From: Patescibacteria group bacterium UBA3466
Lineage (GTDB): Bacteria > Patescibacteriota > Minisyncoccia > Phycocordibacterales > UBA918
NCBI GenBank assembly: GCA_002378195.1
Contig: DFRJ01000002.1
Coordinates: 204,816-268,815 of the forward strand
DNA length: 64,000 nucleotides
Reading direction: 5' to 3'
Within the stretch, counting starts at the first letter, position 1. Each line of letters starts with the position of its first letter. Below are positions 1 to 64,000 of the stretch, one piece after another. The notes beneath the pieces are model-generated. The model saw only the letters and a program-made list of their open reading frames with translations. It did not search any database and was not told the DNA's origin. The position numbers and the translations under genes are program-made.

Positions 1-436
1 TCGTGGCGCAGCAAAATTTCTACCAGTGAGCTATCCCCATCCTTATACTCTGCTCTTATGATGGCGCCGATGGCTTCCTCCGCACTTTTAATATCTTTTT
101 CAGTTTTAGATATTTCTAAGATCAGTTTATTAATTTCTAAATCTGTAAAGGTGATCTCGGTCTCGGTTTTGGCTATTTCGGCAGTAACTTTTTTTCTTTC
201 AACTTCGAGTTTGTTAATTGCCGATTGAAGAGTCTTCTTTTCCGCCCCTACTTCTTGGAGCTCCGCATTGTAACGTGCTATTTCTGCTTCGATCTCTGAA
301 AGTCGACTGCTTCTGTCTTCTATTTGGTCGCGAAGCTCTTCAATTTCAGAGTTGGCGAAAGCGCTTGGTATAGCACTATAAAAAATACTGGGAAGAGATA
401 CTCCCACTATGAAGGCTACGAACAGTCTAGTATTCA
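1..436 (-). CDS. Partial CDS (N-terminal 145 aa; C-terminus runs off the window). It has an N-terminal signal/TM segment followed by a long coiled coil, and may be an EnvC-like or M23-peptidase-associated divisome protein.
   Basis: ATG at 434-436 (rc) reads in frame to position 1: MNTRLFVAFIVGVSLPSIFYSAIPSAFANSEIEELRDQIEDRSSRLSEIEAEIARYNAELQEV... with heptad-rich E/K/L sequence. The start abuts the gltX stop. The track does not list it because it is truncated by the window edge. Confidence 0.35.
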
Positions 437-1903
437 TTACTCCCCTATTTTATCACAAGCTTGCTTGACTCGGGAGATGGTCATTTCACGGCCTAAAATA
501 TAGGCTAAAGTGAAGGGGTCTGGTGATTGCTGGCGACCAGAAAGAGCTACTCTAAGAGGCCAAAGCAACTCCCCCTTTCCTACTTCTTCAGCAAACGGCC
601 AAAGAGCTTCTTTGATTGTGTCTGGACTTGAAAAATCAGCTGCCTCTAGAAGGTTAAGAGCTTGCTGAAGACGTGGCAGCGCAGCCGTGACATCGTCATC
701 GTTCTTCCATTGTAGTAAGTCGGTAGTATATTGTATGTCAGTATTTAGCCAGTCGTACTCCCCTGCTTCTATAGCTCCCTTAATCTCATTAAAATTACTA
801 GCCCGCTCCAGTGCTAGGTCGTGCAAAGAATTAACGCGCTGGTCAGCAAACTCACCGCTCAGCTTGAAGGTGCTAGGGGTAACGCTCGAAACGTAAGTTG
901 CTTTTTCTTCAGGGCTTAGAGTTTTGAGGTATTCTTTGTTCATCCATTTAAGTTTCTCTTCATTAAAAGCCCCACCAGATTTTTGAATCTTGTCTAAACT
1001 AAATTTCTCAATTAGTTCTTTGTCTCTGAATATTTCATCGTTACCACCAGGGTTCCAGCCAATCAGAGCCAGGAAGTTACGCATGGCTTCAGGTAGGTAG
1101 CCGTCTGAACGATACTCAAGAAGATCTTTTGCTCCATCGCGCTTACTCAGCTTCTTCTTACCGTCTGGACCCATAATTGGTGGCAGCGTCACAAATAATG
1201 GATATTCGATCTCGAGCGCATCATACAGACTGAGGAACTTCGGTGTACTAGAGATGAATTCTTCACCGCGCATTACGTGAGTAACACCCATCTCAAAGTC
1301 GTCAATGATGTGGGCGAAATTGTAGGTTGGATAGCCATCGGCTTTGATGATAATAATGTCATCCAGCATTTCCTCTCCTGCTGATAGCTTTCCTCGTACT
1401 AAGTCAGTCCACTCGTAACGCTTGATTTCCGGGACCTTAAAGCGCAGTGGCTGGGTGCCATCCCATTCACCAGGGTTGTCTGGTCGGTGTTGTCGGTATA
1501 GAAAGGGTCGATTATCTTTTTGAGCTTGTTCGCGAAAAGCTTCCAACTCCTCTTTGGTGTATGGGTCAGGGTATGCCAAGCCTTTAGCAATCAGTTTTTC
1601 AGCATATTTTTTATAGGTATCTAGTCGGTCTGACTGTAAGCAAGAGTCAAATTCACCAGGGTTGTCAGGACCATAGTCCCAGTCTAGCCCTAACCATTTT
1701 AGAGATTCTTGAATGTGCTTAATTGACCCCTCTACTTCCCTGTTCTTGTCGGTGTCTTCAATCCTGAGGATGAAAGTACCGCCTTCTTTTTTAGCTAGGA
1801 GATAGGCAAAAAGGGCGGTCCGTACTCCGCCAATATGCATAAAGCCAGTGGGTGACGGCGCAAATCGTGTCACCACCTGTTGTGTATTGTTTTTATGATC
1901 CAT
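437..1903 (-). CDS. gltX: Glutamyl-tRNA synthetase (class I).
   Basis: TRFAPSPTGFMHIGGVRTALF (HIGH motif), KLSKR (KMSKS-like). The start was moved to the internal Met (MDHKNN...) to avoid a 44-nt overlap with murG. The track ORF is 437..1936. Confidence 0.88.
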   Translation of the reverse strand: MDHKNNTQQVVTRFAPSPTGFMHIGGVRTALFAYLLAKKEGGTFILRIEDTDKNREVEGSIKHIQESLKWLGLDWDYGPDNPGEFDSCLQSDRLDTYKKYAEKLIAKGLAYPDPYTKEELEAFREQAQKDNRPFLYRQHRPDNPGEWDGTQPLRFKVPEIKRYEWTDLVRGKLSAGEEMLDDIIIIKADGYPTYNFAHIIDDFEMGVTHVMRGEEFISSTPKFLSLYDALEIEYPLFVTLPPIMGPDGKKKLSKRDGAKDLLEYRSDGYLPEAMRNFLALIGWNPGGNDEIFRDKELIEKFSLDKIQKSGGAFNEEKLKWMNKEYLKTLSPEEKATYVSSVTPSTFKLSGEFADQRVNSLHDLALERASNFNEIKGAIEAGEYDWLNTDIQYTTDLLQWKNDDDVTAALPRLQQALNLLEAADFSSPDTIKEALWPFAEEVGKGELLWPLRVALSGRQQSPDPFTLAYILGREMTISRVKQACDKIGE

Positions 1904-3005
1904 GTTCGATACCAATTGATACCAGAATATCGGCAATTTTGCTAGAGGCTCCGTCTACAAACATCCCTCTAGCAGCCTTTGACATGTTTTCATACTGGTC
2001 TGGCTTGGTGAGAATGTTGTTGATCTCGGTCTCGAGGAGAGAAGTGGTAATGTTTTGCTCTTCTAAGACAGTGGCGGCTCCGCTTCTAGCATAAGCGTAG
2101 GCGTTGGTGCGCTGGTCACGGCTAACGTCCTCGGGGATTGGAATCACAATGGCTGGTTTGCCGTGATAAGCAATCTCAAACAGCGTAGTACTGCCGGCCC
2201 GCGTGACAACCAACTTTGCAGCCGACATTAAGGCGTTTACGGTCTTGGGTCCTATCTTCCCTTCCAGATAGTAGCTATCCATCAGGTCGGTATCTTCGAG
2301 TAGGCTCTGTGCCGTCAGTCGCATTTCTTCGAGGTTTGCCTCTCCTGTTTGGTGATAGATACGATAGTGTGGCAATAGCTGCTTGAGTGATTTGATGACT
2401 AGGTTGTTTACTCGGTCTGCGCCTTGTGATCCACCGGTGATGTATATGAGAGGCTTGTCTTCAGGTATGCCGAGTTGTTCATGGGGGTTCTCAGGGGTGT
2501 CTTTCAGTTCTGGTCTTAGGGGAATGCCAGTGAGTGCCGTTTTCTCTGGTGGGAAAAACTGAGCAGCGTCATCATATGAAATAGCGATATAACGCGCTTG
2601 ACCAATTGCTAGCTTGTTGGCTCGGCCTGGCACAGCATCTGATTCATGAATCACAAGCGGAATACGAAGAAATTTTGCTGCCAATAGAATAGGTACGGCT
2701 GTATATCCACCTTTGCTAAATATTGCGTCAGGGTAAATGATGTAGAGTTTGATGATGGCGATTGGTACACCGAAAATATTGCGGAAAATATCAATAATGT
2801 TCTGAATAGAAAAATAGCGTCGCAGTTTGCCAGCTGGGCAGTGTACATACTTTATATCGTATTTAGTTAAGGAGTCTCTGTCGTATGGCGATGGTCCAAA
2901 GTAGTATAGTTCTGGCTTGGATTCATGCTTGGACAACTCACTCGCCACCCCCATCAAAGGATAGAAATGACCGCCTGTTCCGCCTCCAACAAAACCAATT
3001 TTCAT
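1893..3005 (-). CDS. murG: MurG, UDP-GlcNAc:lipid I N-acetylglucosaminyltransferase.
   Basis: MKIGFVGGGTGGHFYPLMGVASEL at the N-terminus (G-loop), and a GT28 C-terminal domain. The start was chosen at MKIG 14 nt after the ftsW stop. The track ORF extends to 3056. Confidence 0.85.
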   Translation of the reverse strand: MKIGFVGGGTGGHFYPLMGVASELSKHESKPELYYFGPSPYDRDSLTKYDIKYVHCPAGKLRRYFSIQNIIDIFRNIFGVPIAIIKLYIIYPDAIFSKGGYTAVPILLAAKFLRIPLVIHESDAVPGRANKLAIGQARYIAISYDDAAQFFPPEKTALTGIPLRPELKDTPENPHEQLGIPEDKPLIYITGGSQGADRVNNLVIKSLKQLLPHYRIYHQTGEANLEEMRLTAQSLLEDTDLMDSYYLEGKIGPKTVNALMSAAKLVVTRAGSTTLFEIAYHGKPAIVIPIPEDVSRDQRTNAYAYARSGAATVLEEQNITTSLLETEINNILTKPDQYENMSKAARGMFVDGASSKIADILVSIGIEHGS

Positions 3006-3018
3006 ATAAGTAAGTTTA

Positions 3019-4137
3019 TCACGCAGACTTTCTAAAAGTGCGGTATTTTGACACATTTAGCACAATGCCCAGTGAAGCCAGGGTTGATAATAGCGCCGTA
3101 CCACCATGGCTAATAAACGGTAGTGGCAAGCCCGACAGTGGTGCGATCGCCAGCATGGCTCCGATGTTTAAAAAGGCCTGAGCGATGATTATGGTCATAA
3201 ATCCAATTACTAGTAGTGTGCCAAAAATGTCCTTGGCTTGTGAGGCCGTACGGTAGCCTCTAAGGGTTAAAAATACCATTGAAAATATAAGTGTCACAGA
3301 ACCAATAAAACCAAACTCTTCTGCGTAAACGGCAAAAATTGAGTCGCTAGTTGGCTCGGGTAAATATTCAAATTTTTGGATACTCTGTCCAAAACCTCTT
3401 CCGGCAATTCCGCCAGATCCAACCGCAATTAAGGATTGGTGGATTTGATAGCCGCTACCTAACGGATCGGCGTCGGGATCTAAAAAAGTGAGCATGCGGT
3501 CCATGATGTATGGTCGTAGCATTGCTACAGTGGCAATCAGTAATACTCCGGCAATTATGATGAATCCAATGTCACGCCAGCGGGCGCCAGCTACCAGAAA
3601 CATCGACATACCGGCAAAGGCCATGATCATAAAGGTGTCGGTGTCTGGTTGTAGTAACATTACAAAGCCTACTATGCCAGTGATGACAGCAAAAGGAATA
3701 AGGCCGTGTCGCCAATGACTGACTTTGCCGTGCGTACCAGACAGCCAGGTGGCTAAATAAATAACAAAACCAATTTTTAATAATTCTGATGGTTGTATAG
3801 TGGTAATCCCTAAGTCTAGCCAACGAGTTGCACCAGCATGGGTCATACCGATGCCGGGTACGAAGACGGCCAGTGTAAGAAGCAACGATCCAACGAAAAT
3901 ATAAAAGGCGTACTTTCTCCAGTGACGGTAGTATACGTTCGATAGTAAAAGCAAAGCAGCTCCGCCACCGACAATACCAAACATTAATTGACTTAGAGCC
4001 TCAGCTCCAAAACTAGCTCCGTCTCTAGCCATTAATCCAAGAGAGGCTGAAGAGAAAATTAAAAAACCGCCTGCCACCATCAGCCCGATTAGAGCAAGTA
4101 GGATCCCGTCAACAGATTTTGGTTTCTGGTAACTCAT
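3019..4137 (-). CDS. ftsW: FtsW/RodA (SEDS family) peptidoglycan polymerase.
   Basis: A polytopic membrane protein of about 10 TM helices sitting between mraY and murG, as in dcw clusters. Its ATG overlaps the mraY stop (ATGA). Confidence 0.82.
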   Translation of the reverse strand: MSYQKPKSVDGILLALIGLMVAGGFLIFSSASLGLMARDGASFGAEALSQLMFGIVGGGAALLLLSNVYYRHWRKYAFYIFVGSLLLTLAVFVPGIGMTHAGATRWLDLGITTIQPSELLKIGFVIYLATWLSGTHGKVSHWRHGLIPFAVITGIVGFVMLLQPDTDTFMIMAFAGMSMFLVAGARWRDIGFIIIAGVLLIATVAMLRPYIMDRMLTFLDPDADPLGSGYQIHQSLIAVGSGGIAGRGFGQSIQKFEYLPEPTSDSIFAVYAEEFGFIGSVTLIFSMVFLTLRGYRTASQAKDIFGTLLVIGFMTIIIAQAFLNIGAMLAIAPLSGLPLPFISHGGTALLSTLASLGIVLNVSKYRTFRKSA

Positions 4138-5192
4138 GCAATGTTAGCCAAAATTACCCCGATCACGGCACAGAAGATACTGATGATCCAGTACCTCATA
4201 GTTACTTTGTGCGAAGGCCAACCGATTGCTTCAAAATGGTGATGAAGTGGTGCGATTCTAAATAGCTTACGTCCAGTCAATTTCCTATACAGTACCTGAA
4301 TGACATTTGAGGCTACAGTAGCAATGAGGGGCAGGCCGACGATGAGGAGTAAGCTGATACCGTTACCTTCGCCGAGAGAGTCAGTCATGAACACTATCGT
4401 AGCGAGGCATAAGGTGAGCGCCATCGAACCTGTTTCGGTCATCCAAAATCGCGCTGGTGGTATGTTAAACCAAAGGAACGCCATTACAGCACCTACTACA
4501 GTAGCGGTAAAGGTAGCTATTTCAAATTGTGATTGGGCGATTGCGATACCGGTGTAGGCTGTGAAAATAGCGGCAAAAACTCCGCCAGATAGGCCATCTA
4601 TGCCATCAATTACTCCACTGGCATACAAAAGTAATGTCAGTAAGACAAAGAACGGAATAATAAAGACACCGAGTTCTAGGGATCCGTCAAACGGAATGCT
4701 GATGGTGGTAACATCGAGCTTGTCATAAAACCACCAAGCCAGCGTTCCGGATAAGATGGAAATTAGCAAGAGTCGTAATTTTAGGGATAGCCCCCTGCCC
4801 TCGTGGTATACATCGTAAAAGTCATTTAGAAAACCGATGGTGGCTCCGATAAGTAGTGCAAAGGTGGGTATAAGAGTCTGTGATCTGCTGAGGTAATCTA
4901 GGTCAGCAAAGTAGCTATTTGGTAGGATGATCGATAGCAAAAAAGTACCGATGATAGTGATAAGTACACTTCCCCAAATAACGATACCGCCCATCCTCGG
5001 TGTACTAGTTTCTGCTCCAGCCTTGAGGCGGTTAAATTCTATGGCTTCGTGGCCGCCCATAGCCACTTTTCCTCCCTGTTTCTTCCAGACTTCGTGTTTG
5101 TATAGAAAATGTGTCACTAAGGGAGTGATGGCAATTCCAACAGTAAATGTTATAAGGGCGGGTAGTAGTACGCTAAGTAGAGTCGATTCCAT
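4134..5192 (-). CDS. mraY: Phospho-N-acetylmuramoyl-pentapeptide transferase MraY.
   Basis: Multi-TM protein, 352 aa, with MraY-like loops (DDxD-type region IDGIDGLSGG, HHHFE). Confidence 0.88.
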   Translation of the reverse strand: MESTLLSVLLPALITFTVGIAITPLVTHFLYKHEVWKKQGGKVAMGGHEAIEFNRLKAGAETSTPRMGGIVIWGSVLITIIGTFLLSIILPNSYFADLDYLSRSQTLIPTFALLIGATIGFLNDFYDVYHEGRGLSLKLRLLLISILSGTLAWWFYDKLDVTTISIPFDGSLELGVFIIPFFVLLTLLLYASGVIDGIDGLSGGVFAAIFTAYTGIAIAQSQFEIATFTATVVGAVMAFLWFNIPPARFWMTETGSMALTLCLATIVFMTDSLGEGNGISLLLIVGLPLIATVASNVIQVLYRKLTGRKLFRIAPLHHHFEAIGWPSHKVTMRYWIISIFCAVIGVILANIA

Positions 5193-5193
5193 A

Positions 5194-6204
5194 CTAATTG
5201 TTTCCTAATACTAATTCTGTAGCGCTGATAAGGTTGAGAACGTCAGTGAAACGCTCGCTACGGGTAGAGCCCAGTACTGTAACAATGATTGGTCGATTGT
5301 TACCGGCGTCAAAGGCGACGGTTAGGTTTCCACCAGCCAGGTCTGTGTAGCCGGTCTTTGACCCGATGAGGTTTGGTATCTCATTAACAGCCTTATTGGT
5401 GTTGTTGGCGTTATGGAAAGAGCCGGCAGTGTTGTAGATACGAGTTGCTGATTCCTGGGTCGGTTCTAATATTTCTGGATAAGCTTCAACTATGTGCTCC
5501 ATTAGGAATGATACGTCTCGAGCTGATCCTACTGCTCCTGGTTTGTTAGCTGAAATATCCAAGCCCGTAGTGTTTTTGAAGTCAAGAGTATAAAGACCAA
5601 GCTCGTCGGCCCTTATATTCATGCCAGCCACAAACTGTGCCACTGGATCTTGTTCACCAAGCAGCGCACCTACATTGGCTGCGAGTGCATAAGCTGCGTC
5701 ATTTGAGGATGAAACTAAGGCCATGTTCCTAAGGTCTTCAGAGGTAAGAATCTCACCGTCGGTGAACCCGCTGCTACCCTCTTGGAGGATGGCTGAGAGT
5801 GAGACGGTCGCCTTTTCGTTTTCTGATACTAGCTCGTGGGCCACGAGAGCCGTCATAAGTTTGGTGATTGAAGCTAGTGGTAGCACTGTCTCAGCGTTCT
5901 TTGAATACAGAGCTTTTTGCGCCTTAACATCCCAAACGTAGGCTGCTTCACCGGTAATCGAAACTTCCTCAATCTTTTGCGGTGTAATTGGGTACTGTTT
6001 GTCATCCAGGTCTAGTCTGGTTGGGGTTGGAGTCGCCTCCTGAGGGGTTGCATTTAATTGCGACACCGCCCACGAACCAAAGATAATTACAAATATACCA
6101 CCCAAAATACCCAACTGGGCTAAAATCGGAAAACTATTTTTGTTGGCAGTTTCCTCTTCCTGAATGATTGGTGGGTAGTTGTCAGTCATGTTCATTATTA
6201 TCAA
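5194..6204 (-). CDS. Serine-type D-Ala-D-Ala carboxypeptidase (PBP5/6-like, peptidase S11).
   Basis: SxxK (SITK), SxN (SSSN) and KTG (KTGYT) motifs. It has an N-terminal TM anchor. The N-terminus overlaps scpB by 23 nt in the track, and a downstream Met start is possible. Confidence 0.78.
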   Translation of the reverse strand: MIIMNMTDNYPPIIQEEETANKNSFPILAQLGILGGIFVIIFGSWAVSQLNATPQEATPTPTRLDLDDKQYPITPQKIEEVSITGEAAYVWDVKAQKALYSKNAETVLPLASITKLMTALVAHELVSENEKATVSLSAILQEGSSGFTDGEILTSEDLRNMALVSSSNDAAYALAANVGALLGEQDPVAQFVAGMNIRADELGLYTLDFKNTTGLDISANKPGAVGSARDVSFLMEHIVEAYPEILEPTQESATRIYNTAGSFHNANNTNKAVNEIPNLIGSKTGYTDLAGGNLTVAFDAGNNRPIIVTVLGSTRSERFTDVLNLISATELVLGNN

Positions 6205-6709
6205 AGGCTTCGATGGCAGTCTTGAATTCAGAAAATTCTGGCAGGTCCATCTTACGTGATACGCCCAGATGTTGGAGTAATTTTGGACTAGTCTTAAATT
6301 GATAGCCGTGACCGGTCACAGACTCACGGGTGATTAGACCGCGGATTAAGAGATTGCGAATAATGAAAGATGAATTTACACCCCTAATGCGATCTATGTC
6401 GGCGCGTGAAATTGGCTCATTGTATAAAATGATTGAAAGGGTTTCCGCGCCTGCCTTGCCGATATCGCCTGACACTTCTTGTTTTCTGATGGACTCAATA
6501 AACTCCCCCAGTTCGGAGGCGGTTGAGAGTTGCACTTCGGTGTCGGTCTCTACTACTCTGACGGCTCCAGATTGTAGTCTGTCAGACATTATCTTGAGGC
6601 TGTCTTGTAGTTCTTGTTCGGTCACGTCAAAAAGCTTGCATAGCTGCTTTTTCTTTTGGGGCGTAGCTTTATAGAAAAGTAACGCCTCAATGAAAACATC
6701 AAGACTCAT
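6182..6709 (-). CDS. scpB: Segregation and condensation protein B (ScpB).
   Basis: 175 aa with an ScpB winged-helix pattern (FIEALLF...GEFIESIRKQE...SRADIDRIRGVNSSFIIRNLLIRGLI). Confidence 0.82.
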   Translation of the reverse strand: MSLDVFIEALLFYKATPQKKKQLCKLFDVTEQELQDSLKIMSDRLQSGAVRVVETDTEVQLSTASELGEFIESIRKQEVSGDIGKAGAETLSIILYNEPISRADIDRIRGVNSSFIIRNLLIRGLITRESVTGHGYQFKTSPKLLQHLGVSRKMDLPEFSEFKTAIEAFDNNEHD

Positions 6710-6764
6710 AAGGGCATATTAACACAAAAGAGCCAATATTTTCAGGCTAGTTTTACCCCATTGT

Positions 6765-7496
6765 TTAGTAATATCGCGGAGTGTGGGTCTGTTCTAGCTC
6801 CATGTGAATATCCTCAAAGTGGCCAGCTTGAGTGATGATAACGTCACCTTGCTTGAAGAGTTCGAGGATAGCTAAAAAACTAACAATGACATTCTTGTGT
6901 TCAGTTTCTTGTGACCTGATTTCAGAAAATCTAGTCTTCATTTGAGTTTCAATGCGCTTTCTAAGTTTTGCCATCATGTCTTCAAGGGAAATTGTCGGCT
7001 TAACTTTGGCGGTAGGCTTCTTCTCAGTCCGTGGTAAATCGGTTAATACCCTTCTCATGGCTGCTTGCAGTGCGGGAATGGTACAAAAATCATCTGGTAA
7101 GAATAGCGGGTCTCGGGGTGGTGCGTATTCTGGTTCAAACATCATGGTGGTGCCAAAGCGAGTCTGGATGTGTTGAGCCGCATCTCTATAAAGCTGGTAG
7201 CGCTTCAGTCTCTCTTCTAGATTCTCGATACTTTCCTCTTCCTCTTCAGTAAGATCTAGTACTGGTAATAGTGATTTTGATTTAATCAACAGCAGCGTCG
7301 ATGCTAATGAGACAAATTGCGAAGTGTTGGGCAGCGATAGCTCCTGCATGGCGCTGACTGTTTGCATGTATTCATCAGTCACTGCTGCTAAGGCGATGTC
7401 ATTAATCAGTAGTTTTCTTTTCTCAACCAACTCAATAAGCAGCTCCAAAGGACCTTCAAAAGTATCAGTTTTGATTGAAAAGCTTGCTGTGCTCAT
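6765..7496 (-). CDS. scpA: Segregation and condensation protein A (ScpA).
   Basis: FEGPLELLIELVEKRKLLINDIALAAVTDEYM is an ScpA N-terminal signature. It lies adjacent to scpB. Confidence 0.82.
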   Translation of the reverse strand: MSTASFSIKTDTFEGPLELLIELVEKRKLLINDIALAAVTDEYMQTVSAMQELSLPNTSQFVSLASTLLLIKSKSLLPVLDLTEEEEESIENLEERLKRYQLYRDAAQHIQTRFGTTMMFEPEYAPPRDPLFLPDDFCTIPALQAAMRRVLTDLPRTEKKPTAKVKPTISLEDMMAKLRKRIETQMKTRFSEIRSQETEHKNVIVSFLAILELFKQGDVIITQAGHFEDIHMELEQTHTPRYY

Positions 7497-7511
7497 GTAA
7501 GTAGTCTAGCA

Positions 7512-8144
7512 CTACTCAGGTTGGTAAAAGCCCTCTTTGTCCATGGTTGCCTCTATTACCTCAAAGAAACGTTTGAGACACGGGTAATCACTGACATACG
7601 GAGCCTTGTGATGATGAGCCTGCTCCTTGGTGGTTTTTTGTAGGTGCATGATCTTTTTACCGTTATCATTATAGATTTGAAACACGGGTTCGATGCGGTC
7701 TAAGGCCTTAGCAAATTTTGCTTCAGGTGATTGTTGTGCATTGTATTCTTCGTTTATGGCGTGAACTTTTGGTTGTAGGTGCGCTGGGAAACTGGCCAGA
7801 ACTTTCTCTGCAGCAGTTTCTTCGGCCTCACGGTCGGCGTCGGTTTTTAGATAACCAATGATGTCTCCAGTCTCAATTTCATCAATATCATGATACTGCA
7901 GCATGTCGTGAACTTTGGTCCAGTCCATGGTGTGATTTTGGTCCTCTAGGGGTAGAAAATAATCTGCCAGCAAGTGCAGGGCGTAGACGTGCTCAGCTAC
8001 TGACTCGGTGGCGATTTCCTCATTGCGCTCGACAATGTAGCGGATCACTCGTTTGAGGCCGTATCCGTACTGGATTTTCTTGGTTTCAGATAATACAAAT
8101 TCGTCAGACTTAATGATATTTTCGATGGTTTCAGTAATGTTCAT
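7512..8144 (-). CDS. HD-domain phosphohydrolase (YfbR/5'-deoxynucleotidase-like).
   Basis: VAEHVYALHLLADYF ... YHDIDEIETGD (H...HD...D motif). The start was chosen at the internal Met (MNITETIEN). The track's 5' extension (to 8333) overlaps the small ORF 8203..8394 and the terminator hairpin at 8164-8190. Confidence 0.6.
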   Translation of the reverse strand: MNITETIENIIKSDEFVLSETKKIQYGYGLKRVIRYIVERNEEIATESVAEHVYALHLLADYFLPLEDQNHTMDWTKVHDMLQYHDIDEIETGDIIGYLKTDADREAEETAAEKVLASFPAHLQPKVHAINEEYNAQQSPEAKFAKALDRIEPVFQIYNDNGKKIMHLQKTTKEQAHHHKAPYVSDYPCLKRFFEVIEATMDKEGFYQPE

Positions 8145-8163
8145 GAGGATGATATTAGCATAA

Positions 8164-8190
8164 AAAACAGCGGCGGGTGCCGCTGTTTTG
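8164..8190 (-). terminator. Rho-independent terminator hairpin.
   Basis: AAAACAGCGGC-gggt-GCCGCTGTTTT. On the minus strand it is followed by TTTTTAT. Confidence 0.55.
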
Positions 8191-8202
8191 ACCAGAGTGA
8201 GC

Positions 8203-8394
8203 TTAGTGACCAGCTTCGTGCTGTACGCAACTGGGTGGCTTGTGCTGGTACTCTTCACTGCACCATTTGCCGCCGGCGCTGACAGAAGATCTGCCCAGCA
8301 TGATAAGCACTGCCAGCGAGGCAAAAATAGCAATGACTATGCCCATTTGCAGACCAGCTGACAAACCACCAGCATCAGTGTTGTTGGTAGACAT
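8203..8394 (-). CDS. Small (63 aa) membrane protein, hypothetical, GC-rich.
   Basis: One TM helix (MGIVIAIFASLAVLIML). It is followed by a terminator. Local GC is well above the window average. This is a weak call. Confidence 0.3.
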   Translation of the reverse strand: MSTNNTDAGGLSAGLQMGIVIAIFASLAVLIMLGRSSVSAGGKWCSEEYQHKPPSCVQHEAGH

Positions 8395-8448
8395 CCCATT
8401 CTCCTTTTGTTTGAGGGGTACTGCTTCAGGGCTAATTTAGCACTATCT

Positions 8449-9855
8449 TTAGCTAGTTTCAATATATCTGAGTAATGTTTTAACTGGTTCACCGGTGGCA
8501 CCTTTAACTAGTTTGTCGCCGGCGGCACTTTCCATTCGTGGTGCCATGTCGATATGGGCCCAAGGAGTCTTCTTCGGAGCGAAAAATGACAAGAAGGTAC
8601 CGCCTTCAATACAGCCTCCCCAGCGGGCAAAGTTGACTGCAATGTTAGCAATGTCGGCCCGAGTGCTCTTAAGCGAAGATTTATACTCATCCCATAAAGG
8701 TAGCGGCCACATTAAATCACCTGTGTCTTCACCAATTTCTACCAGTTTGTCTTGCAATGACTTACTCTTGGTGAGAACGGCTGATGTTTTTTGTCCAAGA
8801 GCAACTAAGGATGCTCCGGTTAAGGTGGCTACGTCAATCATGGCTTTGGGTTGATAGTATTTTTCGGCATAGGTCATAGCATCAGCCAGTACCAGTCTCC
8901 CTTCTGCATCAGTGTGCAAGATTTCGACAGTTTGTCCTGACATAGAGGTGGCGATATCACCAGCTCGCATACAGTCAGCTGAAATCGAATTCTCGGCAGC
9001 TGGAATAAGTGCTACCACATTTTTCTTTAGACCGAGTTTGGCAATGGCGCGCATGGTACCGATGACTGCTGCTCCTCCAGACATGTCCATATGCATGTCA
9101 TGCATGGCTCCTGTTGGTTTTACATTAAGGCCACCGCTATCGTAGGTGATCCCTTTTCCAATAAGTGCTACCGGTGCCGATTTTTTGGCAGCACCAAAGT
9201 ACTCGATAATTATGAGTCTTGGTTTGTCTTTTGCACCCTTCCCTACAGCGTCTAATAGCCCCATTTTGAGCTGTTTGATCTTTTTGTGATCCAACACCTT
9301 CACTTTGGCTTTTGTGCCTGAAACGGCCTTTTTTGCCGCTTCGGCTAGCTGACTCGGAGCCATGTCTTCGCCCGATGTGTTGGCAACATCTCGGGTGTAG
9401 TTTACGGCCTCTCCTGTAATAAGACCGGTCTTAAACGCCTGCTTGTCTGCTGCTTTTTTGATGCCGCAGATCATTATTTCTTTGAGAGCGTAGTCTGACT
9501 TTTTACTTTTGTAGGTTGTGAACTCGTAAGTGGCTAGTTGTAGTTGTTCAGCCAGCGTTCTGTAGTACCACTTACTACCTTTCTCTTCGAGTTTAGGGCA
9601 ACCCATTGGTCCAAGCTGGAGGGCGATATGCGTCAGTTTGTGTGACTTGGCAGCCATCACGATTGAGCGCACAAGCGTACGGTACTTCCGCACTGTCATA
9701 TCCTTCCGCTTTCCAGCTCCCATTCGGTACTCAAGCCTGCCGTCTTTTGTTTCTACTAATCGGTGCCAGTCTGGTTTGTCTTCGGTGAGTACAATTTTGA
9801 CACACTGCTTTGGTAGCTGATCGAACTCTTTGGTTGTTAAAGTGATTTTTGTCAT
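8449..9855 (-). CDS. pepA: Leucyl aminopeptidase (peptidase M17).
   Basis: NTDAEGRLVLADAMTYAE and GKGITYDSGGLNVKP are M17 active-site regions. Confidence 0.9.
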   Translation of the reverse strand: MTKITLTTKEFDQLPKQCVKIVLTEDKPDWHRLVETKDGRLEYRMGAGKRKDMTVRKYRTLVRSIVMAAKSHKLTHIALQLGPMGCPKLEEKGSKWYYRTLAEQLQLATYEFTTYKSKKSDYALKEIMICGIKKAADKQAFKTGLITGEAVNYTRDVANTSGEDMAPSQLAEAAKKAVSGTKAKVKVLDHKKIKQLKMGLLDAVGKGAKDKPRLIIIEYFGAAKKSAPVALIGKGITYDSGGLNVKPTGAMHDMHMDMSGGAAVIGTMRAIAKLGLKKNVVALIPAAENSISADCMRAGDIATSMSGQTVEILHTDAEGRLVLADAMTYAEKYYQPKAMIDVATLTGASLVALGQKTSAVLTKSKSLQDKLVEIGEDTGDLMWPLPLWDEYKSSLKSTRADIANIAVNFARWGGCIEGGTFLSFFAPKKTPWAHIDMAPRMESAAGDKLVKGATGEPVKTLLRYIETS

Positions 9856-9859
9856 ATTT

Positions 9860-11218
9860 TTAGATTTCAGCTGAATCTGACTGGTCTTTTGAAGTGAAGG
9901 TATCGATCCGATTGATGTCTCGCGGGAACAAGGTGGCTTCTTTCACGTTGGCTACGCCGCAGAACTTGGCGGTTAGTCGTTCTAGTCCCATACCCCAGCC
10001 ACCATGTGGTGGTACGCCGTACTTAAAGGCTTGGAAGTAGAAGTCGAACTTACTCAAATCTAATCCTTTAGCGCTAGCCTTTTCTTTAAGAGTAGCTAGG
10101 TCGTGTATACGCTGTCCTCCAGTGGTGATTTCCACTCCGCGGAATAGTAGGTCAAAGCTTTTGGTAAAACCTTCGTCTTCCTCGTCTTCGTAAGTGTAGA
10201 AAGGTCGCTTGCTTACTGGGTAGTGAGTAATGAAGATGAAGTCGCTCCCGAGCTCTTTCTTGGCATATTCACAGAGCCATCGTTCGTCTTCTGGTTCGAG
10301 GTCTGGCTCGTTGGTTTTGTCTTCGCCAGTTTCTTTTTTGATGAGTGCTTGGGCTTCTCTTAGCTTCATGTGTGGGAAAATATCACCCTCTGGGATGGCT
10401 GGCAGCTCCACTCCTAGTGTGTCGAGGTCGTTTTGGTTATGTTCCTTTAGTGAAGCGGTAATGTATTTCATCAAACCTGTCTCCATCCGCATCACGTCGG
10501 TATGGTCTTTGATAAAGCCCATTTCCATGTCCAGTGATGTGTATTCGCTAAGGTGACGACTAGTAGCGCTCTTTTCAGCGCGAAAGGCGGTGGCAAAAGT
10601 AAATACTCTTTCGAATACCCCAACCATAATTTGCTTGTACAACTGCGGACTGGTTGAGAGTGAGGCTTCGACGTCTTTGAAGTAATTTATTTTGAACACC
10701 TCCGCACCACCTTCCGCATCACCGCCAACAATCTTCGGCGCTTGAAATTCAGTAAAACCTTCTTGTCTCATGTATTCGCCGTAGGCCTTAGTGATGGTGG
10801 CTTGCACGCTGAATATAGCCTTTTGTTTCTCTCTTCTTAAAGTTAGGGGTCGGTAGTCTAGAAGTGTGTCGATGTTTAGTTCGGTCTCTAGATCAAATGG
10901 CATAGCTTCTGAAGCATTCAAGATTTGAATGTTGGTAATTTCGAGTTCGATGTTTCCGTTTTTGGCATTTTCATTAACCATTTTTTCTGGTCGTTCGTTG
11001 ACAATACCTGTCACCTTCAAGGCTGACTCTTCGCTTACTTGCTTGGCTACTTCCAATACTTCTGGCTTGCCAAAGACTACACCTTGAATAACGCTAGTGC
11101 GGTCTCTGAAGTCAAAGAAAGCCATTTTGCCCTGCTGACGAACCACATCAACAATCGCGTTAATTGCGACTTCTTTTCCGACGTGCTCTTTTAGGTCTTT
11201 AATTAATGTGCGTTCCAT
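9860..11218 (-). CDS. aspS: Class IIb aspartyl/asparaginyl-tRNA synthetase. AspS is favoured if the upstream T-box specifier is GAC.
   Basis: An N-terminal OB anticodon-binding domain, and class II motifs FRAEKSATSRHLSEYTSLDMEM, GGQRIHD and GLERL. Confidence 0.82.
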   Translation of the reverse strand: MERTLIKDLKEHVGKEVAINAIVDVVRQQGKMAFFDFRDRTSVIQGVVFGKPEVLEVAKQVSEESALKVTGIVNERPEKMVNENAKNGNIELEITNIQILNASEAMPFDLETELNIDTLLDYRPLTLRREKQKAIFSVQATITKAYGEYMRQEGFTEFQAPKIVGGDAEGGAEVFKINYFKDVEASLSTSPQLYKQIMVGVFERVFTFATAFRAEKSATSRHLSEYTSLDMEMGFIKDHTDVMRMETGLMKYITASLKEHNQNDLDTLGVELPAIPEGDIFPHMKLREAQALIKKETGEDKTNEPDLEPEDERWLCEYAKKELGSDFIFITHYPVSKRPFYTYEDEEDEGFTKSFDLLFRGVEITTGGQRIHDLATLKEKASAKGLDLSKFDFYFQAFKYGVPPHGGWGMGLERLTAKFCGVANVKEATLFPRDINRIDTFTSKDQSDSAEI

Positions 11219-11391
11219 AATCTTGTTTCTTACTATAGGAACGTAAAATCGCCCCTATAAAACTAATTAAATTAATAATTGATTTATAGGGGCGAACAGT
11301 CTTTCGACGAGTCGCGGTGCCACCCTACTTCGGCCGGAGCCCTTAATTGGTAAAAATGTGCACCTCCACAGTGTCATCTGCTTCTTAGGTA
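11219..11391 (-). promoter_or_regulatory. T-box riboswitch-like leader RNA (5'UTR of aspS).
   Basis: On the minus strand there is AGUAGGGUGGCACCGCG (11313-11329), which matches the T-box core AGGGUGGNACCGCG. It is followed by a terminator hairpin CGCCCCUAUAAA-21 nt-UUUAUAGGGGCG + AUUUU (11245-11294), whose 5' arm (CCCU) can alternatively pair with the T-box AGGG to form the antiterminator. A candidate specifier is GAUGACA (GAC, rc of 11372-11378). Confidence 0.6.
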
Positions 11392-11397
11392 CTTAAA

Positions 11398-11426
11398 ATA
11401 GTAGCTAATGTTATAGGTATAGTCAA
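11398..11426 (-). promoter_or_regulatory. Sigma70-type promoter for the T-box leader/aspS.
   Basis: Minus strand TTGACT-17 nt-TACTAT (-35 = rc of 11421-11426, -10 = rc of 11398-11403). Confidence 0.5.
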
Positions 11427-11427
11427 A

Positions 11428-11452
11428 TAAAAAGCGACCCGGTTAGGGTCGC
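11428..11452 (-). terminator. Intrinsic terminator after the 111-aa ORF.
   Basis: GCGACCC-taacc-GGGTCGC followed by TTTTTA on the minus strand. Confidence 0.6.
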
Positions 11453-11467
11453 GCGATGCATTACAGT

Positions 11468-11803
11468 TTAGTGTAGAATGCATACTTTGATGTGCGGGTA
11501 CATATCATCCGGCACTTGTATCTCATCGGGGTCATAAGCCGCCGATCGTCCGTCAGATACGGCGGTCAATTCGACTCTTGCCAACACTTCAGCTGGCAGT
11601 CGGCGCTGCATGATATCGATGAAGCTGTTGATGTGACAGTCTTCAGTGCAGCACTGAGCCGAGTCTTCCTTTGGTTGAAACCGAAAGGTTTCAAGCTTCG
11701 GGCCCTCTCGCCCAGGCTGTACAATTTCGTAGTGAGTGTCACCGCCGATTTTGTAAATCAAGGCTTTCAACTCCGCTACAAATGGAACGATTTCTCTTTG
11801 CAC
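11468..11803 (-). CDS. Hypothetical protein (111 aa).
   Basis: Protein-like composition, CCTEDCH cysteines, and its own downstream terminator. The overlapping plus-strand ORF 11492..11833 has an R/S/L-rich antisense-like composition. Confidence 0.45.
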   Translation of the reverse strand: MQREIVPFVAELKALIYKIGGDTHYEIVQPGREGPKLETFRFQPKEDSAQCCTEDCHINSFIDIMQRRLPAEVLARVELTAVSDGRSAAYDPDEIQVPDDMYPHIKVCILH

Positions 11804-11864
11804 TTTACTTCACTCCTTGGTCAAACCAGATAATTATCTAATCAGATAACCAGCATAAGTCAAT

Positions 11865-11894
11865 AAAAAAGCGGCCTGGTAGGGCCGCCGTTTT
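11865..11894. terminator. Bidirectional intrinsic terminator.
   Basis: AAAAAA-GCGGCC-tggtag-GGCCGC-CGTTTT. The minus strand has a 6-nt T run. Confidence 0.65.
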
Positions 11895-11909
11895 GCTGCT
11901 GTATTACTG

Positions 11910-12239
11910 TTACAGCACTTTAATTCGCAAGGACCGCTCGTGTTGCCTAACACTCACTCCCCCCGCCAGACCCTGACGCTCGATCAGGTCCTTCACCGAC
12001 TCGGATATATGTTTAAGGTCATGGTTTGACATGGCACTACCATCTCGATCCATCGGTAGTACGGTAAAGTGACGGTCTGTATCGCTGTGTACGATGTCCG
12101 CTGTCTTACCTTCTACTCGACAAATGTCCTTGATAGTTTGCTTCAGGTTTTGTGCCAGATTGACCGGCTTAGTTGATTCAGGGGTGGTCAGCAATCTTGG
12201 CGACCGGCGCCTTTCCTTCATGAGGTGTACAACTCCCAT
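11910..12239 (-). CDS. Hypothetical protein (about 109 aa).
   Basis: The start was chosen at the Met preceded by GGAGA. The track's longer N-terminus (to 12299) would abut trpS. No recognisable motifs were found. Confidence 0.4.
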   Translation of the reverse strand: MGVVHLMKERRRSPRLLTTPESTKPVNLAQNLKQTIKDICRVEGKTADIVHSDTDRHFTVLPMDRDGSAMSNHDLKHISESVKDLIERQGLAGGVSVRQHERSLRIKVL

Positions 12240-12301
12240 ACATTTCTCCAATGTTATTTTGGGACACTCGAATAATACTGAATATATGAAAAGTGTCAAT
12301 C

Positions 12302-13246
12302 CTAGCGTATGCCGATCGCTTTCCTCACCTTGTCTATCGTTTCAGAAGATTTTTCTTGAGCTTTTTTCTTGCCGGCGGCCAGTACGCTCTCTACTATCTC
12401 ATCTGAAATTGATTCTCGCTTTTCACGCATCGGAGCAATCAGGGTTTCGAGGTCTTCTACTAGAATGTTCTTTAAGTCACCGTATCGGCCTTTGTGCTCA
12501 TTGTAAATGGGCGCTAATTCCTCTTCTGTTCTCAATAGTTTGTGGATTGCGTAAACATTTTCTGGTATGTCACCTTCAGAATCAGTCACTATGCTCATCA
12601 CTGCTTTTTTAATCTCCTCTCTGGTACCAAACAAAGGAATGGTGTTGCCGTAGCTCTTACTCATTTTCTGACCATCGGTACCTGGAACCACCCCGACACC
12701 AGACAAAATCATTTCTTCAGGCTCCCTAAGAAGGTCATTATAAGCACGGTTAAATTTTCCGACTGCCTCGCGGGTATATTCGATGTGCTGACGTTGGTCT
12801 TCTCCGACCGGTACTACGTCGATATCGTAAAGAGCGATATCTGCCGCTTGCAGCATTGGGTATGTGAAGAGTCCGGCATTTGGTTCCAATCCTTTAGCAA
12901 CTTTATCTTTGTATGAATGAGCCTGCATCAAAAATGGCACGGTGACCAAGCAGTTAAATACCCAAGCCAGCTCCATATGGTCCTGGTTGTCTGATTGTCG
13001 GAAGATCACCACCTGTTCCGGGTCAACACCAACAGCCAAATAGTCCCTGACTACGTTATAGACATTTTTACGTAGTTCTTCCGGGTCGCGTAGGCTGGTG
13101 AGCGAGTGGTAGTCAGCCACCATCAAGTAACTATCGTAATCTTGATAGATATCAAGAAATGGCTTAAGGGCTCCGAAGTAATTTCCGATATGTAGAGTTC
13201 CAGATGATTGTAGGCCGGTAAGGAGGCGTTTTTTGGTGTTAGTCAT
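12302..13246 (-). CDS. trpS: Tryptophanyl-tRNA synthetase.
   Basis: TGLQSSGTLHIGNYFGA (HIGH motif) and KMSKS. Confidence 0.9.
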   Translation of the reverse strand: MTNTKKRLLTGLQSSGTLHIGNYFGALKPFLDIYQDYDSYLMVADYHSLTSLRDPEELRKNVYNVVRDYLAVGVDPEQVVIFRQSDNQDHMELAWVFNCLVTVPFLMQAHSYKDKVAKGLEPNAGLFTYPMLQAADIALYDIDVVPVGEDQRQHIEYTREAVGKFNRAYNDLLREPEEMILSGVGVVPGTDGQKMSKSYGNTIPLFGTREEIKKAVMSIVTDSEGDIPENVYAIHKLLRTEEELAPIYNEHKGRYGDLKNILVEDLETLIAPMREKRESISDEIVESVLAAGKKKAQEKSSETIDKVRKAIGIR

Positions 13247-13285
13247 GAGTTCTATACTAACAAATATAATTAACTCAACAATGGA

Positions 13286-14977
13286 CTACATGGCCAGCGG
13301 TAGTTCTAGTGTGAAGCGTGAGCCTTTCCCTTCTCCTTCCGAGTGTGCAGTTATTTCACCACCCATTCCGATAGCCATTTTCTGGGCTACAAATAAGCCG
13401 AGACCAGTACCGTGAATGTTGACGCTATTGGCATTGTGAGCTCGTTCAAACTTACCAAATACAGTGTCTAAGGACTGTTGGTTCATACCGATACCTGTGT
13501 CTTCAATATCTACAAAGATGCGCTTCTTAACTACGTCATCACGAACCAAGACTTTAATACTGCCAGTTGGAGTGTACTTGATCGAGTTATTAATAAGGTT
13601 TTGGATAATTTGAATCACCTTTCCAATGTCCGCACAGACTACACCAGTGCTCTTTAGGTCGGAGCGGAACATCATGCTGAGCCCCTTCTTGAGAGCCTGT
13701 GGTCGGAGGTCATCAGAAATCTTCTCTGCTTCGTCCTTGAGGTTGAAGTCAGCGTTGTTGTATTTCATGTTGCCTGACTCGATGCGGGATACGTTGAGAT
13801 AGTCTTCAATTGAGTACGCCATATTCTTTGACGATTCAGATATACGCTCAATCGCCTCCTCTGCTTTTGGCGGCATTTTTCCGTAGCTTCCGTCAGCTAG
13901 CAGTGACGCATAACCTCTGATAGCGGTTAGCGGGCTGCGCAGTTGGTGGGACGCTATCGACACAAACTCCGACTTGAGCTTGTCCAACTCCTTAAGCCGC
14001 TCGTTTGCGTTAGCTAACTGTGCAGTTAATTTTTCAAGCTCCGATCTTTGTTCTATCTCTTTTCTTACTGATCGAATTAAAAATATTCCAGCTAGAGCTG
14101 TTAGCACCAGAGTGATGGAGGTGAGCACAAGAGTTGTTAATTCCCCGTTTGTGTAGGTGAACTGAGCTGCAATTAAGAGGACCAATGTTAGGACCAGGGC
14201 TTCAGCAGCGTGGGCGCCGACATTAAAGGTCTTAAATCTAACTATTAGTACACCCATCATGACCATAAAGATTGTCATCCCGAAGAATCCATATAGCTCC
14301 AACCTTGAATCTTCTACAAAATGAATTGTTGCAAGGAAGTCTGCTAGATAGAAAATTGTGAAAAATAGCACTAAGAAAGCTTGCACACCTATGCCCATGT
14401 ACACTATTTGCTTTTTAAATACTGAATCTGCGCGAGTTTTATAGTACTTAGATAAAAGCATCCAGGTGTTCCATATAATGGCAACGAGTCCTAAAAGACT
14501 ATAGTATGCGTTGTATAAGGCACCCTCAAAGTCAAAGGCGTTGCACCAGTCTATGTCAAAGCCGCTTAGATTCAGATTTGTAGGCGCCAGCAAGAAGGTT
14601 GGCAAGAGTAGTAGTGTAAATATTACCTTCATTCTGCCCGGGATGTCTTTTTTGTGTATGAATACGTATATGAAATATATACACAAGATAGAGACTAATG
14701 CCTGTAATGGTCCGAATAATGACCATACAAAAATCATGATGTCACTACGGTTGTTTGTCCAAGTAATTAAATTAAATACGGCAATTAGTGAGAAGCTTAA
14801 TGCTATAAAAAATAGAATTCTGTTTAATAGATTACTTGGATTATTTGAAAAAACAAAAATTCCCACTAGCAGAGATAAGGCGATGGCTGGCAAGTGGGCA
14901 TAATATAAGAGATCTGGTATCCAGTCTGCTTGGATAAAAAAGAAAAAACTTGGAGTTTCGGATCCGTAACAAATCAT
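13286..14977 (-). CDS. Sensor histidine kinase with about 7 N-terminal TM helices, a HisKA H-box and a HATPase_c domain. No response regulator is nearby.
   Basis: SHQLRSPLTAIRGYASLL (H-box) and GTGLGLFVAQKMAIGMGGEI (G2 box). Confidence 0.85.
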   Translation of the reverse strand: MICYGSETPSFFFFIQADWIPDLLYYAHLPAIALSLLVGIFVFSNNPSNLLNRILFFIALSFSLIAVFNLITWTNNRSDIMIFVWSLFGPLQALVSILCIYFIYVFIHKKDIPGRMKVIFTLLLLPTFLLAPTNLNLSGFDIDWCNAFDFEGALYNAYYSLLGLVAIIWNTWMLLSKYYKTRADSVFKKQIVYMGIGVQAFLVLFFTIFYLADFLATIHFVEDSRLELYGFFGMTIFMVMMGVLIVRFKTFNVGAHAAEALVLTLVLLIAAQFTYTNGELTTLVLTSITLVLTALAGIFLIRSVRKEIEQRSELEKLTAQLANANERLKELDKLKSEFVSIASHQLRSPLTAIRGYASLLADGSYGKMPPKAEEAIERISESSKNMAYSIEDYLNVSRIESGNMKYNNADFNLKDEAEKISDDLRPQALKKGLSMMFRSDLKSTGVVCADIGKVIQIIQNLINNSIKYTPTGSIKVLVRDDVVKKRIFVDIEDTGIGMNQQSLDTVFGKFERAHNANSVNIHGTGLGLFVAQKMAIGMGGEITAHSEGEGKGSRFTLELPLAM

Positions 14978-15357
14978 GATGTTATATCGTTAGTACATTC
15001 ATCTTCTGATGATGTTGCATCGCAGTAATCAATGGTGCACGACGGGTCATCAGGTTGGCATTCAAAAGCTGCGTCGCAGCTATAAACATCACGACCACAT
15101 AAATCGTATAGATAATCAGCCTGCCTTGTAATAATTGAGTAGTAGTAAGTAGACTCGCAAGCATCAGCCTCCTCTTCATCGTCGCAGCCAATATAACAAC
15201 TTTGTACCTCGCTATCGCAGTCGCCGGCATAGGATACCTGGTAATCATGTAGTACCATAAATCGATAATAGGATGATCCAACTACTAAGAGTATAAGAAC
15301 TGAATTTATTAGTAAGAGAAAATTGCCTCTAACTAACTTTTTCAATAACGGAGCCAT
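14974..15357 (-). CDS. Small membrane-anchored, Cys-rich (10 Cys) acidic protein, translationally coupled to the histidine kinase.
   Basis: An N-terminal TM helix, then DCDSEVQSCYIGCDDEEEADACE...SCDAAFECQPDDPSCTIDYCDATSSEDEC. Its stop overlaps the HK ATG (ATGA). Confidence 0.55.
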   Translation of the reverse strand: MAPLLKKLVRGNFLLLINSVLILLVVGSSYYRFMVLHDYQVSYAGDCDSEVQSCYIGCDDEEEADACESTYYYSIITRQADYLYDLCGRDVYSCDAAFECQPDDPSCTIDYCDATSSEDECTNDITS

Positions 15358-15411
15358 GATCTTCTAATTATAGCAGCAAGCAGTCGCTTGGATGGTGCTT
15401 ACTATTAACAC

Positions 15412-16332
15412 TTATGAAAGATATAAAAGAATGTATGTTCCAATGCCGGTAATGATGATGGCTAATAGTTTTTGCACCACATTCCTTAGGCTGATGTTTT
15501 CCTTGGTTATTCGCGGAAAGAATATAGTCAAAAAGATTCCTATAGCTAACACAAAGAAAGATTGGAATGATTCCATCAGCAGGATTAAAGCAATGGGTGC
15601 CATCATGGCGGCAAAAGAAACTGCCGCGTTTCCGAACATGTATATTATTTCATTTGAAATGTTTACACCTATAATCGCCTTAGAGTTTAATTTTAATGCG
15701 GTCAAAAAATGACCTCTGTATTCCCTGATGAAAAGTAGCATTAGTATTCCTAGGATGACTAGTACGGCACTGTTCCAAAATAAGGTTTGCAGCACATTTT
15801 CCTCAAGCGCCACCATCTTAAATAAGGTGGCTTCGAGTGCCCAAAAAAAGGATGCTAGAAGCATATAATAAACAGTATCTTTTCTTAATTTTAGGTTGTT
15901 TTCGTTGTCTATCTCAAAGGCAATGATTGTGGTTCCGAGAATAATTATGGCCATTGCAATAAGTTGCATCTGTGTGAGTACTTCGTCTAGTATGAAAAAA
16001 CCAAGAAAAATTCCAAATATTGGAACTAGTTGGTAAAACACTATTGCTATCGAAGCTTCGTCATTTTCTAAAGCCTTTAAGTAACAAAAGAGTATTAATA
16101 AGTCTAGTACTCCTATGAAAATTAAGAATAGAGCATTAAAAAGACTCACATTAAGAATGTTTGGTTCAATCAGATAAATTACTGGGAGAGCGAAGACTGA
16201 GAGCAGTGAAGAAAATAGCAGAAGAGTTCCCACTCCGCCCTCTTTAAAATATTTATCCAGAAGAATTTTATCCGTGTGGTTAGTTATTGCGTACAGAAAC
16301 GGACCAATCATTGCTACTAGAAACCAGGTCAT
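15412..16332 (-). CDS. EamA/DMT-family transporter (10 TM helices).
   Basis: Two EamA-like halves of hydrophobic helices. There is a 2-nt gap to the upstream gene. Confidence 0.72.
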   Translation of the reverse strand: MTWFLVAMIGPFLYAITNHTDKILLDKYFKEGGVGTLLLFSSLLSVFALPVIYLIEPNILNVSLFNALFLIFIGVLDLLILFCYLKALENDEASIAIVFYQLVPIFGIFLGFFILDEVLTQMQLIAMAIIILGTTIIAFEIDNENNLKLRKDTVYYMLLASFFWALEATLFKMVALEENVLQTLFWNSAVLVILGILMLLFIREYRGHFLTALKLNSKAIIGVNISNEIIYMFGNAAVSFAAMMAPIALILLMESFQSFFVLAIGIFLTIFFPRITKENISLRNVVQKLLAIIITGIGTYILLYLS

Positions 16333-16333
16333 A

Positions 16334-17161
16334 CTACTTATTCGTTATTGTTTTAATAAAATCTGACACCTCCCTCGGATAAGCGTTCCAGTTTCGATCA
16401 GACTCCTCTTTAGCTGTGATATGTTCGATTATTAAGGGTCGGACACCAATAATTCTTTCGATATATTTGAAAGCTGGATATACATTTTCTCTAAAAAATT
16501 GGTATTCTTCGGGTGTGAAGCATTCATACTGCATTCCATAAACACACATTATGGCCATTGTGCACTTATATTGCTCTAAAATGTCATCTCTATGATGTCT
16601 GTTCACCCATTCTGTCTCTGGTCCTATTTCGGTATTGCTCGGCTTGAATCTGTTAAATAGTTCTCTATGAAAGGTCACCAATAATTTATTCGATTCGGTC
16701 ATTATTTCTGACAGAGGCTTACCCTGGTTCGATGAAAAATCTATAATTGTTTTATATTCTATAATATCATTACCGTTCTTATCTACGCCAACAATTAGCG
16801 GTAGTTTGCCAAGCGGTAGCTTAAGTTCGTTGTCTGGTACAAATTTGCTTTCAGTATCTTCTCCGACTATCAATTTTAGATCAAACCTTGCGCTTTCGGT
16901 ACTGACTTTCTTGAGTTCAAGATTGGGAGTAGCCAGGAATCTTGAAAGGTAGAAAACTGGTTCCTTCTTACTAAAATGATCGGGCAGGTCTGTTTTTAGA
17001 AAATTGTCAACTTTATGAAAAATTTCTGGATCTTCCCTTCTTCGCTTTATTTCCGCAACTGCTTCTTCTGCGGGTGTATAAAAATCAGCCAATAGAAAAT
17101 TTATTGGCGTTATGCGTCTCAAAAGCCCTGCTATACGTTGTTGTAGCATTTTAGTACTCAT
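16334..17161 (-). CDS. Hypothetical protein (275 aa).
   Basis: A long ORF with no recognisable motifs. It contains Cys and His residues (CTMAIMCVYGMQYEC, IIEH). Confidence 0.5.
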   Translation of the reverse strand: MSTKMLQQRIAGLLRRITPINFLLADFYTPAEEAVAEIKRRREDPEIFHKVDNFLKTDLPDHFSKKEPVFYLSRFLATPNLELKKVSTESARFDLKLIVGEDTESKFVPDNELKLPLGKLPLIVGVDKNGNDIIEYKTIIDFSSNQGKPLSEIMTESNKLLVTFHRELFNRFKPSNTEIGPETEWVNRHHRDDILEQYKCTMAIMCVYGMQYECFTPEEYQFFRENVYPAFKYIERIIGVRPLIIEHITAKEESDRNWNAYPREVSDFIKTITNK

Positions 17162-17232
17162 CTTACTGTCTCACGCTCCCTTTTTATTGTAAATAGGTTA
17201 TTTTTACTAGTTGTGGATGTTACAATTTAATA

Positions 17233-17631
17233 ATGTTAGATATTTTCATACGAACCATTTCGGATAAAGACCAAAGATATGACACTGTAGGAGATTATCA
17301 GACTGACGAATGTGGTAAGCAGGTTATTTCGGTGTCTGATTTGAATAATGATAATTTTGAGTTTCTCATAGCCCTTCATGAATTAATTGAAAGTAAATTG
17401 TGTAAAGAAAGAGGAATTACTGATTCTCAAATTGATAAGTTTGATATAGATTACGAATCTAATAGAGAGGATGGAGACCAAGAATCTGAACCGGGAGATC
17501 AGCCTGACGCGCCTTATCACAAAGAGCACGTGTTTGCTTCTAGGATTGAAAAAATGATGGCAGATGAACTAGGTGTTGATTGGGAAAAATACAGTAAGGC
17601 TTGCTCAGAACTTACAGGTTCTTCTAATTAA
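17233..17631 (+). CDS. Hypothetical acidic protein (132 aa).
   Basis: A plus-strand gene divergent from 16334..17161, with a TACAAT -10 box 10 nt upstream and no SD (leaderless-like). It has an acidic low-complexity C-terminal half. Confidence 0.5.
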   Translation: MLDIFIRTISDKDQRYDTVGDYQTDECGKQVISVSDLNNDNFEFLIALHELIESKLCKERGITDSQIDKFDIDYESNREDGDQESEPGDQPDAPYHKEHVFASRIEKMMADELGVDWEKYSKACSELTGSSN

Positions 17632-18109
17632 GATACAGCAAGACCAGTGGGGCTAATAGCCACCAGAAGAAATATTCAGCGGGGGCAAAGAGTGATTGGA
17701 TCGGGGTGCCGGGGCTTAGGAACTCGGTGACTGGTAGGACGTGAAAACTAAATGTCATCACCAGAACTGTTACACCCAGTGCTAATAGTGACTTCTTGCC
17801 AAAAGATTCAAATTTATTTTCGCTGAATTCATCGGGCATGATTCTGGAAAAAAGCTTCGTGGCGAAAAAGGCTATGAAAATAAAAAATGCCATTTTTGCC
17901 ATTGCTACCTGCCCCGAATCTGCAAGGGTACCGAAGACTTTGTCGTAGTACGGAAATTCGATTGAAATAAGCAGAGCCAGGTAAAGTCCGCAGATAATAT
18001 TGATGACCGCCTGCCTACCCTTAAAAATGGCTATGGCAAGAGTCACGCCAAAGACTAAAAGCAAATATGCGATTTCAATGAGGAAGTCCAAAATAAACGC
18101 CCAGTTCAT
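17624..18109 (-). CDS. CvpA-like (colicin V production family) 4-TM membrane protein, putative.
   Basis: Size (161 aa) and TM topology resemble CvpA. This is a weak sequence-only call. Confidence 0.45.
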   Translation of the reverse strand: MNWAFILDFLIEIAYLLLVFGVTLAIAIFKGRQAVINIICGLYLALLISIEFPYYDKVFGTLADSGQVAMAKMAFFIFIAFFATKLFSRIMPDEFSENKFESFGKKSLLALGVTVLVMTFSFHVLPVTEFLSPGTPIQSLFAPAEYFFWWLLAPLVLLYLN

Positions 18110-18241
18110 AATTACATTATAAATACGTAAATGGACAATATTTTACTTTTCCACTTTTTGTAGGATAACTTAACATGAGTGGAAAGTGTGCTATTTTGTG
18201 TTTTAATTTAGTTTGGGCCACAAAATCATAAGGAGATAGAT

Positions 18242-18415
18242 GTGGGAAATACTGAATTGGTAGTTCTTGTTTATGTAGCAGCATTGCTATTTGTGGTTGG
18301 TCTAGCTATCGCTAAGGTCAAGCAAAATGGTGTGTCACCGGTTGGTGCTTTCAGTTTCATATTTTTACCACTGGGAGTCGCTGGTTATCTCGGCTACGCC
18401 ACTTTTGTTATGTAG
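18242..18415 (+). CDS. Small hydrophobic protein (57 aa), GTG start.
   Basis: AAGGAG (18230-18235), 6 nt spacer, then GTG. It has two hydrophobic segments and a weak hairpin downstream (18444-18464). It is absent from the track because of the non-ATG start and small size. Confidence 0.45.
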   Translation: MGNTELVVLVYVAALLFVVGLAIAKVKQNGVSPVGAFSFIFLPLGVAGYLGYATFVM

Positions 18416-18466
18416 TTCTTGTGCTGTTACCCATAACCCTTCGCGAAAGCTCGTGGAGGGCTTTCT

Positions 18467-18892
18467 TTATTCTGTGTAAAAATTATGCACGGCCGATGTG
18501 GTGGCGTCCTGCACGTGTCTAAATCTATCTCCCATGAGTTTCACTCCCCCAAACCAACGAGTGACACAAATCACACAGTCAACCACTTCTTGCTTTTGCA
18601 TCACTCGCAGAATAACCATACCGGCTCCAGTTTCACCGTCATCTGCTTTAGTTTCATAAATTGCGCCGTCTCTTTCGATACGTGCTGCCCAAGTATTGTG
18701 AGTAGCTTTGGCGTATTTTTTGTCTTTCTTAAGTCGCGTCAGGAAATCCTTTATTTCCTGACGCGACTTAACGTAACCATAGCTGACTGAATATTTACTA
18801 CCTCTATCTATAATTATATTTTCTAACAGGACAAAATCTTCTCGAGGTATTTTGTTGTCTTCAAAATTAAATCTGGTTGATTGAGTGGGCAT
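18467..18892 (-). CDS. yigZ: YigZ/IMPACT-family protein.
   Basis: RGSKYSVSYGYV...ATHNTWAAR...DDGETGAGMVILRVM...TRWFGGVKLG are IMPACT N-domain signatures. Confidence 0.8.
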   Translation of the reverse strand: MPTQSTRFNFEDNKIPREDFVLLENIIIDRGSKYSVSYGYVKSRQEIKDFLTRLKKDKKYAKATHNTWAARIERDGAIYETKADDGETGAGMVILRVMQKQEVVDCVICVTRWFGGVKLMGDRFRHVQDATTSAVHNFYTE

Positions 18893-18894
18893 GA

Positions 18895-19953
18895 TTAGAT
18901 GCCCTCATCTCTTAATTCTTCAATTATTTTTTTAGCTTTGCGTGATAGTTTTTTTGGAGTTTCGATAGAAATTTTGACCATAAAGTCACCACGTGAATTG
19001 TTGTATGGTACTCCTTTACCTTTGATACGTAGAAGTTCGCCGTGAGCAATGCCAGCAGGGATTTTGATATCAACTTTTCCATCTAGTGTCTCGACGTTGT
19101 ACGTGCCACCAAGGAGCGCATCGGTTAGTTTGATAGATAGATTTGCAGTCAGAGTGGTGCCATCGCGTTTAATGTTCGCATGGTGCTCAACATGTACTTT
19201 AATGTACATGTCACCCGGTTGTCCGTGCGGTATCGCTTCCCCTCTTCCCGTCATGCGGATTACTTCCCCATTCTGGATGCCGGCAGGAACTTTGATTACG
19301 ACCTCCTCCTCAGATCTTGTGACACCATTACCTGAACACTCGCTACATTTTTCCTCTGGTACTGTACCCAGGCCATGACAGGCATCACATTCACGTACGG
19401 TTGTGAAGGCTCCCATGATGCTTTGACGTTGTTCTCGCACCTTCCCCTGTCCGCCACAAACATCACAAGACTTAGTGTTGGTCCCCAGTTTAGCGCCTTT
19501 TCCGTCGCAGGTCTTACAACTGTTGTTCTTAGTGATGAGGAGTTTTCGTTCCACTCCAAAAATCGATTCTTCAAATGATAGATTGATGTCAATAGAGACA
19601 TCACGTCCACGTTTTGTTTGCTGTCCACCACCACCAAAGCCGAAGTTAGAAAAGATATCGTTAATATCGAATTCGAATCCTTGACCGTTGAAACCTTGTG
19701 CTCCGTTAAAGTCAAAACCACCAAAGCCGCCTCCGGCCGCACCATTAAACGACTGGCCGTAGGTGTCATATTCTGCCTTCTTTTTATCATCTCCTAGAAC
19801 AGCGTAGGCTTCAGTTACTTCCTTGTATTTTTCTTCGTCACCAGTTGCTTTGTCTGGGTGGTATTTTGAAGCCATTTTTCGAAAAGCTTTTTTCACCTCG
19901 TCTTTGTTAGCTCCTTTTTCGATTCCTAGTATTTGGTAGTAGTCTTTTGACAT
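18895..19953 (-). CDS. dnaJ: Chaperone DnaJ.
   Basis: A J-domain (YYQILGI...HPDK), a G/F region, and 4x CxxCxGxG zinc fingers. Confidence 0.95.
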   Translation of the reverse strand: MSKDYYQILGIEKGANKDEVKKAFRKMASKYHPDKATGDEEKYKEVTEAYAVLGDDKKKAEYDTYGQSFNGAAGGGFGGFDFNGAQGFNGQGFEFDINDIFSNFGFGGGGQQTKRGRDVSIDINLSFEESIFGVERKLLITKNNSCKTCDGKGAKLGTNTKSCDVCGGQGKVREQRQSIMGAFTTVRECDACHGLGTVPEEKCSECSGNGVTRSEEEVVIKVPAGIQNGEVIRMTGRGEAIPHGQPGDMYIKVHVEHHANIKRDGTTLTANLSIKLTDALLGGTYNVETLDGKVDIKIPAGIAHGELLRIKGKGVPYNNSRGDFMVKISIETPKKLSRKAKKIIEELRDEGI

Positions 19954-20067
19954 ATCGTTACTTTGTTTACGAGTGGCTTGTGTTGAAAGTCAGAGAGTAG
20001 CGACTATGCACGGGAGGGTTTGGCTGGGGCGTGCAAGGAGCGTACGATTCGACTTTTAACCAAGGTA

Positions 20068-20120
20068 CTCACTATAACTCTTACGAGCTTTATAGTGAGC
20101 AGAACTTGTTCTGCTCACTA
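20068..20120. promoter_or_regulatory. Nested palindromes between dnaK and dnaJ, CIRCE-like in architecture. They may be an operator or an RNA stem.
   Basis: A perfect 13-bp inverted repeat TAGTGAGCAGAAC-tt-GTTCTGCTCACTA (20093-20120) plus CTCACTATA...TATAGTGAG (20068-20099). No T-run follows on either strand. Confidence 0.5.
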
Positions 20121-20128
20121 AAAGTTCA

Positions 20129-22048
20129 TTAGTCTTTTTTCTCTTCGTCCTTGTTCACTTCTTCAGCATCACGCACCACTGGCTCTTCAGCAGCACTTTC
20201 TCCTCCTTCTGCTGGAGTGTCACCAGCATTCTTTTGTGCTTCTTCAGCTGCCTTTTGCATAATTTCACCAATCTTCTGCAGGGATGCGGTAAGTTCTTCT
20301 ACTGCTTTAGCCAAAGCTTCCTTATCTTCTTTGTCCTTGACTTCGTTCACTGCTTTAATTTTGTCTTCGATTTCTTTCTTCACATCTTCAGGTACCTCCT
20401 TTTCGTGATCTTTGAGTGCTTTTTCTGCTGTGTACACCATTTGCTCAGCGTTGTTACGCGCGTCAATCATTTCCTTTTTCTTTTCGTCTTCAGCTGCATG
20501 TTCCTCGGCGTCCTTCTTCATCTTTTCGATATCGTCGTCAGTGAGTCCAGAGTTGGCTTCAATGCGAATTGATTGCTCTTTGCCTGTAGATTTGTCTTTG
20601 GCTGTTACGTTCAGTACACCGTTTGAGTCTACGTCAAAAGTCACTTCTACCTGTGGCACACCGCGTGGAGCTGGAGGAATTCCATCGAGTACAAAGCGAC
20701 CGAGCGACTTATTGTCTGTCGACATTGGTCGTTCACCTTGAGTGATGTGGATCTCAGTAGAGGTTTGGTTGTCAGCAGCCGTTGAGAAAACCTGCGACTT
20801 CTTGGTTGGAATGTGGGTGTTTTTCTCAATGAGTTTAGTTGCTACGCCTCCCATTGTTTCGATACCAAGAGAAAGAGGGATTACATCAACAAGAGTAATG
20901 TCTTGCACATCCCCTTGGAAGATACCAGCTTGAATTGCCGCACCGTTTGCTACCACTTCATCTGGATTGATGCTGCGGTTTGGATCCTTACCAAATAGCT
21001 CCTTCACGGCTGCTTGTACTGCTGGCATTCTGGTCTGACCACCAACTAGGATAATTTCATCAATCTCATCTTTATTGAATGATGAAGCCTCTAAAGCACG
21101 TTTTGTAATTTCGATTGATTTGTCGATATATTCGTGAGCAATTTCTTCCAGTTTGGCTCGGGTGAGCGTTACGTCCATGTGGAGCGGTCCATCGCTGCCT
21201 TGAGAAATGAACGGAATGTTTATGTTGGTTTCCGTAGTTGAAGACAGTTCCAGCTTCGCTTTTTCTGCTTCGTCATCGAGACGCTGTAGAGCCAGCTTGT
21301 CCTTACTTAGGTCGACACCATTTGAGCTCTTAAATTCATCAATTAAAAACTTAACGATGCCCCGGTCGATGTCTCGACCACCCATGTGCGAGTCGCCGTC
21401 AGTAGATTGTACTTCCACCACGTCATCTCCCACCTCAAGTACGGTTACGTCGAAGGTTCCCCCTCCGAAGTCGTATACTACGATCTTCTCGTCTTTTTTC
21501 TTATTGAATCCGTAGGCCAGAGCAGCAGCAGTTGGTTCGTTGATGATTCGTTTCACCTCCAGACCGGCAATCTTTCCAGCGTCTTGAGTAGCTTTTCGTT
21601 GTGAGTCATTGAAGTAGGCTGGCACGGTAATAACTGCTTCGGTAATGGTTTCGCCCAGCTTTGCTTCAGCGTCAGCCTTAAGCTTTGAGAGAATCATTGC
21701 TGACACTTCTTCTGGTCGATAGTCTTTGTCTCCCATAGTGACAACAGCACCACCGTCTTCTCCCTTCTTGATCTCGTAAGGGACGATGTCTTTATCTTTT
21801 TGTACTACGTCGTCTTCGTAGTTGTGACCCATAAAACGCTTAATACCGTAAATGGTATTAGTTGGATTGGTTACACTCTGTCGCTTGGCAATCTGCCCCA
21901 CAAGACGTTCATTGGTCTTTGAGATTGCAACAATAGAAGGAGTCGTTCGAGTTCCTTCGCTGTTTTCTATAATAGTAGGTTCACCCGCTTCAATTACAGC
22001 CATGGCTGAGTTGGTGGTACCTAAGTCAATTCCTAAAATTTTTCCCAT
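20129..22048 (-). CDS. dnaK: Chaperone DnaK (Hsp70).
   Basis: [21 protein letters not shown], and an acidic C-terminal tail. Confidence 0.97.
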
Positions 22049-22064
22049 ATGTACTAAATATCAA

Positions 22065-22667
22065 TTATTCCTTTACAATTCCAGTAGTTACCTTGGCCGG
22101 TCGAATCAATTCTGTCTTGTCTCCAACATTCATCTCGTATCCATTTTGTACTACAGAGATTACTACGTCTTGCTTCTTCTTATCTTCCACTTCTTCCGTA
22201 CCAACAGCTTCGTGTCGCATGGGGTCGAATGTTTCTCCCTCTGCATTGATAACTGATACCTCGTAAGAATCAATAATCCGCATCAGTTGCATATTGATAC
22301 CCTCTACTCCCTTTCGCCATGATTCCGGTGCCTGTTCCCAGGCGTCTTTGTCCTTCATAGCCATCTGGAAGCTGTCACAAAGCGGTAACAATTCTTCTAC
22401 GTGCTGTATTCTTTGGCGTACTCTGTCTCGCACCTTCTCTTCTTCTAGTCGTTTTCTGGCATTGAGAAAGTCTGCCTTAGCTCTTTGTGACTCGTCGAGA
22501 ATCTCCTTCTTCTCGTCATTACACCTTGCTAACTTTTCACGTAGTTTCTTGAGCTTATCAGAGCTCATTTCTTCTTCCTCTTCTAGTTCAGTTTCTTCAA
22601 TTTCAACATTCTCGTCGTTGGTGATTTCCATCTCCAATTCGTCATTTTCATTGTTCATATTCACCAT
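22065..22667 (-). CDS. grpE: GrpE nucleotide exchange factor. The start is revised to MVNMNNEND...
   Basis: A GrpE coiled-coil and C-terminal domain. The 24 tracked N-terminal codons contain the perfect promoter TTGACA-17-TATAAT, so the real start is the ATG 9 nt after the -10 box. Confidence 0.82.
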   Translation of the reverse strand: MVNMNNENDELEMEITNDENVEIEETELEEEEEMSSDKLKKLREKLARCNDEKKEILDESQRAKADFLNARKRLEEEKVRDRVRQRIQHVEELLPLCDSFQMAMKDKDAWEQAPESWRKGVEGINMQLMRIIDSYEVSVINAEGETFDPMRHEAVGTEEVEDKKKQDVVISVVQNGYEMNVGDKTELIRPAKVTTGIVKE

Positions 22668-22676
22668 ACGGCCCGC

Positions 22677-22705
22677 ATTATAAAGCGAATAAACTTCTGT
22701 GTCAA
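22677..22705 (-). promoter_or_regulatory. Perfect consensus sigma70 promoter for grpE-dnaK-dnaJ (near-leaderless).
   Basis: Minus strand TTGACA (rc of 22700-22705), a 17-nt spacer, then TATAAT (rc of 22677-22682). The ATG is at 22665-22667. Confidence 0.7.
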
Positions 22706-22736
22706 AAGAAAAGCCCTGAAGGGAGCCTGACAAACG

Positions 22737-22766
22737 CAAAAGCCAGTCACTGAGTGACTGGCTTTT
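22737..22766. terminator. Hairpin GCCAGTCAC-tgag-GTGACTGGC flanked by A and T runs (a terminator after rpsI and/or an operator upstream of the grpE promoter).
   Basis: A 9-bp GC-rich stem. On the minus strand it is followed by TTTTG. It lies about 30 nt upstream of the -35 box. Confidence 0.6.
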
Positions 22767-22868
22767 GTTCCACTGTGTTGCGAGTGGTAATTATTTACTT
22801 GGTTTCCACGTTGGCCTGCAAAATTTTCTAGGTAAGGAAAATTTTGATCGGCCATCGCTTCGCGAACC

Positions 22869-22898
22869 GAGTAAACGGTAAACATTTACCGTTTACTC
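22869..22898. repeat. Perfect 13-bp palindrome spanning the rpsI stop codon.
   Basis: GAGTAAACGGTAA-acat-TTACCGTTTACTC. Confidence 0.5.
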
Positions 22899-23290
22899 CA
22901 TGCTGGTCGCTTTCGTGCCTTTCGTAGACCGAATTTCTTTCGTTCAACTGATCGCGGATCTCGTTTGAGGAATCCGAGAAGCTTCAGTGGGCTTCGTCGC
23001 TCAGCCTTTTCTTTTACTAGCGCTCGGGCAATACCCAGTCGGATAGCTTCAGCTTGTGAAGAGATACCGCCTCCAACTACCTTGGCAGTAATCATGTAGT
23101 GTTCGATCCCTGCGTCGGGTGTATCTAGTACAGACTGTACATCCTTTTGGTGTGACAGGTTTCCAAAGTATTCAGCAAGTGGCTTGCCGTTTACTGTGAT
23201 TTCTGTTTTTGCTGCTGGAGTAAGTCGTACTCGAGCGGTAGAAGTTTTTCGTCGTCCGATCCCTTCTACGTAAGTGTCTTTTGCTGCCAT
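22886..23290 (-). CDS. rpsI: Ribosomal protein S9.
   Basis: C-terminal GGGISSQAEAIRLGIARAL...RDPRSVERKKFGLRKARKRPAWSKR. Confidence 0.95.
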   Translation of the reverse strand: MAAKDTYVEGIGRRKTSTARVRLTPAAKTEITVNGKPLAEYFGNLSHQKDVQSVLDTPDAGIEHYMITAKVVGGGISSQAEAIRLGIARALVKEKAERRSPLKLLGFLKRDPRSVERKKFGLRKARKRPAWSKR

Positions 23291-23294
23291 ACGC

Positions 23295-23654
23295 TTATTC
23301 TGTGATAGTTAGCTTAGCTAGTAATCGCTTCTTGTGTTTGTTGTTTGGAAGCATGCCTCCAACTGTTCGCTTTACCACTTCGCTGTAGCCAAGTCGCTCA
23401 GCCAGGTGTGAAAGAGTCTCAGTCTTTCGTCCGCCTGGATAACCAGAGTAACTTTGGTAGATTTCTTCCTGCTTCTTTTCAGGAATATCAAGCTTGCTTA
23501 CGTTTGTGATCTCAACAGCTACATCAGCCATGATGTGCTTTGCGAAGTTTGGATCATTCTTACCAAGCATTACTGATGCAGCTTCAGTAGCAACTTTGCC
23601 AAGTCGCTTGCCAGTAGCATCAATAGTGTAGGTGTTTGTAGTTTCTGTAGTCAT
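23295..23654 (-). CDS. rplM: Ribosomal protein L13.
   Basis: DATGKRLGKVATEAASVMLGK...SGYPGG...KRTVGGMLP. The ATG start is at the MTTETT Met. The track's TTG start at 23672 overlaps rplQ. Confidence 0.9.
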   Translation of the reverse strand: MTTETTNTYTIDATGKRLGKVATEAASVMLGKNDPNFAKHIMADVAVEITNVSKLDIPEKKQEEIYQSYSGYPGGRKTETLSHLAERLGYSEVVKRTVGGMLPNNKHKKRLLAKLTITE

Positions 23655-23661
23655 AATAATA

Positions 23662-24018
23662 TTATTCAACAAAAGCGATAATAGCTTCTTCTCGTCCTGG
23701 TGATGTTCGACCTAGTTTTACTACACGTGTGTAGCCACCGTTTCGTTCGGCAAATTTGGGAGCAACTTCTTTGAAAAGTTTGTTGATTACCACGTCCGCT
23801 GGTTCACCTAGTGTGCTGGCAACATGTCGTCGTGCTTGCACGGTGTCTTTCTTGGCGTGGGTAATAAGCTTTTCTATGTTTGGTTGTAACTCTTTAGCCT
23901 TTGCAACTGTAGTTTTGATTTGACCGTCTCGGATCAAAGATACAGCTAAACCGCGTACCAGAGCTGTTCGCCCTCGTCTTGTTCGGCCTAGTGTTCTTTT
24001 GTTATTTGAATGCTTCAT
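23662..24018 (-). CDS. rplQ: Ribosomal protein L17.
   Basis: MKHSNNKRTLGRTRRGRTALVRGLAVSLIRDGQIKTTVAKAKEL. Confidence 0.9.
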   Translation of the reverse strand: MKHSNNKRTLGRTRRGRTALVRGLAVSLIRDGQIKTTVAKAKELQPNIEKLITHAKKDTVQARRHVASTLGEPADVVINKLFKEVAPKFAERNGGYTRVVKLGRTSPGREEAIIAFVE

Positions 24019-24020
24019 AA

Positions 24021-24980
24021 TTATTCTTCAAGTTTGAGATTCATTTTTCCTAGAAGGTCTTGAATCTCTTCTACTCCCTTAGGGCCAATTCCTTCGAGCG
24101 CAAGAATATCATCTTTTTTCTTTCGCACAAGTCCTCCGATAGTTCGGATGCTGGCATCTTCAAGAGATTGTAGGGTTCGGCTGGTAAGGTCAAGTGTTTC
24201 AATTCGCGTCTTTAGTACTTCCTGATCTGGCTCAGCTTCTTCAGCTGGGGCTTCCTCAACTTCAGCTACCTCTGGCTCCTGATGTTGATCTTGGAATCCA
24301 ATGACTGACTTAAGTTGATGAATCATGATCTCAATAGACTTTTCAAGCGCCTCACGGGCTGAGAAAGTACCATCAGTTTCGATAATGATTCGTAGACGGT
24401 TGTAATCAGTTCGATCACCAACACGCATGTTTTCAACTTCGTAATTGGCCCGTCGGATTGGTGTAAATACTGCGTCCATGGCAATAAAACCAATGTCCAT
24501 TTTGTCCTTCTGGTGCACTTCGCGCGGAACGTAGCCAAGACCTCTCTCAATAGTCATTTCGATATTAAGTTCGGTTGTTTTGTTGGTAATTTCTGCAATG
24601 TGCTGGTCTGGACTTAGAATGTCCACTTGTGATGGAGCTTCGATGTCTTTTGCAGTTACTGCACCAGTTCCCTTTTTCTTAAGAGAAATAGTGATAGGTT
24701 CATCTGAGTGTGAGTTGAGACGAATTCGACGCAGGTTAAGAAGGATGGTTATGACGTCTTCCTTTACTCCGCTTAGAGTTGAGAATTCGTGTTCAGCTCC
24801 ATCAATCTTGACCTGTGTAATAGCTGCTCCAGGTAGTGAAGAAAGGATGATTCGACGTAGAGAGTTTCCTAGGGTGTGACCGTAGCCAGGATATAGCCCG
24901 TCAATTTCAAAAACACCTTTGTTATCTTCTTCTGATACAACGCGTGGCTTTGACGGTAGAGTTACATTTGTTTCCAACAT
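24021..24980 (-). CDS. rpoA: RNA polymerase alpha subunit.
   Basis: An NTD ([24 protein letters not shown]) and a C-terminal HhH CTD. Confidence 0.95.
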   Translation of the reverse strand: [319 protein letters not shown]

Positions 24981-25018
24981 AATTTTTTGTGCTAATTATT
25001 TTTGTAATGCTCTAAATC

Positions 25019-25630
25019 CTATCGACTGTAGTACTCAAGAACTTGCTCCGGATCAAACATTGTCTCAGCCGGATTGTACACTGGTAATGATTTCATTGTT
25101 CCTTCCATCTTCTTTACATCAAATGTGACCCATGCCGGTACAGCAGCAGCTTCGTACTTTTCCTTTAGGTCAACAAAGAGTCCAGTTTGACGACTACCCT
25201 CACGGATAGAGATAATGTCACCAGGCTTTACTTTGTGTGACGGAATAGTCATTTTCTTACCGTTTACGCAGATGTGACCGTGTGATGTGATTTGGCGTGC
25301 TAGACGTCGAGTTTTTGCTAGTCCCATACGGTAGATCACATTGTCTAGACGTGATTCCAGTCGCTCCATTAGAAGTGACACAGGTTGATTACTCTTTTCT
25401 ACCGCTTCATCCACGTATCGTCGGAACTGCTTTTCAGAAATACCGTAGATAAATCGCATCTTCTGTTTTTCGATGAGCTGACGCTTGTAGTCACTCATTT
25501 GCCCAGGACGTCGTCCTCGTCGTGCGTTTGCTCCACGTGCTTGCGACAATTCAAACTTTTGAGTTTGAGTTTTTTCAAAGATTGGCGCTCCCAATCGCTT
25601 AGCTATTTTGAATTTTGGTCCAATTTTCAT
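25019..25630 (-). CDS. rpsD: Ribosomal protein S4.
   Basis: An S4 domain RLDNVIYRMGLAKTRRLARQ. Confidence 0.95.
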   Translation of the reverse strand: MKIGPKFKIAKRLGAPIFEKTQTQKFELSQARGANARRGRRPGQMSDYKRQLIEKQKMRFIYGISEKQFRRYVDEAVEKSNQPVSLLMERLESRLDNVIYRMGLAKTRRLARQITSHGHICVNGKKMTIPSHKVKPGDIISIREGSRQTGLFVDLKEKYEAAAVPAWVTFDVKKMEGTMKSLPVYNPAETMFDPEQVLEYYSR

Positions 25631-25637
25631 ACGCTAA

Positions 25638-26069
25638 CTATACTCGTCGAGCCTTAGGAGCTCGAGGTCCATTAAAAGGTACTGGAGTTCGGTCGGTGAT
25701 ACGTGTAATACCGATTCCCTTTCCAGCAAATGCTCGTAATGCAGACTCCCGACCAGCGCCTACTCCTCTAATTGAAACTTCAGCTTCCTTCATACCCATC
25801 TGCTGAGCTTTCTCACCGATGATTTCACCTACTTTTGCAGCTGCAAAAGGGGTACTTTTTCGAGAACCCTTAAATCCAAGGGCTCCTGAAGATGCTGCCA
25901 TCACAGCGTTTCCCTTGTCATCGCAAAGAGTTACTAGTGTGTTATTGAAAGTAGCTAGTATGTTTAGCTTACCGTTGGCTAGTTTTCGCTTTGGAATTCT
26001 ATTCAGAGCTCTTGATGTACCGGCTACGTCTGAGCCGCCGCTCTTTTTTGTTATTCTTTTCTTACCCAT
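25638..26069 (-). CDS. rpsK: Ribosomal protein S11.
   Basis: C-terminal ITDRTPVPFNGPRAPKARRV. Confidence 0.95.
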   Translation of the reverse strand: MGKKRITKKSGGSDVAGTSRALNRIPKRKLANGKLNILATFNNTLVTLCDDKGNAVMAASSGALGFKGSRKSTPFAAAKVGEIIGEKAQQMGMKEAEVSIRGVGAGRESALRAFAGKGIGITRITDRTPVPFNGPRAPKARRV

Positions 26070-26087
26070 ATCTCAATACTATTAATT

Positions 26088-26465
26088 CTACGTCTTCTCT
26101 AGCTTACGCTTACCACTACCCATAGTCTTCTTAGCTCCCTTAAGAGTACGAGCGTTAGTCTTGGTTCGTTGACCACGAGCTGGTAGTCGTCGGGCGTGAC
26201 GGTCCCCTCGGTAAGAACCAATATCCTTTAGTCGCTTGATATTAGCTGTTGTCTGACGCTTTAGTTCACCTTCAATAGCAAAAGCCTCCACCTTGTCGCG
26301 GATAGCGTTCTCTTGATCAGTTGTAAGGTCAGTAGCCTTAGTTGTGTGTTCGATCGATAGCTCGTCGAGTATATCCCTTGATCGAGACAGTCCAATACCA
26401 TACACCTCAGTTAGTGCGTATGATAATTGCTTCTCATCTGGGATAGTAATACCTGAGATTCTCAT
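26088..26465 (-). CDS. rpsM: Ribosomal protein S13.
   Basis: MRISGITIPDEKQLSYALTEVYGIG. Confidence 0.95.
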   Translation of the reverse strand: MRISGITIPDEKQLSYALTEVYGIGLSRSRDILDELSIEHTTKATDLTTDQENAIRDKVEAFAIEGELKRQTTANIKRLKDIGSYRGDRHARRLPARGQRTKTNARTLKGAKKTMGSGKRKLEKT

Positions 26466-26467
26466 AA

Positions 26468-26584
26468 TTATCCTTGTCTTTGCTTATGTCGTGGTTTTTT
26501 CTTGTTGATCACGTAAACAACGCCTCGTCGCTTAACGATTTTGTCGTCAGGACTCATTTTTTTCACAGAAGATCGTACTTTCAT
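26468..26584 (-). CDS. rpmJ: Ribosomal protein L36, cysteine-free (non-zinc) variant. It is missed by the ORF track.
   Basis: The rc translation is [38 protein letters not shown], compared with the canonical MKVRASVKKICRNCK...KHKQRQG. It lies between infA and rpsM as usual, with a 2-nt gap to rpsM. Confidence 0.75.
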
Positions 26585-26597
26585 AGTGATAATTTGC

Positions 26598-26825
26598 TTA
26601 TAAACGTTTTGTTATTCTGGCTTTTCCGCCATATGGATCGGTCACCATGCCGACTTTATCGCCTACTAGTACGCGAATCCGGAATCGTCGCATTTTACCT
26701 GCAAGGTATGCGAGAACAGGCTCTTCCTCCCCTTCTACGGTGACACGAAAAAGCGCATTAGGTAGTGCTTCTTCTACTACCCCATATACTAAATCGTCCT
26801 TAACCGTTGATGTCTCTTGATCCAT
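26598..26825 (-). CDS. infA: Translation initiation factor IF-1.
   Basis: An S1-like OB fold: [39 protein letters not shown]. Confidence 0.9.
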
Positions 26826-26837
26826 TAAACGCGAGTG

Positions 26838-26866
26838 ATACTAACAAAAATAGTAAAAACCGTCAA
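26838..26866 (-). promoter_or_regulatory. Candidate promoter upstream of infA.
   Basis: Minus strand TTGACG-17-TAGTAT. Confidence 0.4.
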
Positions 26867-26894
26867 TAGACGCTATTACCAAATTGGGGATATT

Positions 26895-28262
26895 TTACTC
26901 ATTATCCTTCAATTCTTCAATAATTATGATTTCTTCCGGGTCTTCAGGGAAGTTTCTCTTCCAAAACGGCGTTATGTGGGCTCGAGCTTCTTTAATCCCA
27001 GGGTAAGCTTCTACGGCATTCCGAATGGCGGTCTTTGGTAATCCGGCCAAATCTCTAGCTAGTGCCAAACCATCATACTCCCAGATAAGCAACGGTCGTC
27101 CATTAAGGGTGAAAGATAGAGATGTTTCATTAGCAATAATGCTTGAGCTTGTGGTTGCGTTGGTATAGGTAAAGGTGATAACGCTTGGATCATCTACTCG
27201 CACGTCACCCCCGTCGTAGGTAGCCACTGCTTCATTGGCCAAGAATGAGCCAAATTCTGTCATCTGGAATAATGGAATTTGTAGAATAGCCTGCTCTCTA
27301 ATGGTGACCAGATCATCACCGTACTCTACGGCAGGTAATTCATTAAAGGTCATGGCTACAGCATTTGGGAAAGCAATGAATCCGGCTGGCTTTTCGTTGT
27401 CGATTCTTTGTAAAAGTCCGTTGCGGAGCTCTAGTTGTAGAGCTTGTCGAGCAGTGCTTAGCTCGTCAGGGTCAATTTGGAATTGCGGACCACTAAAACC
27501 ACCAGATAGCGCTTCCGGGTTTCTGGCGGAAATAGCATTGAATAACTCGGTAAATCCACCTTCCTCAAAACCAGGGATATCAAATCTAGTGCCGGCAGCC
27601 AGGTTGTATTCTTCACCAGCTTCTTCGGCAAAAACTTCAGCTTGGATTGTGCCCGGTACGCTACTTCCGTCTCCGCTTACTACAGCACCAGGGACAACCA
27701 CAGATTCTTGGATGCGGAAAATAAGACCGTCCGGACTTCTAAACCGAGTGTTCTTGATGAGTCTTTCTGCTCCGGCAGTAGTCTTTATGATTTCAATGAC
27801 ACCAGTGGCCTGCTCTTCAACTTGCACTTGTCCGCTAGCAGCGACTTGCCTTTCACCGGTTGCTTCAAGTGTTAGGACTTCGTAGCCAAGAGCATTCTCT
27901 CGCTGATCAGGATAGGCGATAAATTCAGCGCTAATGTTTGGCTGCCTGTTTTCTGGGTAAATAGTCAGCTCTGTCTTCCCCATAAGAGCACTGAGTCCAA
28001 TAGCGCCTCCAACAATGACTACAAATAAAACGACAGAGATAACCAGTCGGTTATTAGCTTTCTTTACACCATCTTCTATTATGATGTTTGGTACATGTTC
28101 TCTGCTGCCAATATCAAGCGTGCCTGAAGTCTCCTCAGGTTCGTTATCAAATTCTTCAACCGGCTCAGCAGTTCTCGGCTTACTCATTTCTGGCCTGGCT
28201 GGTCTGCGGGGACGTCTTGGTTCTGCTGGACGAATGTCCTGTAGGTTCCATTTTTTTGTCAT
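26895..28262 (-). CDS. Hypothetical single-pass membrane protein (455 aa) with a Pro/Arg-rich cytoplasmic N-terminus and a large extracytoplasmic domain.
   Basis: A TM segment (VISVVLFVVIVGGAIGLSALM). No recognisable catalytic motifs were found. Confidence 0.5.
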   Translation of the reverse strand: MTKKWNLQDIRPAEPRRPRRPARPEMSKPRTAEPVEEFDNEPEETSGTLDIGSREHVPNIIIEDGVKKANNRLVISVVLFVVIVGGAIGLSALMGKTELTIYPENRQPNISAEFIAYPDQRENALGYEVLTLEATGERQVAASGQVQVEEQATGVIEIIKTTAGAERLIKNTRFRSPDGLIFRIQESVVVPGAVVSGDGSSVPGTIQAEVFAEEAGEEYNLAAGTRFDIPGFEEGGFTELFNAISARNPEALSGGFSGPQFQIDPDELSTARQALQLELRNGLLQRIDNEKPAGFIAFPNAVAMTFNELPAVEYGDDLVTIREQAILQIPLFQMTEFGSFLANEAVATYDGGDVRVDDPSVITFTYTNATTSSSIIANETSLSFTLNGRPLLIWEYDGLALARDLAGLPKTAIRNAVEAYPGIKEARAHITPFWKRNFPEDPEEIIIIEELKDNE

Positions 28263-28290
28263 AACGTTGTCTTAATAACAGTATAGCTGT

Positions 28291-29511
28291 TTACATGTAC
28301 TCAAATGAGTCTTTAGCTGGCTTGATGTGGAAAAACTGAGCAGACAGTAAAAGGGCCGTGTCTTTCTGGCTATTCTTTTGGTCTTCCTCTTGATACCTGC
28401 CCAATATTTCTGAGGATATTGGAGTAACATGAGGATCAGTTTTGATTGCCGATTTTGCCGCATCTCGAATCATTTCTTTAAAGAAATATTCACCTGATAG
28501 GTCTGCATGCACAAAGATGTTTCCAGGTATGGAAAGTGCGTCACCTGTCTCGTGCAGTAGTGCTGACACTTTATCAGTATACTTTTTGAGCATTATTTTT
28601 ACTTCTTCTTTTTGCTTGTCAGGTAGCTTGCCAAGGAAAGACATTGGCTCATCAGTATGGAGGTAGCCAAATGCTTCCGCCAGAGGAACGTTTGTAATTT
28701 CTGAGATTTCTCTCGCAATTGTGTAGGATCCAAAGGGAATGTGAGTGCAGTAAGTCAGAGTGCCGTCCCGAACGATACCAATTTCGGTTGCCTCGTAGGT
28801 TATATCAACTAGGCAAGCCTCCTTTGTGTGTTGCGATACTTCCTTTACTATCAGATAGAGGGCGGTAATAAAGGATGATTTTGAGACTTCTGTATTTGGA
28901 AATAGTTTATCTTTTAGTTCATCAATGGCATCGATTAGATACTGTTGGATTACGGTACTGGCTTGGTAGATAGAAACTTCCTTTGACCGGTTGCCCGCAG
29001 GGTTGGCTATTTGGTAACCATTGGCTGTTATACCCATAGTGAGCTCAGACACTAAGTCGAGACCCAGTTCTGATAATTTTTTGTTCTGAGTAAGTTCTTC
29101 TCTTACTTTCTTTTCAATGGTTTCCTCAAGCTCTTCAATGAGCTCTTCGGTAATCATGAATGCTTCCTCCTGCTTATAGTTGATGCTCTTCGTAACCGTG
29201 TATGACCAAGGGGCTGAAACAGTGCATTGTAATTCAGTGAGCTTCGCTGATTTATCAAATTCAGATAGCGCCTTTCGCCCTTCTGTTTCTAGGATCATTG
29301 AGCAGTTTACTAAGGCTGTAGTTACAGCTTTGGCACTTTGTTCCAGCGAGTCTATGTTTTTTAGTGGCGCTTTCTCGCGATGAGACCAAATTATAGACGG
29401 ACTTGAGTTTTTGGGATCAGAAAAAATAATGGCTGCTAATACGCTGGCCGAGCCGATATCTAAGATCACACCATACCTTTGGTGTTCATGATTACCGCCA
29501 AATAGTGACAT
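28291..29511 (-). CDS. Actin-fold (ASKHA) ATPase, divergent FtsA/PilM-like.
   Basis: Phosphate-1-like GVILDIGSASVLAAI near the N-terminus. Phosphate-2-like CLVDITYEATEIGIVRDG at about residue 235, which is the FtsA/PilM spacing. IPFGSYTIAREISEI resembles the FtsA connect region. It is degenerate. Confidence 0.4.
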   Translation of the reverse strand: MSLFGGNHEHQRYGVILDIGSASVLAAIIFSDPKNSSPSIIWSHREKAPLKNIDSLEQSAKAVTTALVNCSMILETEGRKALSEFDKSAKLTELQCTVSAPWSYTVTKSINYKQEEAFMITEELIEELEETIEKKVREELTQNKKLSELGLDLVSELTMGITANGYQIANPAGNRSKEVSIYQASTVIQQYLIDAIDELKDKLFPNTEVSKSSFITALYLIVKEVSQHTKEACLVDITYEATEIGIVRDGTLTYCTHIPFGSYTIAREISEITNVPLAEAFGYLHTDEPMSFLGKLPDKQKEEVKIMLKKYTDKVSALLHETGDALSIPGNIFVHADLSGEYFFKEMIRDAAKSAIKTDPHVTPISSEILGRYQEEDQKNSQKDTALLLSAQFFHIKPAKDSFEYM

Positions 29512-29564
29512 ACGGTAAGTATATCATTTGGTGCCATAGAACCGTTTGCCTGAGGGGATAATTC

Positions 29565-31517
29565 TTATACTAGAACCGCCTTAATTCTCCTGATGCCAGC
29601 TGAAGATGACTCTTCTTTCTTTATTTTGAATGTACCCTTGATATCAGATAGTGTTTCTACATGTGGACCACCACATAGCTCTCGTGAGAACATAGTGCCG
29701 TCATCCCCTTTTATGTTATAGACTTTAACCTCATCCGGGTAACGATCCCAAAAACTACCCTCCACAGTTGGATCATTTTCTGCTTCAGATTTAGGCATTT
29801 GTTCCACGTAGACTTCCCCACCAGTTTTAATTGCGTCGTTTACCCACTCTTCAATTTTGTCCAAAGTATCTCGGTCTACCTTCTCTGGGTGCGTGAAGTC
29901 AAATCGTAGTCTCTCACCAGTAATATTTGACCCAGCTTGGTGAATATGGTCTCCAAGGAAGTGCCTCAAGGCAGCGAGCATTAAGTGTGTCGCAGTGTGG
30001 TACTGGACGACTTGGTCAGAATTGTCTGCCAGTCCACCTTTAAACTTTTGTTCAGCTCCGGCTCGTGATTTTGCTCGGTGTTCATCCATGAGTTTTTGAA
30101 AACCTTTGATATCTACAGTCAAACCTTTTTCCGCAGCTATTTCTTCAGTTAATTCTATTGGGAATCCGTAAGTGGTAAACAGTTCGAATGCGTTCTTCGC
30201 TCCAATAGTACGCTTTCCAACCGGTGGAACATCTTTGTCGACCACTTTCTTACCGTCAACTTCTTTAGTGGTTAGGTGTACTTCAAGTGAAATCTTACTA
30301 AATTGTTTCAAACCATTCTCAAGGGTTTTTCTAAACTGCGACTCTTCCTTTTGTATTGCTTCAAGGATGCTGTCTCGCTGCTCCGAGAGGTTGGTGTAGT
30401 GGTTTCGATACATGTCTATTACTCCATCAGCCAGATTCTTGAACTCACCGTTGGGAATTTCAAGTTTGTCAGCAAAACGCACTGCTCGCCGTAGCAGTCT
30501 CCGTACAAAGTAGCCTTGTTCTGAGTTGCTTGGCATTACATCATCACCAATCATGAAAACAGCTCCTCTAATGTGGTCAGTAATAACCCTAAAAGCTTCA
30601 GTGTTAGAGTCATATGTCTTACCTGATAATGTTTGGATTTTCTCGATAACGTTCCAAAGCAGGTCCACTTTATAGACGTCAGGTGAGTTGTTGGCAGCAG
30701 CTGCAATTCGCTCTAATCCCCCACCGAAATCAACATTTTGCTTTGGTAGCTTCTCAAAACCATTTTCAGTTTTGATGTATTCCATGAATACGGAGTTACC
30801 AACTTCCATGAAGCGTCCATTATCACTAGCCGGATGACTAAACTTACCGAATTTTTCGGGATCATGAATAGAGTCTGATGGATCAAAATCATAGAACATT
30901 TCGCTGTCGCCTCCCCCAATCTCACCGACCGGCATATTTTCTGGTACTCCGGCTCGGCTCCACCAGTTTTCTTTGGCATCATAGTAGAAAATTCGTTCAC
31001 CTTCCTTCATCCCTCTCTCGGCAGCCTCTTCAGCTGAACCCATATGAGCAATGCCGTGAGACAAACCTCGTTTCTTAAATTCCTCTTGCCAAATCATAGC
31101 TGCCTCTTCGTCTTTGGGGATACCCGCCTGCTCATCGCCGGCGAAGACAGTTACATAGAAGTTCTCAGGATTCAGACCGACTACATCAAGGTAAAAACTG
31201 GCAATCCACGGGATTTGTTCCTTCTTAAAATAGTCACCTAGCGACCAATTACCCAACATTTCAAAGAAGGTGGTATGGCTAGTGTCACCCACTTCATCAA
31301 TGTCTTCGGCTCGAAAGCACTTTTGTGAGTCGGTCAGACGGGTTCCTTTTGGATGTGGTTCTCCGAGCAAGTATGGGACTAGTGGTTGCATGCCGCTTCC
31401 AGTAAATAGGGTTGTAGGATCATTATCGGGCACTAAAGCAGCGGATGGAAGAACAGCGTGCTGGCGTTCCGCCATAAAATCTAAGTATTTTTTTCTAATA
31501 TCATTTCCGCCAACCAT
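29565..31517 (-). CDS. alaS: Alanyl-tRNA synthetase, short form (650 aa) lacking the C-terminal C-Ala/DHHA1 domain.
   Basis: A class II core (FTGSGMQ, FRAEDIDEVGDTSHTTFFEMLGNWS) and an editing domain (HTATHLMLAALR...CGGPHV). Confidence 0.9.
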   Translation of the reverse strand: MVGGNDIRKKYLDFMAERQHAVLPSAALVPDNDPTTLFTGSGMQPLVPYLLGEPHPKGTRLTDSQKCFRAEDIDEVGDTSHTTFFEMLGNWSLGDYFKKEQIPWIASFYLDVVGLNPENFYVTVFAGDEQAGIPKDEEAAMIWQEEFKKRGLSHGIAHMGSAEEAAERGMKEGERIFYYDAKENWWSRAGVPENMPVGEIGGGDSEMFYDFDPSDSIHDPEKFGKFSHPASDNGRFMEVGNSVFMEYIKTENGFEKLPKQNVDFGGGLERIAAAANNSPDVYKVDLLWNVIEKIQTLSGKTYDSNTEAFRVITDHIRGAVFMIGDDVMPSNSEQGYFVRRLLRRAVRFADKLEIPNGEFKNLADGVIDMYRNHYTNLSEQRDSILEAIQKEESQFRKTLENGLKQFSKISLEVHLTTKEVDGKKVVDKDVPPVGKRTIGAKNAFELFTTYGFPIELTEEIAAEKGLTVDIKGFQKLMDEHRAKSRAGAEQKFKGGLADNSDQVVQYHTATHLMLAALRHFLGDHIHQAGSNITGERLRFDFTHPEKVDRDTLDKIEEWVNDAIKTGGEVYVEQMPKSEAENDPTVEGSFWDRYPDEVKVYNIKGDDGTMFSRELCGGPHVETLSDIKGTFKIKKEESSSAGIRRIKAVLV

Positions 31518-31560
31518 AGTAAAAGCTTAATTTTGTAGCTTTGAATATAGCATAAAATCC

Positions 31561-31845
31561 TTACTGTGCTAGTAGTGTAGCCGCTGCCATCTGGCAATCT
31601 GACCCGAAGCAATCTAGCATCGATACGAAATCATAGAAATAGATTTCCAGCCCATAACCAAATACGATTAAAATCAAACCAATAATGGTGAGAGTGTGTT
31701 CTAGTCTAAAGCTCTTGAGAACTTTCTGATCAATCTTCTTTTCATGAGCTAGCTCTGAGTGAGCTATGAGTACACCTACGGCCAGCATCACCTTACCGAT
31801 CATGCTAATTGTGAGTCCCCAGAAGAGTAAATTCATAGTAATCAT
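31561..31845 (-). CDS. Small 2-TM membrane protein, hypothetical.
   Basis: Two hydrophobic helices in 94 aa. Confidence 0.4.
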   Translation of the reverse strand: MITMNLLFWGLTISMIGKVMLAVGVLIAHSELAHEKKIDQKVLKSFRLEHTLTIIGLILIVFGYGLEIYFYDFVSMLDCFGSDCQMAAATLLAQ

Positions 31846-31855
31846 TACTTGGCCA

Positions 31856-33139
31856 TTATACCCCTTTGATAAATTTTAACAGGTCTTTCTTAACAGTTTT
31901 GGTTGGGCCTGCTGCACTAATGACCAGCTGGCGTGGATCTAGGTGTTTCTTGATTGCTTGATTGACTTCCTTGCGAGTGAGCTTATCTATTTTATCTTTG
32001 TGCACTTTCATTTCAGCAAGACTAAAGCCGTGAACGTGGTAATTATGCAAATCTGCCAACATACCTCCAATTGAATCGTTGACCAGTGTTTGGCCAGTTT
32101 TGGTAATAGTCTTGAATCTGGATAGTTCCTCCTCAGTAATCCCGTGCTGGTAGAATTTCTTAAGCTCTCGATAAGTTGATGCTATGCCTTGCAGTGCTTT
32201 GTCTGGTGCAAAGAATGTCATGATGCGCCATAGACCCTGCTCATTATTCGAAAACCCTTGCAGTGATCCGTAAATACCGTACGTTAGGCCTTCTTTTTCG
32301 CGTACGGTACTCATCAGTCTACCTGAAAAGCCGCCCCATTTAGCTAGTACATTGATTCCTAGGGTTAGTGGCAAATAATCGGGATGATGGAGTGTAATTG
32401 GTATAGGAGCTCCAATGCTGAAGTCGATGTTGGAACGGCTAGGGATATTTGTGGTTACAAGAGCCGCCTTAGGTTGGAGTTGTTTATGGGGACCGGAGTT
32501 GTTGGTCGCATTTTTGACAATAATCTTATCAAGAAATCGTTTGGTGAAATCGATATCAGCTTGTTTACCTGCAACAGATACTATCCAGCGAGATTGCCTG
32601 ACTTTGTTGTGTAGGGCAACAAAGTTTGTCTTAGATACTGTTGGTACAGCTGCAATGATTTCGTCGATTGGCTGAGAATACTTCCTGTCGGCTGGTCCAT
32701 AAAGTTTATTTAGGAGATTGGAGTGCGCAATAGAGCGACTGTCTTCCTTGGCTTGTTCCAATTCATTGATACTGGTGTCCTTAATCCTTTTTATTTCTTT
32801 ACTATTGAATGTTGGTTCTGTGAACATTAATTCTACTAGCTTGAGTAGTTTTTTATACTGCTCTCCTCGACATTTGAGGGTCGCGATCAAATAACCATTG
32901 GCAATCTTAACGCTAACGCTAGCACCAAGTAGGTTTATAGCACCGATAAATTCATCGCGTGTCATGCTACCAGCGCCTGAAAGCAAGGAGTCAGCATACA
33001 TGTGCTCTACGGCTTGGGATTTTTGAGTTCCAGCTGCGCTATGCAGATCTATCGTAATGTTAGTGGTTACAGTTGGAACGTTAGCTTCAATAGAGGCCAA
33101 AGAGAATTTTTGCGCTGATTTATCTATATTATATTTCAT
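31856..33139 (-). CDS. M16 (pitrilysin/insulinase) family protein, non-catalytic partner (no HxxEH).
   Basis: An M16 fold-like N-terminus without the zinc motif. It pairs with the upstream catalytic M16. The start was trimmed to the MKYNID Met to avoid overlap. Confidence 0.72.
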   Translation of the reverse strand: MKYNIDKSAQKFSLASIEANVPTVTTNITIDLHSAAGTQKSQAVEHMYADSLLSGAGSMTRDEFIGAINLLGASVSVKIANGYLIATLKCRGEQYKKLLKLVELMFTEPTFNSKEIKRIKDTSINELEQAKEDSRSIAHSNLLNKLYGPADRKYSQPIDEIIAAVPTVSKTNFVALHNKVRQSRWIVSVAGKQADIDFTKRFLDKIIVKNATNNSGPHKQLQPKAALVTTNIPSRSNIDFSIGAPIPITLHHPDYLPLTLGINVLAKWGGFSGRLMSTVREKEGLTYGIYGSLQGFSNNEQGLWRIMTFFAPDKALQGIASTYRELKKFYQHGITEEELSRFKTITKTGQTLVNDSIGGMLADLHNYHVHGFSLAEMKVHKDKIDKLTRKEVNQAIKKHLDPRQLVISAAGPTKTVKKDLLKFIKGV

Positions 33140-33140
33140 A

Positions 33141-34457
33141 CTAATTATTTCCCTTAAAGTACCCAATAGTCAGATTGCTTTCTACAAAAAGTTTGCTAAG
33201 TAGTTGCAGTATTTGCTTAGTGGAGATTTGCTTGAGAATGTTCGGTGTCTCTTCGTATCTTTCCCAGTGTCCTGATGCAACGTACTCGGTTAGTTCCTGA
33301 CAAATTTTCAGTGAGTGTTGTCTTGAGAAAAGTTCTTGGGTGAGAATCTGTTCCTTACTCTTTTTTATCAAGTTATCAATGGTTGATTTATCCAGTGCTG
33401 AAATAGCATGTAATACTAAACTCTCAATCTCTTCGTGTTCTTGACCCTTAGCTAAGTTGATGGATATCATACCCAGGTTTTCTTCCGAAGTCGGCTCGAT
33501 GGCGCCTGAAACACTCGATGCCTTACCAGTATCTACTAGTAATTTGTGCAGCAGGCTTTCGGCGCCGCCGGTTAATACATCCAGCATAATAGTTGTTGCA
33601 AACCACTCTTGTGAAGGGAATCCGGAATGCTTGAAGCCAATAGCCAGCAGATTTGTGGTTGACGGTCTGGTGATTGTGACGCGTCTCAGTCCCTCTTGTT
33701 TTGGCTCTCTGATTGAGAAGCGTGGAATGGCGGTCTTTGGACTACTAATGCCACTGAAATGCTTCTTCACCGCTTTTAGCGCAGTGTCTCGATCAATGTC
33801 ACCTACGACCATCATTACGGCATTGTCTGGTCGGTAATAATCTCTATAAAATTTCTCCAGTTTAGCTGGTGTATAGTCCTCAATGTCTTCACGATAACCA
33901 ATTGTTTCGTGTCCGTATGGATGAGAGTGGTAGGCCGTACTCACCATTTGTACGCTTAGTGCAAAATCAGGGTCTCCGTTGTACATATCGAACTCACTCA
34001 AAACATTACCTCGTTCAGGATTAAGCTCTTTGTCGTTAAGGATTACGCCGGTCATCCTTTCAGCTTCAATTTGCAATGCCTCATCTAGCATATCTGTTGG
34101 GTAGCTAAAATAATATGTAGTTCGATCCTTCCAGGTATTGGCATTAAGTACGCTTCCAGTATTTCTCTCAAAATTCATGCTCCAGCTGTCAGTTAAACCC
34201 CGAGCACGGTCAAAGTTGGTGGGTTTAAAAAGCATGTGCTCAAGCATGTGAGCAACTCCAGTTTCGCCTCTCGCTTCATCGCGAGCACCAACTAAGTAGG
34301 TGATGTTTGAAGTAACCACCCCAGTTTCTGGACGATTATAAAAGAGTACTCGAAGACCGTTTCTTCTCAGTCGGTATTCTTCAATACCAGATACGGTCTT
34401 TATATATTCATAACCAGCAAGTTGGGTTTTAGCTTGGTTCGCTGTTCTTTTCTTGGA
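33141..34457 (-). CDS. M16 family zinc peptidase, catalytic subunit.
   Basis: An inverted zinc motif HMLEH(x)n E: GETGVAHMLEHMLFK. The start is the MSKKRT Met, with a 29-nt overlap with the upstream HD gene. Confidence 0.8.
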   Translation of the reverse strand, partial: SKKRTANQAKTQLAGYEYIKTVSGIEEYRLRRNGLRVLFYNRPETGVVTSNITYLVGARDEARGETGVAHMLEHMLFKPTNFDRARGLTDSWSMNFERNTGSVLNANTWKDRTTYYFSYPTDMLDEALQIEAERMTGVILNDKELNPERGNVLSEFDMYNGDPDFALSVQMVSTAYHSHPYGHETIGYREDIEDYTPAKLEKFYRDYYRPDNAVMMVVGDIDRDTALKAVKKHFSGISSPKTAIPRFSIREPKQEGLRRVTITRPSTTNLLAIGFKHSGFPSQEWFATTIMLDVLTGGAESLLHKLLVDTGKASSVSGAIEPTSEENLGMISINLAKGQEHEEIESLVLHAISALDKSTIDNLIKKSKEQILTQELFSRQHSLKICQELTEYVASGHWERYEETPNILKQISTKQILQLLSKLFVESNLTIGYFKGNN

Positions 34458-35025
34458 CATCAAAAATGAAATTCTTAAACTCTTCAAAGGTCTGATTAAA
34501 TTCGTGCACAATACCATCTGACAACCGACTATTTATTGCGTTAGCTATGTTTTGATAGGCTTCGAGTTGATTTTCTAAGCTGTTGCCAAAATCCCTGAAG
34601 AAACCGTGGTGGTCATCGAAATAATCTTCAACTATACATCTAAAATTATGTGTCTTGTCGGCAGCCGACACCAAGACAGATTCTATCGGTGCTTTCTTAA
34701 GCTTCTTGGCGTAGTTTTGTTTAACTTGAAGCCAAGGGATCCGCTCGCCATTTTTGTACTCTTCTTCAGTGACGTGCTCTACAATGTTGGCTACGTTGTC
34801 ACCGAAATCAGTTTTAAGCTCCTCCAGTGTGTAATCGGTGTCTTCAATAGTGTCGTGAAGTAGCGCCGCAACGAGAGTGTCCTCATCTTCCGTATAATCG
34901 CGTAGAATCATGGTTACAGCCATTAAGTGAGTGATATAGGGTAGCGGAATGTCACCCTTACGCACTTGATCCTGATGCAATAGTGCGGCTGCTTTTATGG
35001 CTTGCTCTACTTTATAAGAGTACAT
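34429..35025 (-). CDS. HD-domain protein resembling the SpoT/Mesh1 (p)ppGpp-hydrolase domain (small alarmone hydrolase-like).
   Basis: ITHLMAVTMIL...TLVAALLHDTIEDT (the HD...HDxxED pattern of the RelA/SpoT HD domain). 198 aa. Confidence 0.6.
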   Translation of the reverse strand: MYSYKVEQAIKAAALLHQDQVRKGDIPLPYITHLMAVTMILRDYTEDEDTLVAALLHDTIEDTDYTLEELKTDFGDNVANIVEHVTEEEYKNGERIPWLQVKQNYAKKLKKAPIESVLVSAADKTHNFRCIVEDYFDDHHGFFRDFGNSLENQLEAYQNIANAINSRLSDGIVHEFNQTFEEFKNFIFDVQEKNSEPS

Positions 35026-35028
35026 AGT

Positions 35029-35373
35029 TTATATTCTTTGTAGTTCACGATGTAAAGCCTCTACATCCTTTTTTAGGTTTCTAACGGTCTGTTTCTTGCG
35101 CTCCATTGTTCTTCGGATCTGATTCGCGTCTGCAAGTAGCTTTTGGGCTTCTTCTAGCTCGGAAGCTGCATCAGGATTATCCTTATCGCGGCGTAGTTGT
35201 GACACCCGACGCTCGTAGTTGCTAATCTCACTGATAATTCTATCCTCCTCTATTATCTGCTCTACATATTGTCGCACCTCCCCTACCAAGCTCATGATAG
35301 CAGAATTTTGAATGTGGATGTCTTTTGAAGCCAGAGCAGCTGACACTTTTGCTTGTAGTTCACGTGTACTCAT
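35029..35373 (-). CDS. Hypothetical coiled-coil protein (114 aa).
   Basis: Predicted to be all coiled coil. It is translationally coupled (ATGA) to the upstream MGMT-domain gene. Confidence 0.45.
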   Translation of the reverse strand: MSTRELQAKVSAALASKDIHIQNSAIMSLVGEVRQYVEQIIEEDRIISEISNYERRVSQLRRDKDNPDAASELEEAQKLLADANQIRRTMERKKQTVRNLKKDVEALHRELQRI

Positions 35374-35639
35374 GTCTTCATAGTATATCCTTCACTCTCT
35401 AATAGTGCACGCTTCTTATCTTCACCTCCGCGATTGTAGTCTCCTAGCTGGCCATCACTTCTGATCACGCGATGACACGGTATGTTCGGATCAAAATTAT
35501 TAGCCATAACGTTGGCAACAGCTCGGTATGCTTTTGGATTGCCGGCCAATTTAGCCACTTCTTTGTAGGAGAGTACATGGCCAACCTCTATTTGGCGCAC
35601 AACATTCTTAACTCTATGTGAAAATTTCCGGCCAGCCAT
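35370..35639 (-). CDS. Stand-alone MGMT/Ogt C-terminal DNA-binding domain protein that retains the active-site Cys (PCHRV).
   Basis: VLSYKEVAKLAGNPKAYRAVANVMANN...IPCHRVIRSDGQLGDYNRGGEDKKRALLESEG. Confidence 0.7.
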   Translation of the reverse strand: MAGRKFSHRVKNVVRQIEVGHVLSYKEVAKLAGNPKAYRAVANVMANNFDPNIPCHRVIRSDGQLGDYNRGGEDKKRALLESEGYTMKT

Positions 35640-35641
35640 TA

Positions 35642-36430
35642 TTACTTTTTGACGTTAGCAAAGTGTATCGCTTGCAACTTTTTGCCAGCCGCTTCTCTAT
35701 ATGGACAATACTCGCAATCTTCCCCACACGGCGGCAAGTCCTTTCTGTCTAGGCAGGTCTTAATTTCAATTAGAGTGTCTTCTATCCACTTGGTGTCTGC
35801 TACTACTGGCACTAGTGTCGTTTCAAACTGAAGCTGATTGTTAAACGCTTCAAGGTTCTTGTCAGCATTGGCGTAAACCAAGTAGCCAGTATCTTGAACT
35901 TTGAAACCATTTTTCTCTAAGAGCCAGCGGTACACACCAAGCTGTCGAGCGTATTGCTTTTCCCAGGGTGAGTCACCTAGCTTGTCTATCGTACCTTCCT
36001 TTGAGGTCGATTTATAGTCAACAATTATCAGCTCCCCTTCGCTATTGATCCAAATATCGTCCACTCCTCCGCTTACTACGAGCCCAGTCTCGGCGTGAGT
36101 GTGGGTTATACCAACAAACGGGTCGCGCCAGGTTTCTAGATCATGGTGAGCAAATGGTACGGCCTTGATTTCGTATTTATCCATTATCGGATGAGGAGTT
36201 TTGGTTGCTCGGTACTTATCAAATTCGTTCTTAAATAGCTCATCGACCGCAATATTCAAATTGAATGATGGGAAACCTGGTCGTTTAGTCCCTAGCACAT
36301 TGTCGAGGTAAAAACACCTTGGGCACTCAAAGAAATAGTCTATTTTTGATCGTGATAACTTCCACTTCTTGCCTTTGTAATTCCACTCGGCTGATCGATT
36401 GGGATTATATCTGTATCTATATTCTGCCAT
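35642..36430 (-). CDS. Cas4/RecB-like PD-(D/E)xK nuclease with a 4Fe-4S Cys cluster (stand-alone, no CRISPR).
   Basis: An N-terminal CPRC, motif II IVDYKS, a QxxxY (EKQYARQLGVY), and a C-terminal CGEDCEYC. Confidence 0.65.
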   Translation of the reverse strand: MAEYRYRYNPNRSAEWNYKGKKWKLSRSKIDYFFECPRCFYLDNVLGTKRPGFPSFNLNIAVDELFKNEFDKYRATKTPHPIMDKYEIKAVPFAHHDLETWRDPFVGITHTHAETGLVVSGGVDDIWINSEGELIIVDYKSTSKEGTIDKLGDSPWEKQYARQLGVYRWLLEKNGFKVQDTGYLVYANADKNLEAFNNQLQFETTLVPVVADTKWIEDTLIEIKTCLDRKDLPPCGEDCEYCPYREAAGKKLQAIHFANVKK

Positions 36431-36463
36431 TTGATGATTATATCATTGATAAAGAGTCAAAAT

Positions 36464-36492
36464 AAAAAAAGCCCGCAACTGCGGGCTTTTTT
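36464..36492. terminator. Bidirectional intrinsic terminator.
   Basis: AAAAAAA-GCCCGC-aact-GCGGGC-TTTTTT. Confidence 0.75.
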
Positions 36493-36504
36493 GCTTGAAT
36501 TCAA

Positions 36505-37050
36505 CTATTCAGCGCGGAAAGTACCAAATACTTGGTCGATCTGCACATCAGTTGCTAGGTTGAATCCACGGTCACCGTTTTCAGAGAAGATAACGATAGC
36601 GTAGTTTCGGCCTGGTGTAGTAGATCGCTGTAGAGTAATTTCAGCTGGAACTAGACCTTGTGATTCGCTAAATCGTACAACTCCCAGGATGAATCCGAGG
36701 TTGTCATTATCGTATTCGCGTACACCAATCCACCCTTCACTGATCGGGTAAGTAGCGCTTTCAAGAGCGATTGAAGCTGAGGCTGGTTGGTCGCTTACTA
36801 CCACTTCACCTTCTCCTACGGTTAGTTCTGGTGTCTCGACTGCTTCTTCAGCTGTTTCTTCGCCTTCTTCCTCGTCGCTTACTTCACCTTCTTCAGCTCC
36901 GTCTTCCATCTCAGTTGCTTCGTTCTCGACTTCGGCAACTGGGGCTGTTGCGGTTGGGCCTGAAAATGCCCAGACAAGCATTCCTCCTATAAGTAGTCCG
37001 ACGATAAAAGCGACTAAAGTCTTTTGTCCGTCTTGTGTTTCTTCTGCCAT
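36505..37050 (-). CDS. Hypothetical membrane-anchored protein with an acidic E-rich linker and a C-terminal beta-rich domain.
   Basis: An N-terminal TM helix. The EEGE repeats explain the Leu/Arg-rich antisense ORF 36771..36992. Confidence 0.5.
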   Translation of the reverse strand: MAEETQDGQKTLVAFIVGLLIGGMLVWAFSGPTATAPVAEVENEATEMEDGAEEGEVSDEEEGEETAEEAVETPELTVGEGEVVVSDQPASASIALESATYPISEGWIGVREYDNDNLGFILGVVRFSESQGLVPAEITLQRSTTPGRNYAIVIFSENGDRGFNLATDVQIDQVFGTFRAE

Positions 37051-37144
37051 ACAATAATGTTTATGATTGCTGAATTAAATAATACCGTGAGTATATCACA
37101 GCAAAAAATGGCTGAAACGTTGACAATTTAAGTAAAATGAATGC

Positions 37145-37978
37145 TTATTTCTGACCGCAGAGCAATCTGGCTTCCTGCATCAAGGCTTCATGTTTTCGTT
37201 TTGGTAAATGTAAATGTCTAAGAACAGCCTCGTGCTCAAGAATGTCACGACACAAGATAATATCGCGAGCAATCAAGGTTTCTGCTTGCGAAGCCGATAA
37301 ATTTTGTAGAACTGTAACCGGGTAGACTCCAGCTCGCTGAATTTGGTCGTGCAGGTTATTGTTTTTGGGATAATCCCAGCTTAGCATTTTGAGGCCCACG
37401 CAACGGCCATAATCTTGCGCAGTACTTGTAAATTTTGTGTTTGTAATTAACCAAAACTCGCCTATGCCGCACACATCGGCATTACAGATTTTTTTATTTT
37501 TGAGATCCAAAAGTCTTGCATATGAATACATGGCCACTTGTAGATCAGATTTTATTCCCGGTCGAGCGTGAAATTTAGCTTCTCCGATGAAGCTGTGCTC
37601 TTCGTTGTAGGCGGCCAGGTCTATTTCGTGCGGAGCGCAGTTACCCTGAAGGGTGACGCCAGTCTTAGTTGTGTAGCCTTCTGCCTCGTACAATTTTGCT
37701 AAAAACTTTTCGAAAGGAAATCCAGTTGGTCCGAGATTAAATAGGGCTCGTCTTAGTGAGTAGCGAGCAGCAGCTGGTGGTCGGCTGTTCCGCAATAGCG
37801 AAAAGGCGTGACGATATATCTCCTGCGTTTGAACTCCGTCATATAAGGTCTTGTTAACCTCGGCAACTATTTCGTTGATTTCGTGCGGATCTGCTCCGGC
37901 GCGGCGTAGTGATCGTCTGAGTTTTTCAACTTTAAAGAACTCGGCTGTGCCATCAGCCTTGGTGATAGTTACTGACAT
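37145..37978 (-). CDS. ATP-cone domain fused to an Mrr-type (PD-(D/E)xK) restriction-endonuclease catalytic domain.
   Basis: An N-terminal ATP-cone (VTITKADGTAEFFKVEKLRRSLRRAG...EIVAEVNKTL). Mrr_cat-like HEIDLAAY...FIGEAKFH...FWLITNTKFTSTAQDYG. Its ATG overlaps the mnmA stop (TAATG). Confidence 0.6.
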   Translation of the reverse strand: MSVTITKADGTAEFFKVEKLRRSLRRAGADPHEINEIVAEVNKTLYDGVQTQEIYRHAFSLLRNSRPPAAARYSLRRALFNLGPTGFPFEKFLAKLYEAEGYTTKTGVTLQGNCAPHEIDLAAYNEEHSFIGEAKFHARPGIKSDLQVAMYSYARLLDLKNKKICNADVCGIGEFWLITNTKFTSTAQDYGRCVGLKMLSWDYPKNNNLHDQIQRAGVYPVTVLQNLSASQAETLIARDIILCRDILEHEAVLRHLHLPKRKHEALMQEARLLCGQK

Positions 37979-39027
37979 TAACCAATTATACCACCTCCGA
38001 TACAGTGACTGCCTTTGTATAGTACACAGGATTGGCCGATTGCCGGCTTGTCTACTTCGTCTAGGGTATTGAGAGTTATCGCATCACTTGTCACATCAGT
38101 AATCTTGACCACGAACGGTTCTTGTCTGTAGCGAAACTGTGCTTCAAGGTTGGATCCCGACTGAACGTTTTTCCGTAATGACAGTGAGTGCAATCTTATC
38201 TGATTAGTTGAGTTGAGCTGTGGCTTGTGTGGCGATACTGTGATGGTGTTGTTGTGTAAATCACGATCAGTCACATACATGGCGCTCCGGTTATTGTCAT
38301 CAGTTTCGAGAGTAAAGCCGTGTCTTTGGCCTAGCGTGTAAACCAGTGCCCCTTTGTGACTACCTATAATCTTACCTTCATTATTCAAAACGCTGCCAGG
38401 CTCTAGGGTGGTGTAATGGGAAATGAACTCGGGGATATCTACATGGCCCAAGAAGCAGATGCCCTGACTATCTTTCTTGGTGGCCGTTGGTATGCCAGCT
38501 TGTTCTGCTTCTTGTCTGATTTTATCCTTTGCAGTATCTCCAACTGGGAGCAAGCTCATTCTTAGTTGCTCGTTTGATAGGGTCCATAGGAAATAAGTCT
38601 GGTCTTTATTCTGGTCTACCCCCCGATGCATTTCATTATTGATTTTTTGTGCGTAGTGTCCGGTGGCAATAAAGTCAGCATTATTGTCTTTTGCAAACTG
38701 CAAGAAGGCGCCAAACTTTACGTGCTGATTGCACATCACATCAGGGTTTGGGGTGCGCCCAGCCGTGTACTCGGCAATGAAGTAATCAGCGACATCAATC
38801 TTGTAGGCTTCCTCAGCGTCGCAAGTTAGGAAAGGTATATCAAGGTGAGCGGCCACTCGCATGGCATCAAGTCGCTCCTGCTCCCAATTGCAAACCATAA
38901 AATCAGGGTGCCAGACCTTGATAAATACCCCCACGACGTTATAGCCCTGTTTTTTGAGTCTAAGGGCAGCGACTGAAGAGTCTACGCCGCCTGATAGTCC
39001 TACAAATACTGTCTGGTTCTTTGTCAT
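37978..39027 (-). CDS. mnmA: tRNA 2-thiouridylase MnmA.
   Basis: PP-loop VGLSGGVDSSV, and GRTPNPDVMCN with the catalytic Cys. Confidence 0.9.
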   Translation of the reverse strand: MTKNQTVFVGLSGGVDSSVAALRLKKQGYNVVGVFIKVWHPDFMVCNWEQERLDAMRVAAHLDIPFLTCDAEEAYKIDVADYFIAEYTAGRTPNPDVMCNQHVKFGAFLQFAKDNNADFIATGHYAQKINNEMHRGVDQNKDQTYFLWTLSNEQLRMSLLPVGDTAKDKIRQEAEQAGIPTATKKDSQGICFLGHVDIPEFISHYTTLEPGSVLNNEGKIIGSHKGALVYTLGQRHGFTLETDDNNRSAMYVTDRDLHNNTITVSPHKPQLNSTNQIRLHSLSLRKNVQSGSNLEAQFRYRQEPFVVKITDVTSDAITLNTLDEVDKPAIGQSCVLYKGSHCIGGGIIG

Positions 39028-39042
39028 GGTGAAAACTTAGCA

Positions 39043-40044
39043 CTATCGTAGGTAGACATCAATATTCCGTAAGTGTTGTTGATAAGTTTCCGCATAGTGA
39101 AATTCACCGTCGTTGTCAGTTATGTAATAAAAGTAATCTGATTCAGCTGGTTGCAGTACGGCTGAAATTGCCTCTAGGCCTGGATTACCGATGGGGGTGG
39201 GCGGCAGTCCCGGATACAAGTAAGTATTGTATGGCGTATCAATTTCTAAGTCGGCGGGTGTCAATTCCGCCAGTGGCTTATCGAGAACGTATTCAATCGA
39301 GGCATCAGCTTGTAGAGCCATCCCTATTTCTAGTCGATTTTGGAGTGCGCTAGAGACATAGCGCATAGATTCTGGAGTGTCGGCTTCTCTCTCGATAATT
39401 GATGCCAGTATTAGTATCTCATCAAGGGTTAGGGTATGGTTTTTAATTGCCTCTTGGTAGGGTTTAAGTGTCTTATCAAACAGCTCTCGCATATGACGAT
39501 ACAAGTCTTCAGCCGTAAAATTCTCTGTTAAGAAATATGTTTCCGGATATAACTTGCCTTCGTCAGGTTCGGCAATTTCGACAAATTCGGCTGCGTCAAA
39601 GTTAGGGAGTACCTCCGCTGCTCTTTTCGCTATCTGAGTCACTCTTTCACCCTCAAAATGCGTGAAGCGGATAAGGTTGTTACCAAAATCTCCCTCAACG
39701 AGTCGTTCTGCTACTTCGATTGTATTAAGTTTGGCCTCAAACACGTAAGTGCTGGCCTTTATATCGGTGGGTTCGTACAGCAGCACTAGGGTGAGATAGA
39801 GCAGGTCAGCCGATCCGACCACCTGCTGCACTTCGAGACTGTTGGTGATAGTTCTGACATCCGCGCCACTTTCTATTGTGATTGGTTCGTCTACAGGAAA
39901 ATCCGCTGGTGCAACCCCAAGCCTTAAGATCTGGTAAGTGATAAAAATGCCGCCCAGAACAACGAAAGCAAACATAATAGCCGCTAGTTTTATCAGCTTT
40001 CTAAGTAGTGAAATTTTTTCAACGGGTATTTCTTGCTCGGGCAT
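39043..40044 (-). CDS. mltG: Endolytic murein transglycosylase MltG (YceG family).
   Basis: An N-terminal TM helix. YNTYLYPGLPPTPIGNPGLEAI is a YceG signature. Confidence 0.85.
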   Translation of the reverse strand: MPEQEIPVEKISLLRKLIKLAAIMFAFVVLGGIFITYQILRLGVAPADFPVDEPITIESGADVRTITNSLEVQQVVGSADLLYLTLVLLYEPTDIKASTYVFEAKLNTIEVAERLVEGDFGNNLIRFTHFEGERVTQIAKRAAEVLPNFDAAEFVEIAEPDEGKLYPETYFLTENFTAEDLYRHMRELFDKTLKPYQEAIKNHTLTLDEILILASIIEREADTPESMRYVSSALQNRLEIGMALQADASIEYVLDKPLAELTPADLEIDTPYNTYLYPGLPPTPIGNPGLEAISAVLQPAESDYFYYITDNDGEFHYAETYQQHLRNIDVYLR

Positions 40045-40045
40045 G

Positions 40046-41422
40046 CTAATTCATTTCTCCAGTCGGTAGGTTCGATGGCGCTTCCTTTCTGGTATTTTCT
40101 ACTCGACCTAAGCCTGGAGTAAGAATACTTGAACCAGGGATGTGGTATATGGTGGCTAGTTCTTCTACCGAAAATATTTTCTCCTCATCAGCTCTTGATA
40201 TTTTTTCCGCGGCTAGGTAATAGCGTGCTTTATACATTTCGAGTTCTTCTTTTTTCATGGCGGTTAGTCGATTGCCAGAAATGTCAGAAAAGAACTTATA
40301 GTTAAAGTCGGTTCGCCAACGAACTCCGATAGCGTTGCGACCAACAATGTCATACTGCCCAAAAGTACGCAACATCGGCGCGATCATATTAGGGTCAAAC
40401 TTGCCTGTTTCCACAATGTAAATAGCTCTAATCGCGGTGTAAAAAGCGTATTTTCCGTAATTTCTTTCGATGGCGGCGATGGTGTCACGTTCGCCAGCAG
40501 TAAGAAGTGGTCGATTGTCACTGTCTTCAATAGCACCAATATTCTGATCTCGTTTCATTAATTTGTCTACTTCTGCCATAGCGGCCTCGCTCCAGTCTTT
40601 CACTGGACTAGCAAATGGCCATAGCTTGCCTTCCTTAAAGCCCATAGCTGTGTGTGGTGTCATGAGAATCTGAATCCACACCCTCTCATGTGGCTTCGCC
40701 TTACCAAGATACTCAATCATGGCTGACATTGGATCATATTTCTCCTCCTCCTTAGGCATCTTGTCTAGGCCAAAATCAACGTAAGTCTTAATTGGGTAGA
40801 CCTCATCCTTTTTCTTGCCCATGTGGAAGGAGATCATTTCCCATTTATCTGGATCCCACACCACCTCCCCGGTGTAGTCCACCTCTTCTTCCACGACTTC
40901 TATACCAGGATACTGAGCGTACAGTTGCGTTTCCAGGGCATCCTTTACTTTACTGCGCGGTACATTGGCATAAAATCTTACATCACCCCCAATTGACACT
41001 AACTCGAGACTATTAACCAGCGGATGTTTTCCATCTAAATAGGTTTGCATCACGTTATCGCGGCTGTTTACCTGATGCATCTGCGTCAGTACACTTTCCA
41101 TGGCTTCAGGTGATTTAAATACTTCCTGTGGCAGCTTAATGCGCAGAGTCACTCTGCCCATGCGGTAGCGGTACTTTTCTTCGACTGACCACATCCACTG
41201 CTCAAAAGCGATGTACGCAAGCGCCATCGGTAGCCAGATTGGTGAGGTGGCGATGATAAAGGTCAGGATGGGACGAAGATCCACGTCCAGCACTGACATC
41301 ATTTTAAATAGTACAAAAAAGCACAATAACAAAAGCGCTGGTGCAGCAATGGCACCAATGTATGACTTAAGTGTTCGTGTCATGTTGGTATTGTACACCA
41401 CAAACAAAGAGCGTCTGGACAT
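40046..41422 (-). CDS. Hypothetical 2-TM membrane protein (458 aa) with a large soluble domain.
   Basis: There are no recognisable motifs. It lies directly downstream (2-nt... 24-nt gap) of the sigma-r4/HARE-HTH gene. Confidence 0.5.
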   Translation of the reverse strand: MSRRSLFVVYNTNMTRTLKSYIGAIAAPALLLLCFFVLFKMMSVLDVDLRPILTFIIATSPIWLPMALAYIAFEQWMWSVEEKYRYRMGRVTLRIKLPQEVFKSPEAMESVLTQMHQVNSRDNVMQTYLDGKHPLVNSLELVSIGGDVRFYANVPRSKVKDALETQLYAQYPGIEVVEEEVDYTGEVVWDPDKWEMISFHMGKKKDEVYPIKTYVDFGLDKMPKEEEKYDPMSAMIEYLGKAKPHERVWIQILMTPHTAMGFKEGKLWPFASPVKDWSEAAMAEVDKLMKRDQNIGAIEDSDNRPLLTAGERDTIAAIERNYGKYAFYTAIRAIYIVETGKFDPNMIAPMLRTFGQYDIVGRNAIGVRWRTDFNYKFFSDISGNRLTAMKKEELEMYKARYYLAAEKISRADEEKIFSVEELATIYHIPGSSILTPGLGRVENTRKEAPSNLPTGEMN

Positions 41423-41446
41423 TTGTCCAGACGCTCTTTGTTTGTT

Positions 41447-42472
41447 TTAGTCAGCTATAGCAAATGTTCCATTTGATAGCTTCTTGAAGAGATTGGTGTC
41501 CTGGAGGTTTACTAAGATGGTGTTGTCTTTGACGTAACGTTCCTTTCTTACCTTATCGATGATTTCTTCTCGTGAGAGAGGACCTTCGGTTTGGAGAATT
41601 TCTCGTAAAACATCTTTTACCACACCAGCTGTGTAACCCCATTCAGTTAGAGCGTACAATCCTCGGCCTACTAGTACGAATCGTTCGTCCTTGATCAGCT
41701 CGTTGTGAGTGGTGGCAACGTGGGCCTTGTGACCGAATAGCTCATTGATAGTTTCTGCTACTTCTCGGAAGTGCATTGGTGATCCGTGGCGCTTAACTGC
41801 TAGGTAAGCGTAGTCACGAATGCCCTTTACTCGGATGTTTGGGCTGTCAGCTGGGCCCCAGTCTCCTAGCGGATTTCGTCCAATTTCTTTTGAGATTGAA
41901 AGCCATCGCTTGAGTACTTCTTCGTTGTGAGCTTCTGCCATATCTGACAGCTCAGTTTTGAATCGGCTGATGATTTCACTCTCGCTGACTAGTTCGTCGC
42001 GACTTAGTCCTTTTCGTACATTTTTTAGCGCTTTTTCAACATTGTCTGCGACTCGTCGTTCAGTAAACCAACGGTGAGCATACTGCGGGTTCTCCTTGCT
42101 CTTGTAGAAAGGATCGCCGACCACTAGTAAGAAATATAGGTGGTTTCGGGTTGTTTCGTCTGTAGTAAGCTCGTCAAGTAGAACGTGCTCAGCGATGATA
42201 CCGCCGCCCAATTCATCAATAAGCTTTTGCAGCTCAATGAATAGCTCATAGTGCTTCTTGTAGACTTCAGACTTTTGGATAGATTGAATACCGTAGTTCT
42301 CAATTTGTCTTACACGCTCACGCGTAATTCCGTATGATTGCCCAATCGCTTCAAGTGTGAAAGATTCACCTTTAGCGTTTAGTCCGTAACGCTTTTCTAG
42401 TACGTCACGAGCTCGCTCTGGAAGTACATCTAACAGAGTCTTACTGATTTGTTTAGGTTTAAATGAAATCAT
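41447..42472 (-). CDS. DNA-binding protein with an N-terminal sigma-70 region-4-like HTH and a C-terminal HARE-HTH-like (RpoE-delta-like) winged helix.
   Basis: LPERARDVLEKRYGLNAKGESFTLEAIGQSYGITRERVRQIE (sigma r4 pattern). The C-terminus MHFREVAETINELF...ERFVLVGRGLYALTEWGY has the HARE-HTH pattern. Confidence 0.55.
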   Translation of the reverse strand: MISFKPKQISKTLLDVLPERARDVLEKRYGLNAKGESFTLEAIGQSYGITRERVRQIENYGIQSIQKSEVYKKHYELFIELQKLIDELGGGIIAEHVLLDELTTDETTRNHLYFLLVVGDPFYKSKENPQYAHRWFTERRVADNVEKALKNVRKGLSRDELVSESEIISRFKTELSDMAEAHNEEVLKRWLSISKEIGRNPLGDWGPADSPNIRVKGIRDYAYLAVKRHGSPMHFREVAETINELFGHKAHVATTHNELIKDERFVLVGRGLYALTEWGYTAGVVKDVLREILQTEGPLSREEIIDKVRKERYVKDNTILVNLQDTNLFKKLSNGTFAIAD

Positions 42473-42518
42473 ATTTTGTTAATTTTGTAGTTTTTTCTTG
42501 CTCAATCTCCAATGCGTG

Positions 42519-42553
42519 GCCAAATTTATAACATGTTGGGCAAATTTGGTCAA
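42519..42553 (-). promoter_or_regulatory. Near-consensus promoter with an overlapping inverted repeat (candidate autoregulatory operator).
   Basis: Minus strand TTGACC-17-TATAAA (-35 = rc 42548-42553, -10 = rc 42525-42530). CCAAATTT...AAATTTGG 8-bp inverted repeat arms overlap both boxes, and the ACATGT palindrome lies in the spacer. Confidence 0.6.
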
Positions 42554-42577
42554 TACTTTTATTACCACCCGGTTTTT

Positions 42578-44959
42578 CTACTCTTTTACTATTAAATTCA
42601 ATATTCTGCCAGGCACATATATCACTTTCATAATTTCTTTCTGATGCAAACGAGCCATTAAAACATCGACTTTCTTTACCAATTCCAGAGCTTCACCCTC
42701 GCTCGCTGTCGGAGAAAGAGTGATCTCACCACGCATTTTACCGTTAATTTGCACGCCAATTGTAACTTCTTTGTCTCTGGCCAGACTTTCGTCGTATTCT
42801 GGGTACGGGCTGGAATGTATACTACCTTCAAGGTCGTATACAGACCAAATTTCTTCTGTTAAATGAGGTGCGAATGGTGCCAGTAATTTTACTAAAGTGA
42901 GGTAGCTTTCCTTGGTCAGATTCTCCTTCTCAGCTTTGTTTACGTAGACCATCATGGCGCTAATCGCAGTATTGAATTTAAATTCAGCGATATCGTAGCG
43001 TACTTTTTTGATTGTCTTGTGGAGCAAAGATGTCATCTCCTCGCTTTCTTCTTGCGCTATATGCTCTCCTAGTCCATACACTCGCTCCAGGAAGCGCCTG
43101 AGACCCACCACACCATTTGGATCCCAGGGGTAGCTATTGTCTTCATAAGGCCCCATAAAAGCTAAGTAAAGCTTTACTGTGTCGGCCCCAACACTCTTCA
43201 CTTGTTCGTCAGGATCGACCACATTACCCTTACTTTTACTCATCTTGTTACCATCCGGGCCCAGAATCATGCCGTGGTTCGCTCGCTTCAAGTATGGTTC
43301 ATTGTGCGTCACAAGCCCAAGCCTATGAAGCGCCTTTTGCCAGAAGCGAGAATACAAAAGGTGCATGGTAGTGTGCTCAGCCCCACCAAAATACATGTCT
43401 ACCTGCATCCAGCTTTTTTGAGCCTCCGGACTAACCAAGTTGTCTTTATTTTGATTATCTAGATAACGCAGGAAATACCACGAAGAATCTACGAAGGTAT
43501 CCATTGTCTCCACTTCTGGCGTCCAGCCTTCGCCAAATATTTCTTCGGTTCGGGCTTTCAGCTCAGCAGATTTAGCGAGCGGCGCTTCACCGGTTGGCTT
43601 GAAATCTACATCTTCTGGCAGGGTCCATGGCAGGTGTTCCTCTGGTACTGGATGTGCCTTTCCTTCCGGGTCATAGACAATTGGGATTGGTACTCCCCAG
43701 TAACGTTGTCTACCAATTGACCAGTCACGAAGGCGGTATGTGTTAGTCATTCGCCCACCAACTTCTTTCACAATATTCTCTTTTGCCTCTTCTGACGAAA
43801 GTCCGTCAAATTTTCCTGAGCTGATTAATGTGCCCATTCCAGCGTAAGGAAGTTCCTCGCCACCCGCCACTACCTGCTTTACTTCAATTCCAAACTTCTG
43901 CGCAAAGGCGAAGTCTCGCTCATCATGAGCTGGTACTGCCATAATCGCACCGGTTCCATAGCCTGCTAGTACGTAGTCTGCAATATACACTGGGATTTCT
44001 TCTCCGCTTGCTGGGTTGGTTGCGGAAACACCTTCAAGTTTCACCCCGGTTTTTTCCTTGGTGTTGTCCTGTCGGTCTCGCTCGTCCTTCTGTCTGCTAG
44101 CCTCAATATACGCCTCTACCTCCGACCAGTTTGCAATATCATCTTTATATTTTTGCACCAACTCGTGCTCAGGCGCGAGTACCATGTATGTCGCCCCAAA
44201 TAGTGTGTCGGGACGCGTCGTGAAAACTGTTACCTTCTGGCCGAAAGACAGCTCAAAATCAATCTCGGCTCCTTCGCTACGGCCGATCCAATTGCGCTGG
44301 GCATCCTTAATGTGTTCTGGCCAGTTGAGATCTTCAAGATCATCGATCAAATCGTCTGCGAAGTCAGTGATTTTTAGCATCCACTGTGGCATTTTCTTTT
44401 TCTCTACTATTGCGCCTGAACGTTCTGAAGTACCATCTGGAAGTACCTGTTCGTTTGCAATAACAGTATTATCAATTGGATCCCAGTTAACGATTGCTTC
44501 ACCACGGTACGCTAAGTCGTTTTTGAAAAACTCAGTGAACATCCATTGTGTCCATTTGTAGTATTCAGGATCGGTTGAGGAAGTGGTTTTATCCCATGAA
44601 AAAGCATTGCCCATGCTGTCTAATTGGGAGCGCATGTACTCGATGTTCTTTTCCGTCCATTCTCTTGGGTTGAGGTTGTGCTTAATGGCTGCGTTTTCTG
44701 CTGGTAGTCCAAAAGCATCAAAACCCATTGGATACAGCACCTGATTACCTAGCATTCGTTTATAGCGCACATAGATATCTGGCACAGCGAAGGCGTACCA
44801 GTGTCCAATATGCAGGTTCCCAGATGGATAGGGCCACTCTACGAGCACGTATTCCTTTTCCTTATTGTCGTCGCGCTCACCAGCGTCATAGAGACCGTTC
44901 TCCTTCCATTTCTCTTGCCACTTACTTTCAATTGCCTGGTGATCAAAACGTTTATGCAT
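42578..44959 (-). CDS. leuS: Leucyl-tRNA synthetase.
   Basis: PYPSGNLHIGHWY (HIGH), KMSKSKGN, and a CP1 editing domain. Confidence 0.95.
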   Translation of the reverse strand: MHKRFDHQAIESKWQEKWKENGLYDAGERDDNKEKEYVLVEWPYPSGNLHIGHWYAFAVPDIYVRYKRMLGNQVLYPMGFDAFGLPAENAAIKHNLNPREWTEKNIEYMRSQLDSMGNAFSWDKTTSSTDPEYYKWTQWMFTEFFKNDLAYRGEAIVNWDPIDNTVIANEQVLPDGTSERSGAIVEKKKMPQWMLKITDFADDLIDDLEDLNWPEHIKDAQRNWIGRSEGAEIDFELSFGQKVTVFTTRPDTLFGATYMVLAPEHELVQKYKDDIANWSEVEAYIEASRQKDERDRQDNTKEKTGVKLEGVSATNPASGEEIPVYIADYVLAGYGTGAIMAVPAHDERDFAFAQKFGIEVKQVVAGGEELPYAGMGTLISSGKFDGLSSEEAKENIVKEVGGRMTNTYRLRDWSIGRQRYWGVPIPIVYDPEGKAHPVPEEHLPWTLPEDVDFKPTGEAPLAKSAELKARTEEIFGEGWTPEVETMDTFVDSSWYFLRYLDNQNKDNLVSPEAQKSWMQVDMYFGGAEHTTMHLLYSRFWQKALHRLGLVTHNEPYLKRANHGMILGPDGNKMSKSKGNVVDPDEQVKSVGADTVKLYLAFMGPYEDNSYPWDPNGVVGLRRFLERVYGLGEHIAQEESEEMTSLLHKTIKKVRYDIAEFKFNTAISAMMVYVNKAEKENLTKESYLTLVKLLAPFAPHLTEEIWSVYDLEGSIHSSPYPEYDESLARDKEVTIGVQINGKMRGEITLSPTASEGEALELVKKVDVLMARLHQKEIMKVIYVPGRILNLIVKE

Positions 44960-45016
44960 AACAAATTAAATACTTTATGAAGTTTCCATTCTGCCATCGA
45001 TTATTGGATATGTAAA

Positions 45017-45046
45017 ATAAAAACCGCCTCAAGGGCGGTTTTTATT
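45017..45046. terminator. Bidirectional intrinsic terminator.
   Basis: AAAA-ACCGCC-tcaag-GGCGGT-TTTTA. Confidence 0.6.
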
Positions 45047-45967
45047 TTATTCGATGGTCAACTTTGCTTCTACCGCTCTCTCAAAGCACCAGTAACCTGA
45101 CGGATGATCCCAGTTGTAATTCTTTTCGTAGGCAGTATAGGGATATCGGCTGGCAGCGTTTTGCAAACTCTCTTCAACGAAGGTGGCACAAAGAGCATAG
45201 CTGGTTTCATCACCAACTAAGTACTCATAGTCCGCTCTTCCTTCAGGCGCTGCAGGGATTGGTAGACCGCCGTATAATTCGTTAAGTGTACTCGGCAGTG
45301 CGTTATTAACCCGGTAGTAATCTTCAATGTAGAATTGAATGTCTTGCAAGTCGCTTATCTGTTGATCGTCAAGCTTACGTTCTCTTACCTCAGATGGCTT
45401 TTCAGTGTAAATGAAACCAATAACTAATGAGGCAGCCACGACTAGACTGGCAATCATCCCAAAAACCGTAGATTTTTTCTCATTCTCCACCCAATAGCCT
45501 TTAGCATCTTTTAAATAATAAACAAAGGCGCAGCCAATAATAACGAGTACGACCAGGGTTTTAAGGATAAATCTGGTGGTTATTTCACCTTCTAGAAAGG
45601 TAATAATTACTGCTACCAAATCACCCAATAGTACTGCTCCACCCACTAGCAGTGATAGATAAATAAGCCACTTGGTAAGCGACAGATATTGTCCCCCCGT
45701 CTCTTGGCGTCGATTATTATTGACCAAACGAGTCAAAGTCAGATAAGTGGGAAAAAAGACGATCACCATAGCAAAAGCCACTCTAATGCCTGAGCTAGCA
45801 CGTTCTATATCCCAAGGACCATCAGTTGCATCCGGAAAAGCGAGATTGATCACGCCAAATAGGAGTACTAATAAAAAACTTAATGATAAGTATAGGCTGG
45901 CTAATGAGCCTAGCTGTAAAGCAAAATGCTTAGCGGTGTTATTTTCCATAATGTTAGTATCTAACAA
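45047..45967 (-). CDS. Hypothetical polytopic membrane protein (TTG start in the track).
   Basis: About 6 TM helices, then a soluble C-terminal domain containing Cys residues. No recognisable motifs. Confidence 0.5.
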   Translation of the reverse strand: MLDTNIMENNTAKHFALQLGSLASLYLSLSFLLVLLFGVINLAFPDATDGPWDIERASSGIRVAFAMVIVFFPTYLTLTRLVNNNRRQETGGQYLSLTKWLIYLSLLVGGAVLLGDLVAVIITFLEGEITTRFILKTLVVLVIIGCAFVYYLKDAKGYWVENEKKSTVFGMIASLVVAASLVIGFIYTEKPSEVRERKLDDQQISDLQDIQFYIEDYYRVNNALPSTLNELYGGLPIPAAPEGRADYEYLVGDETSYALCATFVEESLQNAASRYPYTAYEKNYNWDHPSGYWCFERAVEAKLTIE

Positions 45968-46033
45968 ATGCGCACAATGTAAAGTTATGAGTATCTAGTA
46001 CTATTCTTGTTATCTGAGCTATAATGGCTATCT

Positions 46034-46303
46034 ATGAAAAAAGAAGACCTTAAAAACTCACCAAAACTATTTTGTGAAAGCGTTAGCTTAGCCTTTACAC
46101 CAGAGTATTTCATTATGGGCCTCACTTCTGGCAATCAAGGTACGCTGTATAGTCTAACGCCCCAACATGCCAAACGACTCAAAGAATATCTAGAACATCA
46201 GATTAAGGAGTACGAAGATAAGCACGGAGAAATCGCTGCCAAGTGGGACCCAAATATAGTTAGTCCGGTACAAAGAGCTAATCCTCCACAAGAAGGTTCA
46301 TAA
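46034..46303 (+). CDS. DUF3467-like small protein (89 aa).
   Basis: SLAFTPEYFIMGL...LYSLTPQHAKRLKEYLEHQIKEYEDKHGEI matches the DUF3467 pattern as recalled. A perfect TATAAT lies 9 nt upstream (46019-46024). A terminator follows. Confidence 0.5.
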   Translation: MKKEDLKNSPKLFCESVSLAFTPEYFIMGLTSGNQGTLYSLTPQHAKRLKEYLEHQIKEYEDKHGEIAAKWDPNIVSPVQRANPPQEGS

Positions 46304-46307
46304 AGTT

Positions 46308-46335
46308 GAAAGCCACCGACAGGTGGCTTTTGTTT
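46308..46335 (+). terminator. Intrinsic terminator.
   Basis: AAGCCACC-gaca-GGTGGCTT-TTGTTT. Confidence 0.65.
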
Positions 46336-46345
46336 AAACGCTATT

Positions 46346-46570
46346 TTAGCGGTGTCGTCCGGCTCGCTGTGGCCGCTTGGCGTCTATTGACTCCAGGCGC
46401 TGGCGTAAGCGACTGTTCTGAATGTCTTTGCCCTGATTCCAGTTCTTCTTGGAATTGGTTTCGCGATTCGGCTCAATGTAGCCTTTGGGAGCTTTGGTGT
46501 CATCTCGAAAGTAATACAAGATTGTGTGTGCGATCTGCAATAAGCCAACCGGCCTGAATTTACTTTTCAC
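46346..46570 (-). CDS. Small basic protein (74 aa, GTG start), hypothetical.
   Basis: AGGAGA 5 nt upstream of the GTG. A promoter-like TTGCAT-16-TATAAAT lies at 46603-46630 on the minus strand. The competing plus ORF 46306..46557 starts inside the terminator. Confidence 0.4.
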   Translation of the reverse strand: MKSKFRPVGLLQIAHTILYYFRDDTKAPKGYIEPNRETNSKKNWNQGKDIQNSRLRQRLESIDAKRPQRAGRHR

Positions 46571-46648
46571 TTGTTTCTCCTAATGTACTCTACCTGCCCA
46601 TATTTATACGCGAGCATAGAGAATATGCAATGATGACTAGTTGGTAAA

Positions 46649-47749
46649 CTAAGAGTGCATGAATTCAATAACGTCTCCGTCTTGTACCACATACTCCTTC
46701 CCTTCTGTTCTCAACTTACCAGCATCACGAGCCGCCGCTTGCGAACCTGCTTCGACTAGGTCATTAAAAGCAACCACCTGAGCCCGGATGTACTTATCTT
46801 TAAAATCTGTATGAATAGCCGCGCCAGCTTCTGGCCCAGTGCTGCCGATTTTGACTGTCCAAGCGCGTGTCTCCTTTTCACCAGTAGTAAAGTAGCTCAT
46901 TAAGCCGAGTCTGGTATAGCAGGCTCTAATCAAGGCACTGACTCCGCTGTCCTGCGCCCCGTACTCCCTTCTAAATTCATTCTTTTCGTCCTCGTTTAGA
47001 TCCTTCAATTCGTGCTCCATTCCAGCATCGACAATGACGTACTCAGAACCAGTGTCCTTGAAGAATTGCAACAATTCTTGCCACCGTTCATCATTGTGTT
47101 CGTCTAGATTGAAGGAATTTTGCTTTTTGTTACAGACATACAGGAACTGCTTCATGGTCAAAAGGTGTAGGTGCTTTATCACCTTCTCTTCTTCCTCTGT
47201 CATACCTAGCTTGTTGGCTAGATGTCCAGCCTGCAGATGTTCTAGGAGTCTCGTCAGCAATTCTTTTTCCGCCACGGCACCCTTGTCGCCCCGTTTTATA
47301 TCCTTTTCTATGTTTGAAACTCGCTTACTAACAGTCTCAGCGTCGGCCATGATTAGCTCTAGGTTGATGGTTTCAATATCACCCATCGGATCAACTCCAC
47401 CAGACACATGGTGAATGTCGCTGTCCTCGAAGATGCGCACCACTTCAGCGATCATGTCGGTCTCTCTAATATTGGCGAGAAACTTATTTCCTAAGCCTTC
47501 ACCAGCCGAAGCTCCTTTCACCAACCCGGCAATATCTACAAATTCAATTGCAGCCGGAATAATCTCTGAAGAACCAGAGATGTCACTTAATGTTTGAAGA
47601 CGTGAGTCAGGCACTGGCACCACACCCACCGCTGGATCGATTGTCGCAAATGGGTAATTAGCAATCAGCACTTCGTTATTAGTAAGGGCTGTAAAGAGGG
47701 TTGATTTTCCAACGTTGGGCAACCCAACAATTCCGACAGATAATGACAT
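46649..47749 (-). CDS. ychF: Ribosome-binding ATPase YchF (Obg-like ATPase).
   Basis: A G1 motif [14 protein letters not shown] and a C-terminal TGS domain. Confidence 0.9.
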
Positions 47750-47806
47750 ATGGCTGGTAGGTTAGCAGATTGTAATCAATATTAAAAGCAAGTTACGACC
47801 AAAAGA

Positions 47807-48646
47807 CTAAAATGGAAGTAAATTACGCTCGTACTCACAGAATACAACGTCACCATTTGCTATTTCTAGCTTTCGCGCGATGACGTCTCGCACCTCTTCG
47901 CGACCACCAAGGGTGTCAATCAGTTTATTCTCTAGGGCACGTGTGCCAGGCATGGTTGATCCGTCGGCCAGAGCCACTACAGCTTCTCTGTCTAGCTCAC
48001 GGTACTCCGACACCATATCGATAAAGCGGTCGTTTACAATATTTAAGTCAGACATTAAAAGCTCCCTTTCTTCATCAGTAATAGGTCGATTGGGTGTACC
48101 AGTGTCTTTGAATTTACCCGTGGTCAACTGCACGTAGGTCAAACCTTCTTCCTCGTTCTTTTCCGATTCTTCTAAGTATGACATGTTAACTCCGATACTG
48201 CCCACGTCAGACATAGGTGAGGCCACTAGATGATCGGTGGCCGCTGCGATCATATATCCGCCAGAAGCCCCCTGATCACCAATCATTCCGATAATTGGCA
48301 ACTCGGACTGGCGAATCCTTTCGGCAATCCGCTCAGAAGCGACTGGTGTACCACCTGGTGAATTTACCTCTATCAACATAGCTTCTATGCCAGGCTGCTC
48401 CTCAGCAGAAGCAATAAATGATTCAAAGCTCTCCGGGGTAGTTACTAAATCAAAATCTGCCAAGCCGTTGTATGGGAGGATGACGCCCTCAATCGGGAAA
48501 ACGGCAACATTACAAATACCATCTCCGATATAGCTCTCACTTTCAAGAATAAAATTTACTGATATAACTGAAATGACAATGGTCAATACGACCACCACGG
48601 CTCGCATTAGAGTGCCAGCCGTTTCGCGTAAAAAGGATTTTTGCAT
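47807..48646 (-). CDS. sppA: Signal peptide peptidase SppA (S49).
   Basis: An N-terminal TM helix. NSPGGTPVASE...GDQGASGGYMIA has the catalytic Ser region. Confidence 0.85.
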   Translation of the reverse strand: MQKSFLRETAGTLMRAVVVVLTIVISVISVNFILESESYIGDGICNVAVFPIEGVILPYNGLADFDLVTTPESFESFIASAEEQPGIEAMLIEVNSPGGTPVASERIAERIRQSELPIIGMIGDQGASGGYMIAAATDHLVASPMSDVGSIGVNMSYLEESEKNEEEGLTYVQLTTGKFKDTGTPNRPITDEERELLMSDLNIVNDRFIDMVSEYRELDREAVVALADGSTMPGTRALENKLIDTLGGREEVRDVIARKLEIANGDVVFCEYERNLLPF

Positions 48647-48709
48647 GTTGAAATAATAGCACGATTAATACCGCAAAAAGAAAGAGCCGCCTAATGTTAC
48701 TTAGACGAC

Positions 48710-49018
48710 TCATAGCGTGTCGACACAGGTTCTTTCGTGATTCATCTCAATACTGTGCGCATTTTGATAATCACTAATCGTACCTCGCTGAACTGCACTA
48801 GCATTTGCAACTAGTATCTGCTCAGGGTCACACTTTGGACCAACAAGCTTGAGACTCATCTCTTGTACCTTACGACAAAAGCTGTCGAGGACATTAGCTC
48901 CACCAATAGAGGAACTTGCATAGCAGTAGCCGGTCTCTGACTGGATTTGCATCCAGCCAGAGTTTGAACAACCGGCCAACCACAATGACGAGAGGAGTAA
49001 GATAACCCTTACGGTCAT
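48710..49018 (-). CDS. Small lipoprotein (lipobox LAGC), hypothetical, GC-rich.
   Basis: A signal peptide plus Cys lipobox, and 5 further Cys residues. Confidence 0.55.
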   Translation of the reverse strand: MTVRVILLLSSLWLAGCSNSGWMQIQSETGYCYASSSIGGANVLDSFCRKVQEMSLKLVGPKCDPEQILVANASAVQRGTISDYQNAHSIEMNHERTCVDTL

Positions 49019-49020
49019 TA

Positions 49021-49467
49021 CTATTGAGGGTCAATGCCGCGTGATGTGCGGTATGCCTCAGAGATAGCTCGCTCACGCTCGGTGAACCCACGTTTCTCGT
49101 TACCTGTAGCGCAATCAGCGACGCTGGTGGATTCGATCTCACCAACGTAGTCTACTCGACCGTTACGGTCTTCGACTGAAGCGCTACTGATTACTTTCGG
49201 GGTGTCCTGGATGAAGGGAACGGTAGACGTCCCACATCCAGCCGGAGCCGCATCTGCAACTTTTTTAGTATAACCAGCAGCATTGACCTTAAACGACTCG
49301 CCACGTGCCTGAAGTTGGCTCAACTGAACGTAACCGGCGTCGCCAGGGTTCGGGTTCCACTCATCGCGACCAGCACGATCTCCTGTTACCGTACAACCGG
49401 TAACGAGAGGAAGAGTAATAACGCCAGAAATAGCAACCATTCTCAAGATTTTAAAGGACTTCTTCAT
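49021..49467 (-). CDS. Lipoprotein (lipobox VTGC), hypothetical, GC-rich. The start is revised to MKKSFKIL.
   Basis: AAGGAGG, then 5 nt, then ATG (49465-49467). The track's TTG-initiated N-terminus MPKEAI is the SD region read as protein. Confidence 0.55.
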   Translation of the reverse strand: MKKSFKILRMVAISGVITLPLVTGCTVTGDRAGRDEWNPNPGDAGYVQLSQLQARGESFKVNAAGYTKKVADAAPAGCGTSTVPFIQDTPKVISSASVEDRNGRVDYVGEIESTSVADCATGNEKRGFTERERAISEAYRTSRGIDPQ

Positions 49468-49536
49468 AATCGCCTCCTTCGGCAATTGTTGATTGTGAAC
49501 TATGGACTTGACTTAGTGTCCAGATCTTCATTTTCT

Positions 49537-49564
49537 ATTATACATAAAACAGCGCATTTGTCAA
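49537..49564 (-). promoter_or_regulatory. Perfect consensus sigma70 promoter driving the lipoprotein pair.
   Basis: Minus strand TTGACA-16 nt-TATAAT. The -35 box sits in the loop of the upstream terminator. Confidence 0.7.
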
Positions 49565-49583
49565 GTACAAATGCGCTGTTTTT
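49546..49583. terminator. Bidirectional intrinsic terminator with a 14-bp stem.
   Basis: AAAACAGCGCATTTGT-caag-TACAAATGCGCTGTTTTT. Confidence 0.7.
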
Positions 49584-49599
49584 GGCTTTAAAAACAAGG

Positions 49600-50181
49600 T
49601 TATTTTGCCTCTCTACCGTAACATTCTACCTGCTTCATCCACTTAGCGCGGACTTTGTCGTCCACCCTTTCACATGGTCCATAACTACTTACACTAGTCT
49701 TTAAACCGGCAAATTCAAGGATACCGTACTGAATTTCGTTGGTGTAGTCACCAAACTGCCACCAAGTCTTAAATGGACTGTGTGAGCCAGACAAAATGAA
49801 TACTCGAGCAGTTCGGCCTGCTAGGTGCTTCTCGATCTTCTTAGTCTCCTTGTTGAAGTTGAAGGCAAAGCCCGGCAACCAGAAGCGGTCAAAAAGGCCT
49901 TTGAGTAAGGCTGGCATAGTGCACCACCAGTTTGGGTAACCGATGACCAAGTGGTCACTTTCTGTAATTGCCTCCTGCAAAGCAATCAGGTCTGGCTCAA
50001 GGTGCTGAATTTCTTTGTATCCCTTATGCAAAATGGGATCAAACTGCAGTTCACCAAGATTAAAGCGCTTTACCTCATGCCCAGCATCCTCGGCTGCTGC
50101 TTGATAGCGATCCAGTATGCCCCCGGTGAAAGAATCAGCGTCTGGATGGCCACATAAGACCACTATTTTTTTAGTTTTCAT
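49600..50181 (-). CDS. Flavodoxin-like fold NAD(P)H:quinone oxidoreductase (MdaB/KefF-like).
   Basis: KIVVLCGHPDADSFTGGI... matches the Flavodoxin_2 pattern. Confidence 0.72.
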   Translation of the reverse strand: MKTKKIVVLCGHPDADSFTGGILDRYQAAAEDAGHEVKRFNLGELQFDPILHKGYKEIQHLEPDLIALQEAITESDHLVIGYPNWWCTMPALLKGLFDRFWLPGFAFNFNKETKKIEKHLAGRTARVFILSGSHSPFKTWWQFGDYTNEIQYGILEFAGLKTSVSSYGPCERVDDKVRAKWMKQVECYGREAK

Positions 50182-50200
50182 ACGTATTCATTGTATACGA

Positions 50201-50229
50201 AACAGGCGCGCCCTTCGGGCGCGCCTGTT
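50201..50229 (-). terminator. GC-rich hairpin terminator.
   Basis: AACAGGCGCGCCC-ttcg-GGGCGCGCCTGTT, 13-bp stem. Confidence 0.65.
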
Positions 50230-50245
50230 GATTAGTCTAGATTAG

Positions 50246-50581
50246 CTACTTTCTTATTGACCCATTAGGGTTGAATTGACCTTGGTGGCCCATCTGCATT
50301 TGCATCAGCTTTTGCTTCATTTCTGGACTCATAGCAGCCATAATTTCCTTCTGGTACTTTGGTAACACCTTAGTTGCAGCTGCCATTTGATTATTACCAT
50401 TAGTTTTAAGTTCTGCTTGCATTTCCTTAGCAATTTTCTCAAACAATTCTGGATCCTTCTCCAGCATCTCCATCACCATTTGCTTCTGATCCTCAGGCGC
50501 GTCTTTCATCTGCTTCTCGAGCAGCTTCTTCATCGCAAAGTTTTTTACTTTTCCAAACATATGCGCAAGATTGTAGCACAT
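50246..50581 (-). CDS. Hypothetical Met/Lys/Gln-rich helical protein (about 105 aa).
   Basis: Low-complexity repeats (MKQKLMQMQMG). The real start is probably MFGKV. Confidence 0.4.
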   Translation of the reverse strand: MCYNLAHMFGKVKNFAMKKLLEKQMKDAPEDQKQMVMEMLEKDPELFEKIAKEMQAELKTNGNNQMAAATKVLPKYQKEIMAAMSPEMKQKLMQMQMGHQGQFNPNGSIRK

Positions 50582-50695
50582 TGTGCGTACTAATTCATAA
50601 GGACAATATACCTAGACAATAAGGTGGTTTAATGGTATTTTCCAACAATATTTTATTTACTTGGTAGGTAAAAATATTACTAATTAATTCTTTAT

Positions 50696-52234
50696 ATGAG
50701 CACACTTGAAAGTTTGAAGCCTTGGCTGGGGCGAAAATCAGTTAGAGGATTGCTGTTATTAGCGGTAATTATCGTTGCAGCTATGCTTTTATCTGGGCAG
50801 GATGATGTTGCACTTGACGCAAAGCCTGACACCAAAACTATAGTAACCACCACTACCGCCACTGAGTATGTTGGCGGCAAATCTATTTCACTGATCGGCA
50901 ACGTAAGAGCCTTCACCGAAGCTGTAGTTACTGCCGAACAAGCTGGACGAGTGGTGGGTGTAAATGTGAGTCTAGGTCAGTCAGTGTCGGCCGGCACAGT
51001 CATTGCTACTCTAGAGAATGCGTCTGAGCGAGCAGCCGTGCTGCAGGCCGAAGGCGTGTATGACGCCGCTGTAGCCGCCGCTGCCCAAAGTACAGTTGGT
51101 GTTGATGAAGCACAAAATGGTGTCAAAAATGCTCAAAACAACGCCGTGTCAGCCTTTAAATCAGCTTTTAATGTGACTAACGGTGTAGTCTTGAACAACA
51201 TTGACACTTTTTTCTCCAGTCCCAACACTTCAGTGCCTGGTCTTAAAATTGACGGTCGCGGTTTTACCAATCAGCTAAATCAAGATCGAGTGTCGTTCCA
51301 AACCCTGCTGTCTACCTGGCAAATTAAAACTAATACTATCTCATCTGATTCGGACTTAGGTGCTGAATTACAGTATGCGTCAGAAAGTGTACAAAACGTG
51401 ATTAACACCATCGATACCTTCATTGCGGTATTCAACCAGCAAGAGAATTCAGATAGATACTCAGATGCAGAACTACAATCTTTCAGTACTACTTTCACGA
51501 GTTTGCGAGCCAATCTGATCAGTACTCAGTCATCACTTGATGCAGCTCTGACCGGCCTTGATGCTGCTGCAGACACTCTTGAAAGAGCTCAACTGTCTTC
51601 AGTTGGCAGCGTAAATTCTGCAGCTGACGCGCAGGTTAAGCAGGCCCTAGGCTCTCTAAGATCTGCTCAAGCAAATCTAGCCAAAACAATTCTACGTACT
51701 CCAATTAGCGGAACCATAAACTCTCTTTCAGTTAGAACTGGAGACTTCATCAACAACTTTGACACAGTAGCCATTGTTGCAAACAACGAAGCGCTTGAAG
51801 TGGTAACCTACATCAGCGACACTGAGCGCAGCATGATTTCTGAGGGTGACACTGTGCTGATTGAGGGTCAGTACGAAGGAGTGGTAACCAGTATTGCTCC
51901 AGCTGTTGACCCAGTAATAAAGAAAACTCAGGTGCGAATTGCCACTGAAGGAGCAAATATTCAGAACGGAGATACTGTTCGTATTAGCAAGGAGGCCTCA
52001 GATCAAGCGACAGTCCTTGAAACTGTAAGAGTGCCACTAACAGCAGTTAAGTTTGATCTCGAAGACGGTTATATGTTCACTATCAGCGATGGTCGTTTGG
52101 TGTCTGTTCCGGTGGAGATCGGCAATGTCTTTGGTAGCTCGGTCGAAATCCTGTCCGGCATCACTAGTTCTGACGAGTTCGTGGTAGATGCCCGAGGACT
52201 ACAAGTCGATGAAGAGGTTGAAATAGCAAACTAG
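50696..52234 (+). CDS. Efflux periplasmic adaptor (HlyD/MFP family).
   Basis: An N-terminal TM helix, a long coiled-coil hairpin, and beta-barrel/lipoyl-like motifs. Its stop is 1 nt before the RND pump. Confidence 0.8.
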   Translation: MSTLESLKPWLGRKSVRGLLLLAVIIVAAMLLSGQDDVALDAKPDTKTIVTTTTATEYVGGKSISLIGNVRAFTEAVVTAEQAGRVVGVNVSLGQSVSAGTVIATLENASERAAVLQAEGVYDAAVAAAAQSTVGVDEAQNGVKNAQNNAVSAFKSAFNVTNGVVLNNIDTFFSSPNTSVPGLKIDGRGFTNQLNQDRVSFQTLLSTWQIKTNTISSDSDLGAELQYASESVQNVINTIDTFIAVFNQQENSDRYSDAELQSFSTTFTSLRANLISTQSSLDAALTGLDAAADTLERAQLSSVGSVNSAADAQVKQALGSLRSAQANLAKTILRTPISGTINSLSVRTGDFINNFDTVAIVANNEALEVVTYISDTERSMISEGDTVLIEGQYEGVVTSIAPAVDPVIKKTQVRIATEGANIQNGDTVRISKEASDQATVLETVRVPLTAVKFDLEDGYMFTISDGRLVSVPVEIGNVFGSSVEILSGITSSDEFVVDARGLQVDEEVEIAN

Positions 52235-52235
52235 T

Positions 52236-55200
52236 ATGTGGGAATTCTTCATCAGAAATAACCGGTTCGCCTATTTGTTCATAGTAGCGTTGATCGGACT
52301 AGGTCTATATAGCCTTATCTCAATCCCACGCGAATCGTCACCAGAAGTGGTGGTGCCAGTTGGGGTGGTTTCTACTATTCTGCCTGGTGCGCCAGCTGCC
52401 GACGTTGAGTCGTTGGTTACTAATGAAATAGAAAGAGGCTTATCAAGCTTGGAAAATGTAAAAGAAATTACCTCAACCTCAAGAGAGGGTGTGTCTAGTG
52501 TTGTAGTTGAATTTGAAGCCAATGCAGATTTGGATGAATCAATTTTGGATCTCAAGGACGAAATAGATCAGATAAAGAATGACCTCCCTGACGATGCCGA
52601 GGATCCACTAGTTTCTGAAGTAAATTTTGTTGATCAGCCCATCATGACCTTGTCAGTTTCAGCCGATCTGACTGACTTTGAATTTACTGATCTGGCCGAT
52701 GATTTAGAGAGAGAAATCGAGAAGGTGGCTGGTGTCTCTAGAGTAGAAGTGTCAGGTGCTCGCAGTCGTGAAGTAACTGTGATAGTACGCCAAGAATCAC
52801 TGGAGCGTTTTGATATTTCTTTGAATGAGGTTACCAGTGCCATCCGTAATGCCAACCTTACTCTACCTATCGGTCAAATTGTCAGCGATGGAGTTTCCTA
52901 CAACGTCGCCTTTGAAGGTGATATTACTAACACTGATCAAATCGCCAATATCGGCGTCACCAGTCGCGGCGGACAGCCAATCTTCATAAAAGATATTGCC
53001 AACGTTGAGGATGGTCTTTCACCAGCTAGCAGCTTGTCACGTCTCAGTGTAGCCGGCGCTCCCTCGTTGAAATCGATTTCGATTAACGTCTACAAGCAAT
53101 CAGGTGGCGATATCACCAGAATTGCTGCAGACGTAAATAATCGAGTGGAAGAGCTCAAGTCTGCTGGACAACTTCTGGACGGCATCACCACAGTCACTGT
53201 GCTGGACGCCGGAGCTGATATTAAGTCTGATCTTGTTCAGCTTTCAAGTTCTGGGCTACAGACAGTCATTCTGGTAGTACTGTTGCTCGTGGTAGCGATC
53301 GGTTGGCGTGAAGGTTTGTTGGCCGGAACATCCATTCCTTTCTCATTCCTGTTTGGCTTCATCGGCCTTTATCTTTCTGGTAATACTATCAATTTCCTTA
53401 GCCTGTTTTCCTTGATTCTTGGTATCGGTATCCTGGTTGACTCAGCGATTGTGATGGTTGAAGGCATTAACCGCAAGATGAAAGACGACCTAAACATCGA
53501 CAAGCGCGAAGCGGCAATTCAGACTATTCGTGAGTTCTCTGCCCCACTTATCTCGGGCACCCTGACCACAGTTTCAATGTTTGTTGGACTTTTTATCGTC
53601 AGTGGTGTAATCGGTCAGTTTATTGCCAGTATTCCATTTACTTTAATCTTTTTGCTATTTGCTTCCCTGTTTGTGTCACTGGCTATAATCCCATTGATTG
53701 CTTCGACCTTCTTGCATCGACATAACCGCAGCGAATTGCAGGAGAAGCAGGTAGCCTATGCGCGTAAACTTGAGAACTGGTACCGCGCTAGAATGTCTAG
53801 AATTGTCGGGAATACAGCTCGAGAGAATAAGTTTTTGTCTGCTATTTTTGCTTTGCTAGTTTTCTCGCTATTTCTACCTATCAATGTATTTGCCGGCCTG
53901 ATCGCTGCTCCCTTGGTGTATGTGGTGTCGTTAAAGTTTTACACTCTACAAATCAAGAAGGGCTGGAGTAACTTCAAGCGTAAGCTACTTTCGGTACCAT
54001 CAGTTATTGCAACGATAGTCGTTGCAACAATGATTGTTGGTACTATTCTGCCTTCAGTTAACCTCGTAAAAGTCATCTTTTTTGAACAGAGCGATGTCGA
54101 CTTTATTATCGTAGAAGTTGAGAATCCAGAGGGTACTATAAAGGAGTTAACCGATATAGACATTCGAAGAGTCGAAGAGTATCTGTACGATGAGAATGAG
54201 ATTGAATCCTTCACTGTTACTGTCGGTAGCGGTAGTCAGTTCGGATCAGGTGGAACTGGTGAAAAGTTTGCCAACATTTTCATTAACCTAACTGATGATC
54301 GTTCACGTAATAGTACTGAGATTGTGGCAGACCTAAGACAGCAGATGTCAGAACTGCGTGACATAAAGGTGACTGTCAATCAGCCAAGTGACGGGCCTCC
54401 AACCGGTGCAGCAATTATTGTGAAGTTCTTGGGAGATGATTTGAAGGAAATCACTGACCTGGCCAATAAATCAGCTCAAATATTTAAGCAAACTGATGGT
54501 GCCATCAACGTTGAAACCAGTACCAACAGTAACAATACAGAGTTTGTGATTGAGCTTGATAGAGACAAGGCTGCAGCTCTAGGTTTAAGTCCGTTTACCA
54601 TTTCACAAGTAGCTAGAACTGCTTTATTTGGTACCGACGCTACATCCCTCACAACTATCGATGAAGATATAGATGTGGTAGTAAAACTGAACGTAGAGAA
54701 CAAAGACGGCATAAATACAGACAACTCTAATGTCACGTCTATCAACGCCCTTACCGACATCACCATCCCTTCAAACTCTGGCCCAATTCCACTTTCAAGC
54801 CTGGTAACAGTTTCATTGCGTGAATCTAGTTCAGTTATTAATCATGAGGACAACAAGCGAGTGGTTACTGTCACAGCTGATGTGGCAGACGGGGCCAATG
54901 CTCGTGAAGTGCAAATGGCTGCCGTTGCCAATATTGAAGCCGAACTAGACATCCCAGCTGATGTCACCCTAAGTACTGGTGGTGGAGAGACTGATGAGTC
55001 AAACAAAGCCTTCATTGAGATGGGGCTAGCGTTAATTGTTGGTATCGGCTTGATGATCGGTATTTTGACCCTGCAATTTAATTCATACCGTCACATGAGA
55101 TACGTGCTTTCAATCCTGCCGTACTCTCTCATCGGTATTATGTGTGGTTTAGCAATTACGCAAAGCTCACTCTCCTTCCCTTCAATGATGGGCTTCATTG

Positions 55201-55502
55201 CTCTGTCAGGCATCGTGGTGAACAACTCGATTCTACTGATAGACATGATGAATCAAATGCGGCGCTCTCGGCCCTATGCTGAGGTGCGTGAAGTTGTACT
55301 CGATGCTGCATCAAACCGCCTACGTCCGATTCTCCTCACTACCATTACCACCATATTTGGTATGGTTCCTCTCACCTACGCTGGTGATTTATGGGCTCCC
55401 CTAGCCTATGCTGTGATGTTTGGACTAGTGTTCTCGGTAGTCATTACCTTGGTACTGATACCAATCACCTACAGTCGAAATCCTGGCCGGTTGCCAAAAT
55501 AA
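52236..55502 (+). CDS. RND-family efflux transporter (AcrB-like), 1088 aa.
   Basis: 12-TM architecture with two large periplasmic loops (ACR_tran pattern). Confidence 0.9.
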   Translation: MWEFFIRNNRFAYLFIVALIGLGLYSLISIPRESSPEVVVPVGVVSTILPGAPAADVESLVTNEIERGLSSLENVKEITSTSREGVSSVVVEFEANADLDESILDLKDEIDQIKNDLPDDAEDPLVSEVNFVDQPIMTLSVSADLTDFEFTDLADDLEREIEKVAGVSRVEVSGARSREVTVIVRQESLERFDISLNEVTSAIRNANLTLPIGQIVSDGVSYNVAFEGDITNTDQIANIGVTSRGGQPIFIKDIANVEDGLSPASSLSRLSVAGAPSLKSISINVYKQSGGDITRIAADVNNRVEELKSAGQLLDGITTVTVLDAGADIKSDLVQLSSSGLQTVILVVLLLVVAIGWREGLLAGTSIPFSFLFGFIGLYLSGNTINFLSLFSLILGIGILVDSAIVMVEGINRKMKDDLNIDKREAAIQTIREFSAPLISGTLTTVSMFVGLFIVSGVIGQFIASIPFTLIFLLFASLFVSLAIIPLIASTFLHRHNRSELQEKQVAYARKLENWYRARMSRIVGNTARENKFLSAIFALLVFSLFLPINVFAGLIAAPLVYVVSLKFYTLQIKKGWSNFKRKLLSVPSVIATIVVATMIVGTILPSVNLVKVIFFEQSDVDFIIVEVENPEGTIKELTDIDIRRVEEYLYDENEIESFTVTVGSGSQFGSGGTGEKFANIFINLTDDRSRNSTEIVADLRQQMSELRDIKVTVNQPSDGPPTGAAIIVKFLGDDLKEITDLANKSAQIFKQTDGAINVETSTNSNNTEFVIELDRDKAAALGLSPFTISQVARTALFGTDATSLTTIDEDIDVVVKLNVENKDGINTDNSNVTSINALTDITIPSNSGPIPLSSLVTVSLRESSSVINHEDNKRVVTVTADVADGANAREVQMAAVANIEAELDIPADVTLSTGGGETDESNKAFIEMGLALIVGIGLMIGILTLQFNSYRHMRYVLSILPYSLIGIMCGLAITQSSLSFPSMMGFIALSGIVVNNSILLIDMMNQMRRSRPYAEVREVVLDAASNRLRPILLTTITTIFGMVPLTYAGDLWAPLAYAVMFGLVFSVVITLVLIPITYSRNPGRLPK

Positions 55503-55533
55503 TAAAATACCCCTCATGCAAAGGGGTATTTTA
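55503..55533. terminator. Bidirectional intrinsic terminator.
   Basis: AAAAT-ACCCCT-catgcaa-AGGGGTAT-TTTATT. Confidence 0.7.
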
Positions 55534-55545
55534 TTATTCTGTACT

Positions 55546-56067
55546 TTAGGCTGTCTCCTGATCCTTTCTGATAGATTTAAGGATGGCCATAATACCATTT
55601 ACGATTCCAATCGCTAGGATAATCCAGGTAACGTACGCCAGCAAAAATACTGTGAGCGAAAAGCCAGTGTAACCCAATACCTGCAAAGCCAGCAGAGTTC
55701 CGAGAGTATACCAACTACCGGCCTGAATAGCCGGACCAAATGTGCTTGGTACTAGATGGTAGGTCATAAGGAGCGCATTTGTGTAGAGGACAAGCAAGGC
55801 AATTATTTGACCGATTGTTAGACCTGTTGCAACAAACAAGCCATAACTATACTGATACGCCAATAAAATTACAGTGGTAATAAGAATGGCAACCATAGCC
55901 ACACGTAGAACAACGTACACCACACCCATCATGCGGCGTTCGGTATCGTCAATTTTTCCATCGGCGATAGCAACAAAGAAATTAGTAATGGCTAGGGTTG
56001 AAGAACCAACTCCCAGTGAGATGGCAAACGATTGTAAAATCGTTACTAAGGTGATTAAAAATGTCAT
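55546..56067 (-). CDS. Hypothetical 5-TM membrane protein.
   Basis: Hydrophobic throughout, with no motifs. Confidence 0.45.
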   Translation of the reverse strand: MTFLITLVTILQSFAISLGVGSSTLAITNFFVAIADGKIDDTERRMMGVVYVVLRVAMVAILITTVILLAYQYSYGLFVATGLTIGQIIALLVLYTNALLMTYHLVPSTFGPAIQAGSWYTLGTLLALQVLGYTGFSLTVFLLAYVTWIILAIGIVNGIMAILKSIRKDQETA

Positions 56068-56150
56068 ATCCTAATGATAGCAACAAAATGCTCTAAAGTT
56101 ATTCAAGTGTGTGAATTTACATAACAACGTCAAGGATTTATGCTAACTGC

Positions 56151-56864
56151 ATGAGTAAATACAAACACCTTTTTTTTGACCTGGATAAAACTATTGCACC
56201 AGCTCGTCAGCCGATACTAGCTGATATGTATGAACTGCTGGCAAATGCTGAACAAGATATCATTATAGTCTCTGGACAGAGTGTAGAAAAAATTAAATGG
56301 CAGAGTAATGAGCTGAGCGCCTACAGACTAGGGCAAAATGGTAACGAAGCGTTTACCACTGACGGTGAAGAGCTGTGGAACACTCCCCTAACCGAGTCTG
56401 AGAATGCCGAAGTGAAAGCTCACATCCTGATGCTAGTGCATAAGTATGAGATCGCACTTAATGAAGAATGGAACCCGATAGAAGACCGCGGTGGCCAAAT
56501 CACCTTTAGTCCGATTGGTAACACTGCCCCGATAGAGCTTAAGCAGGAATACGACCCGACAGCTGAACGACGACTTAGAATGATGGAAGAGACGCCCTTA
56601 GTATCCAAAAGCTTGGTGGTGAAAATTGGCGGAACAACTAGCTTCGATTACATCAACAAAGACAGGCATAAGGGCACAAATGTACAAAAATTAATTGACC
56701 TTAAAAATTGGAATAAGGATCAGTGTATTTACTTCGGTGATGGCCTGTATCCGGGCGGCAATGACGAAGCAGTGATTGGGGTGATTGAGACGGTTGCTGT
56801 CGATGATCATTTAGACTGCTACCGTAAACTACAGAAATTGCTACAAGCCCAACAGGAAGGCTGA
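56151..56864 (+). CDS. Eukaryote-type phosphomannomutase (HAD-IIB, PMM family).
   Basis: LFFDLDKTIAPARQPI compared with the PMM2 consensus FDVDGTLTPARQKI, FSPIGNTAPIE compared with VSPIGRSC, and IYFGDGLYPGGNDEAV compared with YFFGDKTMPGGNDHEI. Confidence 0.7.
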   Translation: MSKYKHLFFDLDKTIAPARQPILADMYELLANAEQDIIIVSGQSVEKIKWQSNELSAYRLGQNGNEAFTTDGEELWNTPLTESENAEVKAHILMLVHKYEIALNEEWNPIEDRGGQITFSPIGNTAPIELKQEYDPTAERRLRMMEETPLVSKSLVVKIGGTTSFDYINKDRHKGTNVQKLIDLKNWNKDQCIYFGDGLYPGGNDEAVIGVIETVAVDDHLDCYRKLQKLLQAQQEG

Positions 56865-56875
56865 CACGAGGACGA

Positions 56876-56910
56876 TAAAAATCCCAATGGATATGCACCA
56901 TTGGGATTTA
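56876..56910 (+). terminator. Hairpin terminator after the PMM gene.
   Basis: AAAA-ATCCCAATGG-atatgca-CCATTGGGAT-TTA. Confidence 0.5.
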
Positions 56911-56917
56911 TGCGTTG

Positions 56918-56990
56918 TGGACCGTACTGGACTTGAACCAGCGACCTCTTCCATGCCATGGAAGCACTCTACCAGCTGAGCTAACGGCCC
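56918..56990 (-). tRNA. tRNA-Ala (anticodon GGC). CCA is not encoded.
   Basis: The rc is GGGCCGT-TA-GCTC-AGCTGGTA-GAGT-G-CTTCC-ATGGCAT-GGAAG-AGGTC-GCTGG-TTCAAGT-CCAGT-ACGGTCC-A. A G3:U70 pair is present. Confidence 0.85.
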
Positions 56991-57071
56991 TACCGGCGCA
57001 GATTTTAGCACAGACCAAGGAATAATTAAAAGCCATCTATTAAACAGGCTTGAATGGTCACACCAGTAGTT

Positions 57072-57108
57072 GCTCATGAATTAATTCATGAATAAGTTCA
57101 TGAGCAAT
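57072..57108. repeat. Nested TCATGA palindromes between the two tRNA genes.
   Basis: TTGCTCATGAA-ttaattcatgaataag-TTCATGAGCAA (11-bp arms), with an inner perfect palindrome TCATGAATTAATTCATGA. Another TTTTCATGAATGAAAA palindrome lies near 57228. Confidence 0.5.
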
Positions 57109-57193
57109 TATGCTTACCACTGACTAACCTTTTCGAGTCCTCTTGCACCAATTTACAAAATGCCACCCTAGTGGGTGACATTTCATAAATTAG

Positions 57194-57211
57194 TGGACCA
57201 GAGAGGACTCG
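57194..57211 (-). repeat. An 18-nt exact copy of the 3' end of tRNA-Ala(TGC) (att-site-like direct repeat).
   Basis: TGGACCAGAGAGGACTCG at 57194-57211 is identical to 57357-57374. It also forms a 12-bp inverted repeat with TTCGAGTCCTCT at 57133-57144. Confidence 0.5.
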
Positions 57212-57321
57212 GTCAGGAGTCACTTATTTTCATGAATGAAAATATAGTGCTCACGACCCTGCCTCCTTCGCAAGCTCAGTCCGACCTTCGAGTTTGCTCC
57301 CAGCAATCCAAACCGTCTATA

Positions 57322-57342
57322 CAAAAACCGCCATAAAGGCGG
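57322..57342 (-). terminator. Terminator immediately after tRNA-Ala(TGC).
   Basis: The minus strand reads CCGCC-tttat-GGCGG-TTTTTG. Confidence 0.55.
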
Positions 57343-57356
57343 AGTTGTATAAACGG

Positions 57357-57430
57357 TGGACCAGAGAGGACTCGAACCCCCGGCCTCCTCAGTGCAAATG
57401 AGGCGCTCTAGCCAACTGAGCTACTGGCCC
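57357..57430 (-). tRNA. tRNA-Ala (anticodon TGC). CCA is not encoded.
   Basis: The rc is GGGCCAG-TA-GCTC-AGTTGGCTA-GAGC-G-CCTCA-TTTGCAC-TGAGG-AGGCC-GGGGG-TTCGAGT-CCTCT-CTGGTCC-A, with a G3:U70 pair. Confidence 0.85.
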
Positions 57431-57495
57431 AAGCGAGTAATTAAATGGAAGCTAGCTTACATTTAAGTTACGAGTGCAGGGCCAGGAAACTCGTT

Positions 57496-57508
57496 TACTG
57501 GCCCAAGC
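57496..57508 (-). repeat. A 13-nt copy of the 5' end/upstream junction of tRNA-Ala(TGC).
   Basis: TACTGGCCCAAGC at 57496-57508 is identical to 57422-57434. It is embedded in the hairpin GGGCCAG...CTGGCCC. Confidence 0.4.
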
Positions 57509-57583
57509 AGCTATGCTCGGAATTGAGAAAATTTCTCAAGTGCGCACAATAATACTGTTCTCAAACCCTAAAGTCAAGGAATT

Positions 57584-58546
57584 TTACACAGAAGCTGTGT
57601 CAATCAAATGCTTAACAAGCTGGCTAAAATCTAAGCCAATGGCACCGGCTGACCGCGGGAAAAGAGAGTGCGCTGTCAGGCCGGGCAGAGTATTCACCTC
57701 AAGGAAGTAAATCTCACCATCCTTAACAATAAAGTCGCTCCGAGAGTATTGATTCAAACCAATCACCTTATGAACAAGGCTGGCTGTCTCTGCCAGTCTA
57801 GCTTTTTCATGATACGAAAATCTCCCTGGACAAACGAGCTCGGTTGAGCCATCGTACTTGTTGCTGTTTGAATAAAAAGTGTCACTGCGTGGGGGTAGAA
57901 TTTCTACTACTGGTAGAGCATAAAATTCTTCGTCCCTGAAGTTGTTTAGAACTCCAACCGTAGCCTCTTTACCCCTAACAAACTCCTCAATCATTAATTC
58001 ATCATAAAGTTCTGCAAGATTAATGATCTCGTGCTTAAGATTGGCACTGTTAGGTACGTGTTTAGCTCCTAAAGAAGACCCACTTGCCAGAGGTTTAATG
58101 AACACCTCATGCCCAATCTCACTAACAATGTTATCGATTTCCTCTTCTAAGGTTTCTAGTTCGTGTTTAGAGAAGCGTCTATGTCGCGGCATTTTAACAC
58201 CATACTTTTTCAGAGTCTGTTTGGTAAGATCTTTATTGAAGGCTATTGCTGATGGCAGCGCATTACTGCCGGTAAACGGTAAATTCAGGCGTTGCATGAT
58301 GCGCTGCACCCTGCCATCCTCTCCAAACTCACCGTGTAATGCCAAAAACACTACATCGATACCTTCTAGCGCCCGATCTGGGGTCTGTGCAAAGCCACCA
58401 GTAAGCCATTCACCCTGCTTAGTGATTACGATATCCTTAAATTTATAATCAAGTGTCCCAAGCGCCTCAAGAACAGCTTGTCCAGTTTTCATCGAAACAG
58501 AATACTCACCACTCGGGCCACCTCTTAAAACCGCTACGCGTTTCAT
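57584..58546 (-). CDS. ddl: D-alanine--D-alanine ligase.
   Basis: ATP-grasp motifs, EVNTLPGLTAHSLFPRSAGAIG. The start is at MKRVAVLRGG. The track start (58594) overlaps the upstream gene. Confidence 0.85.
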   Translation of the reverse strand: MKRVAVLRGGPSGEYSVSMKTGQAVLEALGTLDYKFKDIVITKQGEWLTGGFAQTPDRALEGIDVVFLALHGEFGEDGRVQRIMQRLNLPFTGSNALPSAIAFNKDLTKQTLKKYGVKMPRHRRFSKHELETLEEEIDNIVSEIGHEVFIKPLASGSSLGAKHVPNSANLKHEIINLAELYDELMIEEFVRGKEATVGVLNNFRDEEFYALPVVEILPPRSDTFYSNSNKYDGSTELVCPGRFSYHEKARLAETASLVHKVIGLNQYSRSDFIVKDGEIYFLEVNTLPGLTAHSLFPRSAGAIGLDFSQLVKHLIDTASV

Positions 58547-58562
58547 ACCTACGATTATATCA

Positions 58563-59519
58563 TTAAGTATCACTGTTATTGATAGTACCCGCACCGAAGA
58601 CTTCAGAAAGTAGATCTAAATCCTTTTTTGAGTTAATAAGTAGATTGTTGTTGTAGTCGGTCATGGCAGTTAGCATTTGATACCCTTCGGCTTCACCCAT
58701 AATGCTCTGATAAAAATTACGGTAGGCTTCAAAATCCTTTATGAAGCAGTGGCCTCCCGCCCCTCTTTTTGGTTGATCATCATCGTTTACGTGACCACTC
58801 TTATGAACAGGTTCGGTGTGACTCTCGCCAATACGTGGATCATTAATAAGTGCCTCACGCACGACCCTAAAATCGCCCCCGCTGTTTTGCACTAAATCAT
58901 AGAGCGTGTTCATAAAAAGCACTTTTGTATACAAGAAACAATTCCCGGCGTATTTCACCAGTTCAGATTCTAGGGATGACATAGTGGTCTGATATGGGGC
59001 TTCCGGTAAGACCTTTAGCACCTGCTGAGCCGCCTCTTGATGCTCTTTGGTGTCGAGTGGATAACCTACGATGTTGCGATTGGGATTGCGGGCGTCATAG
59101 GCGGCTGTTCTTTCGGTCAGAAACTCTGGGCTGTGCAGCAGGATTATGTTCGGATGATCTTGTTGCAGCTTTGTCGTCACTCCAGGTAAAGTAGTTGATT
59201 TTATGACTGCAATTTTACCGGCCCCGATATTTTGTAGGGCACTCCTTAGGTACGAATCATCAAATCCGGCCGGTGTGGTCGGCGTCGGTACAGCAATAAA
59301 TGTGATATCGCACTTCTCTATTTCTGACTTATTCTGGATAAATGGTTCCTCGAGTGAGTACCGAACCGTTATAAATCCACGCTCCTCAAAATCATCAGCA
59401 TAGTTTTTTCCAATCCACCCCTGACCAATAAAACCGATTTTCATATTCTTGTCTGTCATAATTTTAAACTGAAGATGCTTAACTAATGTTTCGTTGACAC
59501 AAGCCTCTTCCTTAGGCAT
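58563..59519 (-). CDS. UDP-glucose/GDP-mannose dehydrogenase-family protein (short, 318 aa).
   Basis: A Rossmann motif MKIGFIGQGWIGKNYA and a catalytic-Cys region GGHCFIKD (compare GGSCFPKD). The N-terminus is uncertain (MKIG Met at about 59444). Confidence 0.68.
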   Translation of the reverse strand: MPKEEACVNETLVKHLQFKIMTDKNMKIGFIGQGWIGKNYADDFEERGFITVRYSLEEPFIQNKSEIEKCDITFIAVPTPTTPAGFDDSYLRSALQNIGAGKIAVIKSTTLPGVTTKLQQDHPNIILLHSPEFLTERTAAYDARNPNRNIVGYPLDTKEHQEAAQQVLKVLPEAPYQTTMSSLESELVKYAGNCFLYTKVLFMNTLYDLVQNSGGDFRVVREALINDPRIGESHTEPVHKSGHVNDDDQPKRGAGGHCFIKDFEAYRNFYQSIMGEAEGYQMLTAMTDYNNNLLINSKKDLDLLSEVFGAGTINNSDT

Positions 59520-59587
59520 CGCTGCATTTTACCAGATAATTGATCTATAATTTTATTATTACATTTATTAGTTAAGTGTATTTAGTT

Positions 59588-61054
59588 ATGAATAAAACAT
59601 ATTGGCCGAATCAGTGGGTGTTTATTCTAGCAGCGGTTGGTTCTGCTGCTGGTCTGGGCAATCTGTGGAGATTTCCGGCTTTAGCTTATGAAAATGGTGG
59701 CGGCGCTTTTATGGTCGCTTTTATTATTGCCAATATTCTAGTAGGTATTCCCCTACTAATGCTAGAGATTGGTCTGGGTCAAAAAACCCAAAAGGGATCT
59801 GCGGATGCACTTGGTTCCATCAAAAAAGGTTTTAAGTATCTAGGTTGGACAGCGATGTGCATGAGTTTCTTGGTACTTACTTACTACATGGCGGTAGTGG
59901 CCTACGGAATTAATTTCTTTGCCGGTGCTTTCACCCTAGGTTGGATGCCGAGTGCAGAAAGTTTCTTCTTTAATGAGGTTCTTCAGATCTCTAGTGGGCC
60001 TGGTGAGATGGGTGGTATTGCCTGGCCAGTGTTCGCAGCTCTTCTGCTAGGTTGGGCGATGGTGTATTTCTCTGCTTGGAAGGGCGTAAAAAGCATTAGT
60101 TCAGTCGTGAAATGGACTGCGACTTTACCATTTGTGATTCTATTACTTCTCATCTTTAGAGCAGTAACACTGGATGGAGCGAGTGATGGATTGGCACTAT
60201 TCTTCATTCCTGAGTGGAGTCAATTATTCACAACTGACATTTGGCTGGCGGCCTTTTCGCAAGTCTTCTTTAGCCTTTCACTAGCCTTTGGAATTATGAT
60301 GGCCTACGGCAGCTTGCGGCACCGAAATTCAGAGATTACCAAGAGCGTAATCTATATCACCGTCGGAAACTTCCTAGTAAGTTTTATGTCGGGAATTGTT
60401 GTGTTCGGAACCCTTGGTTATATGGCAGCGCAGCAAGGAGTCGATGTAGCCAGTGTTGTAGCCGGTGGCCCGGGATTGGTGTTTGTGGTATTCCCAGAAG
60501 TCATCAATATGCTACCAGCCCTCAATTCACTCATTGGAGTACTGTTCTTCGGCATGTTATTGATGCTAGCCATAGACAGCGCTTTCTCACTACTGGAGGC
60601 TCTGTCAGTCTCAATTCGAGACCGTATGCCGCATGTGCCGACTGAGAAAATATCTCTAATCATCACGATTGTCGGAGTATTTGGTGGACTTCTGTATTCA
60701 ACCAAAGCAGGTTTGTACTACCTAGATATCACCGACCACTTTGTAGTGTCTTATGGTTTGGTGATAATTGGTATCCTACAATCAATTATTGTTGGCTGGT
60801 TATGGAAAGGTAATGATATGGTGGCGTACATCAAGGATCATTCTGATATTCACATTGAAAAATTGTGGCTATTCTCTATCAGATACTTTGTACCGATCTT
60901 CCTAACCATTCTGCTGGTACTCAATCTCCGAACTGAACTCGCTGAGAATTATGAGGGGTACTCAACCGCAGCGTTGATTTACGTAGGATTGTTACCAATC
61001 TTACTAGCGCCGGCTGTTGGATACTTCTTGGACAAATTAACTTCTAAAAACTAG
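59588..61054 (+). CDS. Neurotransmitter:sodium symporter (NSS/SNF) family transporter.
   Basis: GLGNLWRFPALAYENGGGAFMVAFII is the NSS TM1 signature. The start is at MNKTYW. The track begins 12 nt earlier at a GTG. Confidence 0.85.
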   Translation: MNKTYWPNQWVFILAAVGSAAGLGNLWRFPALAYENGGGAFMVAFIIANILVGIPLLMLEIGLGQKTQKGSADALGSIKKGFKYLGWTAMCMSFLVLTYYMAVVAYGINFFAGAFTLGWMPSAESFFFNEVLQISSGPGEMGGIAWPVFAALLLGWAMVYFSAWKGVKSISSVVKWTATLPFVILLLLIFRAVTLDGASDGLALFFIPEWSQLFTTDIWLAAFSQVFFSLSLAFGIMMAYGSLRHRNSEITKSVIYITVGNFLVSFMSGIVVFGTLGYMAAQQGVDVASVVAGGPGLVFVVFPEVINMLPALNSLIGVLFFGMLLMLAIDSAFSLLEALSVSIRDRMPHVPTEKISLIITIVGVFGGLLYSTKAGLYYLDITDHFVVSYGLVIIGILQSIIVGWLWKGNDMVAYIKDHSDIHIEKLWLFSIRYFVPIFLTILLVLNLRTELAENYEGYSTAALIYVGLLPILLAPAVGYFLDKLTSKN

Positions 61055-61065
61055 ATTAAACACTG

Positions 61066-61096
61066 AAAAGGCCGGCGCGAAAGCGCCGGCCTTTTA
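61066..61096. terminator. Bidirectional terminator shared by the convergent NSS and uvrC genes.
   Basis: AAAAG-GCCGGCGC-gaaa-GCGCCGGC-CTTTTATTT. It overlaps the uvrC stop codon. Confidence 0.75.
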
Positions 61097-62329
61097 TTTA
61101 AACTGCTTTTTTCTTTGTAGACTACGGTGGTAGCTTATAGCAAAGCGGTGAGATTCAGCATTCGCCAAAAGGACTGAGTCTTTATGTTTGTTTAACAGAT
61201 CTTTCTGTCCTACCAATCGGATCGGTTTGTGTTTATCATCCTTGACCACTGCCACTACCGGGATAACCAGGCTATTTTGCCGTAAAATGGCCTGCGCTGC
61301 GTTCTTTTGTGCAGTGCTACCATCTACCACTAAAACATCTGGAAAACGCCACTCCTTATGCTTGAAGCGCCTTTCGAGTATTTCTTTAAGTGCACCCACA
61401 TCATTTGAACTTGTATAACCGTTAACCTTGAACTTTCGGTACTCACTTTTCTGTGGCTCTACGCCATCAACCACTGTCATCACTCCAACCATACTGTCTC
61501 CTTGTAGGTGCGCCACATCGAACGCCTCGATACGAAGTGATTTATCATCACGGTAATGCCTGCGATCGTCACTGATGAGTGAAATGTCTTGAATGTGCTG
61601 TAAGGCAAATATACGTTTTTTGATATGGTTCGCTTCTTCAAACTTTTCCTTCTTTGCTAATAGCATCATCTCTTTCTCTAGCTCCTTGATGATTTGTTGT
61701 TTTTTGCCTTCAAAAAACAATTTGATGTGGTTGATAGTGCGCTTATACTCTTGTTGATTCTCTTCGCTCGGGAACAAACCAATTTGCTTATTAAAATCGA
61801 TCTTCCCTCTTTCCAATCGACTTTTCTGCTCGCCGACAGGTTTTTTGGTGTCATAAAATTTGAACAATTTTCGAACAATCTTTAGTGCTTCACGAAACAA
61901 GACACCGCTCGGAAAGGGGCCAAACTCATACTTAATATCCTGTTCGGCAAACTTTTCTGTTACATCTTTACCTCGCACAACTAGCACCCTAGGAAACTCT
62001 TCATTAGTAATGACTAAATGGTTATAGCTCTTGTCGTCCTTACTCCGTGTGTTGTAGGTTGGCTTATGTGTCCGGATCATGTTTGTTTCGAGGATAAGCG
62101 CCTCAAGCGTACTGTCAGTCGGAGTGAATTCGACTGTTTTTGCTTCTGATACCATCTTTTCTATGAGGAGAGAGCGTTTTTCCTCTAAATCACTGCCAAA
62201 ATAGCTTCGCACACGACTGCGTAGTGAAGTGGCCTTGCCAATATAGAGAATCTTCTTATTGGTACCAAGAAAAAAATAGACTCCGGGAGAGTCTGGTAGT
62301 TTTACCTTAGCTAAATCACTCTTGGTCAT
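61094..62329 (-). CDS. uvrC: UvrC lacking the C-terminal (HhH)2 domain (about 411 aa).
   Basis: A GIY-YIG domain (PGVYFF...ILYIGKATSLRSRVRSYF), a UVR domain, and an RNase H-like endonuclease domain. It ends without an HhH domain. The start is at MTKSDL. Confidence 0.85.
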   Translation of the reverse strand: MTKSDLAKVKLPDSPGVYFFLGTNKKILYIGKATSLRSRVRSYFGSDLEEKRSLLIEKMVSEAKTVEFTPTDSTLEALILETNMIRTHKPTYNTRSKDDKSYNHLVITNEEFPRVLVVRGKDVTEKFAEQDIKYEFGPFPSGVLFREALKIVRKLFKFYDTKKPVGEQKSRLERGKIDFNKQIGLFPSEENQQEYKRTINHIKLFFEGKKQQIIKELEKEMMLLAKKEKFEEANHIKKRIFALQHIQDISLISDDRRHYRDDKSLRIEAFDVAHLQGDSMVGVMTVVDGVEPQKSEYRKFKVNGYTSSNDVGALKEILERRFKHKEWRFPDVLVVDGSTAQKNAAQAILRQNSLVIPVVAVVKDDKHKPIRLVGQKDLLNKHKDSVLLANAESHRFAISYHRSLQRKKQFK

Positions 62330-62389
62330 GGCGATACTATATATAAAATAAACTGAACCGCCAACAGTGTGGCGGTTCAATCAGATGAG

Positions 62390-62575
62390 TCAACAGCGTA
62401 TTTTGAGGACCACGTCTTTTAAACGCTGCTCGTCAGCTGAGGACAGTTGGTCAATAGCAGGTTTGGCAATACCTTCACGGAGTGATTCCCAGGTTTCTCC
62501 TCCTTCCCGCACTCTCGACACAACTTCTTGCACCAATGCTGGATTGTCATCCAGCGGGTAAACCTTAGCTTCCAT
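62390..62575 (-). CDS. Small hypothetical protein (61 aa) between uvrA and uvrC.
   Basis: A strong SD AAGGGGGTG, then 4 nt, then ATG (62573-62575). MEAKVYPLDDNPALVQEVV... The track lists a longer version, 62390..62662. Confidence 0.4.
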   Translation of the reverse strand: MEAKVYPLDDNPALVQEVVSRVREGGETWESLREGIAKPAIDQLSSADEQRLKDVVLKIRC

Positions 62576-62680
62576 ATTACACCCCCTTGTAGTGGTAAGA
62601 TATGGAATACATTCAAATGTACTCCTAAAAACTAATTGTACTCCGATTTGAGTGGCCTGCACAAAAGTTTTCCACTTCGG

Positions 62681-64000
62681 TTAGAGTATCTTTTTGAGAT
62701 AACGGCCAGTGTGCGACTTTTCATTATCAGCTACCTGCTCTGGCGTACCCTTGGCTACGATGTTGCCGCCTTTTTCTCCTCCTTCTGGTCCAATATCAAT
62801 TATGTAATCAGCATTCTTTACCAGGTCCAGATTGTGCTCAATCACCATTACGGTATTACCCTTATCTACCAGCCTTTGCAGAATTTCAATCAGCTTTGTG
62901 ACATCCTCATAATGCAATCCAATAGTTGGCTCATCCAGTAAATAGATGGTTTTTTGTGTGTGTTGTCGGTAGAGTTCTGACGCCACCTTAACTCTCTGTG
63001 CCTCTCCACCAGAGAGAGTCGTGGCACTTTGGCCAAGCTCCAAGTAGCCTAGACCAACTTCAATCAATGAACGTAGCCTTTCTTCTATGGCTGGTACGTC
63101 TTTATAAAATTCGTGTGCCTCTTCAATATTCATGTGCAGTACCTCATGAATATTTTTACCCTTATAACGCACCTCGAGAGTCTCCTTGGTGAAGCGAGTA
63201 CCATCACAAACATCACAGGTCACGTAGACTGTTGGTAAGAAATGCATCTCAACCGCGATTACCCCATTTCCCTGACAAGCTTCGCAACGTCCTCCTTTTA
63301 CGTTGAAGCTAAACCTACCAGGTTTCCAGCCGCGGGCTCGTGCTTCTGAAGTCGCTGCAAACAGGTCGCGGATATGGGTAAAGGCTCCGGTGTAGGTCGC
63401 CGGGTTACTTCTTGGAGTTCGACCAATTGGTGACTGATCGATAAGAACCGAACGGCCTAAGTATTCAGTACCAGTAAAGGATTTGCAGTTGTGAGTCTTG
63501 GCGCTACGGTGCTTCCTCTCAAGTCTTGCCTTCAAATTTCTGTCTACAATCTCATACATGAAGGTTGATTTACCAGAACCAGACACACCAGTTACACAAA
63601 CTAATTTACCTAGCGGGATGTCGACATTAAGGTTTTTAATATTAAACGCTTTGCCTCCCTTAATATTTATCTTCCCTTTCTCAGCAGTGCGTCGTTCCGG
63701 TACCGGAACTTTCTTGTCACCCCGGAGATAGTCTAGTGTCACTGATCCAGATTCATTGGTTTTGTCATCCAGTAATTTTTCCAGATAATCAGCCACAATC
63801 ACATTGCCACCATGCACTCCAGCTCCTGGGCCGATGTCGACCAAATAATCAGCCGCGTAAATGGTATCTTCATCATGCTCAACAACAATAATTGTATTAC
63901 CCAAATCTCTCAGTTCCTTGAGCGTTTTTATTAACTTATCGTTATCACGCTGGTGTAAGCCAATAGTTGGCTCGTCTAGTACATACAATGCCCCCACCAA
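62681..64000 (-). CDS. uvrA: UvrA, C-terminal portion (partial; it continues beyond the window).
   Basis: An ABC signature LSGGEAQR, a Walker [10 protein letters not shown], and a zinc finger CEACQGNGV...CDVCDG. Confidence 0.9.

What the first reader, a model, noticed from the sequence alone, without database searches (positions are those of the whole stretch)
37145..37980. ATP-cone::Mrr-type restriction-endonuclease fusion, translationally coupled to mnmA
An allosteric nucleotide-sensing ATP-cone domain, as found in NrdR and class I/III RNR, is fused to a PD-(D/E)xK Mrr_cat nuclease domain (EAKFH core, TNTKFT). Such fusions imply a nuclease gated by the (d)ATP pool, which would fit a phage-defence or nucleotide-stress effector. 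It has no methyltransferase partner. Its ATG overlaps the stop of the tRNA-thiolation gene mnmA (TAATG), so it is co-expressed with housekeeping tRNA modification. This candidate system is uncharacterised.
Basis: partly seen in the sequence, partly recalled or inferred. Interest (0 to 1): 0.6.

Follow-up and report, generated by a model that had tools for sequence, protein, structure and literature searches.

The report
ATP-cone-gated nuclease, conserved core gene
A small bacterial gene fuses a sensor for ATP/dATP to a DNA-cutting enzyme; it is real, untested in the laboratory and widespread, but it looks like a conserved housekeeping or energy-stress nuclease and not an anti-phage weapon.

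Summary
The ORF is real: window 37145..37978, minus strand, 277 aa. Its ATG overlaps the mnmA stop (TAATG).

It has three domains, not two:
- A C-terminal helix-hairpin-helix domain resembling the Rad51 N-terminal domain.

Mrr_cat is below threshold for this protein (15.3 bits against 21), but relatives pass it.

The defence reading is not supported:
- There is no PADLOC hit and no phage or viral homologue.
- In Paceibacteria (CPR) the gene sits in a fixed block, DUF8128-mltG-mnmA-X-181aa-Cas4-like-MGMT.
- It lies downstream of mnmA in 6 of 6 loci chosen through mnmA alone.
- It is more conserved than mnmA (74% against 66% mean identity).

In Bacteroidota, Chlamydiota and Acidobacteriota the homologue heads operons with several partners. 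These are a beta-CASP nuclease (40 of 45 loci), an AMP-phosphorylase-like enzyme, a PRPP-synthetase-like enzyme, PPK2, P-type ATPases, universal stress proteins and Hsp20.

Best reading: an adenine-nucleotide-gated endonuclease for nucleic-acid turnover or nucleotide economy. The substrate and the direction of gating are unknown. I found no paper describing the fusion.

The parts
37145..37978 (-). Whole ORF, 277 aa plus stop: ATP-cone + PD-(D/E)xK nuclease + HhH domain (AF1548 family)
   Evidence: AlphaFold model has pLDDT 96.6 and pTM 0.92.
37748..37969 (-). ATP-cone domain, residues 4-77. The model shows a beta-hairpin (E4-6, E12-14) followed by a helical bundle.
37331..37729 (-). PD-(D/E)xK nuclease core, about residues 84-216 (AF1548 N-domain, Mrr_cat-like)
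37709..37711 (-). E90 codon, helix acidic residue of the active site
   Evidence: Invariant in 106 representatives. Codon read.
37619..37621 (-). D120 codon (motif H-E-I-D). Equivalent to AF1548 D38.
   Evidence: Invariant. Aligned to the AF1548 EID motif. AF1548 D38, E51 and K53 were predicted catalytic in PMC1821046.
37574..37582 (-).
   Evidence: E133 and K135 are invariant. Codons checked on the sequence.
37166..37324 (-). C-terminal AF1548-like_C domain, residues 219-271, helix-hairpin-helix type
37976..37980 (-). TAATG: mnmA stop overlapping the ATG of the nuclease gene
   Evidence: The same overlap, or a gap of at most 17 nt, occurs in 20 of 33 related loci.
37978..39027 (-). mnmA (tRNA 2-thiouridine synthase), upstream gene of the same transcription unit
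39043..41422 (-). mltG/YceG (39043..40044) and the DUF8128 protein (40046..41422 as listed; true start probably ATG at 41383), upstream genes of the probable operon
   Evidence: Order conserved.
36505..37050 (-). 181-aa acidic protein with an N-terminal hydrophobic segment. It is always the next gene downstream in the close relatives. A strong terminator-like hairpin follows at 36465-36492.

Best explanation
The gene encodes a three-domain enzyme of the AF1548 family. The N-terminal ATP-cone binds an adenine nucleotide (ATP and/or dATP). The central domain is a metal-dependent PD-(D/E)xK endonuclease. The C-terminal helix-hairpin-helix domain holds duplex nucleic acid by its backbone, without sequence specificity.

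By analogy with every characterised ATP-cone (RNR, NrdR), nucleotide occupancy most likely changes oligomeric state or domain packing and so switches cutting on or off.

In this Patescibacteria (Paceibacteria) genome it is a fixed, vertically inherited core gene. It is co-transcribed and often translationally coupled with mnmA and mltG. It is not a mobile defence gene.

In other phyla the same protein heads operons for nucleic-acid and nucleotide breakdown and for low-energy survival. I therefore infer that the family couples nucleic-acid cleavage to the cell's adenylate or dNTP status (turnover or salvage of nucleic acid when energy or nucleotides are short).

Shown: domains, intact active site, conservation, synteny, operon partners. 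Inferred: nucleotide binding, gating, the physiological role. Unknown: DNA or RNA as substrate, and which nucleotide state activates.

For: Core-gene status in Paceibacteria:
- The syntenic block is conserved in about 36 Patescibacteria loci, down to 42-48% identity.
- Mean identity to the window among 22 close loci: this gene 73.6%, mnmA 65.5%, mltG 54.6%.
- The best non-self hit is 87% identical, against 72% for mnmA.
- In 6 of 6 loci picked through mnmA alone, this gene is directly downstream.

Against a defence or mobile role: no PADLOC, phage or viral match.

Context elsewhere:
- A beta-CASP/RMMBL nuclease lies directly downstream in 40 of 45 non-CPR loci.
- An archaeal-type thymidine/AMP-phosphorylase-like gene and a Prs-family gene follow in Criblamydia, Pontibacter, Saprospiraceae, a JGI Bacteroidota contig and a Pyrinomonadaceae MAG.
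- PPK2, AAA_28, P-type ATPases, MgtC, PFK, phosphoketolase, acetate kinase, tandem Usp genes and Hsp20 are nearby.
- A gene trio with the same annotations (MBL fold, Prs, TP family) is induced by microoxia in Bradyrhizobium diazoefficiens at both protein and transcript level (PMC6515984 Table 2).
Against: - No biochemical data exist for any member.
- The stress and nucleotide-catabolism partners are absent from the CPR loci, so the role is transferred from relatives only 38-48% identical.
- The cone lacks the equivalents of NrdA R10 (A8 here, a family-wide 'KA') and K91. Nucleotide specificity may therefore differ, or binding could be weak.
- Conserved gene order in small CPR genomes can persist without any functional link.
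- In Bacteroidota the module often lies in metal-resistance islands and on plasmids. There it is accessory, and 'core gene' holds only for the CPR clade.
- It is not known whether Bradyrhizobium has the nuclease next to its MBL/Prs/TP trio (one search found nothing).
Confidence: 0.5

Rival explanations
1. It is a DNA repair or recombination nuclease. On this reading it cuts specific DNA structures or lesions (like NucS/EndoMS, Hjc or XPF, which pair a nuclease with a DNA-binding module), and the ATP-cone ties repair to the dATP/ATP pool.
Against: Outside the CPR the conserved partners are metabolic or stress genes and a CPSF-like beta-CASP with an 'RNA specificity' domain. They are not repair genes. 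The fold matches to NucS and Hjc are generic for PD-(D/E)xK cores.
Confidence: 0.22
2. It is a phage-defence effector. On this reading it is a stand-alone Mrr-like type IV restriction or abortive-infection nuclease, unleashed when phage infection perturbs the (d)ATP pool.
Against: No PADLOC model matches. No phage or viral-contig homologue was found. The gene has a fixed position in a housekeeping block in every sampled Paceibacteria relative, including 6 of 6 mnmA-anchored loci. It is more conserved than mnmA. Neighbours elsewhere are stress or metabolic genes, not defence genes. It lacks the Mrr N-terminal winged-helix domain that reads modified DNA.
Confidence: 0.07
3. It is an RNA-directed nuclease acting on tRNA or rRNA. 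The coupling to mnmA, and to a CPSF-like beta-CASP RNase in other phyla, would reflect stable-RNA processing or decay, for example ribosome or tRNA turnover in dormancy.
For: The mnmA-to-gene adjacency and frequent stop/start overlap are conserved. The beta-CASP partner carries the RMMBL 'RNA specificity' domain and scores best against Cas14 (372 bits) and aCPSF1 (275 bits) models. Downstream enzymes act on ribonucleotides or ribose phosphates.
Against: HhH domains and Mrr/AF1548-type cores are typical of DNA enzymes (general knowledge). The mnmA link is confined to the CPR lineage and is absent in Bacteroidota. This rival overlaps with the best explanation, which leaves the substrate open.
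Confidence: 0.15
4. It is a non-catalytic regulator: an NrdR-like, nucleotide-controlled DNA-binding repressor that reuses a nuclease fold only for binding.
For: NrdR shows that an ATP-cone can control DNA binding (structures 9fzf and 7p37). An HhH DNA-binding domain is present.
Against: All four catalytic residues (E90, D120, E133, K135) are invariant across 106 representatives that share only about 40% identity. That is the signature of an active enzyme.
Confidence: 0.03

Closest known systems
AF1548 of Archaeoglobus fulgidus (PDB 1Y88), a structural-genomics protein of unknown function
   Different: AF1548 is 199 aa and has no ATP-cone. Its function is also untested, so the match names the fold and family, not the activity.
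NrdR and the ATP-cones of class I/III ribonucleotide reductases
   Different: The output domain is a nuclease, not a reductase or a zinc ribbon. The 'KR' of the cone is 'KA' across this family, and the C-terminal Lys (NrdA K91) is missing. No link to nrd genes was seen in any neighbourhood.
Mrr / type IV modification-dependent restriction endonucleases (Pfam Mrr_cat)
   Same: Same catalytic fold and motif order (E...D...ExK, then T-x-T-x-F). Relatives pass the Mrr_cat threshold.
   Different: The window protein itself is below threshold. It has no Mrr_N winged-helix reader domain. Its distribution and conservation are unlike restriction genes.
Can2 / Card1 (CARF-sensor PD-(D/E)xK nucleases of type III CRISPR)
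   Different: The sensor is a different fold (CARF binding cyclic oligoadenylate, against ATP-cone). No CRISPR or other defence context was found here.
XPF/Mus81/Hef-type nucleases (PD-(D/E)xK-type core followed by an (HhH)2 domain)
   Same: Same order of nuclease core and C-terminal HhH DNA-binding module. This comparison rests on general knowledge plus the HhH matches.

Membership tests
ATP-cone domain (PF03477) | Profile match above Pfam's gathering score | tested here: met
   34.2 bits against 25.8, residues 4-77.
ATP-cone domain (PF03477) | Fold: N-terminal beta-hairpin capping a four-helix bundle | tested here: met
ATP-cone domain (PF03477) | Conservation of nucleotide-contacting residues (E. 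coli NrdA K9, R10, E15, K21, T55, H59, K91; positions from established RNR literature, recalled not retrieved) | tested here: inconclusive
   K7, E13, K19 and T51 are kept, and K7, K19 and T51 are invariant or at least 90% conserved. R10 is replaced by A8, H59 by Y55 and K91 by P84.
ATP-cone domain (PF03477) | Binds ATP and/or dATP and changes oligomeric state | not testable with these tools
   Needs purified protein (ITC, SEC-MALS or mass photometry with and without nucleotides).
PD-(D/E)xK nuclease superfamily | Catalytic acidic residues and Lys in the order E...(P)D...(D/E)xK on the alpha-beta-beta-beta-alpha-beta core | tested here: met
AF1548-like family (PDB 1Y88; Pfam PF22357 C-terminal domain) | Sequence and structural homology over both AF1548 domains | tested here: met
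Mrr-type (type IV) restriction endonuclease | Mrr_cat (PF04471) match above the gathering score | tested here: inconclusive
   The window protein scores 15.3 bits against 21, which is not met. Full-length homologues meet it at 21.3-40.7 bits.
Mrr-type (type IV) restriction endonuclease | N-terminal winged-helix (Mrr_N) domain that reads modified DNA | tested here: not met
   The N-terminus is an ATP-cone. No Mrr_N hit appears in Pfam.
Mrr-type (type IV) restriction endonuclease | Modification-dependent DNA cleavage that restricts phage or foreign DNA | not testable with these tools
   Requires enzymology and phage assays.
Known anti-phage defence systems (PADLOC-DB v2) | Match to any defence-protein model | tested here: not met
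   No families at E up to 1.
Known anti-phage defence systems (PADLOC-DB v2) | Patchy, variable, island-like distribution with defence or mobile neighbours | tested here: not met
   The position is fixed in a housekeeping block. The gene is present in 6 of 6 mnmA-anchored loci and is more conserved than mnmA. Neighbours carry no defence domains.

The most novel reading that the evidence does not exclude
The ATP-cone nuclease is the energy- or nucleotide-sensing trigger of a widespread, undescribed pathway for recycling nucleic acid. When adenylate charge falls, it nicks or cuts cellular or imported nucleic acid. A beta-CASP exonuclease then releases nucleotides. An AMP-phosphorylase-like enzyme, a Prs-like enzyme and PPK2 convert these into ribose phosphates, PRPP and NTPs. 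In free-living bacteria this would serve survival of hypoxia or dormancy. In CPR bacteria, which cannot make nucleotides de novo, the nuclease would have become an indispensable core gene.
Probability: 0.3. Interest if true: 0.78.

Novelty: new variant of a known kind. Interest (0 to 1): 0.58.

Why it matters
As far as I know and could find, ATP-cones have been studied experimentally only as regulators of ribonucleotide reduction, in RNR subunits and NrdR. A nuclease under ATP-cone control would extend this allosteric module to nucleic-acid cleavage.

The family is large. More than 7,900 sequence clusters match at E below 1e-20, and 429 of the 50%-identity clusters match at E below 1e-30. One domain pair already has a crystal structure, yet the family has no known function.

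Two features make it worth testing:
- It is one of the most conserved genes in its block in Paceibacteria. These organisms are known for minimal metabolism and dependence on scavenged nucleotides (PMC5113843). It may therefore be a missing piece of CPR nucleotide economy.
- In culturable Bacteroidota and other phyla it heads operons with a beta-CASP nuclease, an AMP-phosphorylase-like enzyme, a Prs-like enzyme and PPK2, inside clusters rich in universal stress proteins and Hsp20. A similarly annotated enzyme trio is microoxia-induced in Bradyrhizobium. This gives a concrete, testable route by which dormant cells might turn nucleic acid into nucleotides or energy.

It also corrects an easy mis-annotation ('restriction endonuclease', 'ATPase', 'Holliday junction resolvase').

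Tried and rejected
- Defence. PADLOC, phage records and viral contigs searched with the family profile were all empty. The defence reading was rejected as the main explanation.
- NCBIfam has no model for the protein.
- Literature searches found no description of the fusion. I searched 'AF1548', 'ATP-cone' with 'restriction endonuclease', 'ATP-cone' with 'nuclease', 'ATP cone domain-containing protein', and combinations with thymidine phosphorylase or universal stress protein. The only relevant item was the 2007 GOS paper predicting AF1548 to be a restriction endonuclease.
- The B. cenocepacia lxa-locus paper was checked as a possible direct precedent. It lists similar USP, Hsp20, acetate kinase and ATPase content but none of the nuclease, MBL, TP or Prs genes. 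It serves only as an analogy.
- The Bradyrhizobium supplements were searched for an adjacent ATP-cone gene, with no hit.
- The metagenome-contig scan with the Criblamydia homologue returned only 4 short loci and added nothing.
- I looked for a beta-CASP, TP-family or Prs partner in the window and in the CPR loci. None was found, so the operon partnership cannot be shown for this genome.
- I could not read model coordinates. Whether the cone occludes the active site, and whether the near-invariant C114, H117 and C193 cluster together, remains unchecked.
Full report
**1. The observation.**
The window has one long ORF at 37145..37978 on the minus strand, 277 aa, starting with ATG. The gene upstream on the same strand (37978..39027) is mnmA. 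It scores 378 bits against NCBIfam PRK00143 (cutoff 284) and carries all three Pfam MnmA domains. The reverse complement of 37976-37980 reads TAATG, so the ATG of the ORF shares its A with the mnmA stop codon.

Pfam finds an ATP-cone at residues 4-77 (34.2 bits, gathering score 25.8). Mrr_cat reaches only 15.3 bits (cutoff 21) and covers only residues 86-125.

Residues 92-275 are nevertheless clearly homologous to the crystal structure of Archaeoglobus AF1548 (1y88_A, E 1.2e-31). Full-length relatives of the window protein pass the Mrr_cat threshold (21.3-40.7 bits). The 'Mrr-type' call is therefore right at family level and marginal for this sequence.

**2. Anatomy.**
An alignment of 106 representatives drawn from 50%-identity clusters has a mean column identity of 40%. 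Its invariant residues are K7, G83, G86, F89, E90, G112, E118, D120, E133, K135, R155, D158, N180, W201 and P220.

E90, D120 and E133-x-K135 form the PD-(D/E)xK active site. D120, E133 and K135 align with the AF1548 EID and ECK motifs. That study (PMC1821046) predicted D38, E51 and K53 to be catalytic. I checked the codons on the sequence.

- For the core, generic PD-(D/E)xK enzymes (NucS 10.3, an XisH-like protein 10.0, Can2 9.6, AspBHI, FokI, Card1, Hjc).

In the alignment to E. coli NrdA printed, K7, E13, K19, L20 and T51 fall on NrdA K9, E15, K21, I22 and T55. From the RNR literature I recall these as contacting ATP/dATP. K7, K19 and T51 are invariant or at least 90% conserved in the family. 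NrdA R10, H59 and K91 correspond to A8, Y55 and P84, and the 'KA' is family-wide. Nucleotide binding is therefore likely, but specificity may differ from RNR cones.

**3. How big and how old the family is.**
Against 1.84 billion cluster representatives, 1201 match at E below 1e-3 and 429 at E below 1e-30. Almost all are about 280 aa and aligned end to end. A profile search returned more than 7,900 90%-identity clusters at E below 1e-20. Sources name them 'ATPase', 'restriction endonuclease', 'ATP cone domain-containing protein' or 'Holliday junction resolvase'.

The three-domain architecture is therefore stable and widespread. It occurs in Patescibacteria, Bacteroidota, Balneolaceae, Acidobacteriota and Chlamydiota. 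I found no paper that describes it.

**4. Its status in its own lineage.**
The window comes from a marine (TARA) Patescibacteria genome. The closest relatives are labelled Kaiserbacteria, Nomurabacteria or Paceibacteria.

A tblastn of the window's neighbours against 80 genome loci shows a conserved block. In order it is: sigma70_r4/HARE-HTH protein, DUF8128, mltG, mnmA, this gene, a 181-aa acidic protein, a Cas4-like PDDEXK_1 nuclease, MGMT, an HD_4 hydrolase and two M16 peptidases. The block is kept in all 22 close loci. Its core is kept in about 14 more distant Patescibacteria loci that share only 41-48% identity in this protein.

Mean identity to the window among the close loci:

| Gene | Mean identity |
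|---|---|
| Sigma-like protein | 81.7% |
| This gene | 73.6% |
| Cas4-like nuclease | 72.5% |
| mnmA | 65.5% |
| DUF8128 | 56.1% |
| mltG | 54.6% |

In the whole database the best non-self relative is 87% identical, against 72% for mnmA.

The loci above were all found through the nuclease itself. To remove that selection bias, I picked six mnmA homologues without regard to the nuclease. All six have the ATP-cone/AF1548-like gene directly downstream.

The junction with mnmA is a stop/start overlap or a gap of at most 17 nt in 20 of 33 loci, 58-116 nt in 8, and 540-890 nt in 5.

Terminator-like hairpins lie after the sigma-like gene (41401-41444) and after the 181-aa gene (36465-36492). The likely transcription unit is therefore DUF8128-mltG-mnmA-nuclease, with or without the 181-aa gene.

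This is how a fixed, vertically inherited gene under strong purifying selection behaves. It is not the behaviour of a defence gene. In line with that, PADLOC has no match. No phage record or viral contig encodes a relative. No methyltransferase or defence domain occurs among about 20 neighbouring genes.

**5. What the relatives' neighbourhoods say.**
In 40 of 45 non-CPR loci the gene is followed at once, often with overlapping stop and start, by a 455-465-aa beta-CASP metallo-beta-lactamase carrying the RMMBL domain. Its best NCBIfam scores are against Cas14 (372 bits) and aCPSF1 (275 bits), both below cutoff. It is thus a CPSF-like nuclease of no named family.

In Flavobacteriaceae three or four tandem double-Usp genes precede the pair. 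Hsp20-like and thioredoxin-like proteins (recognised from sequence only), an MscS-like channel and P-type ATPases are nearby.

Other contexts:
- On a Criblamydia plasmid and a Pontibacter plasmid the operon is nuclease, beta-CASP, an archaeal-type ~505-aa thymidine-phosphorylase-family protein, then a Prs-family protein. The phosphorylase scores 679 bits against NF003338 and 506 against the AMP-phosphorylase model (cutoff 535). The Prs-family protein scores 401 bits against PRK07199. In Criblamydia the flanking genes are a P-type ATPase, phosphoketolase, glycogen phosphorylase and acetate kinase.
- A Pyrinomonadaceae MAG has nuclease, TP-like, Prs-like, CopA.
- A Saprospiraceae genome has 2-hydroxyacid dehydrogenase, P-type ATPase, nuclease, MgtC, PPK2, beta-CASP, TP-like, Prs-like.
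- Other Bacteroidota contigs add PFK, NDH-2, PPK2, AAA_28 and Usp.
- Many of these clusters sit inside metal-efflux islands.

An MBL / Prs / TP-family trio with the same annotations (bll3115-3117) is induced by 0.5% oxygen in Bradyrhizobium diazoefficiens. Protein log2 fold changes are 2.9, 4.4 and 2.1, and transcript fold changes are 15.4, 7.7 and 5.1 (PMC6515984 Table 2). The USP, Hsp20, acetate kinase and ATPase content also recalls the low-oxygen lxa locus of B. cenocepacia (PMC3721108). This is an analogy only, because that paper lists none of the four module genes.

**6. Most likely mechanism.**
*Shown.* The protein is a three-domain enzyme with an intact PD-(D/E)xK site, a cone whose nucleotide-contacting lysines and threonine are conserved, and an HhH module.

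*Inferred.* Adenine-nucleotide occupancy of the cone changes assembly or domain packing, as it does in RNR and NrdR, and so gates cleavage of duplex nucleic acid bound by the HhH domain.

*Role.* The operon partners in four phyla act on nucleic acid, nucleotides, ribose phosphates and polyphosphate, and they travel with low-energy stress genes. From that I infer that the family couples nucleic-acid cleavage to adenylate or dNTP status: turnover or salvage of nucleic acid when energy or nucleotides run short.

CPR bacteria have minimal biosynthesis and use nucleoside-salvage routes (PMC5113843). In them such an enzyme could be indispensable, which would explain its fixation and slow evolution.

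I put about 0.5 on this functional reading as a whole and about 0.9 on the anatomy.

*Not resolved.* DNA or RNA as the substrate, which nucleotide state activates, and whether the mnmA coupling reflects function or only inherited gene order.

**7. Rivals.**
- A dATP/ATP-tuned DNA repair nuclease (0.22). It fits the HhH domain and the nearby Cas4-like and MGMT genes, but not the partners elsewhere.
- An RNA-directed nuclease (0.15). It overlaps with the best reading, which leaves the substrate open.
- Phage defence (0.07). The evidence against it is given above.
- A catalytically dead regulator (0.03). The invariant active site argues against it.

**8. Comparison with what is known, and novelty.**
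It is a member of the AF1548 family and of the PD-(D/E)xK superfamily, and it carries a bona fide ATP-cone. It is not a demonstrable Mrr-type restriction enzyme: it lacks Mrr_N, scores below threshold, and has the wrong population behaviour.

It works like other sensor-gated PD-(D/E)xK nucleases such as Can2 and Card1, but with a sensor previously tied to ribonucleotide reduction.

The architecture is already in databases, so the gene itself is not a discovery. A nuclease controlled by an ATP-cone, its core status in Paceibacteria and its operon logic in other phyla appear undescribed. I rate it a new variant of a known kind, with interest 0.58.

Noticed in passing
window 41401-41444 (both strands), next to 41383 and 41422: A perfect 20-bp inverted repeat with a 4-nt loop lies just after the stop of the sigma70_r4/HARE-HTH gene. 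The ATG listed as the start of the DUF8128 ORF (41422) lies inside its loop. The real start is probably the ATG at 41383 (MTRTLK...). On the minus strand no T-run follows the hairpin, so it may be a binding site or an RNA structure and not a simple terminator.
   Followed up: partly
window 41447-42472 (-): A 341-aa protein has sigma-70 region 4 at its N-terminus and a HARE-HTH domain like that of RNAP delta in its C-terminal third. It is the most conserved gene of the block (mean 82% identity in close relatives, 55% in distant ones). The architecture is unusual and the protein is presumably associated with RNA polymerase.
   Followed up: partly
window 35370-36430 (-): A Cas4/AddB-like PDDEXK_1 nuclease (262 aa, 72.5% mean identity, as conserved as the ATP-cone nuclease) is followed by an 89-aa MGMT-type protein with a PCHR motif. 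The pair keeps its place two genes downstream of the ATP-cone nuclease across Paceibacteria. It may be a small DNA-repair cluster.
   Followed up: partly
window 36505-37050 (-); possible promoter at 37090-37098 (-): A 181-aa protein with an N-terminal hydrophobic segment and a very acidic linker always follows the nuclease gene in close relatives. It has no strong family match (one relative has a weak DUF7282 hit). A possible extended -10 (TGaTATACT) lies in the 94-nt gap upstream, so it may have its own promoter.
   Followed up: partly
window 34429-35025 (-): A stand-alone 198-aa HD_4 protein resembles the hydrolase domain of RelA/SpoT (84 bits against TIGR00691) and may be a small alarmone hydrolase. 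As listed by the ORF listing, its 3' end overlaps the start of the M16 peptidase ORF.
   Followed up: no
residues C114, H117, C193 of the ORF (window about 37400-37639, -): Two cysteines and a histidine outside the catalytic motif are at least 90% conserved across the family. Both cysteines are also present in AF1548, where H117 is Q. They could form a metal site, a redox switch or a disulfide near the active site. I could not check this without model coordinates.
   Followed up: no
L059, L060, L073, L075, L077 (Aequorivita, Altibacter and other Flavobacteriales), about 8200-9600 (-): A second, convergently oriented paralogue of the ATP-cone nuclease (41-46% identity to the Criblamydia homologue used as tblastn query) lies just beyond the beta-CASP gene.
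   Followed up: no
L042:5563-5967 and the equivalent position in 8 other Flavobacteriaceae loci: A conserved 134-aa protein with no Pfam or NCBIfam match sits immediately upstream of the nuclease gene or one gene further up. Two further conserved unknowns (139 aa, often in 2-3 tandem copies, and a 212-aa lipoprotein-like protein) follow the beta-CASP gene.
   Followed up: partly
L081, L087, L088, L089, L092, L078: Outside the CPR, the nuclease/beta-CASP module is repeatedly embedded in heavy-metal efflux islands (CusA/CusB, HMBD, CopA, MerC, multicopper oxidase). It sits next to Ca/Mg-type P-type ATPases and once next to MgtC, and it occurs on two plasmids. A link to metal or Mg2+/ATP homeostasis is possible but unexplored.
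   Followed up: partly
L091:3027-5401 against window 42578-44959: In a TARA scaffold that carries the identical nuclease protein, the leucyl-tRNA synthetase gene is called as two ORFs (375 + 419 aa). The window has one 793-aa ORF. This is probably an assembly frameshift in that scaffold.
   Followed up: no

Follow-up and report, generated by a model that had tools for sequence, protein, structure and literature searches.

How did copies of the ends of a tRNA gene come to lie beside that gene in a Patescibacteria tRNA-Ala operon, among dense TCATGA palindromes? We analyzed the 64,000-nt stretch of DNA that holds this operon (hereafter, the window), for which the original prediction had proposed either an integration scar or an unrecognized structured element. 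We conclude, with a probability of roughly 0.7, that the spacer around tRNA-Ala(TGC) has been colonized by small non-coding insertion elements of a widespread Patescibacteria family that enters gene ends. This family would target tRNA and tmRNA genes and at least one protein gene, in each case at an end.

Repeats and signals of the tRNA-Ala operon

The operon and, except where noted, all features described below lie on the reverse strand. tRNA-Ala(TGC) is intact at 57355-57430 (ARAGORN; Rfam tRNA, 65.9 bits) and tRNA-Ala(GGC) occupies 56917-56990 (ARAGORN; Rfam). Both carry G3:U70, read directly off the sequence, as had been predicted. The alaS gene of the window (29565-31517) encodes 650 aa and ends just past the editing-domain motifs, a length and end compatible with the predicted absence of a C-Ala domain. 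A consensus scan placed a promoter-like site for the operon at 57549-57577 (TTGACT, 17 nt, TATTAT, then GTGCGCACTT; 10/12 matches), and the block TTGACT-N17-TATTAT/ATTATA-gtgcgcactt is also found 5′ of tRNA-Ala(TGC) in the related loci L014, L015, and L017. Directly 3′ of tRNA-Ala(TGC) is a terminator hairpin, T0 (57323-57342; CCGCC TTTAT GGCGG plus a T run; terminator scan and fold), and the operon closes with an inverted repeat forming a perfect 12-bp stem, followed in the sequence by a T run (56879-56909). This arrangement is fixed, as an identical 720-nt intergenic region occurs in eight contigs from different samples.

The copy of the tRNA 3′ end, reported as 18 nt, is real and one base longer. 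The exact 19-nt repeat GTGGACCAGAGAGGACTCG is found at 57356-57374, where it constitutes the last 19 nt of tRNA-Ala(TGC) (the proximal copy, X0), and at 57193-57211 (the distal copy, X1; tRNA positions 56-74, CGAGTCCTCTCTGGTCCAC), with 163 nt from start to start and a gap of 144 nt. Allowing up to 3 mismatches, 0.02 matches are expected window-wide, and at least two matches arose in 0/100 shuffles. ARAGORN detected nothing between the two tRNAs. At the other end of the gene, the predicted 13-nt copy also exists: TACTGGCCCAAGC is repeated exactly at 57422-57434 and 57496-57508, spanning 4 leader bases and tRNA positions 1-9 (the displaced upstream copy, GCTTGGGCCAGTA, thus corresponds to positions -4 to +9). 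With 2 mismatches allowed, 1.19 window-wide matches are expected for this repeat, which alone is not significant; an exact 13-mer repeated 74 nt away beside a 7-nt inverted copy is no chance pattern, and the same geometry was seen again at other tRNAs. The 61-nt insert between the two 5′-end copies (57435-57495) contains that inverted copy (CTGGCCC, 57479-57485, matching tRNA positions 1-7) and a palindrome with 16-nt arms (57441-57466), and it folds as a single strand into two hairpins (z = -3.6). It had no homologue in any fetched locus. Upstream 5′-end copies were present at 6/71 tRNAs in unbiased Patescibacteria loci and at 21/211 in all loci.

The spacer also holds a 12-nt inverted copy of the T arm, TTCGAGTCCTCT, at 57132-57143, 1 nt from where it had been placed, and the two predicted TCATGA palindromes, at 57067-57110 (25-nt arms, 88%) and 57228-57243. 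The window shows no enrichment of TTCATGAA itself (4 occurrences vs. 1.65 expected).

A family of structured units behind tRNA genes

A conserved structured element does occupy the spacer. A covariance model, R1, built from a seed of 54 other family members with the window left out, had a sole significant match in the window, at 57303-57196 (60 bits, E = 3.1e-15, full length 1-134). This type A element begins 52 nt past tRNA-Ala(TGC), behind T0 (57342-57323), and comprises from 5′ to 3′ a degenerate left arm, Pa with hairpin H1 (GGTCGGACTGAGCTTGCGAAGGAGGC), Pb with hairpin H2 (GGGTCGTGAGCAC...GTGACTCCTGACC), and the repeat copy. X1 abuts the 3′ end of the core (...CCTGAC), and at the junction ...CTCCTGAC|CGAGTCCTCTCTGGTCCAC all 19 of 19 bases are identical to tRNA-Ala(TGC). 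The left arm (GGA, a mini hairpin TTGCT-GGG-AGCAA, then ACTCGAA) has 3 mismatches to tRNA positions 56-64, and the same reduced arm is seen in L021. The small TCATGA palindrome (57228-57243, not assigned to a strand) is the tip of H2 by model alignment and fold, rather than the arm-type or regulator site that had been suggested; across the family the outer part of H2 varies in sequence and keeps its pairing. The window unit is atypical in that its inverted copy is degenerate and its distal copy perfect.

In the usual layout of the family, a gene end (X) is followed by a terminator, an inverted copy of X, a structured core, a second copy of X and the native terminator. The canonical 3′-side unit sits between T55 and C56 of the tRNA gene. 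The tRNA is complete after insertion; then come T0, which lies inside the inserted segment in filled alleles, an inverted copy (IR) of tRNA positions 54-74 that is sometimes split by a small hairpin (P2), the conserved core with its two side hairpins (H1 and H2), and a second copy of tRNA positions 56-74, with 0-7 trailer bases, joined to the native terminator. Units are about 110-180 nt in size. Where a member's repeat spans 10 nt or more, it begins at tRNA position 56 immediately after GTGAC in 15/18 cases. Intact repeats, 19-26 nt long, share a fixed left end and vary at the right, such that a simple target-site duplication of fixed stagger is inadequate to account for them.

In the window, the full 12-nt inverted copy is located beyond the distal repeat and not between terminator and core. 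This copy is not incidental: canonical units have theirs between terminator and core, and this one follows the hairpin behind the 19-nt copy and is part of a second unit. The hairpin, T1, is a near-perfect palindrome (57148-57192) that makes one stem of ~37 bp with X1 and the inverted copy (IR1, AGAGGACTCGAA, an exact repeat complementary to tRNA positions 54-65). The DNA fold of 57128-57215 reaches -26.4 kcal/mol (z = -8.9), equalled by 0/200 shuffles. IR1 is the left arm of this second, older unit (57146-57045), which opens like type B with a GGACTCGAA-AAGGTT junction that also occurs in units of L040, L067, and others. Its long hairpin (57056-57131; RNA fold z = -3.3, DNA fold z = -1.9) carries the large TCATGA palindrome, which had likewise been read as a binding site, at its tip and terminates in GGTGTGACC (57056-57064). 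A type B core consists of an AAGGTT/AACCTT long hairpin and then GTACWG-N-CTGTAAG before the repeat. A regex scan found no GTACWG..CTGTAAG module in the second unit, which has GGTGTGACC at its end instead, and R1 does not recognize it (best 4 bits); we therefore place it in the family by layout only and classify it as degenerate or unclassified. The T-loop-like stretch ATTCAAGCCTG (57045-57055) is, judging from its likeness in sequence, probably the decayed distal repeat of this unit, and it is closer to the T arm of an L014-type tRNA-Ala (TTCAAGTCCTG) than to that of the present window tRNA (TTCGAGTCCTC). Beyond the junction motif, no homologue of the second unit was found among fetched loci.

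The family is widespread. A 17-mer conserved in it, ACTTAGTAACTCGTGAC, is present in at least 120 metagenome stretches, and 80/128 of its occurrences have a same-strand tRNA no more than 400 nt upstream, with 18 amino-acid identities represented. In 80 unbiased ddl loci (590 kb, 77 tRNAs), every R1 match (26/26) was downstream of a same-strand tRNA, at a distance of 28-83 nt in 20/26 cases. Units also follow tmRNA genes (4 loci) and, in 2 independent loci, rplL, whose coding end is duplicated, the displaced copy remaining readable as a coding end (TVEFK-stop vs. TVELK-stop). Of 71 tRNAs, 15 were followed within 320 nt by an exact copy of 12 nt or more from their own 3′ end and 16 by an inverted copy, compared with a chance estimate of ~2.5e-4 such matches per tRNA. 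The R1 structure is paired in 90.5% of cells across the 54 members vs. 76% in shuffles, with compensatory changes in 26/32 pairs; in shifted-register controls just 32-43% of cells pair. Searches of Rfam 15 returned only tRNA matches in the window and no match within elements in seven relatives (E ≤ 1) and seven more loci (gathering score), where the matches were tRNA, one LSU rRNA (L196) and weak hits of chance level that lay elsewhere than in the elements. A literature search found no published description of the type A tRNA-end family.

Units bounded by the repeat are present or absent as a whole in other genomes. Three contig pairs that are near-identical around the site differ by one unit only, two of them at tRNA position 55|56, and the unit is therefore one of discrete insertion or deletion. 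At tRNA-Gly(GCC), L168 and L095 have flanks 99.3-99.9% identical and differ by the presence or absence of a single unit; the segment between the duplicated 19-20 nt is ~163 nt, and the native terminator stays with the distal copy. At tRNA-Lys(CTT), L138 and L197 are near-identical at the site (downstream flank 98.8%, upstream flank 88%) and differ by a 128-nt unit with a different core, a 19-22-nt repeat and the same T55|C56 position, which lies closer to the tRNA than an older unit does. L142 and L158 differ by a 140-nt unit whose exact bounds are core 3′ ends. These pairs do not prove fresh insertion, given that precise deletion between direct repeats or transfer by homologous recombination could equally have produced them. 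In 38 units, the inverted copy averaged 0.63 mismatches when compared with the live tRNA and 1.84 when compared with the distal copy, which itself averaged 1.45 against the tRNA; the inverted copy was nearer the tRNA in 20 units, nearer the distal copy in 1 and equally near in 17. The inverted copy thus tracks the live tRNA and the distal copy decays.

The spacing seen in the window is not shared by relatives: the two tRNA-Ala genes are 364 nt apart in the window, 177 nt in L014 and 722 nt, with an ORF, in L017. As the repeats are significant too, neither of the outcomes that would have refuted the original prediction was observed, which speaks in its favor. In related genomes, either type A or type B, both types or none are found at the orthologous ddl-tRNA-Ala locus, and of two loci with flanks ~92% identical (L027 and L029), one has a post-tRNA region of 872 nt and the other a region of 2190 nt. 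Because the newer units are those closest to the tRNA, arrays build up. At some loci they are accompanied by cargo ORFs (HTH, DUF7689, MgtC-like and unknown proteins) with no mobility function.

Insertion elements or functional RNA

Several observations could be explained if the core were a functional structured RNA of the tRNA operon, either a small RNA or a cis-acting 3′-trailer element that acts in tRNA processing, surveillance or regulation. Its tRNA-matching arms would serve for pairing with the T arm and the acceptor 3′ strand of the neighboring tRNA, or for mimicking them, and its present/absent variation would reflect secondary loss. The secondary structure is conserved with many compensatory changes, the primary sequence is highly conserved across hosts whose Ddl is only 33-66% identical to that of the window, orientation is constant and on the tRNA strand, a terminator follows the units, the inverted copy retains its complementarity to the live tRNA, and one G:U pair, possible only on the tRNA-sense strand, is found in 53/54 members. 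We nevertheless consider this explanation unlikely. A strong terminator separates tRNA and unit, with no apparent room for a separate promoter, and the closing helix between inverted and distal copies is not maintained because the distal copy decays. One core serves behind tRNAs of 18 identities, tmRNA and rplL, and conversely one insertion geometry is common to cores of different type (A, B, and C); units form tandem arrays and vary in presence between 99%-identical genomes. When that conserved G:U pair is left aside, the helices of the core contain 13 G:U vs. 25 A:C, and so lack the G:U excess typical of RNA helices. In addition, the inverted copy at tRNA-Ala puts A, not G, opposite U70, and such a mimic would thus not be a substrate of AlaRS.

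The scar proposed by the original prediction would be a classical one if a phage or island with a tRNA-specific tyrosine integrase had entered the T loop of tRNA-Ala(TGC) and then lost nearly all of its DNA, leaving attL and attR with a little arm sequence. The direct repeat from the T loop to the 3′ end of the tRNA (19 nt), the native terminator kept by the distal copy, the newer material nearest the tRNA and the ORF cargo between repeats at some loci all fit such an event, and integrase-mediated accretion at tRNA genes, with the first three of these as hallmarks, is the model for tycheposons (bioRxiv 10.1101/2020.12.28.424599). What lies between the repeats is, however, not a random residue but a conserved element of ~110-165 nt present at no fewer than 120 loci, and present/absent variants differ by whole units of 128-182 nt. 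The same core occurs at tRNAs of 18 identities, whereas each integrase family is specific for its own tRNA (bioRxiv 10.1101/2020.12.28.424599). No integrase was found in the window with a Xer-type query (tblastn over its full length) or in the examined loci, and only 144 nt separate the repeats. The 17-mer is absent from viral contigs (IMG/VR), and none of the six viral contigs with a looser motif was confirmed by the family model; a phage origin was set aside on the same grounds. We regard an att scar as very improbable. What stands of the scar proposal is that direct repeats of the tRNA end mark insertion of foreign DNA into gene ends; what does not is the excised or decayed island remnant, since a complete small family member lies between the repeats. 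Finally, the shortness of the repeats (12-19 nt), the AT-rich and hairpin-rich spacer and the lack of TTCATGAA enrichment might suggest chance similarity or local replication slippage with no element at all. This reading is refuted, and retains next to no probability: the 19-mer has an expectation of 0.02 even with 3 mismatches, an independent family model matches the region (E = 3e-15), and the same architecture recurs at dozens of tRNAs with copies that match each host tRNA.

Other candidates were considered and rejected. A tmRNA or two-piece tmRNA with the 5′ and 3′ copies as its ends was not found by ARAGORN or Rfam. A T arm, which a tmRNA or tRNA pseudogene would require, cannot form, since the T-stem 3′ strand has no pairing partner in the 5 bases that precede the copied T-loop segment. 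In addition, the feature recurs in L014, whose spacer of 177 nt could not accommodate a tmRNA. The inverted copies begin TGTGG..., the complement of genomic ...CCAC-A and not of ...CCACCA, which speaks against a reverse-transcriptase primer-binding site. A variant, CTGATGAG, in L058 and L029 suggested a hammerhead ribozyme and had no Rfam match. Group I introns of Patescibacteria tRNAs are unrelated and lie at a different position, in the anticodon loop at 35/36 (PMC13011429). TIGR-Tas arrays are unrelated by comparison with their published description. RAYT-like Y1 transposases, as candidate mobilizers, occur in 4-5 loci, 1.5-4 kb away and with REP palindromes of their own, and neither the window nor the ddl loci contain one. 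The XerC/D-like and YraN genes that occur close to units seem to reflect conserved synteny with tRNA-Gly and tRNA-Arg and not linkage to units. Opening of a hairpin of the native trailer, in the manner of P nucleotides, does not explain the palindrome, as T0 does not match the native trailer found in the empty allele.

With insertion elements as the preferred reading, the spacer is built up as follows. The unit nearest the tRNA consists of T0 and the type A core with its shortened left arm (57342-57212), and the 19-nt copy at 57211-57193 is the displaced tRNA end. X1, T1, and IR1 open the older, degenerate unit that holds the large TCATGA palindrome, and the 61-nt insert with its 13-nt duplication is a separate one at the tRNA 5′ end. 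Units would be moved in trans by an enzyme, and the long X-T0-IR hairpin together with paired bases beside the right junction (GUCG:UGAC) may represent single-stranded structures in insertion or excision. None of the units examined contained or adjoined a transposase, integrase or reverse transcriptase, a search for a transposase in the locus with a filled allele, L095, likewise gave none, and no excised or circular form was seen. The conserved sequence and structure of the core could serve a cellular function instead of, or besides, mobility.

We more tentatively raise the possibility, at distinctly less than even odds, that the units form a new class of non-autonomous mobile elements, with targets picked by nucleic-acid pairing and not by a sequence-specific protein. 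The element-borne inverted copy would then act as an 11-21-nt guide for a gene 3′ end just before its terminator, and entry would occur at a fixed distance from the duplex end, 2 nt inside the duplex. The element would bring a terminator, or a promoter at the 5′ side, allowing essential genes of minimal genomes to survive the hit, and a change of guide would retarget it, which would explain how one core serves ~20 different tRNAs, tmRNA and rplL.

Patescibacteria have tiny genomes with few recognized mobile elements. About 1 tRNA in 5 carries an insert in the sampled loci, which makes these inserts a major unannotated genome component. Assembly breaks and wrongly set gene boundaries around tRNAs are probable consequences. 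In bringing along a terminator and a replacement end, the inserts are a natural case of a parasite that resides in essential genes without harm. If the inverted copy directs insertion, the machinery would be compact and possibly programmable; if the core is a functional RNA, it would be a widespread new RNA class tied to tRNA genes.

Relationship to known mobile elements

The units share features with several known systems. As in tRNA-targeting islands and tycheposons, entry is in the 3′ part of a tRNA or tmRNA gene that is restored, partial tRNA copies form direct repeats, and the newest material is next to the tRNA, with older units decaying outward. A preference for the T loop is a known integrase sublocation, reportedly described by Williams in 2002. 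In contrast to islands, the units are 110-180 nt long and non-coding, with no integrase found, and carry an inverted target copy and, at least in filled alleles, their own terminator; no unit was found in viral contigs, and one unit core is used for 18 tRNA identities, tmRNA and rplL, whereas known integrases are tied to one tRNA. Integron attC sites and the attP hairpin of CTX phage (XerCD) resemble the units in forming the recombination partner by intrastrand pairing of two inverted segments, in conserving structure more than sequence, and in having cassette-like arrays at one entry point; the X-T0-IR stem mimics a target duplex, and the P2 hairpin branches the stem in some units. The targets of the units differ, being gene 3′ ends of many sequences, and the units are usually gene-free.

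Elements of the IS200/IS605 group, and their non-autonomous derivatives (PATEs), appear to be alike in having strand-specific imperfect hairpins near their ends and no terminal inverted repeats. UGAC before the right junction of the units pairs with GUCG at the 5′ foot of the hairpin, an arrangement resembling the logic of IS608, for which pairing between guide and cleavage site was reportedly described by Barabas et al. in 2008. The inverted copy of a unit also pairs with the flanking target, including 2 nt (T54 and T55) outside the repeat. IS200/IS605 elements make no target duplication and target a 4-5-nt motif. The units, conversely, have a 19-26-nt repeat, unrelated helix lengths and sequences, and no linked Y1 transposase. 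MITEs and REP/REPIN sequences are, like the units, small, non-coding, hairpin-forming, multi-copy and intergenic after genes, and are presumably moved in trans. The units are set apart from these by the lack of fixed terminal inverted repeats, with arms that are local target copies and differ per tRNA, by a repeat of 19-26 nt vs. a duplication of 2-10 nt, and by being strict in orientation and position. RAYT-like genes, none of which is present in the window, have flanking REP palindromes of their own in L114, L188, and L196, and these bear no relation to types A and B. Lastly, the e14 and phage 21 prophages replace the 3′ end of a protein gene, icd. The units at rplL differ from these prophages in size, in the lack of an integrase and in having the same core as at tRNAs, but like them duplicate a coding end.

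Units and repeats around tRNA-Ala(TGC)

The tRNA-Ala locus is read on the minus strand, where ddl (58594-57584) is followed by a promoter-like TTGACT-17-TATTAT (57577-57549), a 115-nt leader, tRNA-Ala(TGC) (57430-57355) with a 3' terminator hairpin, T0 (57342-57323), and, across a 364-nt spacer between the two tRNA-Ala genes, tRNA-Ala(GGC) (56990-56917) and a final terminator (56909-56879). The original prediction took the repeats around tRNA-Ala(TGC) for a possible integration scar or an unrecognised structured RNA, and the repeats themselves are all present: an exact 19-nt copy of the tRNA 3' end (57211-57193; 0.02 matches expected with up to three mismatches), an exact 13-nt copy of the 5' end made up of leader and tRNA positions 1-9 (57508-57496), 12 nt of T loop and T stem in inverted copy (57143-57132), and both TCATGA-centred palindromes. 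Their interpretation changes with R1, a covariance model of a small non-coding insert (core type A, one of three types found at tRNA ends). R1 has one match in the window (57303-57196, 60 bits, E=3e-15), with the next best at E~1; a type A element therefore ends distally in the 3'-end copy, and the small TCATGA palindrome (57228-57243) is the tip of H2, a side hairpin of its core. A weak R1 match in an AT-rich stretch at 16682-16792 (minus strand, 9 bits, E~1) is most likely due to chance.

Unit 1, nearest tRNA-Ala(TGC), consists of T0 and the type A core, with its left arm reduced to GGA / TTGCT-GGG-AGCAA / ACTCGAA, a form also seen in locus L021. The 19-nt copy, X1, is the displaced end of tRNA-Ala(TGC). 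Together with a palindromic hairpin, T1, and the inverted copy, IR1, it folds as one stem of ~37 bp (z=-8.9), which is the X-T-IR module (tRNA 3' end, terminator, inverted copy) of an older unit 2. The large TCATGA palindrome forms the tip of the long hairpin that makes up the body of unit 2. This body ends in GGTGTGACC and is followed by a T-loop-like remnant, ATTCAAGCCTG. Its start, GGACTCGAA-AAGGTT, resembles type B; since R1 does not pick up unit 2 and the type B module is absent from it, it is assigned by layout only. On the 5' side of the tRNA, a 61-nt insert lies between the 13-nt repeats; it contains tRNA positions 1-7 as a 7-nt inverted copy and has no homologue among the fetched loci.

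The source population is marine and belongs to the Patescibacteria, with identical contigs in several TARA and other assemblies, and its closest genome relatives are Paceibacteria-type MAGs. The 720-nt intergenic region is identical in all eight full-length contigs, so the arrangement is fixed in this population. Five contigs of the same population from other samples (L008, L010, L011, L012, L013) end within the tRNA-Ala intergenic region, three of them at ~57091-57109, inside the large palindrome, pointing to hidden heterogeneity or to assemblies broken by the hairpins or repeats.

Recurrence at other genes

Eighty genome loci were fetched via the adjacent Ddl protein (33-66% identity to that of the window). 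Many tRNAs in them (Ala, Trp, Leu, Tyr, Lys) are copied downstream in two ways: their own positions ~54-71 recur inverted some 50 nt away, and their own positions ~54/56-74 recur in direct orientation 110-185 nt away. Of 71 tRNAs in these unbiased loci, 15 have at least 12 nt of their 3' end copied exactly downstream, 16 have an inverted copy and 6 an upstream 5'-end copy; by our own estimate chance would give ~2.5e-4 such matches per tRNA. The copies agree with the tRNA sequence of each genome itself, which excludes a single ancient scar.

In ddl loci tRNA-Ala(TGC) usually lies 3' of ddl, on the same strand in most fetched Patescibacteria loci (L014-L047; 57584-58594 with 57355-57430 in the window), so that an alanine tRNA is consistently linked to a D-alanine enzyme. 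A conserved TTGACT-N17-TATTAT-gtgcgcactt promoter often stands between them. Loci L027 (4981-5853) and L029 (4981-7171) have flanks ~92% identical and differ by 1.3 kb directly after tRNA-Ala(TGC), marking the tRNA 3' end as a hypervariable hotspot.

Between the inverted and direct copies, type A reads ..CGAA-AGNCGGAGC-(H1)-GCGAGNCGGGGTCGAGAGTACTTAG-(variable)-ACTTAGTAACTCGTGAC|C-(tRNA 57-74), H1 being the other side hairpin. At least 120 metagenome stretches contain its 17-mer, and no IMG/VR contig does; of 128 occurrences among the matches listed, 80 lie within 400 nt downstream of a same-strand tRNA, covering 18 amino-acid identities, and many of the remainder are at contig edges. In 590 kb of ddl loci, all 26 R1 matches are downstream of a same-strand tRNA, 20 of them 28-83 nt away. 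No Rfam 15 family matches the element. In an alignment of 54 members that excluded the window, the proposed structure has 90.5% of cells paired, compared with 76% in shuffles and 32-43% in shifted-register controls, and compensatory changes occur in 26 of its 32 pairs. One conserved G:U pair aside, the core helices are nearly pure Watson-Crick (13 G:U vs 25 A:C); this pattern, unlike the typical signature of RNA helices, is compatible with DNA hairpins without being decisive.

Type A units also occur 3' of tmRNA genes (L118, L136, L139, L181) and, at two independent loci, 3' of the rplL coding sequence. The rplL locus L205 reads, in order, gene end ACAGTAGAATTGAAATAA (..TVELK*), terminator, inverted copy AATTCTACTGT, core, and displaced copy ACTGTGGAATTTAAATAG (TVEFK*). 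Type B was defined on 14 distinct examples, and type A/type B mosaics exist. Insertions on the 5' side duplicate tRNA positions 1 to ~20, some with a type A core and P2, the hairpin that splits the inverted copy. In L104 (tRNA-Leu) and L111 (tRNA-Ser), such a core with P2 lies upstream of the tRNA after duplicated positions 1-18/22 and precedes AT-rich sequence containing promoter-like hexamers, as though a new promoter had come with the insert. At L058 (~7790) and L029 (~5430), the inverted copy is replaced by CTGATGAG-AAAGCC, resembling part of a hammerhead core; neither locus matches an Rfam ribozyme family at gathering score.

Discrete units and the upkeep of their parts

Three contig pairs, near-identical around the site, differ by exactly one unit. 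At tRNA-Gly(GCC), with flanks 99.3-99.9% identical, L168 has an intact tRNA with its own terminator, and L095 has an additional unit at the same place, namely the segment between copies of a 19-20-nt repeat, CGATTCTCCCTACCCGCAC(A), of ~163 nt, or 182 nt with one repeat copy. It is composed of T0, an inverted copy split by P2 and a type A core. Filled alleles carry terminator and inverted copy inside the inserted segment, and the distal repeat copy keeps the native terminator, as in L095. At tRNA-Lys(CTT) (downstream flank 98.8% and upstream flank 88% identical), L197 differs from L138 by a 128-nt unit with a 19-22-nt repeat and another core, type C; this unit sits at the same T55|C56 position, between the tRNA and an older minimal type A unit. 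The type C core (L197 ~6900-7050; L138) reads GAACCGAAGGCCCACCATTTTGG...CAAAATGGATGGTCTCGACCGAAGGGAGAGG and has the same entry point and the same terminator and inverted-copy layout. At tRNA-Trp, a 140-nt unit distinguishes L142 from L158, each of its boundaries lying exactly after a core 3' end. The pairs show a discrete, repeat-bounded unit, with newer units nearest the tRNA. They fit insertion, repeat-mediated deletion and transfer by homologous recombination equally well. The left junction is fixed at T55|C56 for types A and C, units accrete next to the tRNA, and the distal copy decays.

In 38 type A units adjoining a tRNA, mean mismatches were 0.63 between inverted copy and tRNA positions 56-64, 1.84 between inverted and distal copy and 1.45 between distal copy and tRNA; the inverted copy was nearer the tRNA in 20 units, nearer the distal copy in one and equal in 17. 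The tRNA end, T0 and inverted copy form one long near-perfect palindrome, A and T tracts included, and the inverted copy pairs also with T54 and T55, two bases beyond the repeat. The coherent module is therefore X-T0-IR, and the distal copy a relic. The repeat starts at tRNA position 56 in 15 of 18 cases, and intact repeats extend 0-7 nt beyond the tRNA, giving lengths of 19-26 nt, a variability that counts against a fixed-stagger duplication. A tRNA-Arg unit in L095, with a perfect 26-nt repeat and an inverted copy bearing two mismatches to the tRNA, hints at a repeat derived from the target and an inverted copy carried along by the element; the variation in repeat length favours the opposite reading.

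Possible mobilisation and relation to known systems

The units may be mobilised in trans, and the structures recognised would be single-stranded hairpins, namely the X-T0-IR stem and H2, along with the GUCG:UGAC pairing beside the right junction. No recombinase was found near a filled allele, none of the Xer type in the window, and none among the ORFs between repeats in the few loci that have them, which encode an HTH protein, DUF7689, an MgtC-like protein and unknowns. RAYT-like (IS200-type Y1) genes were considered as the mobiliser and rejected. Those at L114 (9000-10100), L188 (4900-5900) and L196 (2400-3400) lie between REP palindromes of their own (e.g., TCCCACATGTCGGACATGTGGGA), so REP/RAYT systems exist in Patescibacteria-type contigs apart from the tRNA-end elements.

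Closest in concept is the accretion of partial tRNAs that integrases drive at tRNA genes (tycheposons, T-loop att sites), involving kb-sized, integrase-encoding elements that are each specific to a single tRNA (bioRxiv 10.1101/2020.12.28.424599). MITEs and REPINs, IS200/IS605 ends, and folded attC or CTX-type sites each have some features in common with the tRNA-end units and depart from them in at least one defining respect. We rate the units as small non-autonomous inserts at tRNA genes. No description of them was found in the literature searched, where journal coverage was partial and an earlier description is possible; a novel targeting principle is a realistic possibility.

Elsewhere in the window, alaS (29565-31517, minus strand) encodes a product of only 650 aa that stops shortly after the editing-domain motifs (HTATHL ... 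CGGPH), consistent with the predicted lack of a C-Ala domain. The sole other long perfect hairpin, a palindrome with 22-nt arms at 41400-41445 (ACAAACAAAGAGCGTCTGGACA / TGTCCAGACGCTCTTTGTTTGT), is probably a bidirectional terminator.
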